A DNA stretch of 64,000 nucleotides, from contig CAYOEO010000001.1 in the NCBI GenBank assembly GCA_964403125.1, positions 1,384 through 65,383 on the forward strand, given 5' to 3'. The notes beneath the pieces are model-generated. The model was not told the DNA's origin and made no database searches. It saw nothing but the letters and a program-made list of their open reading frames with translations. Numbering within the stretch: position 1 is the first letter of the stretch; every line of letters starts with the position of its first letter. Shown one piece after another: positions 1 to 64,000 of the stretch. Source of the DNA: an uncultured Pseudomonadales bacterium (GTDB lineage Bacteria > Pseudomonadota > Gammaproteobacteria > Pseudomonadales > UBA7239). Made by a program: the position numbers and the translations under genes.

Positions 1-437
1 TTCGCATATTTTTTTGATGGAATTGCGGATTGATGGGATAACAGGTAAGTATTACGATATGACGTATCAAAATTATACTTGACCGGTATGTCGTTCAAGC
101 TCGTAACTTGTACAGATTGAGTCAAGCCTCCACCTATGTTGTAGATCTTTGTTGTGCTACCAATGAGTGTTTTTTTTCCGTCCTTGTCCTTGTCTTTGGC
201 TTCAACTTTTTCTTGTATGGTTATTAAGTGAAAAGGCAATGGATTATTGCTTGGTAGGCTTTGCAGTATTTTTGGCGGAAGGTTTGTTGCGTTAAAATTT
301 TTCCTTAAATAGTCATCTCTGTTAGCGTTGATTTCTGAAATTAACTTTGGCGCAGATTGTGATGCACAGCCGGAAATGGCTACAATAATTAGGGTAAGTA
401 TTGCTTTTTTGCTTTTGATAGTATTTAACTGTGGCAT
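1..437 (-). CDS. putative lipoprotein, partial (C-terminus lies beyond window start)
   Basis: Hand translation of the minus strand from the ATG at 437-435 gives MPQLNTIKSKKAILTLIIVAISGCASQSAPK..., with a lipobox-like ISGC. The frame stays open to position 1, so it is absent from the ORF track (no stop in window). An AGAGGA Shine-Dalgarno lies just upstream. The gene is visibly AT-rich. Confidence 0.5.
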   Translation of the reverse strand, partial: MPQLNTIKSKKAILTLIIVAISGCASQSAPKLISEINANRDDYLRKNFNATNLPPKILQSLPSNNPLPFHLITIQEKVEAKDKDKDGKKTLIGSTTKIYNIGGGLTQSVQVTSLNDIPVKYNFDTSYRNTYLLSHQSAIPSKKYA

Positions 438-498
438 AATTTTTCCTCTTGTGTGATATGTGGTCTCTGTCTTTCTGTGACATATCATGTGGATATTT

Positions 499-2178
499 TT
501 AAAAAAATTCGCGCTGAATGTCTGTCAGCGGCGATGGTTTGTAGCTGCGCAAATGCAGCTCGAGGTTCAATGCAATTTCTTTGCGTAAATCAGATGGCAT
601 GACGATAGAAGAAATCGAGCCGAGTGACAGCGCTTCATTCGGGTTCATCAATTCGCGCTCATAGCGTTGTGCGAGCAGGGCTTCTTCTTGTTTGCCCCAT
701 GCGGCAGCGCTTTGTGGATCTTTCACTGCGCGCGTTTTGACTTCCGCACGAATTTTGCGTAATTCATCTTTGTAAACAAACTCGACACCAGCAGGGCCCA
801 TTACTGCGAGGCGAGTAGTTGGCAGCGCGATGACATGATCCGCACCTGTTGGGTAGTTGTTGTAAGAAGCGTAAGCGCCGCCAAAAGCGTTGCGAATAAT
901 GACGAGGAAACGCGGTGTGCGCAGATCAATGATTGCATCCAGCATCGCGCGACCGGCTTGCACAATGCCTCCAGTTTCTTGCTCGCGACCAGGCAAAAAG
1001 CCAGTGGTGTCTTCCATAAAAATAACGGGAATGTTGTACAGATTACAGAAGCGAATAAAGCGCGCGTTTTTGTAAGCAGCAGCAATATCAATCTGCCCTG
1101 ACGCGACAGCGGAGTTATTGGCGACAAAACCTGCCACATGACCGCCCACGCGACCAAACGCACAAATCGTGTTGCGTGCGCGTTCTGGTTGGATTTCAAA
1201 AAAGTCGCCGTGATCGCAAATTTGCTGAATCAAAATCGAAATATCAACGGGCGTGTTAAAGCCGCTCGGTGAGTTGAACGCTTTTTTCAGCAGGATGTCG
1301 ATATCCCAAGTTTTGCGATCAACCGGATCACTGGTGGCGCGAAACGGCGCCATACTCTCGTTGTTGGCGGGTAAGTAGTCGAGTAATTCGCGCACTAAAG
1401 TCAGCGCACCTGCTTCATCTTGCACGACAAAATCGGTGACACCCGATTGTGAATGCACGGCGGGGCCGCCGAGCTCATCGGGCGTGACATCTTCACCGAG
1501 CACGGATTTCACCACGCCAGGGCCAGTCAGACCGAAGAATGTTTCATTAGGTTGGATGACGAAGCTGCCTTGGCGCGGCAAGTAAGAGCCGCCACCCGCG
1601 TTGAAGCCGAACATGCACATTAAAGAAGGTACGCGACCGGAGATTTTGCGCAGTGCGGTGAAGGCCTCGGCATAGCCGTCCAAGCCGCCGACGCCAGCAG
1701 GTACATAAGCGCCGGCCGAATCGTTCATGCCCACCAAAGGAATGCCGAGCTTGCCTGCAAGGGTAAATAGGCGTGCAATTTTTTCGCCATTGGTGGCATC
1801 CATAGAGCCTGCGCGCACGGTGAAGTCGTGACCGTAAACGGCTACGTCGCGACCTTTGACTTTGATGATGGCGGTGACCAAGCTGGCACCGTCGAGGTTG
1901 GGCCCCCAGTTTTGGTACAGCACGTTGGGTTCGCTACCGTGGTCAGCCAGCACGCGAATGCGCTCCCATACCGTCATGCGCTTCTTCAAATGTTGGCGTT
2001 GAGTGTTGCTCACACCTGCGGCGAGTTTGGGGCGTTGGATTAAATCGTAGCCCGTTTTGAGTGTGGCTTCGTACAAACCCGGCTCGTAGTCGCACTGACC
2101 GGGGATTTTGAATGCGACTTCTTTGGCTTCAGCAAAGGGGTTTTTCAGGGAGGGCGAGACAGCAGGTGTTTTGCTCAT
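499..2178 (-). CDS. acyl-CoA carboxylase carboxyltransferase (beta) subunit, propionyl/methylcrotonyl-CoA carboxylase family
   Basis: 559-aa ORF with the two-lobed carboxyl transferase domain pattern ([42 protein letters not shown]). Substrate cannot be assigned from sequence alone. Confidence 0.85.
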
Positions 2179-2347
2179 AGGTAGCTCGGTGGATGGCTTG
2201 AAAAACGGAAAATAAAAGACGCGGAACGATACTTTTTTGAGGGTTCTTAGTCAACGAATTAGCGCGTTGTCATGCGATAACTGGCTGATTATTAAGGCGG
2301 GATTTTGTAGGGGTTTGATTGGGGGCTTCCATCATTTCACAAAATTT

Positions 2348-2356
2348 TGATAGGAT
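2348..2356 (+). promoter_or_regulatory. possible extended -10 element (TGaTAGGAT) upstream of the cNMP-binding gene
   Basis: TGATAGGAT lies 36 nt upstream of the ATG at 2392. No convincing -35 was seen. Confidence 0.3.
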
Positions 2357-2391
2357 AGCCTGACTTATTTAGTTGGAATAATAGGGCGCGC

Positions 2392-2847
2392 ATGGAAAAC
2401 GCCATCGAAACCTTTCTTGAAGACTCTTTTTTGTTTGCCGGTTTAAGCCGCGCAGATAGAGATATTGTCGAAGAGCATATGTATGAAACCCATCTCGACG
2501 CAGGCGAAGTGCTGTTTTCTGAAGGAGAACAAGGCGACTTCCTCTGCTATGTGGTCGAAGGCAGCCTGCAAATCACCAAGCAAAACCAAGCGGGTAAGGT
2601 CGTAGAACTGGCTGTTTTGAAGCAAGGGCAGCTCATCGGTGAGATGGCAATGATTGAGCACGCTCCGCGTTTTGCCACAGTCAAAGCTTTGAATGAAACC
2701 GTGCTGATGGTGCTGACGCGTAAGGGGTTTGAATTGTTATTGGCGCAACACCCCGATATTGGTGTGGTAATTTTGCGCAGCCTTGCCAAGATGATGAGCG
2801 TCAAGATTCGTGAATTATCAGAAGATTTTGTCGATCTGCTCAAATAA
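2392..2847 (+). CDS. stand-alone cyclic-nucleotide-binding (CAP/Crp effector) domain protein without a DNA-binding domain
   Basis: 151 aa. cNMP-binding beta-roll pattern (GEVLFSEGEQGDFLCYVVEGSL ... GQLIGEMAMI....RFATVKA). The protein ends right after the C-helix, so there is no HTH. Confidence 0.75.
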   Translation: MENAIETFLEDSFLFAGLSRADRDIVEEHMYETHLDAGEVLFSEGEQGDFLCYVVEGSLQITKQNQAGKVVELAVLKQGQLIGEMAMIEHAPRFATVKALNETVLMVLTRKGFELLLAQHPDIGVVILRSLAKMMSVKIRELSEDFVDLLK

Positions 2848-2898
2848 TTTTTTTTCAAATAAATTATTAAAACTAAAAAATAGAGGAAAGGTACCATC

Positions 2899-3636
2899 AT
2901 GGAAAGTCGTCGTTTGCGCTTTGCATTACCTTGTTCAGTTCTTGCATGCAGCATCAGCTTGTTATTCGGCTGCGCTTCTGTCTCTACTGAAAGTGGCTAT
3001 GTATTCGCGCCAGAAAATGCCATTGATAATCCCAACCGCCCCGATCCTTTTTGCGCGCAAGTGCGTCGCTATGAAGGTGCAACACCTGCGTATTTTGCAA
3101 AATACCAACCGCAAGATGATTTAACTGTGCGTTTGCAAATGTTGGAGCCGCGCAGACTCAATCATCACAGTGTTGGTCCTGGTGTGTTGGTGCCACTGCC
3201 AGTGATTCCTGATCCCGTGGGCAATAGCAGAGCGGCGCAATACCGCAGCGCACCAGAGGGGCAATTCAATACTGTGAAGTTGGCGGTTTATCCGCTGCCT
3301 TTTCGCACTGGCTACTTTTTTACGCCATCACAAATGTGGTTAGAAACAGGCGGCAAGGTTTTGCATCCGGTAAAAGTGTCGCGCCACTATTCGGTTAACC
3401 ATGAAAATCGTGAAAAAGTTTTAGATATTTCGCGTGAAAAATTGCCCGCCCAGAGCGGAGAGTTCAATGCTTATGTGCTGGAGTTTAATGTCAAAGGTGT
3501 CGCTGGCTCTTATATGAAATTGCATGTTTCCGGTTTTGATCGCGAAGGTGTTGTGGTGCCAGAGCAAGTATTCAAACTGAGCACCAATCAAGCGCGTGTT
3601 TTTGATTGGAAATACGACACAGATTGCAATATTTGA
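2899..3636 (+). CDS. hypothetical lipoprotein
   Basis: 245-aa ORF. Signal peptide with lipobox LLFGC. I recognise no family. Sits immediately upstream of flp. Confidence 0.55.
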   Translation: MESRRLRFALPCSVLACSISLLFGCASVSTESGYVFAPENAIDNPNRPDPFCAQVRRYEGATPAYFAKYQPQDDLTVRLQMLEPRRLNHHSVGPGVLVPLPVIPDPVGNSRAAQYRSAPEGQFNTVKLAVYPLPFRTGYFFTPSQMWLETGGKVLHPVKVSRHYSVNHENREKVLDISREKLPAQSGEFNAYVLEFNVKGVAGSYMKLHVSGFDREGVVVPEQVFKLSTNQARVFDWKYDTDCNI

Positions 3637-3707
3637 TTTTTTATCAGCAGGATTGGCGGCTTATTCTGTTTGATTCCTTTCCAAGTCGTAACAGCGTGGA
3701 GTGCGTT

Positions 3708-3980
3708 ATGAAAAACATTTCTGTAAAAGGTAAATTGAAACAGCTCGGTCAAGGTATGACGGAATACATCATCATCGTTGCCTTGATTGCGATTGCTGGT
3801 ATTGCTGCGTACAGCTATTTCGGTCAAACCATGCAGGGTGCTGTAGCAGATGTTTCTACCGAATTGTCTGGTCAGCAATCAAAAGACACAGCAAAAGTGG
3901 GTGCTGCTTCGGCTGAAAAAGAAGCTGGCGTAGTAAAAGGTATGGGTAACTTTGATGATACCCAGCAAGGTCAAAAATAA
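3708..3980 (+). CDS. flp: Flp family type IVb/IVc prepilin
   Basis: Internal ATG at 3708 of track ORF 3606..3980, preceded by GTGGAG. Sequence MKNISVKGKLKQLGQG|MTEYIIIVALIAIAGIAAY matches the Flp G/XXXXEY processing motif followed by a hydrophobic helix. 90-aa precursor. Confidence 0.85.
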   Translation: MKNISVKGKLKQLGQGMTEYIIIVALIAIAGIAAYSYFGQTMQGAVADVSTELSGQQSKDTAKVGAASAEKEAGVVKGMGNFDDTQQGQK

Positions 3981-3995
3981 TCGGCTGTTTTTGTA

Positions 3996-5816
3996 TTGCG
4001 ATTATCAGGGATGAAGCCGCGCTGGTTATGGCAATCGTGGCCCGCTGTTGCTTTGCAACAGCGCGGTCAGGCCATGCTACTGGTTTTATTGTTTCTCACG
4101 GTTTTGATGTTGTCGCTGTTGGTATTGTTCAATACATCGCAATTAACGCGCGACAAAATGGAAGTACAAAATGCCGCTGATTCTGTTGCCTACAGCGCAG
4201 CCTTGTTAGAGGCGCGCCATCTTAATTTTACCGCTTATACCAATCGCGCCATGATCGCCAATGAAGTGGCATTGGCACAAACCATTGGTCTTGCAACTTG
4301 GTTGATGAAATGGGGCGGAACCTTTATCAGCCTCGGCAATATTTTAAATCAGGCTTTAGCGCCTATACCGATTGTTGGACCAATTTTAGCGGCTGCTGTA
4401 AAAGCTGCTTTCACAGCATTCGGCAATGCAGTTGCTGAGTTTTCTAATTTGGTAGGGCAATTTGCGGGTATTTTTTCAAAATTAGTTGCTGGTTTGAATA
4501 CTTTTTATGGTTATTCACAGTTGGCATTTCGTTTCGGTACTTATGAAACGATGTTGAGCATCAGCGATAGTTTGGTACAAAAAAATGCCCCTGGTGCCAA
4601 GATGGGTACGGTGTCTGAGTTTGTGCAATACCTCAATATGTTTTTGTTTGAGCAGTACAACAAAAGCTGTAAACCGGCTGATGCGATGAGTAAATCAGCA
4701 ACGGCAGAAGATCGTGACACCAATCGCGCGTGTATGCGACAAATGGCAGCGGCCGTGAATGATTCGCGTGATTTATGGAGTAAAAACCGCTCCAACTATA
4801 AATTAGGTGCGCAAGAGGAAGTCAGTTGGAAAATTCCTTTGCTGGGAAAATTTGGCTTCCATTTTAAAATTGGTATGTTTCAAGAAGGTGGCACGACTTT
4901 GCGTTATATCGCAGGTACAGGGCCAACAGCCAATCGAGAGCATTTCAACTGGTCGTCCATGGATACCAACGAATTTAAGTTAGGTATTGGTGTGTGGTTG
5001 TTTGGTGCGCACATGGGATTTGAGTTGCCGATGCCCCTAGGTTGGGGAACCATGCAATTGGCACACACCGATAAAAAAGATAAAAAACAATACAAAATTA
5101 TGGATTTGCCGAAGGGCGGTACTAAGTTAGGTCTTGCCGGCTGGGAAGCCGCTTACGGCGATACTTGGGGCAACAATTTATTGTCGAGCATCATGGCTTC
5201 GCCTGGAAAAGCGTTTTATCCGTGGGGGCCTGGCAACACCACACAAGTGCAAAGTTACGGCGATTTAGCACCGTTTCATACGATTGATCCTGATTATCTC
5301 AACGCATCAGGTCAAAGTTGGCAATTTGATTGGCCCGGCACCATTCCGCCACCGTATGTGGTGTGGGTTTATATGCCAGAAAAAAATACACGCACTTCAG
5401 ACAACATGGGCACAGCAAGCCCCGCAGGAAATTTACATCTCGAAAATATGGAAGCAGGGCAATCCTCAGATGATGCGGTTTCTTTAGGGCCTTTTGGACA
5501 AAAGCCTGGCTTGCAAGCGATTTCCAGTGGCGAAATTTATTACAAGCGTACCGATGGTTTGGATGAAGAACCCAATGCGTTTAGCCCGTATTGGGGTGCG
5601 CGTTTAGCGCAAGTAGATAACATGGTGTTGATCTCTGCCATGTTCGCACAAGAACCCAAATTGGCATGGGCTTTTACCGGCATTCAACAAAGTTCGTTTG
5701 ATTTGGCGGGGCAGGTGGATAACGTCAAAAAATCGGTCACCGATGAAATGACAGACATGGACGGTTACGCCAAAGACATGGTGGAAAATGCCATCAAAGG
5801 AATTTTTGGTTTATGA
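3996..5816 (+). CDS. TadG-like pilus assembly protein (Tad N-terminal pseudopilin-like domain plus large unknown domain)
   Basis: 606 aa. N-terminus QQRGQAMLLVLLFLTVLMLSLLVLFNTSQLTRDKMEVQNAADSVAYSAA resembles the TadG/TadE-like N-terminal region. I saw no obvious vWA MIDAS motif. The start may be the ATG at 4011. Confidence 0.65.
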   Translation: MRLSGMKPRWLWQSWPAVALQQRGQAMLLVLLFLTVLMLSLLVLFNTSQLTRDKMEVQNAADSVAYSAALLEARHLNFTAYTNRAMIANEVALAQTIGLATWLMKWGGTFISLGNILNQALAPIPIVGPILAAAVKAAFTAFGNAVAEFSNLVGQFAGIFSKLVAGLNTFYGYSQLAFRFGTYETMLSISDSLVQKNAPGAKMGTVSEFVQYLNMFLFEQYNKSCKPADAMSKSATAEDRDTNRACMRQMAAAVNDSRDLWSKNRSNYKLGAQEEVSWKIPLLGKFGFHFKIGMFQEGGTTLRYIAGTGPTANREHFNWSSMDTNEFKLGIGVWLFGAHMGFELPMPLGWGTMQLAHTDKKDKKQYKIMDLPKGGTKLGLAGWEAAYGDTWGNNLLSSIMASPGKAFYPWGPGNTTQVQSYGDLAPFHTIDPDYLNASGQSWQFDWPGTIPPPYVVWVYMPEKNTRTSDNMGTASPAGNLHLENMEAGQSSDDAVSLGPFGQKPGLQAISSGEIYYKRTDGLDEEPNAFSPYWGARLAQVDNMVLISAMFAQEPKLAWAFTGIQQSSFDLAGQVDNVKKSVTDEMTDMDGYAKDMVENAIKGIFGL

Positions 5817-6754
5817 ACCGTGTGAATCGCCAACGGCAACGCGGTCAAGCGATGACGGAATTCGCCATCGTCGCGGCGGCTGTTTTGGTTCCGCTATTTT
5901 TAATTTTGCCCGTGCTCACTAAATACGGCGAACTCAGCCAAACATCAGTAGAAATGGCGCGCTATGTGGCGTGGGAGCGCAGCGTTTGGCATGAGCCGGA
6001 TAAAATTCCCGCTGGTGTGGAGATTGTCGGTGGCAGCACATTTCCAGCAAAAACATCCAGCGTGATTGCTAACGAAGCGAAATTGCGCATGTTGGAAGCG
6101 CCAGACGCGCCTATCTTGTCGGAATCGGGTGCTGTGTTGAATGATTCCTCTTTGAATCCTTTTTTGTTTGATTATCAAGGTAAGCCATTAGTTGATGTAG
6201 GTGGTGTGCAAGTCAACGTCGATAAATTAAAAGAAACGCCAGGAATTGGTTACGAGGTATTGCGTTTCTTTACTAAAACTTTGCAACCTGTTTATAAATT
6301 ATTCAGTTGGTTGGGGAGTAAGCACAGTAATTTCTCACCGAATTTAGATGGTTATTTTGAAAGTGATGATCACATTGTCGCTATTCCGCTGAATAACATT
6401 TCTTATGCTGTGCCGGAAAATCAGAAAAAAACGGGTCTTGAAACAATACAAACTGTTCACTTAGCGATGTATGCAGATTCTGCCCTATTAGTGGATTCTT
6501 GGAGTGCGCAAGGTCCCGCTATGTTCAAAACACAAACGGGCGGTTTGGTGCCAAGTTCGTTCCTTAATAACGATGTGCTTAACACCATGCGTCGTGTGTT
6601 GTCTATCGCTTTATTCGAGCCAAAGTTAAAGCAACCAGCACCGGGAAGTTCCGACGGCTGGGATATGGGAGGCTACAACACAGACCCGTTCAATATCGGC
6701 GTGGATGAAGCCGATATTTGCGATAAAAATGGCGTGTGTTCGTTCAATGAATAA
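5813..6754 (+). CDS. TadE-like pseudopilin
   Basis: 313 aa. RQRGQA|MTEFAIVAAAVLVPLFL matches the G/XXXEF pseudopilin leader. Its ATGA start overlaps the upstream stop, indicating translational coupling. Confidence 0.75.
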   Translation: MNRVNRQRQRGQAMTEFAIVAAAVLVPLFLILPVLTKYGELSQTSVEMARYVAWERSVWHEPDKIPAGVEIVGGSTFPAKTSSVIANEAKLRMLEAPDAPILSESGAVLNDSSLNPFLFDYQGKPLVDVGGVQVNVDKLKETPGIGYEVLRFFTKTLQPVYKLFSWLGSKHSNFSPNLDGYFESDDHIVAIPLNNISYAVPENQKKTGLETIQTVHLAMYADSALLVDSWSAQGPAMFKTQTGGLVPSSFLNNDVLNTMRRVLSIALFEPKLKQPAPGSSDGWDMGGYNTDPFNIGVDEADICDKNGVCSFNE

Positions 6755-7439
6755 GCGCTGGCTGACACTTTGCATTTTCTTACTTTTTCCTGCGTGGGCG
6801 CAGGCGTGGCCATCGTTTGAGCGTCCCGATTATGTAGAAACTGATTGGACAGCCAACGACATGGTGTATAACGGCGTTCGTATGTATATCGAAAATATTC
6901 ACTGTGATTGCCAGTATGAAAAAATTCTCAATTACTACCGCAAGCATTGGGCAGAAGGTGAGATAGACGACAAAGGCTTTGTTGAAAATGATTTGGGTGA
7001 ACTGAAACAAATCAGTCGCGGTGATGAAAAATATTTCTTCTCTGTGCAAGTCAAAGCAGATCCTAATGATGCAGAAAAATCCGTCGGGCGTTTAGTTATT
7101 ACAGAGTTGCCGGGCAATCGCACTGCTAAAGTAGAGTTGGGTGCAGGCGTGCCCATGATGGGAAGCTCGGAAGTGGTGTCAGACATCAGTGATTCCATGC
7201 CGGGAAAACGCGCGCGCACAGTTGTACTTCTGAATGAAAAAAGCATCGTCGATAACATGGATTTTTATCGCATGCACTATGAAAATGCTGGCTGGAATTC
7301 TTTTTTAACGCCAGTGGATCCTTCCGTAGGATCGCAGGCACTGTCTTACAGAAAAGACGGTGTGGATATCAATATTGCCATTCATGAACAGGCGGGTATT
7401 TCTGTCGTCTTGTTTAACGAAGTGAAATCGGTGTTCTGA
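6747..7439 (+). CDS. secreted hypothetical protein embedded in the Tad locus
   Basis: Internal ATG of track ORF 6705..7439. MNKRWLTLCIFLLFPAWAQA|WP looks like a Sec signal peptide. The start overlaps the tadE-like stop by 8 nt. No family recognised. Confidence 0.5.
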   Translation: MNKRWLTLCIFLLFPAWAQAWPSFERPDYVETDWTANDMVYNGVRMYIENIHCDCQYEKILNYYRKHWAEGEIDDKGFVENDLGELKQISRGDEKYFFSVQVKADPNDAEKSVGRLVITELPGNRTAKVELGAGVPMMGSSEVVSDISDSMPGKRARTVVLLNEKSIVDNMDFYRMHYENAGWNSFLTPVDPSVGSQALSYRKDGVDINIAIHEQAGISVVLFNEVKSVF

Positions 7440-8264
7440 GTGCAATATATGAATGACTTCACTTCAAAAATAGCAGGGAGAAAGCAACAACTGGGGCAAT
7501 CCAGTATGGAATATATCGTAGTGACATCGGCGATTGTCTTTGCTTTGATGCAACCGATTTCACCGCCAGGATCTTTGCAATGCCCTGCTTCCTCTATACG
7601 CACTGATTGGTCAAAACACGAAAACAAATGCAGTGTGATGGAAATATTGGGGCAAGTATTGCGCAATCGTTATGAAGGTTATTCCTTTGCGATTTCTGCA
7701 TCGGAATATCCCAACTTTTTAGTGAATTTTAATAACGGCGGCAATGGCAGTACGGGTGGTGGAACAGGCGGTAACGGTGGCGGCAATGGCGGTTCTGGCG
7801 GTGGTTCAGATGATGGTGGTTCAACCTATACGCCACCAACTGGCACAGAAGCACTCGGTTTGGATGGGAAAACAGTTATCGGCACGGTATTAGCTGGCAA
7901 TGTTTACGACGATCAAGGCAATTTAATTGGCACGATAGATAGCAACGGCAATGTGATTGATAACGATGGCAACAAAATTGGTACGTATCCCGCTGCGGGT
8001 GGCGGTATGAGCAATTTCGTTGCAGTCGATAAAGATGGAAAAGTATTAGGCAAAGTAGATAAAGACGGCTTTGTTGTTGATGAAGATGGCAACATTGTGG
8101 GCAAACGCGATGGCGATGATGTTTTGCAAACCGATGTGTTGGGTAATGTGATATTGGATCAAAACAACAAACCAACCGTTATCGGAAAAGTTGGCAAGGT
8201 TGCGGGTAATGGCGACATTGTTGATGGTGGCGGTAATGTAATCGGCAAAATCGTTTTGGAATAA
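7440..8264 (+). CDS. Flp-leader pilin-like protein with poly-Gly/Asn linker and C-terminal D/G/N/V-rich repeats
   Basis: 274 aa, starting at GTG 7440 or ATG 7449. N-terminus KQQLGQS|SMEYIVVTSAIVFAL is Flp/pseudopilin-like. aa 98-127 read GGNGSTGGGTGGNGGGNGGSGGG. aa 139-274 hold about 8 units such as GNVYDDQGNLIGTI and VVDEDGNIVGK. Confidence 0.65.
   Translation: MQYMNDFTSKIAGRKQQLGQSSMEYIVVTSAIVFALMQPISPPGSLQCPASSIRTDWSKHENKCSVMEILGQVLRNRYEGYSFAISASEYPNFLVNFNNGGNGSTGGGTGGNGGGNGGSGGGSDDGGSTYTPPTGTEALGLDGKTVIGTVLAGNVYDDQGNLIGTIDSNGNVIDNDGNKIGTYPAAGGGMSNFVAVDKDGKVLGKVDKDGFVVDEDGNIVGKRDGDDVLQTDVLGNVILDQNNKPTVIGKVGKVAGNGDIVDGGGNVIGKIVLE
7854..8261 (+). repeat. coding tandem repeats (about 8 units, consensus roughly x-V-x-D-x-x-G-N-V-I-G-K-V)
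   Basis: Read directly from the translated ORF 7440..8264. The same unit type occurs in the cpaB extension. Confidence 0.75.
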
Positions 8265-8293
8265 TTTTGGTAAGTCTCTCCTAGAGGAAAGGT

Positions 8294-10273
8294 ATGTCAC
8301 TGGTCGAAGGGTTTAAAAAACAGAGCACACTGTCTATGTTTGTAGTGTCTGTCTTCTTAGGGTTAATTGCAGCAGGGCTTGCTGTGTTGTACCTAAAAAA
8401 TAGAGAAGCAGCATTAGCAAAAAAATATCAAAAGCCGCCAGAAGCTGAAGTGACGGTCATCGTACCTGTGCGTGATTTAATGCCAGGAGAGATCATCGCG
8501 CTGGATACCGTGGCCGCGAGAAAAATTCCTGAAAAATATGTAGGGCCTGATGTCATTACGGCGCAGTACTACCAAAAAGTAGAAGGTCGTCGCCTGCAAT
8601 ATCCGGCTGCGCGAGGCAAACCGATTCCATTGAACTCGCTGTCTGGTATCAACATGGGCGATTTTTCTGATTCGATTGCCGCTGGTCGTCGAGCAATTAC
8701 TATTAAAGTAGATCGTATTAATTCAATGGATGGCATGCTTCGTCCTGGCAATCACATTGATATTCTCGTTGGTATGCCTGCCAATCAAGCAGGCGCAGAA
8801 CCAACGCCGGGTTTAGAAAACGGTGGCGCAGAAGAAGTGGTTTTCCCTGTGTTGGAAAATGTGGTGGTCATTGCAACGGGTAGTCAGGATGCGAAGTCCA
8901 TGCAATCACAACGCGCAGGTGCTGTGATGACGGATAAAGATTATTCGTCTGTCACGGTTGATTTGTTTCCAGAACAAGTGGCGATGCTAAAAGTAGCGGA
9001 AGAGGCGGGGCGAATTATTGCTGCGTTGCGCAATCGTAATGATGGCAGTTCCAGTGGCTTTGATGCCGTGCGACCTTCGCAGTTGATGTCGTTGATGAAA
9101 AAAGCACGCAATGCAGAATTAGCGCGCGCATCCACAGAAGTGGTTCGAGATGCTAATGGCAATGTAATAGGAAAAGTGGTTGGCGGTGTTGTTTATGACG
9201 CACAAGGCAATGTTGTCGGCAAAGTGAATGCAAAAGGACAAGTGGTTGATGCTAAAGGCAAAGTGCTAGGTGAAAAAGTTAAAGCGCAATTGGCTTTAGG
9301 TGCGGATGGCAGACCGGTTGGACAAGTGGTTGGTGACAAAGTGTATGACGCAAACGGCAATCAAATTGGTCGCGTAGTCGATGGCAAAGTCGTATCGAAT
9401 GATGGTCGCATGTTGGGTCATGTCAGCGAATCGGTTGCGGTAGACGCAAAAGGCAATGTGATTGGCAATGTCGTCAACGGCGTTGTTTACGATAAGAACG
9501 GCAACCCCATCGGCAAAGTGAATGCGAAAGGGCAAGTGGTTGACGATAAAGGCAATGTGATTGGTTCACCCGTTGGTAAAGTTGCCGTTGATGCTAAAGG
9601 TAAACCCATCGGCAAAGTCGTTGGTGACAAAGTGTATGACGCAAATGGCAAATTGATAGCACGCGTTGATGCCAACGGCAATGTTGTCGATCTGAATGGA
9701 AAGGTTGTCGGTAAAGTGTCAGACGGTGTGCAGCAATCTAAAGTCGCCATTGGAAAAGATGGCAAAACTTTAGGGCGCATCTTGGATGGAAAAGTGATCG
9801 ACGCGATGGGCAATGTTGTCGGCACAGTCAACGCGGATGGCTCTGTCACTGATGCCAATGGCAATGTGATTGGACAATCAGCGGGCGATGCCTTGGTCGA
9901 TGCCAAAGGCAATATCGTCGCCAATGAAGTTGTCGGCAGCGATGGAAAATCTATCGGCAAAGTGATTGGCGATAAAGTGTATGACGACAAAGGCAATGTA
10001 GTTGCAACCGTCGGCGCTGATGGTTCTGTGACAACAACTGATGGCCGCACTTTAGATGTAACCGTGCAAGCGGGTACACCAGAGTCATCTCCACTATCAA
10101 CAGTTGATGGCAATATTCCCGACGTGGATGCAGCAGGTTCAGAAGGCGGCATCAGTGGTCGCAGCTATGAAAATATGAGCGGCGGCAACAAAGAAAATGG
10201 CGTACTGAAGCTGGATAAAACTTCTATTTCATCTGCATCACAAGATGCACAAGCATTGCCGAAAGGCAAGTGA
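8294..10273 (+). CDS. cpaB: Flp pilus assembly protein CpaB/RcpC with about 380-aa C-terminal extension (308-aa repeat block plus 70-aa tail)
   Basis: 659 aa. N-terminal TM helix (FVVSVFLGLIAAGLAVLYL), SAF-like segment (VIVPVRDLMPGEIIALDTV) and RcpC-like core (RAITIKVDRINSMDGMLRPGNHIDILV). From aa 282 to 589 I count about 19 repeat units, e.g. VYDANGNQIGRV and VVDDKGNVIG. Confidence 0.8.
   Translation: MSLVEGFKKQSTLSMFVVSVFLGLIAAGLAVLYLKNREAALAKKYQKPPEAEVTVIVPVRDLMPGEIIALDTVAARKIPEKYVGPDVITAQYYQKVEGRRLQYPAARGKPIPLNSLSGINMGDFSDSIAAGRRAITIKVDRINSMDGMLRPGNHIDILVGMPANQAGAEPTPGLENGGAEEVVFPVLENVVVIATGSQDAKSMQSQRAGAVMTDKDYSSVTVDLFPEQVAMLKVAEEAGRIIAALRNRNDGSSSGFDAVRPSQLMSLMKKARNAELARASTEVVRDANGNVIGKVVGGVVYDAQGNVVGKVNAKGQVVDAKGKVLGEKVKAQLALGADGRPVGQVVGDKVYDANGNQIGRVVDGKVVSNDGRMLGHVSESVAVDAKGNVIGNVVNGVVYDKNGNPIGKVNAKGQVVDDKGNVIGSPVGKVAVDAKGKPIGKVVGDKVYDANGKLIARVDANGNVVDLNGKVVGKVSDGVQQSKVAIGKDGKTLGRILDGKVIDAMGNVVGTVNADGSVTDANGNVIGQSAGDALVDAKGNIVANEVVGSDGKSIGKVIGDKVYDDKGNVVATVGADGSVTTTDGRTLDVTVQAGTPESSPLSTVDGNIPDVDAAGSEGGISGRSYENMSGGNKENGVLKLDKTSISSASQDAQALPKGK
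9137..10060 (+). repeat. coding tandem repeats (about 19 units) with a superimposed duplication of about 291-294 nt
   Basis: Units read from the translation. At DNA level, gttgtttatgac...ggcaaagtgaatgcaaaaggacaagtggttga at about 9188 recurs at about 9482. ggtgacaaagtgtatgacgcaaa at 9332 recurs at 9623. Confidence 0.8.
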
Positions 10274-10280
10274 GGCGGTA

Positions 10281-11642
10281 ATGCATAGTTTTGGAATGAC
10301 TAATATGAATCTCAAAAAAAATCTGAACGCATTATTTCACTTTCAAAAACAGTGGATGAAATGTTTTGCCATGTTGATGGCATTTCTACTGATGCATTCT
10401 GCTCAAGCGGCAGAACTACAACCCAAAGAAGTTTTGCTGTCTTTGTATAAAGGTGAAACTTATGTCATGAAAGTGGGTGACGTGGAGCGCGTGGTTGTGG
10501 GTAGCGGCTCTGTTATCAGCACGCGTTTATTGACAACCGGCGAATTGGTTATCGTCGCGGATGAGGAGGGGATGACCAATATTCACCTCTGGGGCAAGGC
10601 GGGTTGGCAGCACGACACCACCGTTTATGTTTTACCTGGCAGCACCACGCGCGCTGTTGCTGAAATTAGCGCGTTGCTGCGCGATGTAGAAGGTATCACA
10701 GTGAAATCTGTTTCTGGCAGGCCGGTGATTGAGGGTGATATTTACGAGCGCGACAAAGTGTTGGTAGAGCGTGTTGTTGCGCTGTATCCCAGTGTTATCA
10801 ATCTCACGCGTGTCTCTAATGCCTTCTCGGAAAAAATGGTTTACATGAATGTGCAAATTACCGAGTTCAATACCAATGATTTAGAACAGTTGGGTATTAA
10901 CTGGCAGACCGATATTGCAGGTCCAACTGCTGCTTTTTATAAAGGCGTTAAAACCAATTCAGTTTATCGTCCTGCACCCAGCAAAGATTTCACTGGCGAT
11001 TTAACTGCGCTGCCGTTCAAGAATGGTGATGGACAAGCGTATTTTGGCATTGCGACTGAAATTACTTCGCGGATTAGTTATTTGGTCAGCACGGGTGATG
11101 CTTTCTTGCTCGCTTCACCACGCTTGAGTGCGCGCAGTGGTGGTCAAGCAGAGTTTTTAGCGGGTGGACAAGTGCCGGTGGTGACCAGCAATATCAACGG
11201 TTCATCTGTTGATTACAAAGATTTTGGTATTAAGTTGAGTGTTGCGCCGCAAGCGGATACACGCGGCAATATTTCCGCAAAAATTTCTACCGAAGTCAGC
11301 GTGTTGGATCCGGCGAATGCGGTGGATGGAAATCCTGCATTCAAAACCAGAGGCACAACAACGGATGTCAATATGAAGGATGGAGAAACTTTGGTTATTT
11401 CTGGCTTAACTAACTCTGAAATCAGTCGAAGTTTAGATAAGGTGAAGTGGCTGGGTGATCTGCCTATCCTTGGAAAGTTATTCCGTTCTAAGTTTTTCCA
11501 AACGAAAAAAACTGAATTGGTTATTTTTGTAACGCCAACCATTATTGATGTGAACCATGACATCAATCGTGAAGAAGCTGCGCGTCGTGATGACATGATC
11601 AATCGCTTCAATAGTTCTTTTGAAAAAGGTCTGTTTGAATAA
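10281..11642 (+). CDS. cpaC: Tad secretin CpaC/RcpA
   Basis: Pilus-formation N-terminal region (LSLYKGETYVMKVGDVERVVVGSG). Secretin core (LASPRLSARSGGQAEFLAGGQVPV) and C-terminus (LGDLPILGKLFRSKFFQTKKTELVIFVTPTII). Start uncertain: 10281, 10296, 10305 or 10356. Signal peptide ends ...MHSAQA|AE. Confidence 0.85.
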   Translation: MHSFGMTNMNLKKNLNALFHFQKQWMKCFAMLMAFLLMHSAQAAELQPKEVLLSLYKGETYVMKVGDVERVVVGSGSVISTRLLTTGELVIVADEEGMTNIHLWGKAGWQHDTTVYVLPGSTTRAVAEISALLRDVEGITVKSVSGRPVIEGDIYERDKVLVERVVALYPSVINLTRVSNAFSEKMVYMNVQITEFNTNDLEQLGINWQTDIAGPTAAFYKGVKTNSVYRPAPSKDFTGDLTALPFKNGDGQAYFGIATEITSRISYLVSTGDAFLLASPRLSARSGGQAEFLAGGQVPVVTSNINGSSVDYKDFGIKLSVAPQADTRGNISAKISTEVSVLDPANAVDGNPAFKTRGTTTDVNMKDGETLVISGLTNSEISRSLDKVKWLGDLPILGKLFRSKFFQTKKTELVIFVTPTIIDVNHDINREEAARRDDMINRFNSSFEKGLFE

Positions 11643-11668
11643 TTAAGTTAGAAATAGAGATTTAGCCG

Positions 11669-13336
11669 ATGTTTGAAATTACAGTAAGCACAAAAGGCGA
11701 AAGTGATAATCTCGTGCGCTGCATGGGTAACCGCTGCGGCATAGGAAAATCCAGAGACAATCTTGTGCAATTGCGCGGTTGGAAAGTGGCTGGCTTGCAT
11801 GCGCAAATTGAAGAGCGCAATGATGGATTGCACATTAGCGATCAGGTTGATGCGGGTACTTTTGTCAACGGAAAGCGCGTCGATGCTTACGGGCCACTGA
11901 CAACATCCGATGTGATTACGATTGGTGCGTACAACTTACGCTGCAAACAATTAGATGTGGGTAATGCGTTAGCAGCAGCTAATGAAGATGGTGAGCAAGA
12001 CGCTGTAGCTGATGCAGGTGGCGGCAGTGCCGCCAGCGCGCCAGCATTCGGTGCTGTCGGCAGTGCGCAACAAGAGCAACTCATTTTGTGGCAGAGCCAT
12101 GTGCATGAAGAGTTGCTCAAACGCATGGATTTGAAGCGTATTGATGTCGGCACTATGTCGGATGAAGATTTGCGCAACCGCATCAAAGCCTTGATTGATG
12201 AAGTGTTGGATGGATTAGAAGGGGCTTTGCCGCCTTTTATTACACGAGCGCGTTTGACAGAGGATGTGTTGAATGAAGCGGTGGGCCTGGGACCTATGGA
12301 GGCGCTGTTGGCAGATGAGTCTGTCACAGAAATTATGGTCAACAGTTTTAATGATATTTACATCGAGCGCAGTGGGCGTTTGCAAAAATCAGATGTGAAT
12401 TACAGTAGCCACAAAGCAGTTCTTTCCACTATCGAGCGCATTGTTTCGCCATTAGGAAGAAGGATTGACGAAAGTTCTCCTATGGTTGATGCGCGCTTAA
12501 AAGATGGCTCTCGTGTGAACGCTATTATTCCGCCATTGGCGCTGAAAGGCCCTTGTATCACTATCCGAAAGTTTTCTAAGAAAAAATTACAGGCTTCTGA
12601 TTTGGTGGGCTTCAAAGCCGTTAATGAAAATATGATGAAGTTTTTGAAAATTTGTGTGGAGCAAAAACGCAATATTGTTATTTCAGGCGGTACTGGTTCT
12701 GGCAAAACAACACTATTGAATGTTCTATCCAACTTTATTCCTCACGGTGAACGCGTTATCACCATTGAAGATGCTGCTGAATTGCAACTGGCGCAGCCGC
12801 ACTTGGTGTCCTTGGAAGCAAGACCGCCGAATATGGAGGGACGCGGTGCTATCACGATTCGTGATTTGGTAAAAAACTGTTTGCGGATGCGTCCAGACAG
12901 AATTGTTGTTGGTGAGTGTCGCGGTGGTGAAGCCTTGGATATGTTGCAGGCAATGAACACCGGTCACGAAGGCTCATTGACGACAGGTCACGCCAACACG
13001 CCGCGCGACATGATTTCGCGTATGGAAGTTATGGTGATGATGGCGGGCATGGATTTACCCATACAAGCTATTCGTGAGCAAATTTCTTCTGCCGTTAATA
13101 TGATTGTGCAGCAGTCGCGTTTTTCTGATGGTAGTCGTCGTGTGACAGCCATCAATGAAATTACAGGTATGGAAACGGGTATTATCCAAATGCAAGAAAT
13201 TTTTCGTTTTCAGCAGGAAGGTTATGATGCGGAAGGGCGTGTTCGCGGTCATTTTGTAGCGACAGGGCGCGTGCCTGAGTTCTACGAAGATATGCGCAAA
13301 CGCGGTTTAGAAGTTGACATGAGTTTATTTGGCTGA
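11669..13336 (+). CDS. cpaF: CpaF/TadA secretion ATPase with N-terminal FHA domain
   Basis: 555 aa. aa 1-95 are FHA-like (GIGKSRDNLVQL.....GLHAQIEERNDGLHISD..DAGTFVNGKRV). An Ala/Gly-rich linker follows. Walker A is GGTGSGKTT, and the family box is VGECRGGEALDMLQAMNTGHEGSLTTGHAN. Confidence 0.9.
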   Translation: MFEITVSTKGESDNLVRCMGNRCGIGKSRDNLVQLRGWKVAGLHAQIEERNDGLHISDQVDAGTFVNGKRVDAYGPLTTSDVITIGAYNLRCKQLDVGNALAAANEDGEQDAVADAGGGSAASAPAFGAVGSAQQEQLILWQSHVHEELLKRMDLKRIDVGTMSDEDLRNRIKALIDEVLDGLEGALPPFITRARLTEDVLNEAVGLGPMEALLADESVTEIMVNSFNDIYIERSGRLQKSDVNYSSHKAVLSTIERIVSPLGRRIDESSPMVDARLKDGSRVNAIIPPLALKGPCITIRKFSKKKLQASDLVGFKAVNENMMKFLKICVEQKRNIVISGGTGSGKTTLLNVLSNFIPHGERVITIEDAAELQLAQPHLVSLEARPPNMEGRGAITIRDLVKNCLRMRPDRIVVGECRGGEALDMLQAMNTGHEGSLTTGHANTPRDMISRMEVMVMMAGMDLPIQAIREQISSAVNMIVQQSRFSDGSRRVTAINEITGMETGIIQMQEIFRFQQEGYDAEGRVRGHFVATGRVPEFYEDMRKRGLEVDMSLFG

Positions 13337-13345
13337 GAAAAAGCG

Positions 13346-14203
13346 ATGTCTGGTACAGGTATCTTAGTAATTTTTGTTCTGCTGTTCATCAGCTTGTCCA
13401 TTTTATTTTTCTTGGCAATGACGGTGGGAGCAAAAATACGCGCGCGTTTTGAGTCTCAGCTTTCTGAAGAAGCGAACATGAACTTGTCGGATATGTTCAT
13501 GTTTATGGATCCCAATATGTTGGTGCGTTATTACACCACGGCATTGATTGTTGTGCCTGCTCTGGTGTTGATCATAAAACATGACTTTCTCAGTTTTATT
13601 GTTGCGGTTGTTGTGATGGCTGTCGTGCCTAAAATGTTTTATGGCAGCATCAAAAAGTCGCGCATGAAGAAATTTGATGAGCAACTTCCAGATGCATTTA
13701 TGTCTTTGGCTAGCAGTCTCGGTGCTGGAACCAGTCTAATGGGGGCGATCGAAACCTTAGCAACGGAGCAGCCTGCACCCTTGGCGCAAGAGTTTTCTTT
13801 GTTGGTGCGCAAAATTAAGTTGGGTGTTAATTTTGATCAAGCGCTGGTTGATATGGAAAAACGTATTCCTTCGCAAGATTTTAGAGTGGCGCTGTCTGCT
13901 ATTCGTATTTCACGAGAAGTGGGCGGAAATCTTGTCGAAGTGATGGAAAAATTGGCAGATACCTTGCGTCAAAAAGCCGCGATGGAAGGAAAAATTGTTA
14001 GCTTAACTTCTCAAGGAAAGATGCAGGGTTATGTGATGACAGGCTTGCCTATTTTGCTGGCATGCGCGTTGAATGTAATTGAACCAGAAGCGATGAGCAA
14101 GTTGTATAGCACTACCACTGGGTATGTGGTGCTTGGCGTTATTGTCGTTATGCTTGGTATCGGCTTTTCGATAATTCGTAAAATTACTACGATTGATGTG
14201 TGA
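13346..14203 (+). CDS. tadB: Tad inner-membrane platform protein TadB (T2SS F family)
   Basis: 285 aa, polytopic. T2SSF-like segment LPDAFMSLASSLGAGTSLMGAIETLA. Position after cpaF fits. Confidence 0.8.
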   Translation: MSGTGILVIFVLLFISLSILFFLAMTVGAKIRARFESQLSEEANMNLSDMFMFMDPNMLVRYYTTALIVVPALVLIIKHDFLSFIVAVVVMAVVPKMFYGSIKKSRMKKFDEQLPDAFMSLASSLGAGTSLMGAIETLATEQPAPLAQEFSLLVRKIKLGVNFDQALVDMEKRIPSQDFRVALSAIRISREVGGNLVEVMEKLADTLRQKAAMEGKIVSLTSQGKMQGYVMTGLPILLACALNVIEPEAMSKLYSTTTGYVVLGVIVVMLGIGFSIIRKITTIDV

Positions 14204-15147
14204 ACTCTATGTGGTTATCCGTTCAAAAAGAGCTATCTGACTTATGGTTTATTTTCTTAAACCTAAGTGCTCCAGTGTTAATGTACACATCGGCGATTGG
14301 TATTGGTGTTTCAGTAACGCTAGTTGTTCTAGTCGTTAAAATTCTTGGTTCGCGTATCCCGCCTGAAAGCCGCGAATACAAAGACGAGTTGCCACCTGCG
14401 CTTAAATTTGTATGGCCAATGATTCGAATTATTGCTTATTACCTTTGCACCAACCTGCCCATTCCTTATTTAGATCGACTGGAAAAACGTTTGCAGCAAA
14501 CCGGTGTCGCGTACTATGTGAATGCGGAAGAGTTTTTTGCAATTCGCGTATTCAGTGCGTTTCTCTTTCCAATATTGGTGTTGCTTGCAGCATTGATGTT
14601 GAAAAAGCTTTCTTTGTTGATTTTTATGGGTTCTATTTTGATGGGCTTTTTCTTGCCGGTCATTTGGTTGAGCGAAACTAAAGTCAAGCGCGAAAAAGAA
14701 GTCATGCGGGCATTGCCAATGTACCTTGAGTTTATTTCTATGTGTGTGGAAGCGGGCTTAAACCTTACAGGCGCAATGAACCAAGCGGTAGAAAAAGGTC
14801 CCAGTGGCGCTTTGAAACACGAATTTTTAACGGTGATGCGTGATATTCGCGCGGGAGCTAGTAGGGCAGATGCATTAACGCGTATGGCGGAGCGCCTCGA
14901 TATTAAAGCAGTTAGCGCATTCGTTCGCGCCGTTATCCAAGCTGAAAAGTTGGGTTCTAGCATGAGTAAAGTGCTGAAAGTGCAGTCGGATCAGCGACGC
15001 AATGAGCGGTTTCAACGCGCAGAAAAACTGGCAATGGAAGCGCCTGTAAAATTAATCTTCCCGCTGATGGCGTTTATTTTTCCCGTGACATTCATGATTC
15101 TTGCATTTCCTATCGTAATGAAATTTATGAGTCAAGGGCTTCACTAA
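14200..15147 (+). CDS. tadC: Tad inner-membrane platform protein TadC (T2SS F family)
   Basis: 315 aa, polytopic. ALPMYLEFISMCVEAGLNLTGAMNQAV. Its GTGA start overlaps the tadB stop (alternative ATG at 14209). Confidence 0.8.
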   Translation: MNSMWLSVQKELSDLWFIFLNLSAPVLMYTSAIGIGVSVTLVVLVVKILGSRIPPESREYKDELPPALKFVWPMIRIIAYYLCTNLPIPYLDRLEKRLQQTGVAYYVNAEEFFAIRVFSAFLFPILVLLAALMLKKLSLLIFMGSILMGFFLPVIWLSETKVKREKEVMRALPMYLEFISMCVEAGLNLTGAMNQAVEKGPSGALKHEFLTVMRDIRAGASRADALTRMAERLDIKAVSAFVRAVIQAEKLGSSMSKVLKVQSDQRRNERFQRAEKLAMEAPVKLIFPLMAFIFPVTFMILAFPIVMKFMSQGLH

Positions 15148-15500
15148 TGCTGCAAGGCATTTTGCAACTCAATCACGAATCTTTACCTCTGACGAAATGT
15201 CAACAGACATCCAATATTTTTGAACGCATGCGAGGCTTAATTGGTCGCCCTGAGCCAATAGCTAATGAGTCCTTATGGATTACGCGTTGTAATTCAATCC
15301 ATACATTTTTTATGCGGTACACCATCGATGTGATTTTTATCAATACGAAAGGTGTTGTTCTAAAGGTTTCTGCTCATGTTGCTCCTTGGCGATTGCGGAT
15401 GTGTTTTTCTGCAAAGTCTGTTTTGGAGTTGCGTGCGGGTGATGCTGAAAAATTGGGGCTTACAGTGGGATCTTATGTTGAGTTTCTGCCCAAAAGGTAA
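15147..15500 (+). CDS. DUF192 (COG1430-like) domain protein
   Basis: 117 aa. MRGLIGRPE...SLWITRCNSIHTFFMRYTIDVIFIN resembles DUF192. A TAATG overlap with the tadC stop indicates coupling. Confidence 0.65.
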   Translation: MLQGILQLNHESLPLTKCQQTSNIFERMRGLIGRPEPIANESLWITRCNSIHTFFMRYTIDVIFINTKGVVLKVSAHVAPWRLRMCFSAKSVLELRAGDAEKLGLTVGSYVEFLPKR

Positions 15501-15504
15501 ATGA

Positions 15505-16290
15505 GTGATGACACAAAGAATTGTTTTACTGCTGGCAGTTGTTTTTTTTATAGGGTGCGCTTCATCACCTGATTTAACAACACTCGCAGAGTGGCGCGCA
15601 AAAGCCGACAAGGCTTATCAAGAAGGGCAATATCCGACTGCTTTGCAGTACTACCAAAAGTTATCTAAAGCAGCTCCTTCGGAGGCGGATATTTGGTTTA
15701 GATTGGGCAATACACATGCGCGTATGGATCAAACTGACGAGGCAGTAAAAGCCTATCGTGAAGCGGTGTTGCGCGATAACCACTTTGCTAAAGCGTGGTA
15801 TAACGCGGGTTTTAATCAGTTGCGCGCATCAGCACAAACATTTTCTGAAGCCTTGCGTTATTTGCCACCTAGTGATCCTATTTTTCAGATAGCAAAATCT
15901 TACAACCAACAATTGTTGCAGTTGATGGAGCAGCAGAATCAAGCATTAGAAAAATTATCAAAAAGCAAAGAGGAGTCCAAACCTCTTGATGTCAAAAAGG
16001 TAGAGATGATTGTTTTAGATGGAAAACCGCAAAAAATTTCTGATTTACCGCCTGTGCTGATGCCAGATCAAACATCACCAGAGGCTTTAGAGGCAGCGAA
16101 AATAGAGCAACAGCAAGAGCAAGAGCAGGAAGTGCAACAACACTCTGATGCATCACAACCTACAGCAACCGAGACAACATCAAAGCCTGATGAGAAAAAA
16201 GAAAACCCAAAAGGTAAGGAAGATGCAGAGAAAAATAATTTGTGGCATCCGCCTTTGTTAAAAGCAACAGGTGAGCAGGCTGCTCAATAA
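15505..16290 (+). CDS. TPR-repeat lipoprotein, TadD-like
   Basis: 261 aa. Lipobox FFIGC. TPR-like helices (AYQEGQYPTALQYYQKL, WFRLGNTHARMDQTDEAVKAY). Acidic/Gln-rich low-complexity tail. Confidence 0.65.
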   Translation: MMTQRIVLLLAVVFFIGCASSPDLTTLAEWRAKADKAYQEGQYPTALQYYQKLSKAAPSEADIWFRLGNTHARMDQTDEAVKAYREAVLRDNHFAKAWYNAGFNQLRASAQTFSEALRYLPPSDPIFQIAKSYNQQLLQLMEQQNQALEKLSKSKEESKPLDVKKVEMIVLDGKPQKISDLPPVLMPDQTSPEALEAAKIEQQQEQEQEVQQHSDASQPTATETTSKPDEKKENPKGKEDAEKNNLWHPPLLKATGEQAAQ

Positions 16291-25297: not shown

Positions 25298-26317
25298 GTG
25301 ACAATGTTATCTGTCATTGTTGTCGCGTTTGCATTCGTTGTTTCATTTTGTGGCTGTTATTGGATAGTGACGCGCGGCAAAAAGTTTTTGCTCGACCATC
25401 CCAATAACCGCTCATTGCATAAAGTGCCAGTGCCGCGCTTAGGCGGCGTTGCGATTGTGGCGGGTGTTGTTTGCAGCGTGATTGCGTACAGCGTTTTGCT
25501 GTCGGAAACACCCAGCGTTTATGCCTGTGTAGCTGTGGTCGCATTGCTGCTGGCGGCACTGTGGGATGACAAAAAAAACTTGCCGCCATTGGTGCGCTTG
25601 TCTGTGCAATGTGTCGCTGCGCTCTTGTTGGTGTGGGGTGAAAAGCTATATGTTGATATGAAGTGGCTGCCTGTGTTGTCGCCGGTTTTTGGTATTTTAG
25701 CTTTGATGTGGTGCATCAATTTATATAATTTCATGGATGGCATGGACGGCTTTGCTGGCAGCATGGGAGCCATTGGCTTTGCTGCGTTGGCTTGTTTGGG
25801 AGCGATACAAGGGCAGATGGAGTATTCAACATCGTGCGCCGTTATCGCAGCAGCTTGCCTTGGCTTTCTCTGCTTTAATTTTCCGCCGGCACGTATTTTT
25901 ATGGGTGATAGCGGTTCTACCTTGCTGGGGTTGGCGATGGGGGCGTTGAGTGTGCAGGGTTGGAAAATGAATCTTTTTTCACTCTGGGTGCCTGCTGTTA
26001 TTTTTTCTCCGTTTTGGGTGGATGCGACAATCACTTTGTTGCGACGCTTATACAGAGGCGAGAAAGTTTGGCGCGCGCATCGGCAGCATTACTATCAGAG
26101 GTGGGTACTGGTTGGTTATAGTCATCGTCGTGTGGTGAGTATCAATATAGGGCTGATGTTGCTGTGTGCGACAACGGTTGTTGTGGCACAAGCCTGCGAC
26201 TTTTATTGGGATAGCTTTGGGCTGCCATTGGCTTGGTTTGTGTGTTACGGTTCAATTGCGTACTGGTCTGAGCAAAAACTGAGAACGGTCGAAAAAGTAG
26301 CAGAACAACGTTGTTAG
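25298..26317 (+). CDS. polyprenyl-phosphate N-acetylhexosamine-1-phosphate transferase (glycosyltransferase family 4, WbpL/WecA/MraY superfamily)
   Basis: 339 aa, about 10 predicted TM helices. NLYNFMDGMDG and IFMGDSGS motifs. Confidence 0.85.
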   Translation: MTMLSVIVVAFAFVVSFCGCYWIVTRGKKFLLDHPNNRSLHKVPVPRLGGVAIVAGVVCSVIAYSVLLSETPSVYACVAVVALLLAALWDDKKNLPPLVRLSVQCVAALLLVWGEKLYVDMKWLPVLSPVFGILALMWCINLYNFMDGMDGFAGSMGAIGFAALACLGAIQGQMEYSTSCAVIAAACLGFLCFNFPPARIFMGDSGSTLLGLAMGALSVQGWKMNLFSLWVPAVIFSPFWVDATITLLRRLYRGEKVWRAHRQHYYQRWVLVGYSHRRVVSINIGLMLLCATTVVVAQACDFYWDSFGLPLAWFVCYGSIAYWSEQKLRTVEKVAEQRC

Positions 26318-26339
26318 AAAAAAGCTGTAAAGGTTAGTA

Positions 26340-28301
26340 GTGAAAATATTTCAAACCATCAGTCACTTTTTGCATCAGTATTACAAACAAATCGTAATGC
26401 TGATTGTGGATTTTGCTTTGTTAAGCACGGCGCTGTTATTTGCGTTTTGGGCGCGTTTGGGTGAAGCGTGGTTGCCGCAAGAATCATCCCAGTACGTTTT
26501 GCTGGCTTTGAGTTTACTGCTGACACTTTTTTCTTTTGGTCGCTTGGGCTTGTACCGCTCCATCATTCGCTACATGGGGCAGCAAGCCATTTTTGCGGTG
26601 ATGCAGGGCGTTTTAGTTTCTGCCTTGATTGTCGCTGTAATTGCCTACATGAGCGATATGTTTATGCCGCGCTCCGTGCCGGTCATTTATCTGTGCTTCG
26701 CTTATATTCTTATTGGTGGATCGCGCATGGCGATTCGCACTTACTATCACAAAGGTGTGCAAATTCATCGTGAACGTGTCGCTATTTATGGTGCAGGTTC
26801 TTCGGGCTTACAGGTGTATCAGGCGCTAGAGCGCAGCAACGAATACAAGCCCGTGCTATTCGTTGACGATAATTTGGCTAAACAAGGCATGATTCTCGAT
26901 GGCTTGCCTGTTTACGCCGCGCTCAATATTTCTTTGCTATTAGAGCGACATGGCATTACCAAAGTGTTGGTAGCTATGCCATCCGCTTCGTTACAGCGCC
27001 GCAGAGAAATTATTCAAGAATTAACGGAAATGGGCGTGAAGTCGCAAATGGTTCCCGGTATCGAGGAACTGTTGGATAGCTCTTTGCGCGGCAGCGATGT
27101 TTCGCATGTTTACGACAATATTTTGGGGCGCGTCCCCGTCGCCCCCGATTCACATTTGTTAGATCGCTGTATCCGCGATCATGTTGTCATGGTGACAGGT
27201 GCAGCGGGTTCGATTGGCAGTGAGTTGTGCCGACAAATTTTGCTGAGTGCACCCAGCACGTTGCTGTTAGTGGATACCAATGAGTTTGGTTTGTATCAAA
27301 TTGATATGGAGTTGCGACAGTCGCTAGCAGGCATGGAGTTGCCAAATATTGAATTAGTGTCGTTGTTGAGTAATACCGCAAATCAACAACAGATGGCGCA
27401 CATCATCAAAAATTTTAATGTAAAAACGATTTATCACGCTGGTGCTTATAAGCATGTGCCCATTGTTGAAAACAATATGGCAGAAGGTGTGCGCAATAAT
27501 GTGATAGGCACTTGGTCTTTGGTGAAAGCTGCTACTGAAAATGCCGTTGAAACTTTTGTATTGATTTCAACGGATAAAGCGGTGCGCCCCGTTAGTGTGA
27601 TGGGTGCTAGTAAACGTTGTGCAGAATTAATTTGCCAAGCCTACGCCAATGAAAAAACGGGTACGCGATTTGGTATTGTGCGTTTCGGTAATGTGTTGGG
27701 TTCTTCAGGTTCTGTCGTACCGCTATTTTTTGAGCAAATCCATTCTGGTGGCCCCGTCACTGTGACGCATCCTGATGTAATGCGTTATTTCATGACCATT
27801 CCTGAAGCGGCGCAATTGGTGTTACAAGCAGGCAGCATGGGTGAAGGTGGTGAAGTTTTTGTGTTGGATATGGGCAAGCCGGTGCGCATCATAGAACTGG
27901 CAGAGCGCATGATTGCTCTATTGGGGCGCACGCTGCGCAATGAAAAAAATCCCAAGGGCGATATCGAAATTGTGATTAGCGGATTGCGCCCAGGTGAAAA
28001 ACTCTACGAAGAATTAATTTTGGGTGACAAAGTATCTGGCACGGGGCATCCGATGATTATGCGCGCAGAGGAAAGTTTTTTACCCTTGTCCAATTTATTG
28101 GTTTGTTTGGAGCAGCTTCAGCAGGCTTGCCTAGAGAGCGATTGCCAAACCATTAAAAATTTGATGAGTGAGGTGGTAGGGAGTTTCTCTGATCAACCTA
28201 TTTACGATATTGTTTGGCAGCGCAGTCACGCATCGAATGAAAACACCTCTGGCGCAGCCTCCAATGTGACGCCGATGTTGCGCAAGCAACCTAAAAACTG
28301 A
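26340..28301 (+). CDS. wbpM: membrane-anchored UDP-GlcNAc 4,6-dehydratase (WbpM/PglF/CapD family)
   Basis: 653 aa, GTG start. Four N-terminal TM helices, then VTGAAGSIGSEL and the STDKAV ... SKR catalytic region typical of CapD-type dehydratases. Confidence 0.85.
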   Translation: MKIFQTISHFLHQYYKQIVMLIVDFALLSTALLFAFWARLGEAWLPQESSQYVLLALSLLLTLFSFGRLGLYRSIIRYMGQQAIFAVMQGVLVSALIVAVIAYMSDMFMPRSVPVIYLCFAYILIGGSRMAIRTYYHKGVQIHRERVAIYGAGSSGLQVYQALERSNEYKPVLFVDDNLAKQGMILDGLPVYAALNISLLLERHGITKVLVAMPSASLQRRREIIQELTEMGVKSQMVPGIEELLDSSLRGSDVSHVYDNILGRVPVAPDSHLLDRCIRDHVVMVTGAAGSIGSELCRQILLSAPSTLLLVDTNEFGLYQIDMELRQSLAGMELPNIELVSLLSNTANQQQMAHIIKNFNVKTIYHAGAYKHVPIVENNMAEGVRNNVIGTWSLVKAATENAVETFVLISTDKAVRPVSVMGASKRCAELICQAYANEKTGTRFGIVRFGNVLGSSGSVVPLFFEQIHSGGPVTVTHPDVMRYFMTIPEAAQLVLQAGSMGEGGEVFVLDMGKPVRIIELAERMIALLGRTLRNEKNPKGDIEIVISGLRPGEKLYEELILGDKVSGTGHPMIMRAEESFLPLSNLLVCLEQLQQACLESDCQTIKNLMSEVVGSFSDQPIYDIVWQRSHASNENTSGAASNVTPMLRKQPKN

Positions 28302-30584
28302 TCAACGTTTTCTCGTTAATTCAATCACCGCAGGATCTTGTGGATCCAATGCTTGCCATGCTTTTAGATAAGCGTTGGCTTTGTCGTATTGTTTGGTGTC
28401 AATGGCAATGTTGATGCGAGTGAGTTGCACATCGCGGTTATAGGTGGGGAGTGCGGCAGCCTTGTCCAAGCTGCGCAGAGCTTCATCAATTTTTCCTGTT
28501 TGTTGCAATGCCAGCGCATAAAGATAGTAGAGGTGGGGGTTGTTTGACTGCTGTGTGGCTTTCTGTAGTTGCGCGACCGCTTCATCAATTTTTCCATTGC
28601 GCACCAGCCACAGTGCATAAGACATCATCAGCTCCGTATTGTTGGGTGCAAGCTGCATTGCTTTTTTCAAAACAGTTTCTGCGTCATTTTCTCTTTTTAA
28701 CGCTCTGTATAAATCCGCTAAATTGGCTGATGCGGGGATGTAGTAAGGCTCGCATTCGATTGCGGTTTGTAATAATTTCTCTGCGTCTTGCGCGCGCTGT
28801 TCTCGCATTGCTAAATTAGCGAGATTGGTTAGTGCGGGTGCGCGATCTGCGTCTATGTTTTGGCTGTCGATATATTCCTGTCGTGCTTTGGTAAACAAAG
28901 CGTTGTTTTGTACGATGGAATTGCCTGCCAACTGGCGCGCTGCTTCGATGCGCACGGCTTTCGTTGCGTCATTCAGTAAAGGTAATAGCACAGATTGTTG
29001 ATTCGGTGGCAGTGTTTCTGTCGCGCGCAATGTCCCCAGTTTGATTAAGTCCTCGTTACTTTTTAACGCATCCATTAGCAACACAAAGTAATTACGTGTA
29101 GGAAAATTAGGTAAAAGGCTGATTGCTGTGGCGCGCACAATGGCAGGCTGTGTGTTGTCTTGAATCAGATTAGCTAGCGCAGTGTACGCGGTCGGAATGC
29201 CAGCGCGAGCCTGAGCAATCACGCTACCGTAGTGGGATGTTTTCCAATTTTTATTGGTATGTTTGTCGATTGCGTTTGTTGCCCATGCAGAAGATTTATC
29301 CGTATGGCAGTTGTTGCAGGCGTTCGGTGTGTTGAGACTCGCGCTTAAATCAGGGCGTGGAATGCGCATACTGTGATCGCGGCGCACATCGACTGTCATG
29401 TAGGTTCTAGTCTGCATGTGACAATCGACACAAAAACTTCCCGCTGTGTTGGGTTGGTGCATGGTGTGTTTAGGTGTGTTGTGATCGGCGCTGTGGCATT
29501 GCAAACATAAGCCGTTGCCTTCAATTTTTACTTTGCCGCTGTGAGGGTTGTGGCAGTTGCTACAAGTAACGCCGTGTGCTGCCATTTTGCTTTGTAAAAA
29601 TGAACCGTATTCATAAACTTCATCTTGAATTTGTCCATCGGGAAAATATAGCGATTCATCCAATAAAACGGGCATAAACGCGTCGAGAAATTTTTCTTTG
29701 TCATTGCGTGTATCAATGCGGCTGCGTCTGCTGTGGCACTGTGCGCAGCGATCAATTTGTGAATTGTCAGAAGCTATTGTGCGAGTGGGAATTTCTGTTG
29801 CAGTTTGCGGTTTCCACAATGCTGCAGAACCCGAAGTAAGCGTGAAAGCCCAGCCTTTGTTTTTATCGAATGATGCGTTGGGATTTTTTGCCCATGCCAA
29901 ATGTTTTGAGCCAGGTCCGTGACAGGATTCACAACCCACACCAGTTTCTATCCATGTTGATGCAAAGGTATTGTCAGTAGGATGAAAGTTTTTTTTGAAA
30001 TCGGTGCTGTGACATTCAATGCACATGTGATTGGCGTTATGCGAAGGGGAGCGCCAATGCAAAACATCGCCGGGCACGATGGGTTCATCCGCGTACAAAT
30101 GAAACCAGTGTTGCCCGCCTTGCGCAGCAGGGCGTGAATCCCAAGCAAACGGTAGGCTCTGCCAACGCCCCTCTGGCAACGCCGTGAGATATTGCTGCAA
30201 GGGAAAAACGCCAAAAGTGTATTGCAGCGGGAGTATTGCGGCAGAACTCGTGCCTTGATCGGTGCTGATTGTGTAGCGACCATCCGTTTCATTAAAGCGT
30301 GTTTGTTGGTGGTGATGTTTGAGTGGCGGTGCAGAAAAATTACCCAGCACAGTATTTTTGTCAGCAAGCATCATGGCTTGGTGATGATGCGAGTTAAGCC
30401 ACTGTTGCTGCTCAGCCGTGTGACACGATTGGCATTGCTCGCTGCCTACGTAAGTAGCAGGGGAAGTGGTTTTTTGCGTGATGATAGATGCCGGTTGTGG
30501 TTCTGCTTTCGTTGCTTCTGGCGTGGACTTTTCGCAACCGAATAGCACAAGAAAACAGGTCAGAAAAATAGCAAAGCGCAACAT
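28302..30584 (-). CDS. octaheme c-type cytochrome fused to C-terminal TPR repeats; lipoprotein
   Basis: 760 aa. Lipobox LFGC. Eight CXXCH motifs (CQSCH, CIECH, CESCH, CAQCH, CSNCH, CLQCH, CVDCH, CNNCH) in aa 50-430. The C-terminal half has TPR-like helices (AEKLLQTAIECEPYYIPASANLADLYRAL...). Confidence 0.8.
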   Translation of the reverse strand: MLRFAIFLTCFLVLFGCEKSTPEATKAEPQPASIITQKTTSPATYVGSEQCQSCHTAEQQQWLNSHHHQAMMLADKNTVLGNFSAPPLKHHHQQTRFNETDGRYTISTDQGTSSAAILPLQYTFGVFPLQQYLTALPEGRWQSLPFAWDSRPAAQGGQHWFHLYADEPIVPGDVLHWRSPSHNANHMCIECHSTDFKKNFHPTDNTFASTWIETGVGCESCHGPGSKHLAWAKNPNASFDKNKGWAFTLTSGSAALWKPQTATEIPTRTIASDNSQIDRCAQCHSRRSRIDTRNDKEKFLDAFMPVLLDESLYFPDGQIQDEVYEYGSFLQSKMAAHGVTCSNCHNPHSGKVKIEGNGLCLQCHSADHNTPKHTMHQPNTAGSFCVDCHMQTRTYMTVDVRRDHSMRIPRPDLSASLNTPNACNNCHTDKSSAWATNAIDKHTNKNWKTSHYGSVIAQARAGIPTAYTALANLIQDNTQPAIVRATAISLLPNFPTRNYFVLLMDALKSNEDLIKLGTLRATETLPPNQQSVLLPLLNDATKAVRIEAARQLAGNSIVQNNALFTKARQEYIDSQNIDADRAPALTNLANLAMREQRAQDAEKLLQTAIECEPYYIPASANLADLYRALKRENDAETVLKKAMQLAPNNTELMMSYALWLVRNGKIDEAVAQLQKATQQSNNPHLYYLYALALQQTGKIDEALRSLDKAAALPTYNRDVQLTRINIAIDTKQYDKANAYLKAWQALDPQDPAVIELTRKR

Positions 30585-30627
30585 ATTTTTGTCGTTATTT
30601 TCAGTAGTGCGCCAGTATAGCGCATGC

Positions 30628-30633
30628 TAGGAT
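30628..30633 (+). promoter_or_regulatory. possible -10 element (TAGGAT + GC-rich discriminator) for kup
   Basis: gcTAGGATGCTCCCCC lies 31 nt upstream of the ATG at 30664. It shares the TAGRATGC signature seen upstream of yceD, aceA and acpP. Confidence 0.3.
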
Positions 30634-30663
30634 GCTCCCCCTTCTCCATACGGGTGGGTCGGT

Positions 30664-32541
30664 ATGTCTAGTAGCAACGCATCTCATTCCACGCGCACCT
30701 TGGCCTTGGCTGCTTTAGGGGTTGTCTACGGCGATATCGGCACCAGTCCACTGTACACCTTGCGTGAATGTTTTGTTGGGCATCACCCTTTAGCACTAAC
30801 ACCAGAAAACATCATGGGCGTGCTATCGCTGGTTTTCTGGGCGCTGATCATTGTTGTTACTATCAAATTTGTTTTTTTCATCATGCGCGCCGATAACCAC
30901 GGTGAAGGCGGCATTCTGGCGCTGTTGGCTTTATCGCGCGGTGCTGGTGTGCGCAGCGAAAAATTGAAGGGAGCATTGGCGCTGACAGGTATTTTTGGAG
31001 CCAGCCTCTTTTATGGAGATGGAATCATCACTCCCGCTATCTCTGTTTTGTCTGCTGTTGAAGGGTTGCGTGTTGTAGAGCCGTCACTCCATCACGGCAC
31101 TATCCCTATCGCAATTTTTATCCTTGTACTGTTGTTTATGTTTCAGCGAAGCGGTACGGCTAAAGTTGGTGCGCTGTTTGGTCCTGTGATGTTGATATGG
31201 TTTTCAACGCTGGCGTTATTGGGTTTGGTCAATATTTTCTCAAACCCATCCATCTTGGCGGCTGTCAATCCTTTGCATGCGTTTAGATTTTTTCAGGCAC
31301 ACGGCATAGGCAGCTTGCTGGCATTCGGCGGAGTTGTATTAGCGGTTACTGGTGGTGAAGCACTCTATGCCGATATGGGGCACTTTGGTAGAAAGCCTAT
31401 TCAGGTTGCTTGGTTGAGTATGGTTTTGCCAGCTTTGGTCTTGAACTATTTGGGTCAAGGGGCGTTGTTGCTACACAATCCAGCCGCTATTAGTAACCCG
31501 TTTTACTTGCTCGCGCCTGAGTGGTTTTTGTGGCCTCTTTTATTGTTGGCGACTTGTTCGACAGTGATTGCATCTCAGTCTGTTATTTCTGGAGTATTTT
31601 CTGTAACTAGGCAGGCTGTTCAGATGGGTTTTTGGCCGCGCATGCGTATTCTGCACACATCATCAAGAGAAATTGGGCAAATCTATATTCCTCTGGTGAA
31701 TTGGTTGGTGATGATTGCTGTTGTGTTATTGATCTTAGGCTTCAGGAATTCAGACAGCATCACCGGTGCTTACGGGATTGCAGTAACAACCACGATGATG
31801 GTCGATACTTTACTTGCCTGTTTTGTGGCTCATCGAATATGGCGTTGGTCGTTACCGGTGGTTGCTCTCATCGGTGCAATATTTTTTACGATTGATGCGC
31901 TGTTCTTGTTTCCTAATCTTCTGAAAATCCCAGACGGTGGTTGGTTTCCGCTTTTAGTTGGTGGCATGGTAATGCTGTTGATGTTTACGTGGCGCAAGGG
32001 GCGGCGCTTCCTTTCTGATGCCTTGCGTAAAGAGAGCTTGCCGTTAAAACCATTTTTAGAAGATTTAAGTGTCAGCAAGCCAGCCACTGTTCCTGGCACG
32101 GCGGTGTTTATGACTAGTACCTTGGATCGCGTACCGCATGCCTTCTTGCACAACTTAAAGCACAACAAAGTGCTGCACGAGCGTGTCATTTTTCTGACGA
32201 TAGAGACACAAGAGATTCCTTTTGTGCCGCAGGGCGATCGTATTCATGTTGAAGATTTAGCACCAGGCTTCTTTGCAATACGCGGCTCGTACGGTTTTCA
32301 AGAGAGCCCCAATATCCCGCGTTTATTGGATGAGTGTGAGCCGTTCGGTCTGAGTTTTGATTTGATGGACACAACATTCTTCCTGTCGCGAGAGCACCTG
32401 ATACCGAGCAAGGAATCGGGTATGCCTTTGGTGCTGGATAAGATTTTTGCCGTCATGACGCGCAATTCCATGCCTGCAACTAGCTATTTCAACATCCCGC
32501 CCAACCGCGTGGTGGAAATGGGCACACAGATCGAGATTTAG
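30664..32541 (+). CDS. kup: KUP/HAK/KT family potassium transporter
   Basis: 625 aa. LGVVYGDIGTSPLY signature and a polytopic N-terminal two-thirds. Confidence 0.9.
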   Translation: MSSSNASHSTRTLALAALGVVYGDIGTSPLYTLRECFVGHHPLALTPENIMGVLSLVFWALIIVVTIKFVFFIMRADNHGEGGILALLALSRGAGVRSEKLKGALALTGIFGASLFYGDGIITPAISVLSAVEGLRVVEPSLHHGTIPIAIFILVLLFMFQRSGTAKVGALFGPVMLIWFSTLALLGLVNIFSNPSILAAVNPLHAFRFFQAHGIGSLLAFGGVVLAVTGGEALYADMGHFGRKPIQVAWLSMVLPALVLNYLGQGALLLHNPAAISNPFYLLAPEWFLWPLLLLATCSTVIASQSVISGVFSVTRQAVQMGFWPRMRILHTSSREIGQIYIPLVNWLVMIAVVLLILGFRNSDSITGAYGIAVTTTMMVDTLLACFVAHRIWRWSLPVVALIGAIFFTIDALFLFPNLLKIPDGGWFPLLVGGMVMLLMFTWRKGRRFLSDALRKESLPLKPFLEDLSVSKPATVPGTAVFMTSTLDRVPHAFLHNLKHNKVLHERVIFLTIETQEIPFVPQGDRIHVEDLAPGFFAIRGSYGFQESPNIPRLLDECEPFGLSFDLMDTTFFLSREHLIPSKESGMPLVLDKIFAVMTRNSMPATSYFNIPPNRVVEMGTQIEI

Positions 32542-32563
32542 CCGGCATTTCGCGGCAATTTCT

Positions 32564-32592
32564 TTGACATATCAATGCTCTATCCATAGAAT
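32564..32592 (+). promoter_or_regulatory. sigma70 promoter: TTGACA-N17-TAGAAT
   Basis: Perfect -35 (32564-32569), 17-nt spacer and TAGAAT (32587-32592). Only 9 nt (GCGCCGCCT, no SD) separate the -10 from the yceD ATG at 32602. Confidence 0.6.
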
Positions 32593-32601
32593 GCGCCGCC
32601 T

Positions 32602-33150
32602 ATGCACAGTGCATCTGCCAGCTCGCCATTGCCACACTATGTTGATGCGGTGAAGCTTTGTCAGCAGGGCGGACGACTGTCAGGTAGTACATCACTTGCG
32701 CAGTTACATCGCCTCGGCGAGCAGTTGTGTCACCAGAACGGTCAAGCACAAGTGGATTGGCAGTTCTCGCTGGATGAGCAATCCCGCAAGGTGGTGCACG
32801 GTACGGTCACAGCAGTATTGCCTTTGGTGTGTCAACGCTGCTTAGAACAGGTTGATGTGGCTGTTCAAGCAGATACGCATTTGGCCTTGGTGTGGAGCGA
32901 TGAGCAGGCGGCACAGTTGTCGCGTTCATTGGATCCCATGCTGATGGAAACTGATGTGCTGGATGTGCTGGCGGCAGTTGAAGACGAGCTGTTATTGGCG
33001 CTGCCGATAGTGGCGGGGCATGAAGAAGGCGCGTGTGAAATAGCGCAACAAATTGAAGAGCCGCAGGCTGAAGAGTCAGCGGAAAAGAAATCCCCCAATC
33101 CGTTTCAGGTGCTGGCAAGCCTGAAGACGGATGGAAACAAAACGCCTTAG
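32602..33150 (+). CDS. yceD: YceD/DUF177 family protein (large-subunit rRNA accumulation protein)
   Basis: 182 aa. CQRC...V pattern, acidic C-terminal half and NPFQVLASLK tail. Conserved position upstream of rpmF. Confidence 0.8.
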   Translation: MHSASASSPLPHYVDAVKLCQQGGRLSGSTSLAQLHRLGEQLCHQNGQAQVDWQFSLDEQSRKVVHGTVTAVLPLVCQRCLEQVDVAVQADTHLALVWSDEQAAQLSRSLDPMLMETDVLDVLAAVEDELLLALPIVAGHEEGACEIAQQIEEPQAEESAEKKSPNPFQVLASLKTDGNKTP

Positions 33151-33216
33151 TTGAGTTTCCACGAATTGCCAAAATGCAGTTTGCTAAAAACATTATTTAG
33201 GTAGGAGTTCCAAACA

Positions 33217-33396
33217 ATGGCCGTACAAAAAAGCCGCAAATCTCGTTCACGCCGTGGCATGCGTCGTTCACATGATGCTCTGACTGCCAGCACGCTATCA
33301 GTTGATTCTGTAACGGGTGAAAAACACTTGCGTCACCACATGACTGCGGACGGTTTTTACCGCGGTCGCAAAGTGGTTGAAAACGCAGGCGAATAA
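33217..33396 (+). CDS. rpmF: 50S ribosomal protein L32
   Basis: Hand translation gives [59 protein letters not shown] (59 aa, below the track cutoff). GTAGGAG SD upstream. Confidence 0.9.
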
Positions 33397-33444
33397 AATC
33401 TGTGCAATCGTGCACCGGTTGCTTGGTCAAGTTGCTGACACCTG

Positions 33445-34455
33445 ATGATCACGATTGCCATTGACGCCATGAGCGGGGATTTTGGTCCTCGCGTAACAGT
33501 GCCCGCCAGTGTGCGGGCATTGTCGTTTCTGCCAGATATCAATTTGTTATTGCTCGGTGACAACACAGCTATTCAAAAAGAATTGGCCAAGCAACAGTGC
33601 AATGACAACACGCGCTTGCGTATTGTTCATACCACGCAAACCGTGGCGATGAATGACAAGCCGCTGCACGCATTGCGCAATCAAAAAGACTCTTCACTTT
33701 ATCGCGGCATTCAATTGCTCGCTGAAGGAGAAGTGCAAGCTTTCGTCAGCGCGGGTAATACTGGCGCGATGTTGGTGATCGGACATCATCTGCTGAAACG
33801 CTTTGCTGGCATTGATCGCCCAGCGATTTGTGCGCCAATTCCCACGGCGAATGGTCGTGCTTTTTTATTAGATGTCGGCGCCAATGTTGAAGTGGGCGCA
33901 AAAAACTTGCATCAATTTGCCATCATGGGTTCTGTCTTGGCTTCTGCGGTTTTGGGTAAAGCGCAGCCGCGTGTTGGTCTGCTCAATATCGGCGAGGAAG
34001 ACATCAAAGGCAACGAACAAGTGCAACAAGCAGCGGCGTTACTGCAAGCCGATACTGCGTTGCATTACATGGGCTTTATCGAAGCTGATCAAATTTTTTC
34101 CGATAAAGTGGATGTAGTGGTTTGTGATGGTTTTGTCGGCAATGTTGCGCTGAAAGCTAGCGAAGGTGCTGCACGTTTGATTCGACAATATTTATCACAA
34201 GCGTTTAAGCGTAAATGGATTTATCGTTTATTGGGTGTAATGGTGGCACCAATCTTGAATGCGTTTCGTTCGAGCATTAACCCATCGCGCTATAATGGCG
34301 CTAGTTTTCTAGGCTTTACTTCCACTTTAGTGAAAAGTCATGGTGGGGCAGATGCCAATGCCTTTTTTCATGCGATAGAAGTGGCAAACTTAGAAGCGCA
34401 AGAAAAAATTCCACAAAAAATTGGAGAAACTTTGCAAAAGCTTTCGTTGCAATAA
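33445..34455 (+). CDS. plsX: phosphate acyltransferase PlsX
   Basis: 336 aa. IAIDAMSGDFGP N-terminus, VSAGNTGA and DGFVGNVALK motifs. Confidence 0.9.
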   Translation: MITIAIDAMSGDFGPRVTVPASVRALSFLPDINLLLLGDNTAIQKELAKQQCNDNTRLRIVHTTQTVAMNDKPLHALRNQKDSSLYRGIQLLAEGEVQAFVSAGNTGAMLVIGHHLLKRFAGIDRPAICAPIPTANGRAFLLDVGANVEVGAKNLHQFAIMGSVLASAVLGKAQPRVGLLNIGEEDIKGNEQVQQAAALLQADTALHYMGFIEADQIFSDKVDVVVCDGFVGNVALKASEGAARLIRQYLSQAFKRKWIYRLLGVMVAPILNAFRSSINPSRYNGASFLGFTSTLVKSHGGADANAFFHAIEVANLEAQEKIPQKIGETLQKLSLQ

Positions 34456-34490
34456 TTCTTTGAAACATTTTTTTAGAATAAGGGGGATCA

Positions 34491-35426
34491 ATGAGTAAGC
34501 AACTGGCATTTGTTTTTTCTGGGCAGGGTTCGCAAAAAGTGGGGATGTTGTCTGAAATGGCAGCGGCATTTCCTATCGTGCAAAAAACCTTTGCCGAAGC
34601 ATCCGAAGTGTTGGGCTATGATTTGTGGAATCTCTGCCAAAAAGGTGAGCAAGAACAATTAAATGCGACGGAAACAACACAACCTTTGTTGCTGACATCC
34701 AGCGTTGCGCTGTGGCGTGTCTGGCAAGAAAAGCAGGGTAAAAAGCCAACTTTATTGGCGGGTCACAGTTTGGGTGAGTGGTCGGCTTTAGTTTGCGCGG
34801 ATGTCTTGGCTTTTGCTGATGCAGTCGATTTAGTGCGCAAGCGTGGCGCGTACATGCAAACGGCTGTGCCCAAAGGTGAAGGCAGCATGGCGGCAGTGTT
34901 AAATGTCGAAGATGAAAAGATTTTAGCAATTTGCAAAGAAGCGTCTGATTTGGGGGTTGTCGAAGCGGTGAATTTTAATTCGCCTGGACAAGTGGTTATT
35001 GCTGGACAAGTGGCGGCAGTGGATAAAGCTTCTGAGTTGTTAAAAGCGGCCGGTGCAAAACGCGTACTACCACTGCCAGTTAGCGCGCCTTTCCATACTT
35101 CATTGATGAAACCCGCTGCGGAAAATATGGCAAAACATATTGCTGCCACGGTTTTCCGCGCGCCGAGTATTCCCGTTGTTCACAATGTCAACGCAAAAAC
35201 TTCTGCCGATCCTGAAGCCATTAAAGCTTTGATGATTCAACAAATTGATCATCCAGTGTTGTGGGTGGATTGCGTGAAAGCACTGGCTAATGCTGGCATT
35301 CAGCAAGTGGTGGAGTGCGGCCCAGGTAAAGTGCTTTGCGGTCTTTGCACGCGTATCGAAAAAGACATGACGGCCTTTGGTATTGAAGATGTTGCGGGTT
35401 TAGAAAAAGCCTTGCTCGAAATTTAA
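34491..35426 (+). CDS. fabD: malonyl CoA-ACP transacylase
   Basis: 311 aa. FVFSGQGSQ, the active-site GHSLGEWSA and PVSAPFHT. Confidence 0.9.
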   Translation: MSKQLAFVFSGQGSQKVGMLSEMAAAFPIVQKTFAEASEVLGYDLWNLCQKGEQEQLNATETTQPLLLTSSVALWRVWQEKQGKKPTLLAGHSLGEWSALVCADVLAFADAVDLVRKRGAYMQTAVPKGEGSMAAVLNVEDEKILAICKEASDLGVVEAVNFNSPGQVVIAGQVAAVDKASELLKAAGAKRVLPLPVSAPFHTSLMKPAAENMAKHIAATVFRAPSIPVVHNVNAKTSADPEAIKALMIQQIDHPVLWVDCVKALANAGIQQVVECGPGKVLCGLCTRIEKDMTAFGIEDVAGLEKALLEI

Positions 35427-35450
35427 TTAAAGATTAACGAGGACTTTGAA

Positions 35451-36194
35451 ATGAGCATTGAAGGAAAAGTAGCATTAGTAACGGGCGCAAGTCGCGGTAT
35501 TGGTCGCGCTATTGCGGAAGCTCTAGCAAAAATGGGGGCTGTTGTTGTTGGTACGGCGACAAGCGAATCCGGTGCCACGGCGATTGCTGAGCGCTTAAAA
35601 ACTGATGGCTATAAAGGTGATGGCGTGGTTTTGAATGTCACTGATGCAAATTCTGTTGAAGCGGCAATCAAAGCCATCAACGAAAAATTTGGCAATATTG
35701 ACATTTTGGTGAACAACGCAGGTATCACTAAAGACAATATTTTGATGCGTATGAAAGATGAAGAATGGGACGATGTGATCGCCACTAATTTGACTTCAGT
35801 TTTTCGTTTGTCGCGCGCGTGTTTGCGCGGCATGACCAAAGCACGCTGGGGACGCATCATCAACATCAGCTCCGTTGTCGGTGAAATGGGCAACGCCGGT
35901 CAAAGCAATTACGCAGCGACGAAAGCGGGGGTTGCTGGTTTTGCGCGTGCCTTGGCGCGTGAAATTGGCTCGCGCAATATCACAGTGAACACGGTTGCGC
36001 CTGGATTTATCGATACCGACATGACGCATGTGTTACCAGAAGAGCAAAAACAAATGCTGTTGAATCAGATTCCGCTGGCGCGTTTGGGTAAACCAGAAGA
36101 AATTGCTGCCGTGGTGGCTTTCTTGGCTTCGGAGCCTGCGGGCTACATTACCGGCGAGACGATCCATGTCAACGGCGGGATGTACATGAGTTAA
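35451..36194 (+). CDS. fabG: 3-oxoacyl-ACP reductase
   Basis: 247 aa. TGASRGIGRAIA, NNAGIT, YAATKAG catalytic YxxxK. Conserved position after fabD. Confidence 0.9.
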   Translation: MSIEGKVALVTGASRGIGRAIAEALAKMGAVVVGTATSESGATAIAERLKTDGYKGDGVVLNVTDANSVEAAIKAINEKFGNIDILVNNAGITKDNILMRMKDEEWDDVIATNLTSVFRLSRACLRGMTKARWGRIINISSVVGEMGNAGQSNYAATKAGVAGFARALAREIGSRNITVNTVAPGFIDTDMTHVLPEEQKQMLLNQIPLARLGKPEEIAAVVAFLASEPAGYITGETIHVNGGMYMS

Positions 36195-36204
36195 GCCGAA
36201 AGGC

Positions 36205-36486
36205 TTACTCGTAAGTGCACAAATAAGCAGTATCGGCAGTAACCTTTAATTGAAATTTACTGTTTGCTGCCACTTCAAATGCATCTCCCGCATTGAAAGT
36301 TTGCCAAGTTTCATTGCCAGGAAGTTTGACCACTAATTGACCGCTCACTACAGTCATTACTTCTTTTTGGCTGGTGCCAAATTCATAGTCACCGGGTGCC
36401 ATTACACCGACAGTAGCTGGCAAGTTTTCACCTTGAAAGCCGATAGATTTTACTTTTCCATCAAAGTATTCGTTGACTTTTAACAT
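36205..36486 (-). CDS. ppnP: pyrimidine/purine nucleoside phosphorylase PpnP (YaiE/DUF1255)
   Basis: Track ORF trimmed to Met25. [17 protein letters not shown]...[12 protein letters not shown]...E.M.VVSG matches the roughly 93-aa cupin-like PpnP pattern. Confidence 0.8.
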
Positions 36487-36587
36487 GCTTGATTTCTCCT
36501 GATAATAAAACGGTAGGGATAAAACGGGTTGAGCAAAACAAATATATACTGGCGACATATTTTAACAGTTTGTTGAGGAAATCTTTT

Positions 36588-37073
36588 ATGCAAATCACTA
36601 AAGATTCTGTAGCTACTTTCCATTACCGTTTGACAGATCAGGGCGGTTCATTTGTCGAAGACTCACGCACTGAAGAACCGGTGGCATACCTGCACGGACA
36701 CGACAATATTTTGTCGGGTCTTGAAGAAGTGCTCGTCGGTAAAGCAGCGGGAGATTCCATTAGTGTGACACTGCCACCAGAGCGCGCTTACGGTGTGATT
36801 AACCCTCAGATGCAGCAGCGCATTTCCATCAAGTATCTGAAGTTCAACGGCAAGCTGAAAGCCGGTGATATTGCTTGGGTGGAAACACAAGAAGGTCCAC
36901 GCCAAGTCACGGTGGTCAAACCTGGCAAATTTATGGCAGAAGTGGATACCAATCATCCCTTGGCAGGAAAAACGCTGACTTTTGATATTGAAGTTGTTAG
37001 CGTGAGAGCTGCCACGGAAGAGGAAATTGCTCACGGGCATGCGCACGGCGAAGGCGGGCATCACCACGATTAG
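36588..37073 (+). CDS. slyD: FKBP-type peptidyl-prolyl isomerase SlyD with short His-rich tail
   Basis: Track ORF trimmed to Met34 (MQITKDSVATFHYRLTD...). Contains an IF-domain insert. C-terminus is HGHAHGEGGHHHD. Confidence 0.85.
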   Translation: MQITKDSVATFHYRLTDQGGSFVEDSRTEEPVAYLHGHDNILSGLEEVLVGKAAGDSISVTLPPERAYGVINPQMQQRISIKYLKFNGKLKAGDIAWVETQEGPRQVTVVKPGKFMAEVDTNHPLAGKTLTFDIEVVSVRAATEEEIAHGHAHGEGGHHHD

Positions 37074-37094
37074 GTGCAATTAGGAGAGATTACG

Positions 37095-40000
37095 ATGAAC
37101 AGCAAGGATTGGATGCAAAAAGTTCGTCAGTTGGCGTGTAAATATCGGCGCACACTTATCACACTCTCATCCATCTTTCTGCTGTATACCTTGCTCGGTT
37201 TTTTCTTTCTGCCTTGGTTTTTACAGCGCTATCTCACACACAGCTTTGCTGAAAATCTACAAAGAACGGTTGAAGTCAATAAAGTAAGGTTTAATCCTTT
37301 TCAAATTAAATTGCAGATTGAAGGATTCAAAATTGCAGATAAAGACAACACGGCATTGTTGTCTTTTGATTTGTTCAGTGCTGATTACAGTGTGTTGTCT
37401 ATTTTTCAATTGCGCTATGGCATCGAAAGCCTTGTCTTAGCAAAGCCCTATGTAAAATTGGATGCCAATGGCAAGGGCGGTTTTACGCTGCTGGATACGT
37501 TTGCCAATTTAGCCAGTGCAACACCAGAATCTCAAAAAGAAGAAAAGCCTGAGGTAGGTGCAGAACCGCCTGCGTTTTGGTTGGGAAATCTCAGTATTCA
37601 AGGCGGCGTGATTGACTATCGTGATGCCAGCCGCGCGGGAGGTTTTACGCAGAAAATTGATTTGCCTGCTGTGTCGATCAATGATTTTTATACCAAGAAA
37701 CGTGAGCACGCCAATCAATTTGAATTAGAAATCAGCGATACGCGCGGTGGTACTGTGCAACTGAGCGCCGTGTTAGAAAGTCTGAAACCGTTGCAGTTAG
37801 ATGGTCACCTCGCCATTGATAATGTGGATTTAGCGCCCGCTTGGCAGTGGTTGATGCTGCCTGTCAATTTCAACTTAAAAGCGCCGCATCTTGCTTTCAA
37901 AACTCAGTTTTCGGTAAAAGCATCCAATGTTTTAGACTTTCAGGCAATCAACACTTCGCTGGCATTAAAAGATCTGAGCATTTACAGTAAAGATAACGCT
38001 GATGTGCCGGTGATTCAGCTTCCTTCACTGGCTGTCAATGATGCTAGCGTGAATCTTGTGCAGCAATCGGTTGTGGTCGGCGGTTTCCAAGCAGATAACG
38101 GCGTGATCAATGTAGTGCTGGATAAACAAGGTGTAGCCAATTTACAAACTTTATTTGCGTCGCCAGCCGCTGAACAGCAAACAACAACACCTGCATCCAC
38201 TGCGGCGCAGCCATCACCTGATCCAGCTCAAGCTACAGCAGCAGCGAAAGCTTCCCCATCAAAACCGTGGGATGTGTTGATTCATAAAATTCGTTTTGAT
38301 AATTACACCATCAATATTCGCGATGAAAAACCAGCGCAAGCGTTAGCTCTGAGTTTGGCGCCGTTATCTATCTCACTTGATGAGTGGAAACCTTTGTCTC
38401 CTGATAAATTTTCCGTGCAAATTCAAACTGGTATTGCGGGAGAAAAAATCCCGCAAGCAGGGCAGCTACAAATCAACACACAGTTGCAGTTGACGCCGTT
38501 AGTGGCGGATACGCAAATCAAACTGGATAAGTTCCAACTGCCACTGATACAACCCTATGTGCAAGATGCAGTGCGTGTACAGATCAAAAATGGTCAGTTA
38601 AACGCAGCTTTGGAGGTGCATTTTGAAGCAGCGGATAAACCTATTGTTGGCATTAAAGGTGTGTCAAATATTCAGCAATTGTTAGTGCAAGCGTTGAACA
38701 GTGATAAAAAACTCTTGCAGTGGAATGCACTGGATATTGCAGGGCTGTCTTTTCAGTTGCCCAATAACAGCTTAAGTATTGATAAAGTCATTTTAGATAA
38801 ACCAGAAACGGGTTTTGTTATTAATGCTGATGGCTCAACCAATATCCAACAGATGCTGATTGCGTCAACAAAACCTGAACCTAATAAAAAGCTCAATCCT
38901 ACAAAAGCATCCACATCAAAAGCAGAAAAAGCGCCTGCACCTATGCAGTTAGCCATTGGCAGTATCAATATCAACAACGCCAATTTAGGTTTTGCGGATA
39001 TGACCATGAAGCCCAATTTCAAAGTGGCAATGAGCCAGTTGTCAGGCTCCATTAAAGGACTTTCTTCCAATCCTAAAACACAGGCTAGTATTGATTTAAA
39101 AGGCAAGGTGGATCGCTACGCTCCTGTCATTATTGCGGGGAAAATGAATCCGCTAGCGGTCAAACCGAGCTTGGATGCTCACATGGCATTTAAGAATTTA
39201 GAACTCACGACATTCACACCGTACTCTGGTACTTATGCGGGCTTCAAGATTAAAAAAGGACAATTGTCGCTCGATATTAATTACCAATTGGTTGACAACA
39301 AAATTCAAGGCAAAAATAAAATTGTCATGAATCAATTTCAGTTGGGTGAATCAGTGCAAAGCCCTAAAGCAATGGATTTGCCATTGCGTTTGGCGATTGC
39401 ACTGCTGCGTGATGAGAATGGTGTGATTGATTTAGGCTTTGAGGTTGGTGGCGATCTTAACGATCCACAATTTTCTATCGGTGGTATTTTGTGGAAAGTC
39501 TTGAGTAATATGGTGATGAAAGTGGTGACATCGCCCTTCAAAGCTATTGCGTCCTTGGCGGGCGGCGGTGCCGATGCAGAGGGTGTCGATAAAATTGATT
39601 TTGCAGCAGGGCAATCACAATTGGATGCCGCTTCACTTGGTAAACTAAAAACCGCAGCCGGGTTGCTCAACAAGCGTAGTAATTTGCGCATCACAGTACA
39701 AGGTAATAGCTTGCCGGATGCGGATCGCGCTGCACTGCAAGATAGAAAGTTAGCTAATATTTTGAAGCAGGATAGTGATGCACCCATCGAAACCTATTTG
39801 TCTGCTTCGGCGGCTGTTGATGATGGCAGCGCGTATCGCGCGTTGAATCGCTATTACAAAAAATCACACAAAGAGGATTTGGGTGATTTGCAAGATAAGA
39901 TTGAGGCAGAGCTAAAAGCAAAGGATGAAAAGCCTGATAGCGACACTTTAAAGCGCATGGCTTACGAGCAAGCATGGAAATCAGAGCGCGACAAAATTGA

Positions 40001-40169
40001 AGTCAAAGATGATGAGTTGAGACAGTTGGCGCTTGAGCGCGCGACACAAATTAAATCGGCTCTGGTAGAACAAAACGGTGTTGTGCCAGAGCGCGTCTTT
40101 GTTTTGGATGTGAACTCTGATCCAGAGAAAGTATCATTGACGACTGCTTTGTCTCTGGATGTGAATTAA
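37095..40169 (+). CDS. large envelope protein, DUF748/AsmA-like
   Basis: About 1024 aa from ATG 37095. A single N-terminal TM (LITLSSIFLLYTLLGFFFLPWFL) is followed by a long predicted beta-rich region. The overall look matches DUF748 proteins as I recall them. Family assignment not verified. Confidence 0.6.
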   Translation: MNSKDWMQKVRQLACKYRRTLITLSSIFLLYTLLGFFFLPWFLQRYLTHSFAENLQRTVEVNKVRFNPFQIKLQIEGFKIADKDNTALLSFDLFSADYSVLSIFQLRYGIESLVLAKPYVKLDANGKGGFTLLDTFANLASATPESQKEEKPEVGAEPPAFWLGNLSIQGGVIDYRDASRAGGFTQKIDLPAVSINDFYTKKREHANQFELEISDTRGGTVQLSAVLESLKPLQLDGHLAIDNVDLAPAWQWLMLPVNFNLKAPHLAFKTQFSVKASNVLDFQAINTSLALKDLSIYSKDNADVPVIQLPSLAVNDASVNLVQQSVVVGGFQADNGVINVVLDKQGVANLQTLFASPAAEQQTTTPASTAAQPSPDPAQATAAAKASPSKPWDVLIHKIRFDNYTINIRDEKPAQALALSLAPLSISLDEWKPLSPDKFSVQIQTGIAGEKIPQAGQLQINTQLQLTPLVADTQIKLDKFQLPLIQPYVQDAVRVQIKNGQLNAALEVHFEAADKPIVGIKGVSNIQQLLVQALNSDKKLLQWNALDIAGLSFQLPNNSLSIDKVILDKPETGFVINADGSTNIQQMLIASTKPEPNKKLNPTKASTSKAEKAPAPMQLAIGSININNANLGFADMTMKPNFKVAMSQLSGSIKGLSSNPKTQASIDLKGKVDRYAPVIIAGKMNPLAVKPSLDAHMAFKNLELTTFTPYSGTYAGFKIKKGQLSLDINYQLVDNKIQGKNKIVMNQFQLGESVQSPKAMDLPLRLAIALLRDENGVIDLGFEVGGDLNDPQFSIGGILWKVLSNMVMKVVTSPFKAIASLAGGGADAEGVDKIDFAAGQSQLDAASLGKLKTAAGLLNKRSNLRITVQGNSLPDADRAALQDRKLANILKQDSDAPIETYLSASAAVDDGSAYRALNRYYKKSHKEDLGDLQDKIEAELKAKDEKPDSDTLKRMAYEQAWKSERDKIEVKDDELRQLALERATQIKSALVEQNGVVPERVFVLDVNSDPEKVSLTTALSLDVN

Positions 40170-40175
40170 CTTTCC

Positions 40176-42374
40176 CTATTGTGCCGCCGCTTTCAACTCA
40201 CGACGGCGGCGGTGCAATACCGGCTCGGTGTAGCCATTCGGTTGATGCACGCCACCAAACACCAACTCACACGCCGCTTGAAACGCCACGGATTCATCGA
40301 AGTTGGGTGACATATTGCGATAGTTAGGATCGCCCGCATTTTGACGATCAACTACTACAGCCATGCGTTTGAAAGTTTCCAACACTTGTACGCGTTTGCA
40401 GAAATCGTGACGCAACCAGTTGGCGATGTGTTGGCTGGAAATACGCAGCGTGGCGCGGTCTTCCATCAAACCAATATCGTTAATGTCAGGCACTTTTGAA
40501 CAGCCGACACCTTGATCGATCCAACGCACCACATAGCCGAGAATACTCTGGCAGTTGTTATTCAGTTCTTGCTGAATTTCTTCGTCACTCAATTTGGCAT
40601 CACCCAATAATGGCAATGTAAGAATGTCATCGAGACTGGCGCGCGTGCGATTTTTCAATTCGGTTTGACGCTCAAACACATTTACTTTGTGATAGTGCAT
40701 AGCGTGTAAGGTTGCAGCAGTGGGAGAGGGAACCCAAGCAGTGTTCGCGCCCGCCATGGGATGTGCAATTTTGGTGGCGACCATTTCTTTCATCAAATCG
40801 GGCATTGCCCACATGCCTTTGCCAATTTGTGCTTTGCCAGAAAGCCCGCACGCTAAGCCGATATCGACATTCCAATTTTCGTAGGCGCTGATCCATGGTT
40901 TTTGTTTCATTTCATTTTTTCGCACCATCACGCCGGCTTCCATCGAAGTGTGAATTTCATCGCCGGTGCGATCTAAAAAGCCGGTGTTGATAAAAATGAC
41001 GCGCTCTTTCGCGGCACGAATACATTCTTTTAAGTTGACCGTAGTGCGGCGCTCTTCATCCATGATGCCAATTTTGACAGTGTTGCGCGCCAAACCGAGC
41101 GCGTGTTCCACACGACCAAAAATTTCGCACGCAAATGCTACTTCTTCAGGGCCGTGCATTTTTGGTTTGACGATATAAACAGAATTGGTGCGCGAGTTTT
41201 TGCGCGTGCCTTTTTCTTTTAGATCGTGCATGGCGATGGCAACGGTAATCATCGCGTCCAAAATGCCTTCTGGCACTTCTTCGCCTTTTAACAGCACAGC
41301 TTCGTTGGTCATCAAATGGCCGACATTGCGCACCAACATTAAAGCGCGACCGTGCAGCGTAATCGGCTCGCCTTTCGGGTTGAGCGCGTGCAAATCGGGC
41401 GCGAGCGTGCGTGTCACTTCTTTGCCATTTTTCAAAAAGGTATCGACCAGCGTGCCTTTCATTAAGCCCAGCCAGTTGCGATAAATTTCCGTTTTGTCTT
41501 CGCCATCTACAGCGGCAACAGAATCTTCGCAGTCTTGAATGGTGGTGATGGCGGATTCCAGCGCCACATCTTTGATGTGCGCAGGATCGTCGCGCCCAAC
41601 AACGTGTTCCGCATCAATTTGAATGTCGATGTAAAGACCGTTGTTGCGCAATAAAACATGTGACGGATTGGACGGATTGCCGTCGGTATTGCGAAACCAG
41701 TAGCCAGCAAATTGCTCTGGTTTTTTCAGAGCCGTTTTGTTGCCGTTGTTTAAAGTGACTTCTAACTGTGCGTTGATGATGGCGTATTTCACCGCATCGG
41801 CGTGCGAGCCTTGTGCCAACGGTGCCACTTCATCGAGAAATTGACGCACATAAGCAATAACTTTCGCGCCGCGCACAGGGTTGTAATTGTTGCCGCGCTC
41901 GCAGCCATCGGCTTCGTCTATCACATCGGTGCCGTACAGTGCGTCGTACAACGAACCCCAACGCGCATTGGCTGCGTTCAGTGCGTAGCGTGCATTTTTT
42001 ACTGGCACGACCAATTGCGGGCCAGCGAGCGTGGCGATCTCTTCATCGACATGCCCCGTGGTAATGCTGAAATCAGCACCTTCTGGCATCAAGTAACCAA
42101 TTTTTTCCAAGAAGGCTTTGTATTTGTCGTGATCGTGAGGTTTATCGCAATGTGATTGATGCCAAGTGTCGATTTGTTTTTGCAGCGTATTGCGTTTGTC
42201 GAGCAGGATATTGTTCTTCGGGCCGAGGTCCATCACGATCGATTCAAATGCGCTCCAAAACTCTTCGGTGTTGATATCGAGATCCGGCAACACTTCATCC
42301 GCCACCAAGTGATAAAGCGGTTCAGCAATTTGCAAATTGCCTTGAGAAATACGGGGCGTGGAGTGATTGCTCAT
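40176..42374 (-). CDS. glcB: malate synthase G
   Basis: Track ORF trimmed to Met41 ([21 protein letters not shown]...), about 732 aa. This is MSG size, with family segments ([46 protein letters not shown]). Confidence 0.9.
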
Positions 42375-42532
42375 AGTGGGAGACTCATGTTTCAAAGGGG
42401 AAAATGCAGAAAAACAGGCTATTTCTGTGTTGCGCGCATGATAGCAGAGCGTGTTGTAAAAATACTTCACGGCACTGCGGCAAAAAAGCGGCAAAACCGC
42501 AGTTTTGGGTAGAAAAATCAGCGTCGAATCCC

Positions 42533-42538
42533 TAGAAT
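42533..42538 (+). promoter_or_regulatory. possible -10 element (TAGAAT + GC-rich discriminator) for aceA
   Basis: ccTAGAATGCCGCCTCC lies 43 nt upstream of the ATG at 42581. The -35 is weak (TAGAAA). Confidence 0.35.
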
Positions 42539-42580
42539 GCCGCCTCCTTTCACCACCCCTGAACCTTGCTGGAGACCACC

Positions 42581-43918
42581 ATGTCCATCGGTAATTATGA
42601 CCGCGATGCTGAGATTGCCCGCCTGAAAAAAGATTGGGCAGAAAACCCTCGTTGGAAAGGCGTTACTCGTCCATATTCTGCTGAAGATGTTGTGCGTCTG
42701 CGCGGCTCAATCAAAGTGGAAAACACCATTGCAAAACGCGGTGCCGAGAAGTTGTGGGAGATGGTGACTAAAGGCGCTAAGCCTGCTTTCCGTCCGGAAA
42801 AAGATTTCGTGAACTGCATGGGTGCTTTGACTGGCGGCCAAGCGGTACAACAAGCCAAAGCGGGTGTTCAGGCGATTTACTTGTCTGGCTGGCAGGTTGC
42901 GGCAGACAATAACTCTGCTTCTACCATGTACCCAGACCAATCTTTGTACCCTGTTGATTCGGTGCCTGCTGTCGTCAAGCGCATCAACAACAGCTTCAAA
43001 CGCGCTGACCAAATCCAGTGGAAAGCCGGTTTGAAACCAGGCGATGCGGGCTATGTGGATTACTTCCTGCCTATCGTGGCTGATGCTGAAGCGGGTTTCG
43101 GTGGCGTATTGAATGCTTATGAATTGATGCGTTCCATGATTGAAGCGGGCGCAGCGGGTGTGCACTTTGAAGATCAGCTGGCTTCTGTAAAAAAATGCGG
43201 CCACATGGGCGGCAAAGTATTGGTGCCTACGCAAGAGGCGGTGCAAAAATTGGTCGCTGCGCGTTTGGCGGCAGATGTGGCTGATGTGCCAACTATCGTA
43301 TTGGCACGCACTGACGCTAATGCGGCGGATTTGTTGACGTCTGATTTTGATCCAAACGACAAACCGTTTGTGCATGGTGATCGCACGGCTGAAGGTTTCT
43401 ACCGCACGCGCGCAGGTATCGAGCAGGCCATCAGCCGTGGTTTGGCTTACGCACCGTATGCTGATTTGTTGTGGTGTGAAACAGCAAAACCAGATTTGGA
43501 AGAAGCGAAAGTTTTTGCTGAAGCGATCAGAAAACAATATCCCGATCAAATGTTGGCGTACAACTGCTCGCCATCTTTCAACTGGAAGAAAAATATTGAC
43601 GATGCCACCATCGCCAAATTCCAGCGCGAATTGTCGGCGATGGGTTACAAATACCAGTTCATCACTTTGGCTGGCATTCACAACATGTGGCACAGCATGT
43701 TCCAGCTTGCATATGCTTATGCGCGTGAAGACATGACTGCTTATGTTGAAATGGTGCAAGAGCCTGAATTTGCTGCACGCGACAAAGGTTACACTTTCGT
43801 TGCTCACCAGCAAGAAGTTGGCACCGGTTATTTCGATGACATGACTACCGTGATTCAAGGTGGCGCATCATCGGTTACTGCGTTGACTGGCTCTACGGAA
43901 GAAGAACAGTTTCATTGA
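42581..43918 (+). CDS. aceA: isocitrate lyase
   Basis: Track ORF trimmed to Met6 ([19 protein letters not shown]), 445 aa. Catalytic KKCGHMGGK motif. Confidence 0.9.
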
Positions 43919-43936
43919 TTCGTTATCAATGAGAGC

Positions 43937-43968
43937 AAAAAAGCCCGCTGTTTATGCGGGTTTTTTTA
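43937..43968 (+). terminator. rho-independent terminator
   Basis: AAAAAAGCCCGC-tgtttat-GCGGGTTTTTTT begins 19 nt after the aceA stop. Confidence 0.8.
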
Positions 43969-44056
43969 TGCCATAAAAATAGGTTTGCACTTGCAATCAC
44001 CGCTAAAAAGCCAATACTGACAGCCCCATTTGTCGTTGTATTTAAGGAGACACCTC

Positions 44057-44635
44057 ATGGCTTTCGAACTTCCTGCACTGCCTTATGCAAAAGATGCACT
44101 GGCTCCTCATATCTCAGCCGAGACGCTGGATTTCCACTACAGCAAACACCATCAGGCTTATGTCACTAACTTGAACAACTTGGTGCCGGGCACCGAGTTT
44201 GAAGGCAAGAGCCTTGAAGACATCATCAAATCTTCTGCTGGCGGCGTGTATAACAACGCGGCGCAAATTTGGAACCACACTTTTTATTGGAACTGTATGA
44301 AGCCAAACGGCGGCGGTGAGCCAAGCGGCGCACTGGCGGATGCCATCAACAAGGCTTATGGTTCATTTGCAGCGTTCAAAGAAAAATTCAGCACGATGGC
44401 TGTGGGCAACTTCGGTTCTGCATGGACTTGGTTGGTGAAAAATGCTGATGGCTCGGTTGAGATCGTTAATATGGGCGCAGCAGGCAATCCGTTGACTGAA
44501 GGTAAGAAACCACTGCTGACTTGCGATGTGTGGGAACACGCTTACTACATCGACTATCGCAATGCGCGTGCGAAATATGTGGAGTCTTTCTGGAATTTGG
44601 TTAACTGGGATTTTGTTGCTAAAAACTTCGCGTGA
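44057..44635 (+). CDS. sodB: Fe-type superoxide dismutase
   Basis: Track ORF trimmed to Met10 (MAFELPALPYAKDALAPHISAETLDFHYSKHH), 192 aa. DVWEHAYYIDYRN C-terminal motif. Confidence 0.9.
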   Translation: MAFELPALPYAKDALAPHISAETLDFHYSKHHQAYVTNLNNLVPGTEFEGKSLEDIIKSSAGGVYNNAAQIWNHTFYWNCMKPNGGGEPSGALADAINKAYGSFAAFKEKFSTMAVGNFGSAWTWLVKNADGSVEIVNMGAAGNPLTEGKKPLLTCDVWEHAYYIDYRNARAKYVESFWNLVNWDFVAKNFA

Positions 44636-44655
44636 TACTTCTTCGTATCCGTCAT

Positions 44656-44687
44656 AAAACGCTCCTTTTTAGGGGCGTTTTTTTTAT
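44656..44687 (+). terminator. rho-independent terminator
   Basis: AACGCTCC-ttttta-GGGGCGTT followed by TTTTTT begins about 22 nt after the sodB stop. Confidence 0.75.
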
Positions 44688-44702
44688 CACTGAGAGTGCT
44701 TT

Positions 44703-45557
44703 ATGCCTGTAAAACCACGCCGCTCCGTTTTATACATGCCTGCCAATAACGCTAGAGCTTTAGAAAAAGCGAAGCAACTGCCCGCCGATTGCATCGTAAT
44801 GGATTTGGAAGATGCTGTTTCGCCCGAAGCGAAAGCCGAGGCTCGACAGCTGGCGATTGCCACCGTGCAAGCGGGTGGTTTTGGTCAGCGTGCAGTGGCG
44901 GTGCGTATCAACGGCGAAGGTACACCGTGGTTTGAGGAAGATTTACAGCAGATTGCTAACAGCGGCGTGCAGATTGTGGTGTTGCCGAAAGTGGAGTCAG
45001 TGGAGACGGTGATTGCTGTAGCTGAACGCTTGTCGCAGGGCGTTCGGCTCTGGGCGATGATAGAGACCCCGCGCGGTGTGATGCAGGTGGATGCCATAGT
45101 TTTTGCCCATCCTGCCTTGGAAGTGTTGGTGATGGGCACTTCAGATTTGGCCAAAGAATTGCGTGTGCCTCATCGCTCAGATAGGGCGGGTTTGCAGTAC
45201 ACCTTGGGGCGTTGTGTGTGTGCGGCACGGGCGGCGGGTTTGGATATCATCGACGGTGTTTACCTCGATTTTCGTGATGAGGTGGGCTTTGCCAACCTCT
45301 GCGAGCAGGGCAAATACTTGGGATTTGATGGCAAATCATTGATTCATCCCAGTCAAATTGATGAGGCCAATCGTGTGTTTTCACCCTCAGTTGAGGAGCT
45401 TGAGCGAGCGGGCAAGGTATTGGAAGCATGGCAGGCTGCGCAGCGCGAAGGCTCAGGTTTGGCAGTGTTGGAGGGCAAGCTGATTGAGAACTTACATGCG
45501 GCAGAAGCAGAGCGAGTTTTGTTGTTATCGCAAGCTATTGCGGCAAACCTAACTTAA
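44703..45557 (+). CDS. HpcH/HpaI aldolase/citrate lyase beta (CitE)-like protein, possible malyl-CoA lyase/thioesterase
   Basis: 284 aa. RSVLYMPANN...MDLEDAV N-terminal motif and the E..RG / DG..L mid-section of CitE-like enzymes. Confidence 0.75.
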   Translation: MPVKPRRSVLYMPANNARALEKAKQLPADCIVMDLEDAVSPEAKAEARQLAIATVQAGGFGQRAVAVRINGEGTPWFEEDLQQIANSGVQIVVLPKVESVETVIAVAERLSQGVRLWAMIETPRGVMQVDAIVFAHPALEVLVMGTSDLAKELRVPHRSDRAGLQYTLGRCVCAARAAGLDIIDGVYLDFRDEVGFANLCEQGKYLGFDGKSLIHPSQIDEANRVFSPSVEELERAGKVLEAWQAAQREGSGLAVLEGKLIENLHAAEAERVLLLSQAIAANLT

Positions 45558-45665
45558 TAAATAAGATTATATTTATATCACAATATATTGTATTTAAATG
45601 TATTTTTAATTTTTATAAATAGTTTCTTTTAGTCATTAGTTACATTAAGTAAATTCTATAACTTT
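45558..45665. other. extremely AT-rich intergenic tract (about 13% G+C by my count) containing a perfect 12-bp palindrome
   Basis: 108 nt between the citE-like stop and the msrA ATG. ACAATATATTGT at 45580-45591 is its own reverse complement. Flanking genes are about 50% G+C. Confidence 0.6.
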
Positions 45666-46304
45666 ATGATAAATAAACAAATAATGGTTTTAGAGCAAGA
45701 TGCGCTGGTCGGGCGTGGCGAAAGTATGCCCGTTCCCGCTTTGCACGCGGTACTACAGGTGCCTATGCAGCCGCTATTCCCAGACGGTTTCCAACTGGCC
45801 TTGTTTGGTATGGGCTGCTTTTGGGGTGCGGAGCGGAAGTTTTGGCAGCAACAAGGGGTTTACACAACGGCGGTTGGCTATGCCGCAGGTTTTACGCCAA
45901 ATCCTTTGTATGAGGAAGTGTGCAGCGGGCTGACAGGGCACAACGAAGTGGTGCTGGTGGTGTTTGATCCTGCCGCCGTCACTTACGAGGCGTTGCTAAA
46001 AGTATTCTGGCAAGGGCACAACCCGACTTTAGGTATGCGTCAAGGCAATGACATCGGCACGCAGTATCGTTCAGGGATTTATTGCTTCGATGCCAGTCAA
46101 CTGCAAGCGGCACTGGCGAGTGCAGAAAAATATCAGCAGGCTTTGAATAGGGTTGGCGTAGGGCAGATTACCACCGAGATTCTGAGTGCGCCGACTTTCT
46201 ATTTTGCCGAGCCTTACCACCAGCAATACCTGGCTAAAAACCCTGCTGGTTACTGTCCCAATATTACTTATCAGGCTACGGGACTGCCGAGCTTCCCATC
46301 CTGA
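45666..46304 (+). CDS. msrA: peptide-methionine (S)-S-oxide reductase
   Basis: 212 aa. GMGCFWGAE active site. The start could be ATG 45684. Confidence 0.9.
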
Positions 46305-47152
46305 ATGTATTGAAAGGCATCCAAGCATTGCGTCATATGTTGGCGCTGCGCAGGGGGAGCGTGTTCGATGAAGCGCGGGTGATAGGCAGTATTGCCGCCA
46401 GCCATATCTAGGTACATCTTGGTTAATTTGGCTAGTTCAGGTAGATCTTCGTCGGCAAAACGCTGTGAGGCGCAGATGCTCATCATTCGGCGATCGGCTT
46501 GCGTATGGTTGGTGGCGTGCTTTAAGCGGTAGTCAAACACCAAGGCATCGCCGGGTTGCGTTGGAATGCTGATGCTAGGCACATCGTCTTTTTCCAGCCC
46601 GAGATGCTGCTCGTGCTTCCACACATAGCGTTCGCAGAGATTGGCAAATTTATCGCCAAATAAATGGCTGCCGGGGATAGCGCGAAAGCCGCCGTTGTTG
46701 GCATCCAGCGGTTCCAAATAGAGCAGAATTTTGACGTGGCGATACTTAAAGAAAGCACCGTATAAATCGGAGTGCCAATAGGTATCGCCAGTGAAAACAT
46801 TGCCGTCACTGGCGCGATACAAGTAATCCTCGCCAAGCAGAGAATTGAATATGCCGCTGATAACAGGGTGTTCCAGCAGGGCAGATAGCTTGGGATCTCG
46901 TTCAATAAATTGCAGCAGAAAGCGGCGTGATTTCATGTAGTGCGCTTCGTGTCGCCAATCGACCACTTCCGATTCGTTTTGATCAAGCAGATGATTAAAA
47001 GTACTTGAGATTTCTTCGATACAGTCTTTCAGCAGACCTGGAATGACTAGATAACCAAAAGTATCAAAAAAGTTTTTTTGTTGACGAGTGAGAATCAGCG
47101 GAGTGGAAGTCATGTGTGTACTCATCGAGCTGGTGGCGCTGCGATTTTGCAA
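46271..47152 (-). CDS. phytanoyl-CoA dioxygenase (PhyH) family Fe(II)/2-oxoglutarate oxygenase
   Basis: 293 aa. WHSD (HxD), [10 protein letters not shown] and distal His in RLKHAT. The start may be Met10 or Met14. Its 3' end overlaps msrA by 34 nt (convergent). Confidence 0.65.
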
Positions 47153-47313
47153 TAGTTGCGATTAGTGATGGATTGATACGGGTCAAACTACCACGCCATA
47201 AAAGGAAACGGCAACCGTTTTTCGTAGCAACACTATGAATTTGCAGGCTTTTATCGCGTTGAATTTGATAGGCGCTTTCGGCATCATGGCTCGCCTTTTT
47301 CTGATTCGAATCG

Positions 47314-48264
47314 ATGTCAACAGAGTCTCTACAGCGCCGTATTGTTGTGACAGGTGCCGCCGGTTTGGTCGGGCAAAACCTGTTATTGCTGTTGAGTGAG
47401 AGGGGCTATCGCAATGTAGTGGCGCTTGATCGTCAGGCCGAGAATCTCGCTATTGCCGCACGTTTGAATCCTTGCGTACAAACTTTGTGCGCAGATTTGG
47501 CAGAAGCAGGGGAGTGGCAGCAAGCCTTTGCTGGTGCGGATGTGGTGATACAACTGCACGCGCAAATTACGGCCGTGCAAGATGCTGTGTTTGAGCGCAA
47601 TAACATCGAAGCCACGCGCCATGTGTTGGCTGCTTGTCAGCAGCACGGCGTGCCGTATTTATTGCATGTCAGCTCCTCGGTTTTACATTCGATGGCGGAT
47701 GACGCTTACACCCGCACCAAGCGCGAGCAAGAAGCGCTTGTTAAACAATCGGGTATCGCACATTGTATTTTGCGCCCCACACTGATGTTCGGTTGGTTTG
47801 ATCCCAAACATTTTGGTTGGCTTTCGCGCTTTATGGAGCGCACGCCCATATTTCCCATCCCTGGTGACGGAAAATTTCTGCGACAGCCCTTATACAACCG
47901 CGATTTTTGTCGCGTGATCTTGGCGTGTTTGGAATCGCAGAGGGCAGGGGCTGCCTATGATATAGTCGGACGCGAAGATATCGACTATGTCTCCATCATC
48001 AAAACGATTCGCGATGTCAAAGCGCTGCAAACAATCATCTTGCATATTCCGTTTGCTTTTTTTGATGTGTTGTTGCGCTTGGCGGCTAAGTTGATGCGTC
48101 AACCACCGTTTACCAGTGCGCAATTACATGCACTGGCGGCGGGGGATTATTTTGTCGGTGTCGATATCGAACAAGAATTTGGTGTAAAGCCGACACCGTT
48201 TATACAAGCAATTCAAGAAACGTTTTTACATCCTATTTATTCATCGATTGTGGTTAAGCGTTAA
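47314..48264 (+). CDS. NAD(P)-dependent atypical SDR (epimerase/dehydratase family)
   Basis: 316 aa. VTGAAGLVGQNL Rossmann motif and YTRTK (YxxxK). Confidence 0.75.
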   Translation: MSTESLQRRIVVTGAAGLVGQNLLLLLSERGYRNVVALDRQAENLAIAARLNPCVQTLCADLAEAGEWQQAFAGADVVIQLHAQITAVQDAVFERNNIEATRHVLAACQQHGVPYLLHVSSSVLHSMADDAYTRTKREQEALVKQSGIAHCILRPTLMFGWFDPKHFGWLSRFMERTPIFPIPGDGKFLRQPLYNRDFCRVILACLESQRAGAAYDIVGREDIDYVSIIKTIRDVKALQTIILHIPFAFFDVLLRLAAKLMRQPPFTSAQLHALAAGDYFVGVDIEQEFGVKPTPFIQAIQETFLHPIYSSIVVKR

Positions 48265-48270
48265 TCAATA

Positions 48271-49563
48271 ATGACAGGTACAACAAAAAAAATTGCTGTT
48301 CTCGGTGGCGGTCCTATGGGCTTGGCTGCTGCATGGCGCTTGCTAAAACAGGGGCATCAAGTCAGTCTGTTTGAAGCAGGTGAACGCTTGGGCGGAATGT
48401 CGGCTTCATTTGATTTTGATGGTCTAGCTATCGAACGGTTTTTTCATTTTTTATGCACAACAGACTACGATTATTTTGAATTGTTAAATGAATTGGGTAT
48501 TGCCGATCAGCTGCGCTGGGTGAATACCCGCATGGGTATGTTTCACCAACAAAAATTGTACAACTGGGGCGAGCCCATCGCGCTGCTAAAATTTCCAAGT
48601 CTGTCTTTGTTAGAGAAAATTCGCTACGCCTTTCAAGTGATGTATTGCAAAAATCTCAAAGATTTTTCTGATTTGGATAAACAAACAGCAACTTCGTGGC
48701 TGAAAAAAATGTTGGGAGAGAGAACGTATTCCATTCTGTGGGAACCGCTGTTATCGTTGAAGTTTTATCAATTCAAAGATGAAGTGTCGGCTGCGTGGAT
48801 AGCTGCTCGCGTGCAGCGCGTCGCGCACAGCAGGCAAAGTCTATTTAAAGAGAAGTTGGGTTATTTAGAGGGAGGCTCGGACGCTTTTCTTCACGCCATA
48901 GAAAAAGCCATTCGTGAAAAGGGCGGAGCTATTCACTTGGGTACGCCAATTGAGCAAGTGCAAGTGAAAGATGGAAAAATTCATGGCTTAAAAATTGGTG
49001 GTGCAACGCACCATTTCGATGCCGCCATTTCAACCATTCCACTGCCTTATATCGCGCGCATCATTCCCGATTTGCCGCAGACGGATTTAGATAAGTTAGC
49101 AGCAATTCGCAATGTCGGTGTGGTGACGGTCAAACTGAAATTGACGCAGTCGCTCACACCGTATTTTTGGCTGAATATCACTGATACTCGTTATGGAATT
49201 CCTGGTGTTATCGAATACACCAATTTGAATCCTCTATCGGATACGGTTGTCTATATTCCGTATTACATGCCGCAAGACAACGCCAAATACAGTTGGGATA
49301 ACGAGCAATTCCGTTTGGAAACGATCAAGTGTTTGCAAGACATCAACCCTGCGTTTGATGAAAGTTGGATTAAGGCGCTGCATGTCTCGCGTTATTTCTA
49401 CGCGCAGCCCGTTTGCACGCCAAACTTTTTAGCCTCATTGCCGTCGATGAAAAGTACCATTGAAGGTTTCTTTATGGCGGATACCAGCTATTACTACCCG
49501 CAAGACCGAGCCATCACTGACAGTATAAAAATGGGAAATCAGTTGGCAGATATGGCTGTATGA
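48271..49563 (+). CDS. FAD/NAD(P)-dependent oxidoreductase (amine oxidase / CrtI / HemY-like fold)
   Basis: 430 aa. IAVLGGGPMGLAAAWRLLKQGHQVSLFEAGERLGG is a dinucleotide-binding GxGxxG + E...GG motif. Confidence 0.75.
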   Translation: MTGTTKKIAVLGGGPMGLAAAWRLLKQGHQVSLFEAGERLGGMSASFDFDGLAIERFFHFLCTTDYDYFELLNELGIADQLRWVNTRMGMFHQQKLYNWGEPIALLKFPSLSLLEKIRYAFQVMYCKNLKDFSDLDKQTATSWLKKMLGERTYSILWEPLLSLKFYQFKDEVSAAWIAARVQRVAHSRQSLFKEKLGYLEGGSDAFLHAIEKAIREKGGAIHLGTPIEQVQVKDGKIHGLKIGGATHHFDAAISTIPLPYIARIIPDLPQTDLDKLAAIRNVGVVTVKLKLTQSLTPYFWLNITDTRYGIPGVIEYTNLNPLSDTVVYIPYYMPQDNAKYSWDNEQFRLETIKCLQDINPAFDESWIKALHVSRYFYAQPVCTPNFLASLPSMKSTIEGFFMADTSYYYPQDRAITDSIKMGNQLADMAV

Positions 49564-50000
49564 ATTTTATTGTTAAAAAAATCCTCGAAGATTTTCTTTC
49601 GCCTCAGTTTATAAAATTCTTTTTTTCTGCACTGATTGCAGCCGCTGTCAATTTTTTAGTGCGATTGGCATTAGATCCGTATGTGGGATATTCCTACGCT
49701 ATTGTTATTGCCTACATTATAGGCACTGTATTTGCTTTTGTTCTTTACCAACGTGAAGTCTTTGGCAATGGTATTCGTCCTCTGTGGCAAGAGATTTTTC
49801 TCTTTATTTTTGTGACGTTGGCTGCGATTGCGCAAACATTGATTGTCAGTGTTGTATTGGCAGATCATTTATTTCCTGCAATCAATTGGTTATGGCATCC
49901 GAAAGAACTGGCCCATATCATTGGTATGGGTGTACCCATGTTCAGCAGTTTTCTCGGGCATAAATACCTAACATTCAGCCAACACACGATTCCCGATTAA
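49560..50000 (+). CDS. GtrA family membrane protein
   Basis: 146 aa, four TM helices. FIKFFFSALIAAAVNF start and a ...GHKYLTF end resemble GtrA-like proteins. Its ATGA start overlaps the upstream stop. Confidence 0.7.
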   Translation: MNFIVKKILEDFLSPQFIKFFFSALIAAAVNFLVRLALDPYVGYSYAIVIAYIIGTVFAFVLYQREVFGNGIRPLWQEIFLFIFVTLAAIAQTLIVSVVLADHLFPAINWLWHPKELAHIIGMGVPMFSSFLGHKYLTFSQHTIPD

Positions 50001-50028
50001 CAGTTTTTATTTATCACAGGAATATTTC

Positions 50029-51579
50029 ATGTTGCACCCACATTTTCATGCTAAAACGCGTCCAAATCATCCTGCCGTTATCATGGCCAGCACAGGCGAA
50101 ACCATTTCGTTTGGTCAATTAGAAGCGCGTTCCAATCAAATCGCCCATCTCATGCGCCATCATGGTTTACAACGTGGCGATCACATGGCATTTTTGTTGG
50201 ACAACCATGTGCGTTTTTTTGATTTGGTGTGGGGTGCTACGCGTGCTGGGTTGTATTTCACGCCGATCAGCTATTACCTGCAACCGGATGAAATTGAATA
50301 CATCATCAATAACTGCCACGCCAAAGTATTGGTGGTGGCTGAAAAATTTGCTGACAAAATCAAACCGATTTTGGACAAAATTCCCGAAGTCAAAGTTTGT
50401 TACATGATTGATGGCGTGCAAGCACCCTTTAACAGTTGGGAAGAAGCAACAGCTGCGATGCCGGCCACGCCGATTGCTGATGAATCCGAAGGGCGTGAGA
50501 TGTTGTATTCCTCAGGCACAACGGGTCGCCCTAAAGGCATTAAGTTTCCGTTGAGTGATGGTGGTTTGGGTGAAGCGCCTGACATTGTGCGCTCTGTTGG
50601 TTTGGCACAGTTCATGGGTGTGAATCACGATACGGTATCGCTTTCGACTTCACCTTTGTATCACTCTGCGCCTTTGGGTTTCGCAACAGGCTGTCATCGC
50701 TTGGGTTCTACCGTTGTTATCATGGAAAAGTTTGATGAAGAAAAATCGCTACAGTTAATTGAGAAATACAAAATTGCGTACAGCCAATGGGTGCCAACCA
50801 TGTTTGTGCGCTTGTTGAAATTGCCAGAAACGGTGCGCCAAAAATACGATGTGTCCAGCATGAAATTTGCTATTCACGGTGCTGCGCCGTGTCCTGCAGA
50901 AGTGAAGCAAAAAATTATGGCGTGGTGGGGGCCTGTGTTGTGGGAGTTTTATTCGGGCTCAGAGCGCAACGGTATTTTTATGGTCAGCCCGCAGGAGTGG
51001 TTGGCACATCCAGGCACGGTTGGCAAATGTGTGGATGCCAAAGTGCATATCGTTGACGACGAAACGGGCGAAGAATTACCCGCTGGGAAAATCGGTACGA
51101 TTTATTGTTCGCAGGGTGCAAACTTCGACTACCACGGCGATACCGATAAGAAAAAATCCATCACTATTCGTGATGGCTGGACCACAATCGGCGATGTGGG
51201 TTATCTCGATGCCAATGGCTATTTATTTTTGACTGATAGAAAGTCTTACATGATTATTTCTGGCGGCGTGAATGTGTACCCACAAGAAACGGAAGACTGT
51301 TTGATTACGCACGACAAAGTTTTTGATGTGGCTGTGTTTGGTGTGCCGCATCCAGAAATGGGAGAAGAAGTGAAAGCGGTGGTGCAGCCAAGACATTGGC
51401 AAGAAGCGGGCCCAGAGTTGGAAAAAGAACTGATCGAGTTTTGTCGTTCAAAAATCAGCGCGATCAAATGCCCGCGCAGTATTGATTTTGAAAAAGAACT
51501 GCCACGCGAAGAAACAGGAAAAATCAAAAAACGCTTAATTAAAGATAAGTACTGGCAGACTGGCAAGGCGATTAACTGA
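50029..51579 (+). CDS. AMP-dependent acyl-CoA synthetase/ligase
   Basis: 516 aa. YSSGTTGRPKGI, GWTTIGDVGYLD and GKIKKRLIKD motifs. Confidence 0.8.
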   Translation: MLHPHFHAKTRPNHPAVIMASTGETISFGQLEARSNQIAHLMRHHGLQRGDHMAFLLDNHVRFFDLVWGATRAGLYFTPISYYLQPDEIEYIINNCHAKVLVVAEKFADKIKPILDKIPEVKVCYMIDGVQAPFNSWEEATAAMPATPIADESEGREMLYSSGTTGRPKGIKFPLSDGGLGEAPDIVRSVGLAQFMGVNHDTVSLSTSPLYHSAPLGFATGCHRLGSTVVIMEKFDEEKSLQLIEKYKIAYSQWVPTMFVRLLKLPETVRQKYDVSSMKFAIHGAAPCPAEVKQKIMAWWGPVLWEFYSGSERNGIFMVSPQEWLAHPGTVGKCVDAKVHIVDDETGEELPAGKIGTIYCSQGANFDYHGDTDKKKSITIRDGWTTIGDVGYLDANGYLFLTDRKSYMIISGGVNVYPQETEDCLITHDKVFDVAVFGVPHPEMGEEVKAVVQPRHWQEAGPELEKELIEFCRSKISAIKCPRSIDFEKELPREETGKIKKRLIKDKYWQTGKAIN

Positions 51580-51592
51580 CGCGGTGTAAGTC

Positions 51593-52240
51593 ATGTCTCG
51601 ACAATCAGATATAGAGCTTGTGTTATTTGATTTTGGTGGTGTCTTTACTGCATCACCTTTTTTTGCCGTGGAAGCAATGGCAAAAGAAATGGCTGTCAAT
51701 GCTGAGAAATTTTCTGAATTGATGTTCGGCGCGTATCATCTCGACACCGAGCATCCGTGGCATCAGTTAGAGCGAGGTGAGCTCAGTTTCGATGCCGCGC
51801 GTGAGCAAATTATTGCCCTGGGCAAGCAAAATAATCTCACTGTCGATCCGTTGGATTTATTGGTGCGTATGGCGAGTGGGCAGTTGATGCAAGAGACGAT
51901 GATAGATGCGTTGCGTGCAGTCAAAGCCGCAGGCTTTGCTACCGGCGTCATCACCAACAATGTGCGCGAGTTCCGCGATGGCTGGCGCGCGTTGATGCCA
52001 GTGGATGAATTGATTGATTGCGTGTTTGATTCCAGCGAGTTAGGTATGCGCAAACCCAATCCTGCTATTTATCAACACGCGCTGCATGCAATGGGTGGCG
52101 TGTCGCCTGCACGCGCTGTATTTTTGGATGATGTGGAACAGAATGTGCTGGCTGCAAAACAACTGGGCATACAGGGCATTCATGTCACACAAAATACACA
52201 AGCGGCTATCGCTGAGCTAAAAACTTTATTGTGTTTGTGA
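51593..52240 (+). CDS. HAD superfamily hydrolase (subfamily IA-like)
   Basis: 215 aa. Motif I LFDFGGVF, motif II ITNN, motif IV FLDDVEQNV. Confidence 0.8.
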   Translation: MSRQSDIELVLFDFGGVFTASPFFAVEAMAKEMAVNAEKFSELMFGAYHLDTEHPWHQLERGELSFDAAREQIIALGKQNNLTVDPLDLLVRMASGQLMQETMIDALRAVKAAGFATGVITNNVREFRDGWRALMPVDELIDCVFDSSELGMRKPNPAIYQHALHAMGGVSPARAVFLDDVEQNVLAAKQLGIQGIHVTQNTQAAIAELKTLLCL

Positions 52241-53041
52241 GTTGCTCTCTGGCAGATAGTCAGCGCCTAAGTACGCTTCAATCACAGCAGGATCTTGTTG
52301 TACTTGCTCCGGTTTTCCTTCTGCAATTTTCTTGCCGTAATCCAGTACCGTGATGTAATCACATAAACCCATCACCAGTTTGACATCGTGTTCAATCAAT
52401 AGCACGGTGATGCCGTCTTGGCGAATACGCAGCAATAATTCGCGCAATTCTTCCGTTTCTGTTGGGTTCATGCCCGCAGCGGGCTCATCTAACGCGAGCA
52501 GGAGTGGTTCAGTGGCGAGTGCGCGGGCAATTTCCAATTTGCGTTGCAAACCGTAGGGCAGGTCAGCTGCGCGTTTATCGTAAATTTGAGTTGGAAGGTC
52601 GACATACTTTAATAATTCAATCGCGCGTTGCTGTATCGCGGCTTCTTCTTTGCGCTCTTGCGAATGTCGCAATACAGCACCCAACGCGCCAGTTTTTGTG
52701 CGCGGATGGCGGCCTATCATCACATTTTCTAAAGCCGTCATATTGCTGAATAAACGAATATTTTGAAAAGTTCTGGCGATACCGTGCTGCACGATACGAT
52801 GCGGCGGCGCGTTCAAAATATCTTGCTCGCGCAGCAATAGTTTTCCTGTGTCTGCTTGATACAGACCGGTCAAAATATTGAACAGTGAAGTTTTGCCCGC
52901 GCCATTGGGGCCGATAATGCCGTAGATGGTTTGCGCAGGCACGCTAAAAGAAACGCCGTCCAATGCGCGTAAACCGCCGAAACTTTTGCCGATATTTTGT
53001 GCTTGCAGCAGTGGAGCGTTTTGCATATCAACGGCTACCAA
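52226..53041 (-). CDS. livG: branched-chain amino acid ABC transporter ATP-binding protein (LivG type)
   Basis: 271 aa. GPNGAGKTS Walker A, LPYGLQRKLEIARAL signature region, LLALDEPAAG Walker B. Confidence 0.85.
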   Translation of the reverse strand: MVAVDMQNAPLLQAQNIGKSFGGLRALDGVSFSVPAQTIYGIIGPNGAGKTSLFNILTGLYQADTGKLLLREQDILNAPPHRIVQHGIARTFQNIRLFSNMTALENVMIGRHPRTKTGALGAVLRHSQERKEEAAIQQRAIELLKYVDLPTQIYDKRAADLPYGLQRKLEIARALATEPLLLALDEPAAGMNPTETEELRELLLRIRQDGITVLLIEHDVKLVMGLCDYITVLDYGKKIAEGKPEQVQQDPAVIEAYLGADYLPESNSQTQ

Positions 53042-54059
53042 AACGCGCAGGCCACAGGCCTTGCGGCTTGTACAGCATGGTGGCGACGAGGGTTACACCA
53101 AACAACAACATGCGCAGGTTTTCTGGATCAATAATCACGCGCCCCATCAACGCTCTTTGCGCAGGAATGGCGAGATCGCGAAATAGTTCTGGTGTAATCG
53201 TCAATAACACCGCACCAAGAATCACGCCCGCAATATTGCCCATGCCACCTAGAACCACCATGCACAACACCATGATAGATTCGATCAGCGTAAAGCTTTC
53301 TGGGCTGACAAAGCCTTGGAAACCAGAGAACAAACCGCCGGCCACGCCGCCAAAAGATGCACCCATCGCAAACGCTAATAATTTGATATTGCGCGTGTTG
53401 ATGCCGCAGGCTTTGGCTGCCATTTCATCTTCGCGAATTGCCATCCATGCGCGCCCAATGCGCGAGTTTTGCAAACGGATAGAAATAAAAATGACGACAC
53501 AAGCGAGCAACAAAAATAAGTAGTAGTAAAAGTAAACAGAAGTGATGCGCAAACCAAAAATAGAAAAGGATATTGCGGGAAACAGAGGATCAATCAAATT
53601 GATGCCTTGCGGGCCGTTGGTCAAATTAAACGGTCTGTCTAAGTTGTTCATAAACAAACGCACAATTTCGCCAAAGCCTAAAGTGACTATTGCCAAATAA
53701 TCACCGCGCAAACGCAAAGTCGGTGCGCCCAACAACACACCAAAAAATCCAGCAACGACTGCACCCAAAGGCAAAATCACAAAAGGCGACCAATGCAAAC
53801 CCAAATGCGGCGAAGCAAGCAGAGCGTACAAATACGCGCCGATGGCGTAAAACGCGATGTAGCCGAGATCCAACAACCCCGCGTAACCGACCACGATATT
53901 CAAGCCCAGCGCGAGCATGGCGTAGAGCAGCACAAAATCCAGTGTGCGCACCCAACCACTGCCGAGCGTCATGCCGGTGAGTAGGGGCAGCAACAGGGCG
54001 GCAGTCAATACCACCAAGGCATAGCCCATCCAAATGCGGCGAGGGATGGCAGTAGACAT
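53028..54059 (-). CDS. livM: branched-chain amino acid ABC transporter permease (LivM type)
   Basis: 343 aa, polytopic. Overlaps livG by 14 nt and abuts livH. Confidence 0.85.
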   Translation of the reverse strand: MSTAIPRRIWMGYALVVLTAALLLPLLTGMTLGSGWVRTLDFVLLYAMLALGLNIVVGYAGLLDLGYIAFYAIGAYLYALLASPHLGLHWSPFVILPLGAVVAGFFGVLLGAPTLRLRGDYLAIVTLGFGEIVRLFMNNLDRPFNLTNGPQGINLIDPLFPAISFSIFGLRITSVYFYYYLFLLLACVVIFISIRLQNSRIGRAWMAIREDEMAAKACGINTRNIKLLAFAMGASFGGVAGGLFSGFQGFVSPESFTLIESIMVLCMVVLGGMGNIAGVILGAVLLTITPELFRDLAIPAQRALMGRVIIDPENLRMLLFGVTLVATMLYKPQGLWPARFGSR

Positions 54060-54985
54060 CAGGCGCGCTCAACCGTGGCTTTGCCGAGCAAGCCGGAAGG
54101 CTTCAACACCAACACGGCAACCAGTACAAGGAACGCGAAAACATCTTGGTAATTGCTGCCCAACACGCCTCCGGTGAGATCGCCAATGTAGCCAGCGCCC
54201 AAGCTCTCAATCAATCCCAATAAAAGCCCGCCGACCACTGCGCCAGTGAGGTTGCCGATGCCGCCCAAGACCGCTGCCGAAAAGGCTTTCAAACCCAACA
54301 TAAAGCCCATATAGGGATCGGCTTGCCCATAATTGGCGGCGACTAAAAATCCCGCCAGTGAGCCCAATGCCGAGCCGATGGCGAAAGTGGCAGCGATGAT
54401 GCGATTGATATTGATGCCCATCAACTGCGCCACTTGGCTGTCTTGCGCCGTGGCGCGCATGGCGCGTCCGAGTTGTGTGCGATTGACCAGCAGCCACAGC
54501 CCAAGCAACACCACGGCGGATACCAGAACGATGGCGACTTTAGTGGGAGTCAAACTGGCATAAGCAAAGGTGAAAGATTGCGAGGGCAAAATGTCAGGGA
54601 AGCGTTGATAACCGCGCCCCCAAATCATCATCGCCACGTTTTGCAAAATGATGGAGACGCCAATTGCGGTGATGAGCGGCGCAAGGCGCGGGGCATTGCG
54701 CAGCGGGCGGTAGGCAATGCGCTCAATACTCATGCCTAGCAGCATACAGGTGGGAATGGTGATAAAGAGCGCGAGCGTGATGCACAGTATTGGCGGCAAG
54801 CCGAAAACATTCATCAACACATTGAGCAGCGTGATGGAAATCATCGCACTCATCATAGTGACTTCGCCGTGGGCGAAGTTGATCAAGCCGAGAATGCCGT
54901 AAACCATGGTGTAGCCGAGAGCAATCAAGGCGTAAACGCTGCCCAAAATAATGCCGTTCGCCAACTGTTGTGCGAGGATTTCCAT
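54059..54985 (-). CDS. livH: branched-chain amino acid ABC transporter permease (LivH type)
   Basis: 308 aa. QQLANGIILGSVYALIALGYTMVYG is a typical LivH N-terminus. Confidence 0.85.
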   Translation of the reverse strand: MEILAQQLANGIILGSVYALIALGYTMVYGILGLINFAHGEVTMMSAMISITLLNVLMNVFGLPPILCITLALFITIPTCMLLGMSIERIAYRPLRNAPRLAPLITAIGVSIILQNVAMMIWGRGYQRFPDILPSQSFTFAYASLTPTKVAIVLVSAVVLLGLWLLVNRTQLGRAMRATAQDSQVAQLMGININRIIAATFAIGSALGSLAGFLVAANYGQADPYMGFMLGLKAFSAAVLGGIGNLTGAVVGGLLLGLIESLGAGYIGDLTGGVLGSNYQDVFAFLVLVAVLVLKPSGLLGKATVERA

Positions 54986-55002
54986 AGTGGAGGCAGAGGC
55001 GC

Positions 55003-56184
55003 TTACTGGTCGCTAGCGGTTTGCAGGAATTGCCACTGACCGTTGTGGACTTGATAGATAGACACTGGGCTGTTGAGTAAATCGCCCTTGGCATCAAAGC
55101 GAATGTTGGAGGTCAGTCCTGCGTATTCCATTTTTGCCAACACCGGTTGGTATTTGGCGGGGTCAATGCTGCCGGCTTCTTGCATCGCCTTTGCCATCAT
55201 GTTCATGGCATCGTAAACATAAGGTGCATAAAGCTGAATCACGCCGTATTTGGCTTCAAATTTTTGCTTGAACTCCGGGCCGCCTTTCATTTTGGCTAAT
55301 GGCACACCAGGGAGAGAACCGATTACGCCTTCCGCATCATTGCCTGCTAATTTTAGAAACTCAGCGGTATACACGCCATCGCCACCCATAAAAGGCAGGG
55401 TGATGCCCAGCGCGCGCATTTGTTTCACCATCGGAGCGCCTTGTGCGTCCATGCCGCCGAAGAACAGCAGTTGTGCGTCTGAGCCTTTGATGCTGGTGAG
55501 AATAGCGTTGAAGTCAGTGGATTTATCCGTGGTGAATTCGTGCTTAACAATGGTTGCGCCCAGAGATTCTGCCGTCTTGGCGAATACATCTGCCAGACCT
55601 TGCCCGTAAGCCGTGCGGTCATCAATGATGGCCAGCTTCTTCATTCCTAATGTGTTCACTGCATAGCGCGCCAACTGCTTGCCTTGCTGGCTGTCGTTTG
55701 CCATCACACGAAATGCGCCAGAGAAACCTTGCTCTGTGTAAGCAGTGGCGGTAGCTGAAGGGGAAATTTGCACCAAACCGGCATCGTGGTAAATCTTCGA
55801 AGCGGGGATAGATGTGCCGGAATTGAGATGCCCAATAACGCCGCTAACGCCCGCATCCACCAAGTTTTGTGCAACCTGCGTGGCGGTGCGTGGATCAGCC
55901 ATGTCATCCTCTGAAATGAGCTCAAAGTGTGCTGTTTTGTCGCCAATTTGCACTTTTTCGCTGTTGAGTTCGTCTATCGCCAAGCGAATGGCGTTTTCAT
56001 TGTCTTTGCCGAGGTGCGCCTGCGGGCCGGTCAGCGGCGCGGCGTGACCAATCCGCACATTGATTGTGTTGCTGCTTGAGCTGTTGTCAGCAGGAGTTGA
56101 AGACGTAGTAGAGGGTTTGCCACAACCGGCAAGCAATGCCGCAGAAACGAGGAGGGTGCAGGCGGCAACGGTCGGGAAGCGCAT
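55003..56184 (-). CDS. branched-chain amino acid (type I periplasmic binding fold) substrate-binding lipoprotein
   Basis: 393 aa. Lipobox LLAGC. IRIGHAAPLTGPQAHLGKD is typical of LivJ/LivK-like binding proteins. Ligand not assignable. Confidence 0.8.
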   Translation of the reverse strand: MRFPTVAACTLLVSAALLAGCGKPSTTSSTPADNSSSSNTINVRIGHAAPLTGPQAHLGKDNENAIRLAIDELNSEKVQIGDKTAHFELISEDDMADPRTATQVAQNLVDAGVSGVIGHLNSGTSIPASKIYHDAGLVQISPSATATAYTEQGFSGAFRVMANDSQQGKQLARYAVNTLGMKKLAIIDDRTAYGQGLADVFAKTAESLGATIVKHEFTTDKSTDFNAILTSIKGSDAQLLFFGGMDAQGAPMVKQMRALGITLPFMGGDGVYTAEFLKLAGNDAEGVIGSLPGVPLAKMKGGPEFKQKFEAKYGVIQLYAPYVYDAMNMMAKAMQEAGSIDPAKYQPVLAKMEYAGLTSNIRFDAKGDLLNSPVSIYQVHNGQWQFLQTASDQ

Positions 56185-56342
56185 GAGAAAAGTCCTTGAT
56201 TTTCAAGATGCGGGATTATCCTTACAGGCTACTAGCAATGTCAAAGCATTACGTTGAGCGAAATGAAACGGCAATTACCACAGCCCCAAAACTACGATAT
56301 TTGCAAGTATTTACAGTCTTTCCTTTTGAAAAAAAATACGGG

Positions 56343-56348
56343 TAGAAT
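56343..56348 (+). promoter_or_regulatory. possible -10 element (TAGAAT + GC discriminator) for acpP
   Basis: ggTAGAATGCCCAC lies 76 nt upstream of the acpP ATG. No good -35 found. Confidence 0.35.
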
Positions 56349-56423
56349 GCCCACTCGAAATCGGCACCCCCAATAAAAAGGACAGTGCGGATCTTGATAA
56401 ACCCTACGGAGCAAACTAGAACC

Positions 56424-56660
56424 ATGAGCAGCATTGAAGAACGCGTTAAGAAAATCGTTGCAGAGCAACTCGGTGTTAAAGAAGAAGATGTTAAAAACGA
56501 AGCCTCTTTCGTAGAAGATCTGGGCGCAGATTCTCTGGACACTGTTGAGCTCGTCATGGCACTGGAAGAAGAGTTTGATACTGAGATCCCAGACGAAGAA
56601 GCTGAAAAAATCACTACTGTCCAGTTGGCGATTGACTACGTCAATACCCATCTGAAGTGA
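56424..56660 (+). CDS. acpP: acyl carrier protein
   Basis: Track ORF trimmed to Met14. [51 protein letters not shown] carries the DSLD phosphopantetheine site. 78 aa. Confidence 0.95.
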
Positions 56661-56702
56661 GACTGAACCGCTACAGCGGTTCACTCAATCCGTTATAAAT
56701 TG

Positions 56703-56738
56703 AAAAGCCGTTACTTTGCAGTGCGGCTTTTCTTTTTG
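56703..56738 (+). terminator. rho-independent terminator/attenuator between acpP and fabF
   Basis: AAAGCCG-N13-CGGCTTT followed by TCTTTTT. A second hairpin, TGAACCGC-taca-GCGGTTCA (56664-56683), has no T-run. Confidence 0.6.
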
Positions 56739-56765
56739 GTCAAAGCATAACGAAGGAGTTAAGGC

Positions 56766-58004
56766 GTGTTAGGCAGAAGAGTTGTGGTTACAGGTCTGGG
56801 GATGGTTACGCCATTGGGCAATACCGTCGCTCGTACATGGGAAGGTGTATTGGCAGCGAAAAGTGGTATCGCGCCGATTGAACACTTTGATGCTGCGCCG
56901 TTCACTACACAATTTGCCGGTAATATTCGTGGTTTGGATATTGAGCAATACATGCCTTTGAAAGATGCACGCAAAATGGATGCGTTTATTCAGTACGGTT
57001 TGATCGCCAGCATTCAAGCCGTGGAAGACAGCGGTTTTGTAGTAACCGAAGAAAATGCCGATCGCTGCGGTTCTGCGATTGGTTCTGGCATCGGCGGTAT
57101 CGGCGCGATTGAAGAAAATCGTGATTTGATCAACACCAAAGGTCCGCGTCGTATTTCTCCGTTTTTTGTGCCGGGCAGCATCATCAATATGGTCGCTGGT
57201 AATTTGGCGATCAAATACGGTTTGCGCGGTCCTAACATTGCCGTGACCACGGCCTGCACAACGGGCACACACAACATTGGTTTGGCTGCGCGCATGATTG
57301 CATTGGGTGAAGCCGACATGATGGTCGCCGGAGGCGCAGAAATGGCGTGTACACCCGTTGGTTTAGGTGGATTCGCCGCCGCACGCGCGCTGTCGACACG
57401 CAATGACAATCCAGCAGCGGCGAGCCGTCCTTGGGATAAAGATCGCGATGGTTTTGTGCTCGCCGACGGCGCAGGCATTGTTGTCTTGGAAGAATACGAA
57501 AGCGCAAAACAGCGCGGCGCAAAAATTTATGCCGAGCTATGCGGTTTTGGCATGAGTGATGATGCCTACCACATGACATCACCACCAGAGGATGGCAACG
57601 GCGCAGCGCGTTCAATGATGAATGCTTTGCGTGATGCAAAAATTAACGCAGCGGATTTGCAATATATCAATGCACATGGCACTTCCACTCCAGCGGGCGA
57701 CATCGCTGAATGTCGTGCAGTGAAAAGTGTGATGGGCAACGCCGCTGCGCAAGTGGCCGTGAGTTCAACCAAATCCATGACCGGACATTTGTTGGGCGCA
57801 GCAGGCGCGATTGAAGCCATTTTTTCTGTGTTGGCGATTCGCGATCAAGTCGCACCACCGACGATCAATTTAGATAATCCCGATGAAGGCTGCGATTTGA
57901 ATTTCGTGCCGCATCAACCACAAGCCATGGCGATTCGCTACGCGATGTCGAACTCGTTTGGTTTTGGCGGCACCAACGGCACACTGCTGTTCGGAAAACT
58001 CTGA
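56766..58004 (+). CDS. fabF: 3-oxoacyl-ACP synthase II
   Basis: 412 aa, GTG start. [15 protein letters not shown]-terminus, active-site ACTTG Cys, HGTSTPAGD and SFGFGGTN. Confidence 0.9.
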
Positions 58005-58014
58005 CGCGTAGCGT

Positions 58015-58836
58015 ATGACCACCGTGCATACAGTGGCTATTCCTCAAGATTGGGAGCGCGCTGTTGCCTACGGTGACGGTTTTTTTGAATCCATCTTTGT
58101 TGTCGATGGCAAAGCACCGCTGTGGGCTTTTCATCGTGCGCGATTGATTGATACAGCAGGGCGTTTACACATACGCTGCGATATCAACGCAATCGAAAAA
58201 GCCTTTGAAAATTGTGCAGCGCAACAAATTTTAGCCGTTATCAAAATTATCGTGGCACGAACAAGTGGGCAACGCGGATACGCTTCTGCCAACACGAATT
58301 GCTCACTCAGTATCAAAGCTTATCCAGCACCACAATTTTCTCAGCAACGCATAGCGCATGGTCTACGTTTGCAGTTGTGTAGGCAGCGCCTGTCACACAA
58401 TCCTGCGTTGGCCGGCATCAAACATCTCAATCGCTTAGAGCAGGTGTTGGCAGCCGATGAACTCAACAAGGCACTTTATGACGAAGGCTTGATGTTGGAT
58501 GTACATGGCAGTGTGATTGAAGGTATCAGCAGTAATCTGTTTATTCTGCAAAAAAATACATTAGTAACGCCGAGCTTAAAAAACTGTGGTGTTGCGGGCG
58601 TGATGCGTGCTTTTGTTTTGCAAAAACTGGCAACAGAAATGGGCATTGCTGTGGAAGAAACGCGCCTGACCTTGCAAGATTGCATCAATGCAGGCGGCAT
58701 ATTTATCTGCAATAGCGTAATGGGCGTGCTGCCTGTGCAATCCATTGGTGTAAGTCCTGTTGTGCAACATACAGAAACTACAGTAAGAATTTGGCAAACA
58801 CTTTCTTCGCTAGGTTATGCGAGGTTGTATGTCTAA
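58015..58836 (+). CDS. pabC: aminodeoxychorismate lyase (fold-type IV PLP enzyme)
   Basis: 273 aa. Class IV aminotransferase-like (AYGDGFFES, GIKHLNRLEQV). Conserved position after fabF. Confidence 0.75.
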   Translation: MTTVHTVAIPQDWERAVAYGDGFFESIFVVDGKAPLWAFHRARLIDTAGRLHIRCDINAIEKAFENCAAQQILAVIKIIVARTSGQRGYASANTNCSLSIKAYPAPQFSQQRIAHGLRLQLCRQRLSHNPALAGIKHLNRLEQVLAADELNKALYDEGLMLDVHGSVIEGISSNLFILQKNTLVTPSLKNCGVAGVMRAFVLQKLATEMGIAVEETRLTLQDCINAGGIFICNSVMGVLPVQSIGVSPVVQHTETTVRIWQTLSSLGYARLYV

Positions 58837-59905
58837 GTTCACGTCACGCTACGTTATTCAAACCTTTACTTTTATTTGTTTGATGACTGTGTTGTACGGC
58901 ATATGGGAAGTGAATCGCACTCTGTATCGCCCCATTGTATTGAGTGATACATCACAAACCGTTTTAGTTGGGCAAGGTGAGACTTTAACCAGTGTGGTGA
59001 ATCGTTTAGCTGCTGAGGGTGTTGTGCGGCATCCCCATTGGTTGTTGCTCTACGCACGCTGGAAAAATCAAACGCATATCCGCGCAGGTGAATACGAGTT
59101 GCAACAAGGCATCACTGGCGAAACTTTGTTGAAAAAATTAGCCTCTGGGAAAGTGATTCAATATCAAGTTACTTTTGTTGAAGGAAATACCTTTTTAGAT
59201 ACGATGAAACTGTTGACGAGTCAAAAAAAATTGATTGATGATGTCGCCAGCCTCAGTGATGAGAATTACAAAAAACTGTTGGGTTTTGAGCGCAAACAAA
59301 CAGAAGGCTCGTTGTTTCCTGATACATACAGTTATGTCAGTGGTATGAAAATATCAGATGTTTTGCGCGTTGCTCATAATCGTATGAATTCCATACTGGA
59401 TGAAGAGTGGAAAAAACGCGAACAAAATCTTCCCTATAAAACACCGTATGAAGCTTTAATTATGGCTAGCATCATTGAAAAAGAAACAGGGGTCGCAGCC
59501 GAGAGAAAGCAAATTGCCGGTGTTTTTGTGCGGAGATTACAAAAAGGAATGAAGCTGCAAACAGACCCGACCGTTATTTACGGATTAGGATCAACGTATG
59601 ATGGCAACTTGAAGCGCAGTCAGCTAAAAGAATATTCACCGTGGAATACTTATGTGATTGATGGCCTACCGCCAACACCCATTGCTATGCCAGGGCGAGC
59701 CTCTATCAATGCGGCTTTGCATCCTGCCGATGGCAGCACGCTGTTTTTTGTGGCGCGTGGCGATGGCGCGCACACTTTTTCAGAAACTTTAGAGCAACAT
59801 CAAAACGCCATTAATGAATATCAGTTGCGTCGAAAAAGTAATTATCAATCTGCGCCGCCAGTGCCAGAGACAGCAGAAACGCCACGTACGGAAGCCAAGC
59901 CATGA
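58829..59905 (+). CDS. mltG: endolytic murein transglycosylase MltG (YceG)
   Basis: N-terminal TM. YceG-like segments ([33 protein letters not shown]...GLPP.PI). The start is 58829 or 58817; both overlap the pabC end. Confidence 0.85.
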
Positions 59906-60546
59906 GTCATCGACAAGGAAAATTTATTACAGTGGAAGGTGGTGAGGGCGTAGGTAAATCAACCAACATCCATTGCATAGAAAATTTTTTGCGTGCGCAA
60001 TCCATACCCTTCATTAAAACGCGCGAGCCGGGCGGCACTCCGTTGGCGGAGGAATTGCGCCAATTATTGTTGTCTCTTCGTGATGAAATAGTTTGTGAAA
60101 AAACCGAACTGCTGTTGATGTTCGCAGCGCGCGCGCAACATTTACAACAGGTCATTTTGCCTGCCTTACAGCGTGGTGAGTGGGTGCTGTGTGATCGCTT
60201 TACTGATGCCACTTATGCCTACCAAGGTGGCGGACGCAAATTGTCTACCGAAACTATTTCTATTTTAGAAAAGCTGGTGCAAGACGCGTTGCAACCTGAT
60301 TTAACCCTGCTGTTGGATGTGGATGTCAGCACCGGCATGGCGCGTTTGGGTAATCGTGATCACATTGATCGCTTTGAACGCGAACAACACACTTTTTTTG
60401 AAGCTGTGCGCGCCATGTATCATCAACGCGCACAGCAGTTTCCTGAACGCTTTCGCATTATTGATGCAGGGCAACCATTAGAGCGAGTGCAAGAAAATAT
60501 CATGCGCTGTTTGCAAGATTTTATTGCGGAGCAAATGGCGCAATGA
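59902..60546 (+). CDS. tmk: thymidylate kinase
   Basis: 214 aa. [15 protein letters not shown]-loop and [17 protein letters not shown] overlap with mltG. Confidence 0.9.
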
Positions 60547-61529
60547 ACGAAAATCATGTCATGGTGTTAACGCCACTGCCTTGGCAAGCCCCTCTCTGGG
60601 ATCAGTTGGTTGAGAGGGATGCACAGCAGCGTTTACCACACGCACTGTTGTTGCACGGCACAGCAGGTATAGGCAAAGGGCGTTTGGCAAGATTATTGGC
60701 GTTGTCTTTGCTGTGTGAAAAACCGCAACAACATTTACCTTGCGGCAACTGTTATGCCTGCCAAATGTTCGCTGCAGGATCGCATCCAGATTTTTTTCTG
60801 GCAGATAATCATTACGGACTCGATAAAAATGAAGACGATGATGAGCCTAAAAAATCGAAAGCTAAAAAAACGGCTGTGCCAAGCAAACAAATCAAAATTG
60901 ATTGCATACGCAATTTAATTCAATTCGGCGCACAAACTGCGCATCAAAACGGCAAACGTGTTGCGTTGATTGAACCAGCAGAGTGGATGAACCACAACGC
61001 TGCTAATGCGCTGCTGAAGACATTGGAAGAGCCGGGCGATGGCATGCACATCATTCTCGTTTCGCATCAACCTTCACGTTTGTTGCCAACCTTGCGCAGT
61101 CGCTGCCAAGCTCTGTTTTGTGCAACACCGGATGCCATGCAGTCATTAACTTGGTTACAGCAGCAACACATCAGCAAAGAGCGCGCAGAAGCCGTGTTAG
61201 CTTTTACGCATCAGGCACCACTCAAAGCATTGGATGCAGCCAATGAGCAGCACGATGTATTGCACAAAGAGGTGATGGAAGTGCTGGAAGCCAGTCGCAA
61301 CGGCACAATCAATTATTTAGCTGCCGCTGAAACTTTGGTCAAACACGATGCCACCACTATTTTAGATTGGTGGTTGACACTAGTGCATCAGAAAATGCGC
61401 AGAAATCCTCGTGCTGCATCGGTAAAATTTTATGATTCTTTACTGTCAGCACGACGCAAAGTGCTAGGCACAGCGAACCCCAATGCGCGTATGGTGTTTG
61501 AAACCTTGCTCATTGAATGGATGCAATAA
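60543..61529 (+). CDS. holB: DNA polymerase III delta-prime subunit
   Basis: 328 aa. [15 protein letters not shown], a Zn-module-like [18 protein letters not shown] and [11 protein letters not shown] overlap with tmk. Confidence 0.85.
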
Positions 61530-61548
61530 TTTAATTGGTAGGTGAAGT

Positions 61549-63468
61549 ATGAAAAGACCCGTTTGGTTATTCAGTATGGACAGCGAGCGTTTTTCCGCCG
61601 CACCGATGACAACAGGCGGTTTGAAAGCCTGCTTTCAAAAATACGGTAAGACAGCAGAAAGCACTGATATCGAATTGGTGCATTTTTTGGTGCGCGAAAA
61701 TATTGAGCCATGGTTTCAAGAGCAGTGGTTAAAGCAGAGTTTGCCGCTGGCAGAACAAGCACTCTCACAAGGCTTGCAGCCGGTTGTAGGCTTCAGTGTT
61801 TACACGTGGAATGCTGCGGAGTTCATTGATCTCATCAAACGCATACGCCAAAGCTGCCCAGCTATTTGGATCATTCTCGGCGGTCCGCACGTGCAACAAG
61901 TGGAAGATTATTTGTTAATTGATCCTGTCGATGCCGTTGCTATGGGAGAGGGCGAGTTTACTTTTGTTGAATGGTTGGACAATGCGCATCTCAAAAATTG
62001 GCGCAGCATTGACGGTTTGGCTTTTGTCGAAGATGGCGCGATTGTAAAAAATACTACGCGTGCGCGCACGACCGATCTCTCTGTTTTCCCTTCAGCTTTG
62101 GAGGTGATTCCTTTAACAGATAATGAAGGAAAACCGTTGTATGAATCCGTCGCCTATGAAACCAGTCGCGGTTGTCCGTTCAAATGCTCGTTCTGTGAGT
62201 GGGGTACGGGTATGTTAGGAACCAAGATTTATCAGTTTCCGTTAGAGCGCACGCACAGCGATTGGGAAAAAATTGTCAACGCAGGTATTGCCAATATCTG
62301 GCTCGCGGATTCCAACTTTGGCGCGCTGAAAGAAGATATCGAAAAAACACGCATTGTTTGCGATTTAAAAGACAAAACAGGGTTGCCATCGACTTTTGCG
62401 ACTTCGTGGTCAAAAAAACACAACCCGCGCGTGCAAGAAATTGTGTTGATGCTCAATCAACACGGTTTGTTGCCGCATTATCAATTGGCCTTGCAAACGC
62501 TGACGCCGTTGGCGCTGGAATTATCCAATCGCAAAAATATGGCGGCGAATGAATACGAGCCGATTGCCAAAGCGATGGCAGAGGCGGGAGTGCCCATTGC
62601 GGCAGAATTAATTTGGGGATTGCCCGGCGATAATTTGGCGGATTTTGAGCACAATCTCGACAAACTGATTGCCACTTTTCCCAATGTAAATATTTTTACT
62701 TACAACTTACTCCCTGGCACCGAATTTTACGAAAAGCGTTTTGAGTATCAGATCGAAACTGTGCCGGTTGCCGGTTATGGTCGCGCCAAAGGTGAATATG
62801 TTATCGGGTGTCACACTTTTAATGTGGAAGAAGGCTTAGAAGGTTATTTCTTGATTGCCGCACACATGGTGTTAGTGCATGGCACGTTATTGCCGTTTAC
62901 GATTCGCTATTTGGCCTTGGAAGCTAGTATTCCTGCGTCGCCATTGATGCGTGCCATTTTGAAACATTTGCTCAAACATTTTGGTCATATCATCACCACG
63001 TCGCCCGTTAATGCATTAACAGTGCATGAAAAACTGAAAATCTATGAAAATCGCGCCGAGTTGTATGTGGCTCTGTTCGACGACATTGATTACAGCTTTT
63101 CATTGATTCGAGAAGCAATTAAAGAATGGCTGGTTGAGCACGGCGCAACCAACACATTGCATCAGCGCGTGGATGCAATGCTGGCGTTGGATAAAGCCTT
63201 GTGCCCGCGCAAAGGCAATCCGTCAACCGAGGTGCATCATTTTGACTGCGATGCACCCTACATCATTCAAGCACTAGAGGCGATGGATTTGCCACCCGCG
63301 TCTGCCTTCGCGGGGGACAGCTCTCTCACCGTGAGATACCCCGGTGGTGTAGGCACCGTTTTGAAAGACCCTGACGGTGGTAGTTGGATGCGCGGTGACT
63401 GGTCGATTGCAGCGGTTGCGCCGGTGCATTTTCAAGATGCGACTGCTGCGCCTACGCCATTAAGTTAG
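61549..63468 (+). CDS. B12-binding-domain radical SAM protein
   Basis: 639 aa. N-terminal cobalamin-binding-like Rossmann region (VGFSVYTWN...IILGGPH), then YETSRGCPFKCSFCEWG (CX3CX2C). The C-terminal roughly 250 aa are unassigned. It starts 19 nt after holB, preceded by GGTAGGTGAAG. Confidence 0.75.
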   Translation: MKRPVWLFSMDSERFSAAPMTTGGLKACFQKYGKTAESTDIELVHFLVRENIEPWFQEQWLKQSLPLAEQALSQGLQPVVGFSVYTWNAAEFIDLIKRIRQSCPAIWIILGGPHVQQVEDYLLIDPVDAVAMGEGEFTFVEWLDNAHLKNWRSIDGLAFVEDGAIVKNTTRARTTDLSVFPSALEVIPLTDNEGKPLYESVAYETSRGCPFKCSFCEWGTGMLGTKIYQFPLERTHSDWEKIVNAGIANIWLADSNFGALKEDIEKTRIVCDLKDKTGLPSTFATSWSKKHNPRVQEIVLMLNQHGLLPHYQLALQTLTPLALELSNRKNMAANEYEPIAKAMAEAGVPIAAELIWGLPGDNLADFEHNLDKLIATFPNVNIFTYNLLPGTEFYEKRFEYQIETVPVAGYGRAKGEYVIGCHTFNVEEGLEGYFLIAAHMVLVHGTLLPFTIRYLALEASIPASPLMRAILKHLLKHFGHIITTSPVNALTVHEKLKIYENRAELYVALFDDIDYSFSLIREAIKEWLVEHGATNTLHQRVDAMLALDKALCPRKGNPSTEVHHFDCDAPYIIQALEAMDLPPASAFAGDSSLTVRYPGGVGTVLKDPDGGSWMRGDWSIAAVAPVHFQDATAAPTPLS

Positions 63469-63576
63469 ACGGTGTTAAGTTAGTCGGCTATTGCCAGTCG
63501 TCAATCTGACCAGCACAATGCCCTGAGTATCAAAGCAACACACTCCAGAACAACCCATAACAGGTGACCCATCGCC

Positions 63577-64000
63577 ATGCAGAACACAATCCTCTTGGTT
63601 GAAGACAATGCCGACGATGAAATCCTTGCACTGCGCGCACTGCGCAGTTGTGAGCACGTGAGTGAAGTTATTGTGGTTCGTGACGGCTCCGAGGCTTTGG
63701 ATTACCTGTTTGCTGGTGGTCAGTACAGCGAGCGCGACACACGCGAGCAACCCAGCCTCGTTTTGCTGGATATGAAATTGCCCAAACTCAACGGTTTAGA
63801 TGTACTGCGCCGCGTGCGGCAAGATCCGCGCACGCGCTATCACCCCGTTGTGTTGATGACTTCTTCGCGCCAAGAAACTGACATCATTGCCGGCTACAGC
63901 TTGGGCGCCAACAGCTATGTGCAAAAGCCCGTAAATTTTGACGAGTTTGCCGAAGTGATTCACGACTTAGCTAAATATTGGATACAAATTAATAGAACGC
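63577..64000 (+). CDS. CheY-like response regulator receiver domain, partial (runs off window end)
   Basis: Hand translation gives MQNTILLVEDNADDEILALRAL...SLVLLDMKLPKLNGLDVLRRVR...VVLMTSS...GANSYVQKP, with the acidic pocket, phospho-accepting D and conserved T/K. No stop in window, so it is absent from the track. Confidence 0.8.
   Translation, partial: MQNTILLVEDNADDEILALRALRSCEHVSEVIVVRDGSEALDYLFAGGQYSERDTREQPSLVLLDMKLPKLNGLDVLRRVRQDPRTRYHPVVLMTSSRQETDIIAGYSLGANSYVQKPVNFDEFAEVIHDLAKYWIQINRT

Follow-up and report, generated by a model that had tools for sequence, protein, structure and literature searches.

In the window (the whole 64-kb stretch of DNA that was analysed), the gene at 7449..8264 of the + strand encodes a protein of 271 aa, whose N-terminal ~90 aa, as judged from sequence, define an undescribed and unannotated family of pilin-like proteins. 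Our favoured reading, held with somewhat better than even confidence, is that the protein represents an undescribed family of Flp-like pilin subunits that go with a particular subtype of the Tad (type IVc) pilus in uncultured Gammaproteobacteria. It is probably a low-abundance subunit of the pilus, equipped with a lineage-specific extra domain.

Gene boundaries and domain layout

The mechanically called open reading frame (7440..8264, +) starts with GTG at 7440 and encodes 274 aa, as claimed in an earlier, sequence-only reading of this region, and all features quoted in that reading were found in the sequence. The homologs, without exception, begin at the equivalent of the ATG at 7449, from which the 100% identical database copy (P0001) also starts, giving 271 aa. 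Residues are numbered below from this ATG, unless indicated otherwise.

The protein, the N-terminus of which reads KQQLGQSSMEYIVVTSAIVFAL, starts with a 16-aa leader peptide, MNDFTSKIAGRKQQLG (7449..7496, +), which has a net charge of +2 and ends with a conserved Gly (position -1). Next come the predicted N-terminus of the mature protein together with helix alpha-1, QSSMEYIVVTSAIVFALM (7497..7550, +), in which Glu is at +5 and Tyr at +6, then a Pro-rich loop (7551..7634, +) and helix alpha-2 (7635..7712, +), which bears the family signature, RNRYEGYSFAISASEYP. The loop contains two Cys residues, C45 (7581-7583) and C61 (7629-7631), which correspond to C48 and C64 in the GTG numbering. Both are invariant in the five close homologs that have the same architecture (5/5); among distant family members, several possess both and many lack the pair. 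The Gly/Asn-rich flexible linker lies exactly where it had been placed previously (7731..7820, +), and is followed by a beta-hairpin repeat domain (7845..8249, +). Among homologs, the linker varies in length and composition, as should be the case for linkers; in P0005, from activated sludge, for instance, it is replaced by a Pro-rich version. We found no support for the linker being a DNA-level contingency repeat: the one array in it is weak, comprising 2.7 copies of a 21-nt unit with 69% matches (7737-7793). The layout, a pilin-like helix followed by a flexible linker and a repeat domain, is as described in the sequence-only reading. As its helical core of ~70 aa is extended by the linker and by a beta domain of 135 aa, the protein is unlike the small Flp/Fap subunits, which consist of about 45-90 aa and have no added domain.

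Prepilin signal and predicted cleavage site

Judged by its residues, the N-terminus is a Flp-class prepilin signal: the G/XXXXEY motif, QQLG|QSSMEY, is followed by the hydrophobic helix IVVTSAIVFALM, as in Flp/Fap proteins (PF04964). Such a leader had been recognized previously, and the motifs then quoted for Flp (LGQGMTEY), TadE1 (GQAMTEF) and TadE2 (GQSATEF) are correct, but the cut had been placed at GQS|SMEY. The predicted cut is instead QQLG|QSSMEY, after G16, because Glu is residue +5 of mature Flp prepilins, as in Caulobacter crescentus PilA, in which the mature protein starts from Ala15 and Glu19 and Tyr20 are required for filament assembly but not for processing (PMC11067988).

We scanned the six-frame translation of the 64 kb for G-x4-E-[YF] followed by at least 11 of 12 hydrophobic or small residues. 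Four matches were observed versus a mean of 0.15-0.22 and a maximum of 2 in shuffled sequences (100 shuffles of each kind), and each of the four falls at the start of a tad ORF on the + strand. In profile comparisons with hhalign, the N-terminus aligns in register with that of the Flp encoded in the locus (probability 96.6%, E 5.6e-10) and with TadE1 (probability 94.2%, E 1.2e-7). The residue after Glu is Tyr in the family and in Flp (E-Y) but Phe in TadE1 and TadE2 (E-F). The hydrophobic segment, which is closed by a conserved Q-P-x-x-P-P, is short, with a Kyte-Doolittle 19-residue maximum of 1.47 versus 2.2-3.1 in Flp, TadE1, TadE2 and TadG. Among the ORFs of the tad locus and 20 other ORFs of the window, we found no prepilin peptidase (tadV/cpaA, A24), and the ORFs upstream of seven related loci, inspected by eye only, include no obvious candidate.

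An unannotated family with lineage-specific tails

The family was first set out from 20 representatives at 50% identity and comprises 211 proteins (median length, 139 aa) when searched with a profile (A3) that combines the Flp-type signal with a second motif, NYxGYSYAxSxSEYP. Across 125 aligned relatives, in which conservation was read, G, Q+1, E+5 and Y+6 show no or almost no variation (G16 near-invariant, E21 and Y22 invariant), whereas the leader sequence varies. G-Q-x3-E-Y is found within the first 60 aa of 123 of the 125 proteins, always with Q at +1. Family-wide medians are 14 for the position of the Gly and +3 for the charge of the leader. The second motif is common in the family as well, with G[YF]x[YF]Ax[ST] present in 108/125, and G77, Y78, A81, S83 and P88 are invariant or near-invariant. 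The resemblance of this motif to the Greek-key signature of beta-gamma-crystallins (P0016) was taken as a chance likeness, given that AF2 puts the motif in a helix. The window gene carries both motifs and is located directly upstream of cpaB in a locus of the Flp-TadG-TadE-...-CpaB type, the features by which members of the family are recognized.

All family members originate from uncultured organisms, the N-terminal ~90 aa that define the family have no counterpart in Pfam, and the cluster members are named only 'hypothetical protein'. Pfam and NCBIfam searches with the window protein retrieved repeat families only and no pilin model. Flp_Fap (PF04964) does not match the window protein at E<=0.01 and matches one of 20 family members with E 0.1; this test is weak because the Flp of the same locus also scores under the cut-off (17.6 versus 32.2 bits). 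Similarly, TadE (PF07811), which scores 51 bits against TadE2 of the locus, does not match the window protein and hits one of 20 family members with E 0.82. There is no match to PF13400 ('Tad', TadG homology) in the window protein, and a separate TadG-like gene is present at 3996-5816. A sequence profile search of the PDB yielded 0 matches. No cultured host was found, as the scan of GTDB genomes gave a single locus, from an uncultured Pseudomonadales MAG.

The C-terminal tails are specific to lineages: some are acidic, some consist of hairpin repeats, and in L021 and L024 a Gly-rich linker leads into another domain that contains Cys. The combination of a Gly/Asn linker and seven beta-hairpins is found only in the branch of the family to which the window protein belongs. 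Most family members have instead an acidic tail with a conserved aromatic residue or Pro at the end. Exposed modules of minor pilins tend to be modular and lineage-specific, and the swapping of tails between lineages fits a displayed module.

The tad locus

All genes of the locus are on the + strand. Upstream of the family gene are those for the Flp major pilin candidate (KQLG|QGMTEY; 3708..3980; Flp_Fap, 17.6 bits), a TadG-like large minor pilin (3996..5816; PF13400 Tad, 3.1e-08), TadE-like pseudopilin 1 (RQRG|QAMTEF; 5813..6754; 313 aa) and a conserved protein of ~230 aa, which bears a Sec-type signal peptide (…PAWAQA) but has no Pfam match (6747..7439). Downstream are CpaB/RcpC (8294..10273), the secretin RcpA/CpaC (10281..11642; PF00263, 7.2e-40), the FHA-TadA ATPase, TadB and TadC (11669..15147; Pfam assignments of orthologs) and TadE-like pseudopilin 2 (RQRG|QSATEF; 16290..17069; PF07811 TadE, 1.2e-13; 259 aa). 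CpaB matches TIGR03177 (1.3e-34), RcpC, SAF, Bflower_2 (2.5e-34) and Bflower (2.2e-21), and its C-terminal half is a ~370-aa beta-flower repeat extension.

The gene order Flp - TadG - TadE - ~230-aa protein - family gene - CpaB - secretin - FHA-TadA - TadB - TadC is preserved down to 26-30% identity, with a canonical Flp gene at the head of every related locus. In nearly all related loci with a readable downstream flank, the family gene is directly upstream of cpaB; in most loci, the ~230-aa secreted protein adjoins it on the upstream side, and where both flanks are readable, the gene is almost always sandwiched between these two neighbours. This synteny supports the family as a conserved component of the tad locus. 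The intergenic gaps around the family gene are small (10 nt and 30 nt), and the scan for promoters and terminators, although uninformative, yielded no convincing internal promoter or terminator, which suggests co-transcription with the assembly genes. The locus represents a distinct gammaproteobacterial Tad subtype, characterized by the FHA-TadA fusion, by the beta-flower extension of CpaB and by the lack of tadV and tadZ from the locus.

Predicted structure and the repeat domain

In an AF2 model built with 5 sequences, pLDDT in the N-terminal half was below 50, and this run was replaced by one with 125 sequences. The latter model (overall pTM 0.42) contains a helix at 17-34 (pLDDT ~87), a helix at 63-84 (pLDDT ~75) and, in the repeat domain, 14 strands (pLDDT 83-97), whereas the linker is disordered (pLDDT <50) and the Pro/Cys loop at 35-62 is of low confidence. 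The core is thus predicted to be all-helical, a helix-loop-helix leading into the disordered linker. It shows no beta-sheet pilin head and, in contrast to what would be expected of TadE/TadF, no globular domain directly after the N-terminal helix.

The 14 predicted strands of the repeat domain pair into one block of 3 hairpins and another of 4, whose tips read [DN]xxG. The domain matches Pfam DUF3659 with 27.8 bits (cut-off, 24.8) and Bflower_2 with 24.9 bits, which is under the 38-bit cut-off. It resembles the beta-flower and DUF3659 repeat proteins (PF21784, PF21785 and PF12396; Durairaj et al. 2023, PMC10584680); many beta-flowers enclose a helix (PMC10584680). Shared with these are the short antiparallel hairpins, the [DNEQ]xxG tips (DDQG, DSNG, DNDG, DKDG, DEDG and DGGG), the DUF3659 score above the cut-off and the strong match in the neighbouring CpaB; the sub-threshold Bflower_2 score is a point of difference. 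In beta-flowers, the hairpins close into shallow barrels that are 4-, 5- or 6-fold, and the 3+4 hairpins of the window protein may do likewise. At the protein level, the domain and the CpaB repeats belong to the same repeat class; their identity amounts to 31-41%, with a value of 34% for the repeat domain. We nevertheless rejected a recent copying of the domain from the adjacent cpaB, because DNA matches between the two are short only (16-68 nt) and the protein identity does not exceed that with beta-flower proteins from unrelated sources, such as P0006. The occurrence of the beta-flower/DUF3659 repeat in two adjacent genes ties it to a defined envelope machine and thereby offers a concrete place to test the role of the fold. 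The literature search for DUF3659 in combination with pili found no paper, and beta-flowers are not known to have been associated with pili before.

Comparison with known pilins

Tad pili, which are widespread, serve bacteria in adhesion and colonisation, and only in 2025 were their minor pilins recognized as modular, function-setting tip complexes. Close architectural counterparts of the window protein are KilK and KilO, the Flp-like 'adapter' minor pilins of the Kil (Tad-like) pilus of Myxococcus xanthus, which are fully helical and possess a leader and a cleavage motif (published in 2025; PMC12075869). Like these, the window protein combines a short leader, the cleavage motif and a two-helix core, is encoded in a tad-like cluster beside TadE/F/G-type pilins and is Flp-like rather than TadE-like. 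However, KilK and KilO are about 59 aa long and have no appended domain, whereas the window protein, at 271 aa, has a linker and a beta-hairpin domain, and its core adds NYxGYSYAxSxSEYP and the Pro/Cys loop. The likeness is seen in the architecture and in the N-terminal signal.

The second group to be compared consists of modular Tad minor pilins, namely, CpaL of Caulobacter, in which a pilin module is joined to a vWA domain (PMC12607857), KilN and TadG (PMC12075869), all published in 2025. In these proteins, too, a class III signal and a helix precede an extra C-terminal domain, for which exposure at the pilus end has been proposed, so that a pilin-like N-terminal module with an extra C-terminal domain in a tad locus is common to both; this is a likeness of design rather than demonstrated homology. 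CpaL, KilN and TadG have a lollipop fold (helix and beta-sheet), vWA or other large domains and a match to PF13400 or a related model, and often lack Glu5, whereas in the window protein the core is a helical hairpin, Glu5-Tyr6 is retained and the hairpin repeats are attached through a disordered linker. The sequence-only reading had considered its layout unusual for Flp-type systems, a view that is out of date, given the modular pilins published in 2025 and the presence of the same leader on TadE1 (313 aa) and TadE2 (259 aa).

The TadE and TadF pseudopilins (PF07811) are substrates of TadV, according to Tomich et al. 2006 as cited in PMC12307814. The window protein shares with them the G/XXXXE[FY] motif, the hydrophobic helix, the tad locus and the hhalign similarity to TadE1, but differs in the lack of a PF07811 match, in having Tyr rather than Phe after Glu and in the absence of a globular TadE body. 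A more distant parallel, and by analogy only, is a type IV pilin-like signal on a cargo-bearing protein, as in the sugar-binding proteins of the archaeal bindosome; these have class III signal peptides that are handled by the PibD peptidase, are archaeal and involve no Tad machinery. The principle of a pilin module with cargo was thus already known from other Tad systems, to which the present family adds a conserved, unannotated group with a Flp-like (not TadE-like) N-terminus and interchangeable C-terminal modules.

Proposed role and alternative explanations

Under the favoured reading, the prepilin would enter the inner membrane via its short hydrophobic helix, and an A24 peptidase, encoded elsewhere in the genome, would cut the 16-residue leader after Gly16. 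The mature helix alpha-1 would then dock among the Flp subunits by means of Glu5-Tyr6, the pair on which Flp pilins rely for hydrogen bonding within the core of the filament. Its position would probably be a low-copy one, just beneath a tip complex of TadG and the two TadE proteins, resembling that of adapter pilins. The helical-hairpin core would be held in the filament, with the C-terminal part outside. In the lineage of the window, this part is the seven-hairpin DUF3659/beta-flower domain on its Gly/Asn linker, which may engage a ligand, perhaps as the adhesin put forward in the sequence-only reading; elsewhere it is an acidic tail or other domain. The sequence-only reading had proposed a tip or minor pilin. 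The extreme tip is an unlikely location, because the absence of Glu at +5, a hallmark of tip-capping minor pilins, is seen in the TadG-like protein (GQAMLLV), whereas the family protein has E5-Y6, as does Flp.

A possible, although less probable, alternative is that the protein, either processed or anchored by its N-terminal helix, stays in the periplasm as a pseudopilin or assembly factor. The hairpin repeats would then bind the beta-flower extension of CpaB or the secretin N-domain by strand or hairpin complementation, linking the inner-membrane platform to the alignment complex. The immediate proximity of cpaB, the shared repeat class and the start of the CpaB repeats where a hairpin would be are consistent with this scenario, as are the short hydrophobic helix, the acidic tails, whose aromatic or Pro end resembles a docking peptide, and the first naming of TadE and TadF as pseudopilins. 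However, pairing between repeats cannot be the core function of the family, because most members lack hairpin repeats although their CpaB keeps the extension. Furthermore, the invariant Glu5-Tyr6 points to packing within the filament, lineage-specific swapping of tails would sooner be expected of exposed modules than of an interface that the machine conserves, and no DNA-level likeness to cpaB hints at a recent exchange. Given that the C-terminal half of CpaB is made of the same type of repeat, the protein may instead be its periplasmic partner.

More speculative, and in our estimate unlikely, is the notion that the family constitutes an unrecognized fourth class of Tad pilin-like subunits whose variable C-terminal module sets pilus function or, alternatively, that the repeat domain co-assembles with the beta-flower array of CpaB or encloses a hydrophobic pilin helix. 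A module on the pilus would provide the first functional context for a beta-flower-type fold, which, to our knowledge, has no known function; in the case of co-assembly or enclosure of a helix, the protein would be a physical link between the growing filament and an enlarged ring in the periplasm.

It is very improbable that the protein is a second, alternative major pilin forming its own filament with repeat domains along the whole length. The Flp-like N-terminus with E-Y and the JGI label 'Flp pilus assembly pilin Flp' on a few short family members would agree with such a role, but the head of every related locus is already occupied by a canonical Flp gene, the family gene lies among minor-pilin and assembly genes, and the secretin would have to let through a filament 42-46 Å wide (PMC11067988, PMC12075869) with a 25-kDa appendage on each of its subunits. 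Least credible of all is a plain Sec signal anchor, the counter-case raised in the sequence-only reading itself, or an ordinary exported repeat protein with a coincidental likeness to Flp leaders: despite the marginal hydrophobicity, the absence of matching Pfam pilin models and the lack of a peptidase gene in cis, direct reading of the sequence shows no AxA-type signal peptidase I site after the helix, the motif is enriched in and confined to tad genes, Flp and TadE are matched significantly in the profile-profile comparisons, and G, Q, E and Y stay in register across 125 proteins.

The tad locus and its relatives

The Flp-like gene upstream of cpaB is embedded in a tad (type IVc pilus) locus spanning window positions 3700-17100. 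Flp (3708-3980; KQLG↓QGMTEY) is followed by a TadG-like protein (3996-5816; PF13400), a TadE-like protein (TadE1, 5813-6754; RQRG↓QAMTEF), a protein of ~230 aa without Pfam matches that starts with a Sec-type signal peptide (…PAWAQA; 6747-7439), the Flp-like protein (7449-8264, + strand), CpaB/RcpC (8294-10273; TIGR03177, 1.3e-34), a secretin (10281-11642; PF00263) and FHA-TadA, TadB and TadC (11669-15147, assigned from orthologs). The 3' end comprises DUF192 (15147-15500; PF02643), a TPR protein occupying the TadD position (15505-16290) and a second TadE-like protein (TadE2, 16290-17069; PF07811; RQRG↓QSATEF). Neither a tadV/cpaA prepilin peptidase nor tadZ/cpaE is present in the locus, and another 20 ORFs examined in the window yielded neither. 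TadA of this Tad subtype carries an N-terminal FHA domain, and the same layout (no tadV, no tadZ/cpaE, FHA-TadA, and DUF192, TPR protein and second TadE at the end) recurs in many of 17 related metagenomic loci. Two genes precede flp, one for a cNMP-binding protein (2392-2847) and one for a 245-aa protein (2899-3636), a possible sign that cyclic nucleotides control the locus. The related locus L001 has both genes upstream, and L015 has the one for the 245-aa protein.

The 659-aa CpaB is canonical (SAF and RcpC) to about residue 290 and continues into a ~370-aa extension of roughly 16 beta-hairpin units matching Bflower_2 (2.5e-34) and Bflower (2.2e-21), the repeats starting at the site of the single secretin-binding beta-hairpin of Pseudomonas aeruginosa RcpC (PMC12307814). 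A long, repeat-bearing CpaB is also encoded in the related loci, wherever readable. The TadG-like protein (N-terminus QQRGQAMLLVLLFL) stands alone among the five pilin-like proteins of the locus in having no Glu at +5. In this it resembles minor pilins such as GspK and PilX of the T2SS and T4P systems, where absence of Glu5 marks the tip-capping subunit.

The sequence-only reading had described a 274-aa protein with a Flp-class prepilin leader. Its ORF (7440..8264, + strand) is real, and every quoted feature was recovered in place, but the mechanical GTG start at 7440 has to be replaced by ATG 7449, the start in the 100% identical database copy P0001 and in all homologues, which gives 271 aa. 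The N-terminus reads ...RKQQLGQSSMEYIVVTSAIVFALM; both cysteines (C45 and C61) fall in one segment, and the Gly/Asn stretch occupies exactly nt 7731-7820, with the repeat region C-terminal to it. Given the short gaps to the stop codon of the upstream gene (10 nt) and to cpaB (30 nt), and a scan that found no convincing promoter or terminator between the gene and its neighbours, it reads as an operon member. The DNA encoding the linker (7737-7793) is weakly repetitive, a tandem array with a 21-nt unit in 2.7 copies at 69% matches, and linker length varies among close homologues.

We compared gene context by tblastn across the 17 related loci and by blastp across four short contigs, a set that includes relatives at only 26-30% identity. 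The order Flp, TadG-like, TadE-like, ~230-aa protein, family gene, CpaB with repeat extension, secretin, FHA-TadA, TadB, TadC, DUF192, TPR, TadE is kept. Where both flanks are readable, the family gene is almost always flanked by cpaB on one side and by the gene for the ~230-aa protein (or TadE1) on the other, L021 being the sole locus with a differing downstream side. Since this position is kept, the family protein is, as judged by synteny, a core component of one Tad subtype and not an accessory passenger. In most related loci the gene just before the family gene encodes the ~230-aa protein (23-90% identity), which may be a dedicated partner of the family protein.

Prepilin signal and family

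We searched all six reading frames of the 64 kb for G-x4-E-[YF] with a following 12-residue stretch in which 11 or more residues are hydrophobic or small. There are four matches, namely the N-termini of Flp, TadE1, the Flp-like protein and TadE2, whereas two kinds of shuffling, run 100 times each, gave a mean of 0.15-0.22 and never more than 2. The Flp-class leader noted previously is more than chance. Its cleavage site had been placed one turn too late. In Caulobacter crescentus PilA, the mature chain begins at Ala15 and Glu19 and Tyr20 follow, so that Glu is mature residue +5, as in Flp prepilins (PMC11067988); hence, the predicted cut is QQLG↓QSSMEY. In this register, G↓Q-x-x-x-E-[YF] is common to all four proteins. 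The hydrophobic stretch is short, stopping at a conserved Q-P-x-x-P-P, with a Kyte-Doolittle 19-residue maximum of 1.47 versus 2.2-3.1 in the other four pilin-like proteins.

A full-length search returned only five proteins with the same architecture (42-100% identity), and a single GTDB genome, an uncultured Pseudomonadales MAG, carries it. With the N-terminal 99 aa as query, 20 representatives at 50% identity were recovered, and a profile of the N-terminal module (A3) collected 211 proteins of median length 139 aa, without a Pfam domain; in MAGs of Gammaproteobacteria they are named 'hypothetical protein', and JGI has now and then labelled one 'Flp pilus assembly pilin Flp'. Among 125 aligned members, E21 and Y22 never vary and G16 and Q17 hardly do; G-Q-x3-E-Y occurs inside the first 60 residues in 123, behind a variable, positively charged leader, and 108 have a further motif, G[YF]x[YF]Ax[ST] within NYxGYSYAxSxSEYP. 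In profile-profile comparison, the first ~34 residues align in register with the Flp orthologs (probability 96.6%, E 5.6e-10) and TadE1 orthologs (94.2%, E 1.2e-7) of these loci; past the helix the family aligns to neither. As alignment is confined to this segment, the N-terminus is a class III signal with its alpha-1 segment, homologous to those of Flp and TadE1, and the remainder a separate family. The protein does not pass as a member of Flp_Fap, TadE or Tad by their Pfam models, and we thus place it in none of them.

The C-terminal modules vary. Most members end in an acidic tail of ~70 aa (17.6% D/E versus 5% K/R), terminating in Phe in 59/125 and Pro in 33/125 (short members: P0017-P0043, L016-L027), possibly a docking motif. 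Hairpin repeats, some strongly acidic, occur in the branch nearest the window (P0001-5, P0009, P0011, P0013, P0014, P0025 and L015), and in L021 (309 aa) and L024 (337 aa) a Gly-rich linker leads into a small number of hairpins and a ~200-aa Cys-containing domain of another type. A conserved N-terminus with interchangeable C-terminal modules is the pattern of minor pilins with exposed extra domains.

Predicted structure and repeat domain

AF2 left the N-terminal half unresolved with 5 sequences, and the model from 125 sequences was used. It predicts a helix (residues 17-34, pLDDT ~87), a low-pLDDT loop bracketed by the Cys pair (35-62), a second helix with the family motif (63-84, ~75), a disordered linker (93-124, <50), six strands forming three hairpins (133-179, 83-94) and eight forming four (190-267, 90-97). 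The repeat domain scores 27.8 bits against DUF3659 (cut-off 24.8) and 24.9 bits against Bflower_2, below the cut-off of 38, and its hairpins carry the [DNEQ]xxG tips known from beta-flowers (PMC10584680). Recent copying of the domain out of the adjacent cpaB is not supported: it shows no extended DNA similarity to the CpaB repeats, is 31-41% identical to them as protein and is no closer to them than to unrelated beta-flower proteins. A likeness between the family motif RYEGYSFAISASEYPNF (window 7660-7715, residues 72-90) and the Greek-key signature of beta-gamma-crystallins (P0016; E 2.6e-5 as the sum of five repeats) is probably due to chance, as AF2 places the motif in a helix.

Proposed role

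The prepilin signal and the tad link are solid, and a minor-pilin role can be strongly inferred; cleavage, incorporation, position and ligand we infer throughout. We lean towards a Flp-like, low-copy pilus subunit: the prepilin would enter the inner membrane and be cut after Gly16 by an A24 peptidase whose gene lies elsewhere, and helix alpha-1 would pack among Flp subunits, leaving the repeat domain outside the filament on its flexible linker. Prepilin peptidases are promiscuous. The enzyme processing the Myxococcus Kil pilin is encoded outside the Kil cluster (PMC12075869). Glu5 and Tyr6 make up the hydrogen-bond network in the core of the Caulobacter filament, and the pair is needed for assembly but not processing (PMC11067988); residue +6 is Tyr in the family, as in Flp, and Phe in TadE1 and TadE2. 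Since the family keeps this Tyr and the TadG-like protein is the one without Glu5, the sequences suggest a low-copy subunit below a TadG/TadE/TadE tip complex. The Flp-like adapter pilins KilK and KilO, for which the same position has been proposed, likewise have a leader, a cleavage motif and an all-helical fold (PMC12075869). The sequence-only reading, a candidate tip or minor pilin displaying an adhesin-like cargo domain, is thus partly supported; the extreme tip is unlikely, and the adhesin role conjectural.

A periplasmic pseudopilin or assembly factor partnering CpaB is a possible but doubtful alternative. Adjacency to cpaB, the repeat class shared with CpaB, the start of the CpaB repeats at the secretin-binding hairpin, the short hydrophobic helix and the docking-peptide-like tails would fit such a partner, but most family members have no repeats while their CpaB retains the extension, the E5-Y6 pair is invariant and tails are swapped among lineages. 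A second major pilin is very unlikely, and a plain signal anchor slightly more so.

The premise that Flp-leader proteins are all very small fails, because TadE1 (313 aa) and TadE2 (259 aa) share the leader. There is no Pfam model for the family, and we found no paper linking DUF3659 with a pilus. New are the family itself, with its helical core and Flp-like rather than TadE-like N-terminus, its fixed place next to cpaB in a distinct Tad subtype and, in the lineage of the window, the fusion to a beta-hairpin domain of the beta-flower class. By design, the protein belongs with the modular Tad minor pilins, for which precedents were published in 2025: CpaL, whose pilin-like module carries vWA (PMC12607857), and, together with their tip complexes and adapters, KilN and TadG (PMC12075869).

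Follow-up and report, generated by a model that had tools for sequence, protein, structure and literature searches.

Mycobacterial arabinan, a drug target, derives from polyprenyl-phosphate pentofuranose donors. The decaprenyl-phospho-arabinose pathway of the Corynebacterineae comprises Rv3806c, Rv3807c, the decaprenylphosphoryl-ribose 2'-oxidase DprE1 (Rv3790), the 2'-keto reductase DprE2 (Rv3791) and the GtrA-like protein Rv3789. Such donors also underlie many Gram-negative surface glycans, as shown in 2024 (PMC11127046). The components established for polyprenyl-phosphate pentofuranose glycosylation are PPPRS-PRP, in which a polyprenyl-phosphoribose synthase (PPPRS) of the UbiA family is accompanied by a 5-phosphate phosphatase, a flippase, a GT-C enzyme and auxiliary epimerases (Kelly et al. 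2024, PMC11127046). In Citrobacter youngae O1/O2, these correspond to ORF15 (PPPRS-PRP), ORF14 (flippase), ORF12 (GT-C/GT136) and ORF13 (SDR epimerase), and 'more elaborate systems' of Xanthomonas and Bacillus, which have several epimerases, have been flagged as uncharacterised (PMC11127046). Glycosylation in E. coli requires the GtrA-like protein 6247 of P. paraeruginosa, an interaction partner of both DprE2 and the GT-C enzyme TfpW (bioRxiv 10.1101/2020.04.19.049825).

The stretch of DNA analysed here (the window; 64,000 nucleotides), from an uncultured Pseudomonadales bacterium, contains six genes of interest at 46271-52240. SDRe (47314-48264, plus strand) encodes a 316-aa extended/atypical SDR of the epimerase/dehydratase family, FADox (48271-49563, plus strand) a 430-aa soluble flavoprotein, and GtrA (49560-50000, plus strand) a small GtrA-family membrane protein of 146 aa. 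These are followed on the same strand by genes for an acyl-CoA ligase (50029-51579) and a HAD-IA phosphatase (51593-52240). The gene for a PhyH-family Fe(II)/2-oxoglutarate dioxygenase (PF05721, 58 bits) lies on the minus strand at 46271-47152, and the 161-bp divergent intergenic region at 47153-47313 is presumed to be the promoter region of both the SDRe operon and PhyH. An ORF check reproduces the coordinates given in the first-pass annotation, the gaps of 6, -4, 28 and 13 nt between the five plus-strand genes and the 161-bp divergent region, and Pfam and NCBIfam confirm the domain assignments for all six genes. Promoter-like and terminator-like matches in 45500-53200 are not above the shuffled expectation, and no consensus sigma-70 site is called inside 47153-47313.

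SDRe, FADox and GtrA (47314-50000) form a widely conserved, uncharacterised unit. Among 72 loci outside the bacterial family that carry a FADox orthologue (hereafter, the distant loci), SDRe lies directly upstream of FADox in 58 and GtrA directly downstream of it in 48, and both are so placed in 45. This neighbourhood check indicates that the triad singled out by the first-pass annotation is conserved as a unit far beyond its own lineage. FADox orthologues at 47-53% identity occur in Gamma-, Alpha- and Betaproteobacteria, Bacillota and Planctomycetota.

Within +/-8 kb of the 72 distant loci, UbiA(-HAD) is found in 44, DprE1-like proteins in 46, DprE2-like proteins in 49, a methyltransferase in 23 and polytopic GT-C-like proteins in at least 25. 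The DprE1-like proteins of the triad clusters carry PF01565, and the separate DprE2-like protein is an adh_short protein of 245 aa. In Burkholderia stagnalis (NZ_CP156687), a single operon encodes a hypothetical protein of 811 aa, a methyltransferase, UbiA, an FAD-binding oxidoreductase, two consecutive SDRs, an NAD(P)/FAD oxidoreductase and GtrA. Nine genomes in a sample of 300 Gammaproteobacteria have a triad-type FADox; PPPRS and DprE1-like proteins are both present in eight of these nine, and in 41 and 43, respectively, of the other 291 (Fisher p ~2e-6, a value to be read with the non-independence of related genomes in mind). In two of these eight genomes, the triad and the PPPRS genes are on separate contigs. 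In the genus of the present bacterium, a three-gene UbiA-DprE1-DprE2 operon is located about 1 Mb from the triad, and 11 of 12 genus relatives have the UbiA-HAD, DprE1-like and DprE2-like operon apart from it. Since the locus thus isolates SDRe/FADox and GtrA from the rest of the pathway, the three genes are a unit in their own right. Neither PPPRS nor DprE1 is found in the MAG itself (64% complete), and since the flanks of the operon are missing as well, this absence is uninformative rather than contradictory. Neither is detectable in the genus member G006 (98% complete, triad present), where the flank marker is missing too. No orthologue of SDRe, FADox or GtrA is found near eight PPPRS-positive, DprE1-negative loci.

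Gene neighbourhood and cross-genome co-occurrence together bear out the proposed link to polyprenyl-phosphate sugar metabolism of the DprE1/DprE2/GtrA type. They also narrow the substrate, earlier left open, to what is most likely a PRPP-derived polyprenyl-phosphate pentofuranose. An oxidase, a reductase and an adjacent GtrA mirror Rv3790, Rv3791 and Rv3789, and so SDRe and FADox might be thought a non-homologous replacement for DprE1/DprE2 in the C2 epimerisation of ribofuranose to arabinofuranose. However, the pair accompanies true DprE1/DprE2 homologues in the distant loci (46 and 49 of 72) and in genus relatives (11/12), and a DprE1-like protein in 8/9 sampled triad genomes. A role as a stand-in is therefore not supported, and we consider it very improbable.

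FADox matches NF005560/PRK07233, an NCBIfam 'hypothetical protein' family, with 507.5 bits over residues 7-428 of 430 (cut-off 252). In Pfam, it matches Amino_oxidase (PF01593, 108 bits) and also carries NAD_binding_8; there is no match to FAD_binding_4, in agreement with the earlier statement that its fold differs from that of DprE1. Neither a signal peptide nor a transmembrane anchor is predicted in FADox. A structure search with the AF2 model (pLDDT 89.5) gives rice PDS 5mog as the best PDB match (TM 0.80), followed by protoporphyrinogen oxidases, and the modelled fold is of the phytoene-desaturase/protoporphyrinogen-oxidase type. In NCBIfam, assignments of FADox as a carotenoid desaturase (crtI_fam, 33.9 against a cut-off of 238; Phytoene_desat, 56.9 against 569), as the protoporphyrinogen oxidase HemY (proto_IX_ox, 50.9 against 97.85) and as the hopanoid enzyme HpnE (90.5 against 283) are rejected. 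With scores below all carotenoid, haem and hopanoid cut-offs, FADox does not fall into the known carotenoid or haem pathways that the first-pass annotation had named as examples of competing assignments.

Many members of the phytoene-desaturase-type fold act on isoprenoids. By analogy with the polyprenol-to-dolichol route, SDRe and FADox might therefore modify the lipid and not the sugar, the polyprenyl chain being saturated, desaturated or isomerised to give a dedicated pentofuranose carrier. The plant phytoene desaturase as best fold match would fit this, as would the nearest named NCBIfam matches, the hopanoid-associated HpnE and HpnA and the lipid-acting OleD, which are all far below their cut-offs. 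However, the recurrent neighbours of the triad include neither a cis-prenyltransferase nor a polyprenol kinase. Furthermore, distant members of NF005560 (25-31% identity) adjoin genes for GT2, a nucleotidyltransferase, 4,6-dehydratase-type SDRs, an acetyltransferase and a deacetylase, and this placement amid nucleotide-sugar and glycosyltransferase genes speaks for a role in sugar rather than isoprenoid chemistry. The pair also tracks DprE1/DprE2 systems and is absent from the eight DprE1-free PPPRS loci, which would be expected to use the same carrier lipid. A lipid target is therefore unlikely, and we infer that the sugar is modified.

SDRe matches the Pfam family Epimerase (PF01370) with 81.7 bits and adh_short with only 17.4 bits, below the cut-off of 26.6, and is predicted to have neither a signal peptide nor a transmembrane anchor. 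TGAAGLVG, D39, S121 and Y132xxxK136 are conserved across 33 members of the SDRe family. With the Ser/Tyr/Lys triad and the NAD-binding motif retained, SDRe is catalytically intact, and it is probably the NAD(P)-dependent partner of FADox. SDRe also aligns over its full length, at 24% identity, with the ORF13-like SDR that lies beside the PPPRS gene of a DprE1-free locus, and C. youngae ORF13 by itself suffices for C3 epimerisation (PMC11127046). If SDRe were a self-contained epimerase of this kind, FADox could be a flavin-dependent mutase or isomerase resembling UDP-galactopyranose mutase (UGM) and acting on the pentose ring form or the anomeric linkage, and weak profile matches of FADox to the UGM structures 1i8t and 4dsg point in this direction. 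However, only residues 9-172, largely the N-terminal dinucleotide-binding part, are aligned in the match to 1i8t (E 5.5e-7), and the top 50 Foldseek matches listed for FADox do not include UGM. Between its catalytic Ser and Tyr, SDRe is 13 residues shorter than the ORF13-like enzyme, and SDRe without FADox is never seen in the loci examined. We consider this reading unlikely.

GtrA matches PF04138 with 50.7 bits (cut-off 26.1) and has 3-4 hydrophobic segments, and the first 4 nt of its gene overlap the end of FADox. Its place is taken in Beggiatoaceae-type loci by a 115-aa membrane protein with 3-6 hydrophobic segments. GtrA is presumed to be a flippase or membrane hub for the polyprenyl-phosphate sugar. 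The region holds no glycosyltransferase, as had been noted correctly, and the GT-C-like membrane-protein family that clusters with the triad has no member in the window; yet at least four paralogues of this family are encoded on other contigs of the same genome, and relatives have 5-7. The 23 best structural matches of one modelled paralogue, G000:C19 (L131:1420-3174), are all GT-C enzymes (Z 7.3-13.1), including ALG12, Pmt4, ArnT, STT3, EmbB, AftA and AftB.

The ligase contains AMP-binding (213 bits) and AMP-binding_C and resembles the FadD4-like family at 586 bits, below the cut-off of 850. The HAD protein matches TIGR02247 with 117.6 bits, below the cut-off of 125.4, and resembles the N-terminal phosphatase domain of epoxide hydrolase. 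The ligase gene, only 28 nt from GtrA and 13 nt from the HAD gene, with no terminator called between GtrA and the ligase, is possibly co-transcribed with the triad. It adjoins GtrA in 9/9 family loci examined, and since this adjacency persists to a FADox identity of 60% and in no fewer than three genera, it could mean a real functional link. Together with the resemblance of the HAD protein to a lipid-phosphate phosphatase domain, these features would suit a single pathway of all six genes, either acylating the triad product or otherwise combining it with an activated (isoprenoid) fatty acid by means of the ligase, HAD and PhyH catalysing further steps, or degrading a phytol-type isoprenoid. 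However, the ligase, HAD and PhyH occur in 0/72 distant triad loci (threshold for PhyH, >100 bits). An extra ORF parts GtrA from the ligase in L004 and L017, and ligase homologues elsewhere in the order are next to neither HAD nor the triad. In G009 and L018, no HAD gene stands between the ligase and livG, so that HAD is variably present within the genus, and PhyH is syntenic in L011-L015 and L018 and missing in L016 and L017. A six-gene pathway is thus improbable. The ligase, HAD and PhyH, which stand beside the triad only within its own bacterial family, are probably family-specific neighbours and not part of the triad chemistry. The six genes had initially been grouped as one cluster, and this grouping does not hold; the suggested combination with acyl activation is likewise left without comparative support.

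Taken together, these results lead us to believe that the triad is probably an accessory module of a polyprenyl-phosphate pentofuranose donor pathway, in which the lipid-linked sugar would undergo additional redox tailoring. Starting from PRPP, a UbiA-type phosphoribosyltransferase fused to a HAD phosphatase would work with the DprE1-like and DprE2-like enzymes at the cytoplasmic face to give first polyprenyl-P-ribofuranose and next polyprenyl-P-arabinofuranose. FADox and SDRe would then carry out one more oxidation and reduction on the sugar head-group, possibly a second epimerisation, for example of C3, or of C4 via a C5 aldehyde, to yield a donor other than arabinofuranose, although alcohol oxidation is unusual in the amine-oxidase fold. 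The translationally coupled GtrA would flip this donor across the membrane or hand it on, and GT-C-fold transferases encoded elsewhere in the genome would use it outside the inner membrane.

The pathway genes of the family are scattered and vertically conserved, and there are 4-7 GT-C paralogues per ~2.3-Mb genome. We tentatively raise the possibility that SDRe and FADox turn polyprenyl-P-D-arabinofuranose into a lipid-linked pentofuranose hitherto unknown as a glycosyl donor and that the family builds a core envelope glycan from that sugar. The product could be D-lyxofuranose, through C3 inversion, or a sugar of the L-series such as L-xylofuranose, which would require C5 oxidation, C4 epimerisation and re-reduction. 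If so, the glycan would be a core envelope component of the family and not a variable O-antigen decoration. The flavoprotein/SDR pair travels with the DprE1/DprE2 branch of the pathway in hundreds of species of several phyla, and knowing its reaction would give glycobiology and glycoengineering a further lipid-linked sugar donor and a new pair of enzymes.

The pathway itself was described in 2024, and the SDRe/FADox/GtrA module would be an addition to it. Like the three-component system of C. youngae, the system proposed here would unite a UbiA-type synthase fused to a HAD phosphatase, seen in the genus relatives, with GT-C-fold transferases, a small flippase and auxiliary redox enzymes that act on a polyprenyl-phosphate pentofuranose, GtrA answering to the small flippase and the paralogues in the same genome to the GT-C enzymes. 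Unlike in C. youngae, GtrA takes the place of an ORF14-type flippase, DprE1/DprE2 and the extra flavoprotein/SDR pair are the auxiliary enzymes, and the genus has its triad, its synthase operon and its GT-C genes at separate loci. An oxidase-reductase pair beside a GtrA-like protein and a lipid-linked pentofuranose are shared with the Corynebacterineae and with the D-Araf pilin pathway of P. paraeruginosa (PsPA7_6245-6251); the SDRe/FADox pair, however, occurs in addition to DprE1/DprE2. FADox has an amine-oxidase/PDS fold whereas DprE1 has the VAO/FAD_binding_4 fold, and SDRe is an extended epimerase-type SDR of 316 aa whereas DprE2 is a classical short SDR of ~250 aa. FADox resembles phytoene desaturase, protoporphyrinogen oxidase and HpnE in fold (TM 0.72-0.80), in its FAD-binding motif and in its likely action at the membrane periphery, but unlike these enzymes it stands in a genomic context of glycan synthesis and not of pigment, haem or hopanoid synthesis.

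The five plus-strand genes encode an extended SDR of the epimerase/dehydratase type (SDRe, 47314–48264), a flavoprotein of the NF005560/PRK07233 family (FADox, 48271–49563), a GtrA-family protein (49560–50000), an acyl-CoA ligase (50029–51579) and a HAD phosphatase (51593–52240), with gaps of 6, -4, 28 and 13 nt in the ORF list, and a PhyH oxygenase gene (46271–47152, minus strand) diverges from SDRe across a 161-bp intergenic region. The first-pass annotation has read these six genes from the sequence alone as a candidate lipid-linked modification cluster; the ORF list reproduces its coordinates exactly, and Pfam and NCBIfam uphold all six domain assignments. The 3' ends of PhyH and the convergent msrA gene overlap by 34 nt (46271–46304) and those of HAD and the convergent livG gene by 15 nt (52226–52240), and so space for terminators is absent. 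The window comes from a metagenome-assembled genome (G000) of 1.29 Mb and 64% completeness. The closest named relatives are 'Pseudomonadales' and 'Cellvibrionales' MAGs, and near-identical DNA is found in wetland, soil and wastewater metagenomes among the listed public runs, which include no RNA run.

The order SDR, flavoprotein, GtrA and ligase is kept in nine fetched loci of the window's bacterial family, and PhyH, msrA, HAD and livG border this core in most of them. HAD is absent from some genus members, and homologues of the ligase found elsewhere in this order are unlinked to any of the six genes. One genome from each prokaryotic species was scanned by pattern, which confirmed at least 546 FADox relatives. 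The distant comparison set consists of 72 out-of-family loci with FADox at 47–53% identity, from Xanthomonadales, Beggiatoaceae, Halieaceae, Vibrio, Alpha- and Betaproteobacteria, Paenibacillus, Cohnella and Planctomycetota. The SDR gene lies immediately upstream of the flavoprotein gene in 58 of these loci and GtrA immediately downstream in 48, both partners being in place in 45, and the ligase, HAD and PhyH occur in none of the 72. Therefore, the conserved entity is the SDR–flavoprotein–GtrA triad (47314–50000) and not the six-gene set, so that the triad proposed at first pass stands and the single six-gene cluster does not. A genuine functional link of the triad to the ligase, which are neighbours throughout the nine family loci and apart in every distant one, is improbable. 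Catabolism of phytol or isoprenoids by PhyH, the ligase, the SDR and the flavoprotein is rejected, since beyond the family the triad is accompanied by none of PhyH, the ligase and HAD. These three neighbours can be set aside.

Neighbouring ORFs of the triad loci were clustered and their representatives annotated, leaving out clusters of spurious antisense ORFs produced by a simple ORF caller in GC-rich loci (e.g., c18_699 opposite DprE1). A UbiA prenyltransferase with a fused HAD domain, an FAD_binding_4 protein (DprE1-like), a classical SDR of 245 residues (DprE2-like), a class I methyltransferase and several polytopic membrane-protein families (8–13 hydrophobic segments) recur as partners. 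Within 8 kb on either side of the 72 distant loci, tblastn detects UbiA in 44, DprE1-like in 46 and DprE2-like in 49. A Burkholderia stagnalis replicon carries one overlapping operon, annotated in RefSeq with generic names throughout, in the order hypothetical protein of 811 residues, methyltransferase, UbiA, FAD-binding oxidoreductase, SDR, SDR, NAD(P)/FAD oxidoreductase and GtrA. In the pathway described by Kelly et al. 2024 (PMC11127046), a PRPP-dependent polyprenyl-phosphoribose synthase and a HAD phosphatase make a donor that is exported by a small flippase and then used by a GT-C transferase (GT136), and auxiliary epimerases diversify the sugar, DprE1/DprE2 leading to Araf and the SDR ORF13 to Xylf. 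The triad very probably belongs to such a polyprenyl-phosphate pentofuranose pathway. Proteins of the RgpF rhamnan-synthesis type (PF05045, 473 bits) are found repeatedly near the triad in Xanthomonadales-like loci (L053, 11950–13902; L070, L061, L063 and L085), where a rhamnan O-antigen may be the acceptor. Eight Beggiatoaceae/Thiomargarita loci (L021, L022, L025, L027, L029, L030, L032 and L039) have a methyltransferase and a 115-residue membrane protein with 3–6 hydrophobic segments and no Pfam match in place of GtrA, followed by GT-C-like genes, and no UbiA or DprE gene lies within 8 kb in any of them.

A compact operon of UbiA-HAD, DprE1-like and DprE2-like genes is present among unrelated housekeeping genes in 11 of 12 genus relatives; in G011, a near-closed genome, about 1 Mb separates it from the triad. 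The operon is not found in the 64% of G000 that is assembled, and its flanking genes are missing too, suggesting that this stretch belongs to the third that is unassembled. G006, the only one of the 12 genus members without the operon, is subject to the same caveat. At this locus the triad is a self-contained unit, apart from both the synthase/DprE operon and the GT-C genes.

The largest membrane-protein family adjoining the triad has four paralogues in G000, whose complete size would be about 2.3 Mb, and 5–7 in relatives. The profile matches in G000 are at C19:26547–27545 (L131), C6:17347–18492, C26:7575–8585 and C32:4218–4883; a sulfatase gene adjoins the first. This family has no Pfam match or annotation, and its profile finds no match among PDB sequences. 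An AlphaFold model of one G000 paralogue (pLDDT 73.6), with a beta-sandwich domain at the C-terminus, gives only weak GT-C matches in plain Foldseek. After VIA-align re-ranking, the 23 best structural matches, which include ALG12, Pmt4, ArnT, STT3, EmbB, AftA, AftB, PglB and DPY19, are all GT-C enzymes with Z of 7.3–13.1, values that helical membrane proteins can reach by chance; what carries the argument is how uniform the match list is. The model thus indicates a predicted GT-C fold for the paralogue family.

Among 300 sampled Gammaproteobacteria, each at least 90% complete, NF005560 is above its cut-off in 16. Fetched loci show that NF005560 splits into two subfamilies and that part of this apparent spread is the distant one, with 25–31% identity to FADox and no SDRe or GtrA beside it. 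Four fetched triad-type loci (G058, G132, G288 and G315) show 46–47% identity with SDRe and/or GtrA adjoining, and G060, G082, G162, G226 and G286 were assigned to this type by family-model E-values of 1e-161 to 1e-168, giving nine genomes. The synthase and DprE1-like are both present in eight of the nine, the ninth having its flavoprotein on a 3.4-kb contig; in the remaining 291 genomes the synthase is found in 41 and DprE1-like in 43 (Fisher p ~2e-6, related genomes not being independent). These background counts include G077 and G309, which are flagged unpublished and lack FADox, and the result is unchanged if they are removed. G015 (L009), a member of the window's own family, has the distant type only, and the control genomes of Haloferax volcanii and Methanosarcina acetivorans each have one NF005560 member above the cut-off. 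The distant-type loci L104 (G046), L106 (G292), L108 (G222) and L109 (G246) are surrounded by genes for GT2, LPG_synthase_TM, nucleotidyltransferase, SDRs of the GDP-mannose-dehydratase and 4,6-dehydratase types, hexapeptide acetyltransferase and polysaccharide deacetylase. Both subfamilies are linked to glycan loci, and the distant one looks to have a second, different glycan-related role.

The interest of the locus centres on the product of the SDRe–FADox pair, to which no experiment or curated annotation has assigned a reaction. FADox belongs over its full length to NF005560/PRK07233 (507.5 bits; cut-off 252), a curated family without assigned function, and its scores lie far under the NCBIfam cut-offs of the CrtI, PDS, protoporphyrinogen oxidase and HpnE families. 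Its model (pLDDT 89.5) is closest in fold to rice phytoene desaturase (TM 0.80); protoporphyrinogen oxidases and amine oxidases come next. PDB matches at the sequence level are weak, ESM Atlas look-alikes carry generic names only, and no fused FADox of greater length was found, which is weak evidence. The TGAAGLVG motif and the Ser121/Tyr132/Lys136 triad of SDRe are conserved across 33 relatives. Neither protein has a signal peptide or membrane anchor, suggesting that both work in the cytoplasm or on the inner side of the membrane. The pair goes specifically with DprE1/DprE2 systems, it usually has DprE2 on one side and the flippase on the other, overlapping GtrA by 4 nt, and the distant FADox subfamily sits among glycan genes; a sugar head-group is therefore favoured as the target, and modification of the lipid chain is quite unlikely, close as the fold is to phytoene desaturase. 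On these three observations, the most economical mechanism, put forward tentatively, is a second oxidise-then-reduce step on polyprenyl-P-Araf, in which the pair would yield an epimer or otherwise tailored pentofuranose and GtrA would export the lipid-linked product. There is little likelihood that FADox is instead a mutase-type flavoenzyme and SDRe, of epimerase/dehydratase type, an independent epimerase beside it. A literature search on L-xylose biosynthesis returned nothing relevant.

The pair had been likened at first pass to DprE1/DprE2, but a replacing role is contradicted by DprE1-like genes accompanying it in eight of nine triad-type genomes and 11 of 12 genus relatives; the earlier interpretation is partly supported, in its conserved triad and its link to lipid-linked sugars. 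None of eight synthase-positive, DprE1-negative loci contains a triad gene. One of them, L139 (G142:C2, 8651–11545), has an SMR transporter, an extended SDR and HAD-UbiA without DprE1/E2, and resembles the xylofuranose layout of C. youngae O2; a 658-residue protein adjoining it has an FGE-sulfatase-like domain. SDRe is only 24% identical to the L139 SDR and lacks 13 residues present there between the catalytic Ser and Tyr. The co-occurrence with synthase and DprE1-like, the triad-free DprE1-negative loci and this divergence together show that the pair is an optional add-on to the arabinofuranose branch, neither a DprE1/DprE2 substitute nor the known Xylf epimerase. 'More elaborate systems' with several epimerases, FAD-dependent oxidoreductases and GT-Cs have been noted in Xanthomonas and Bacillus and left unexplored (PMC11127046; commentary PMC11194591). 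The triad system is probably a variant of the kind of pathway set out by Kelly et al. 2024.
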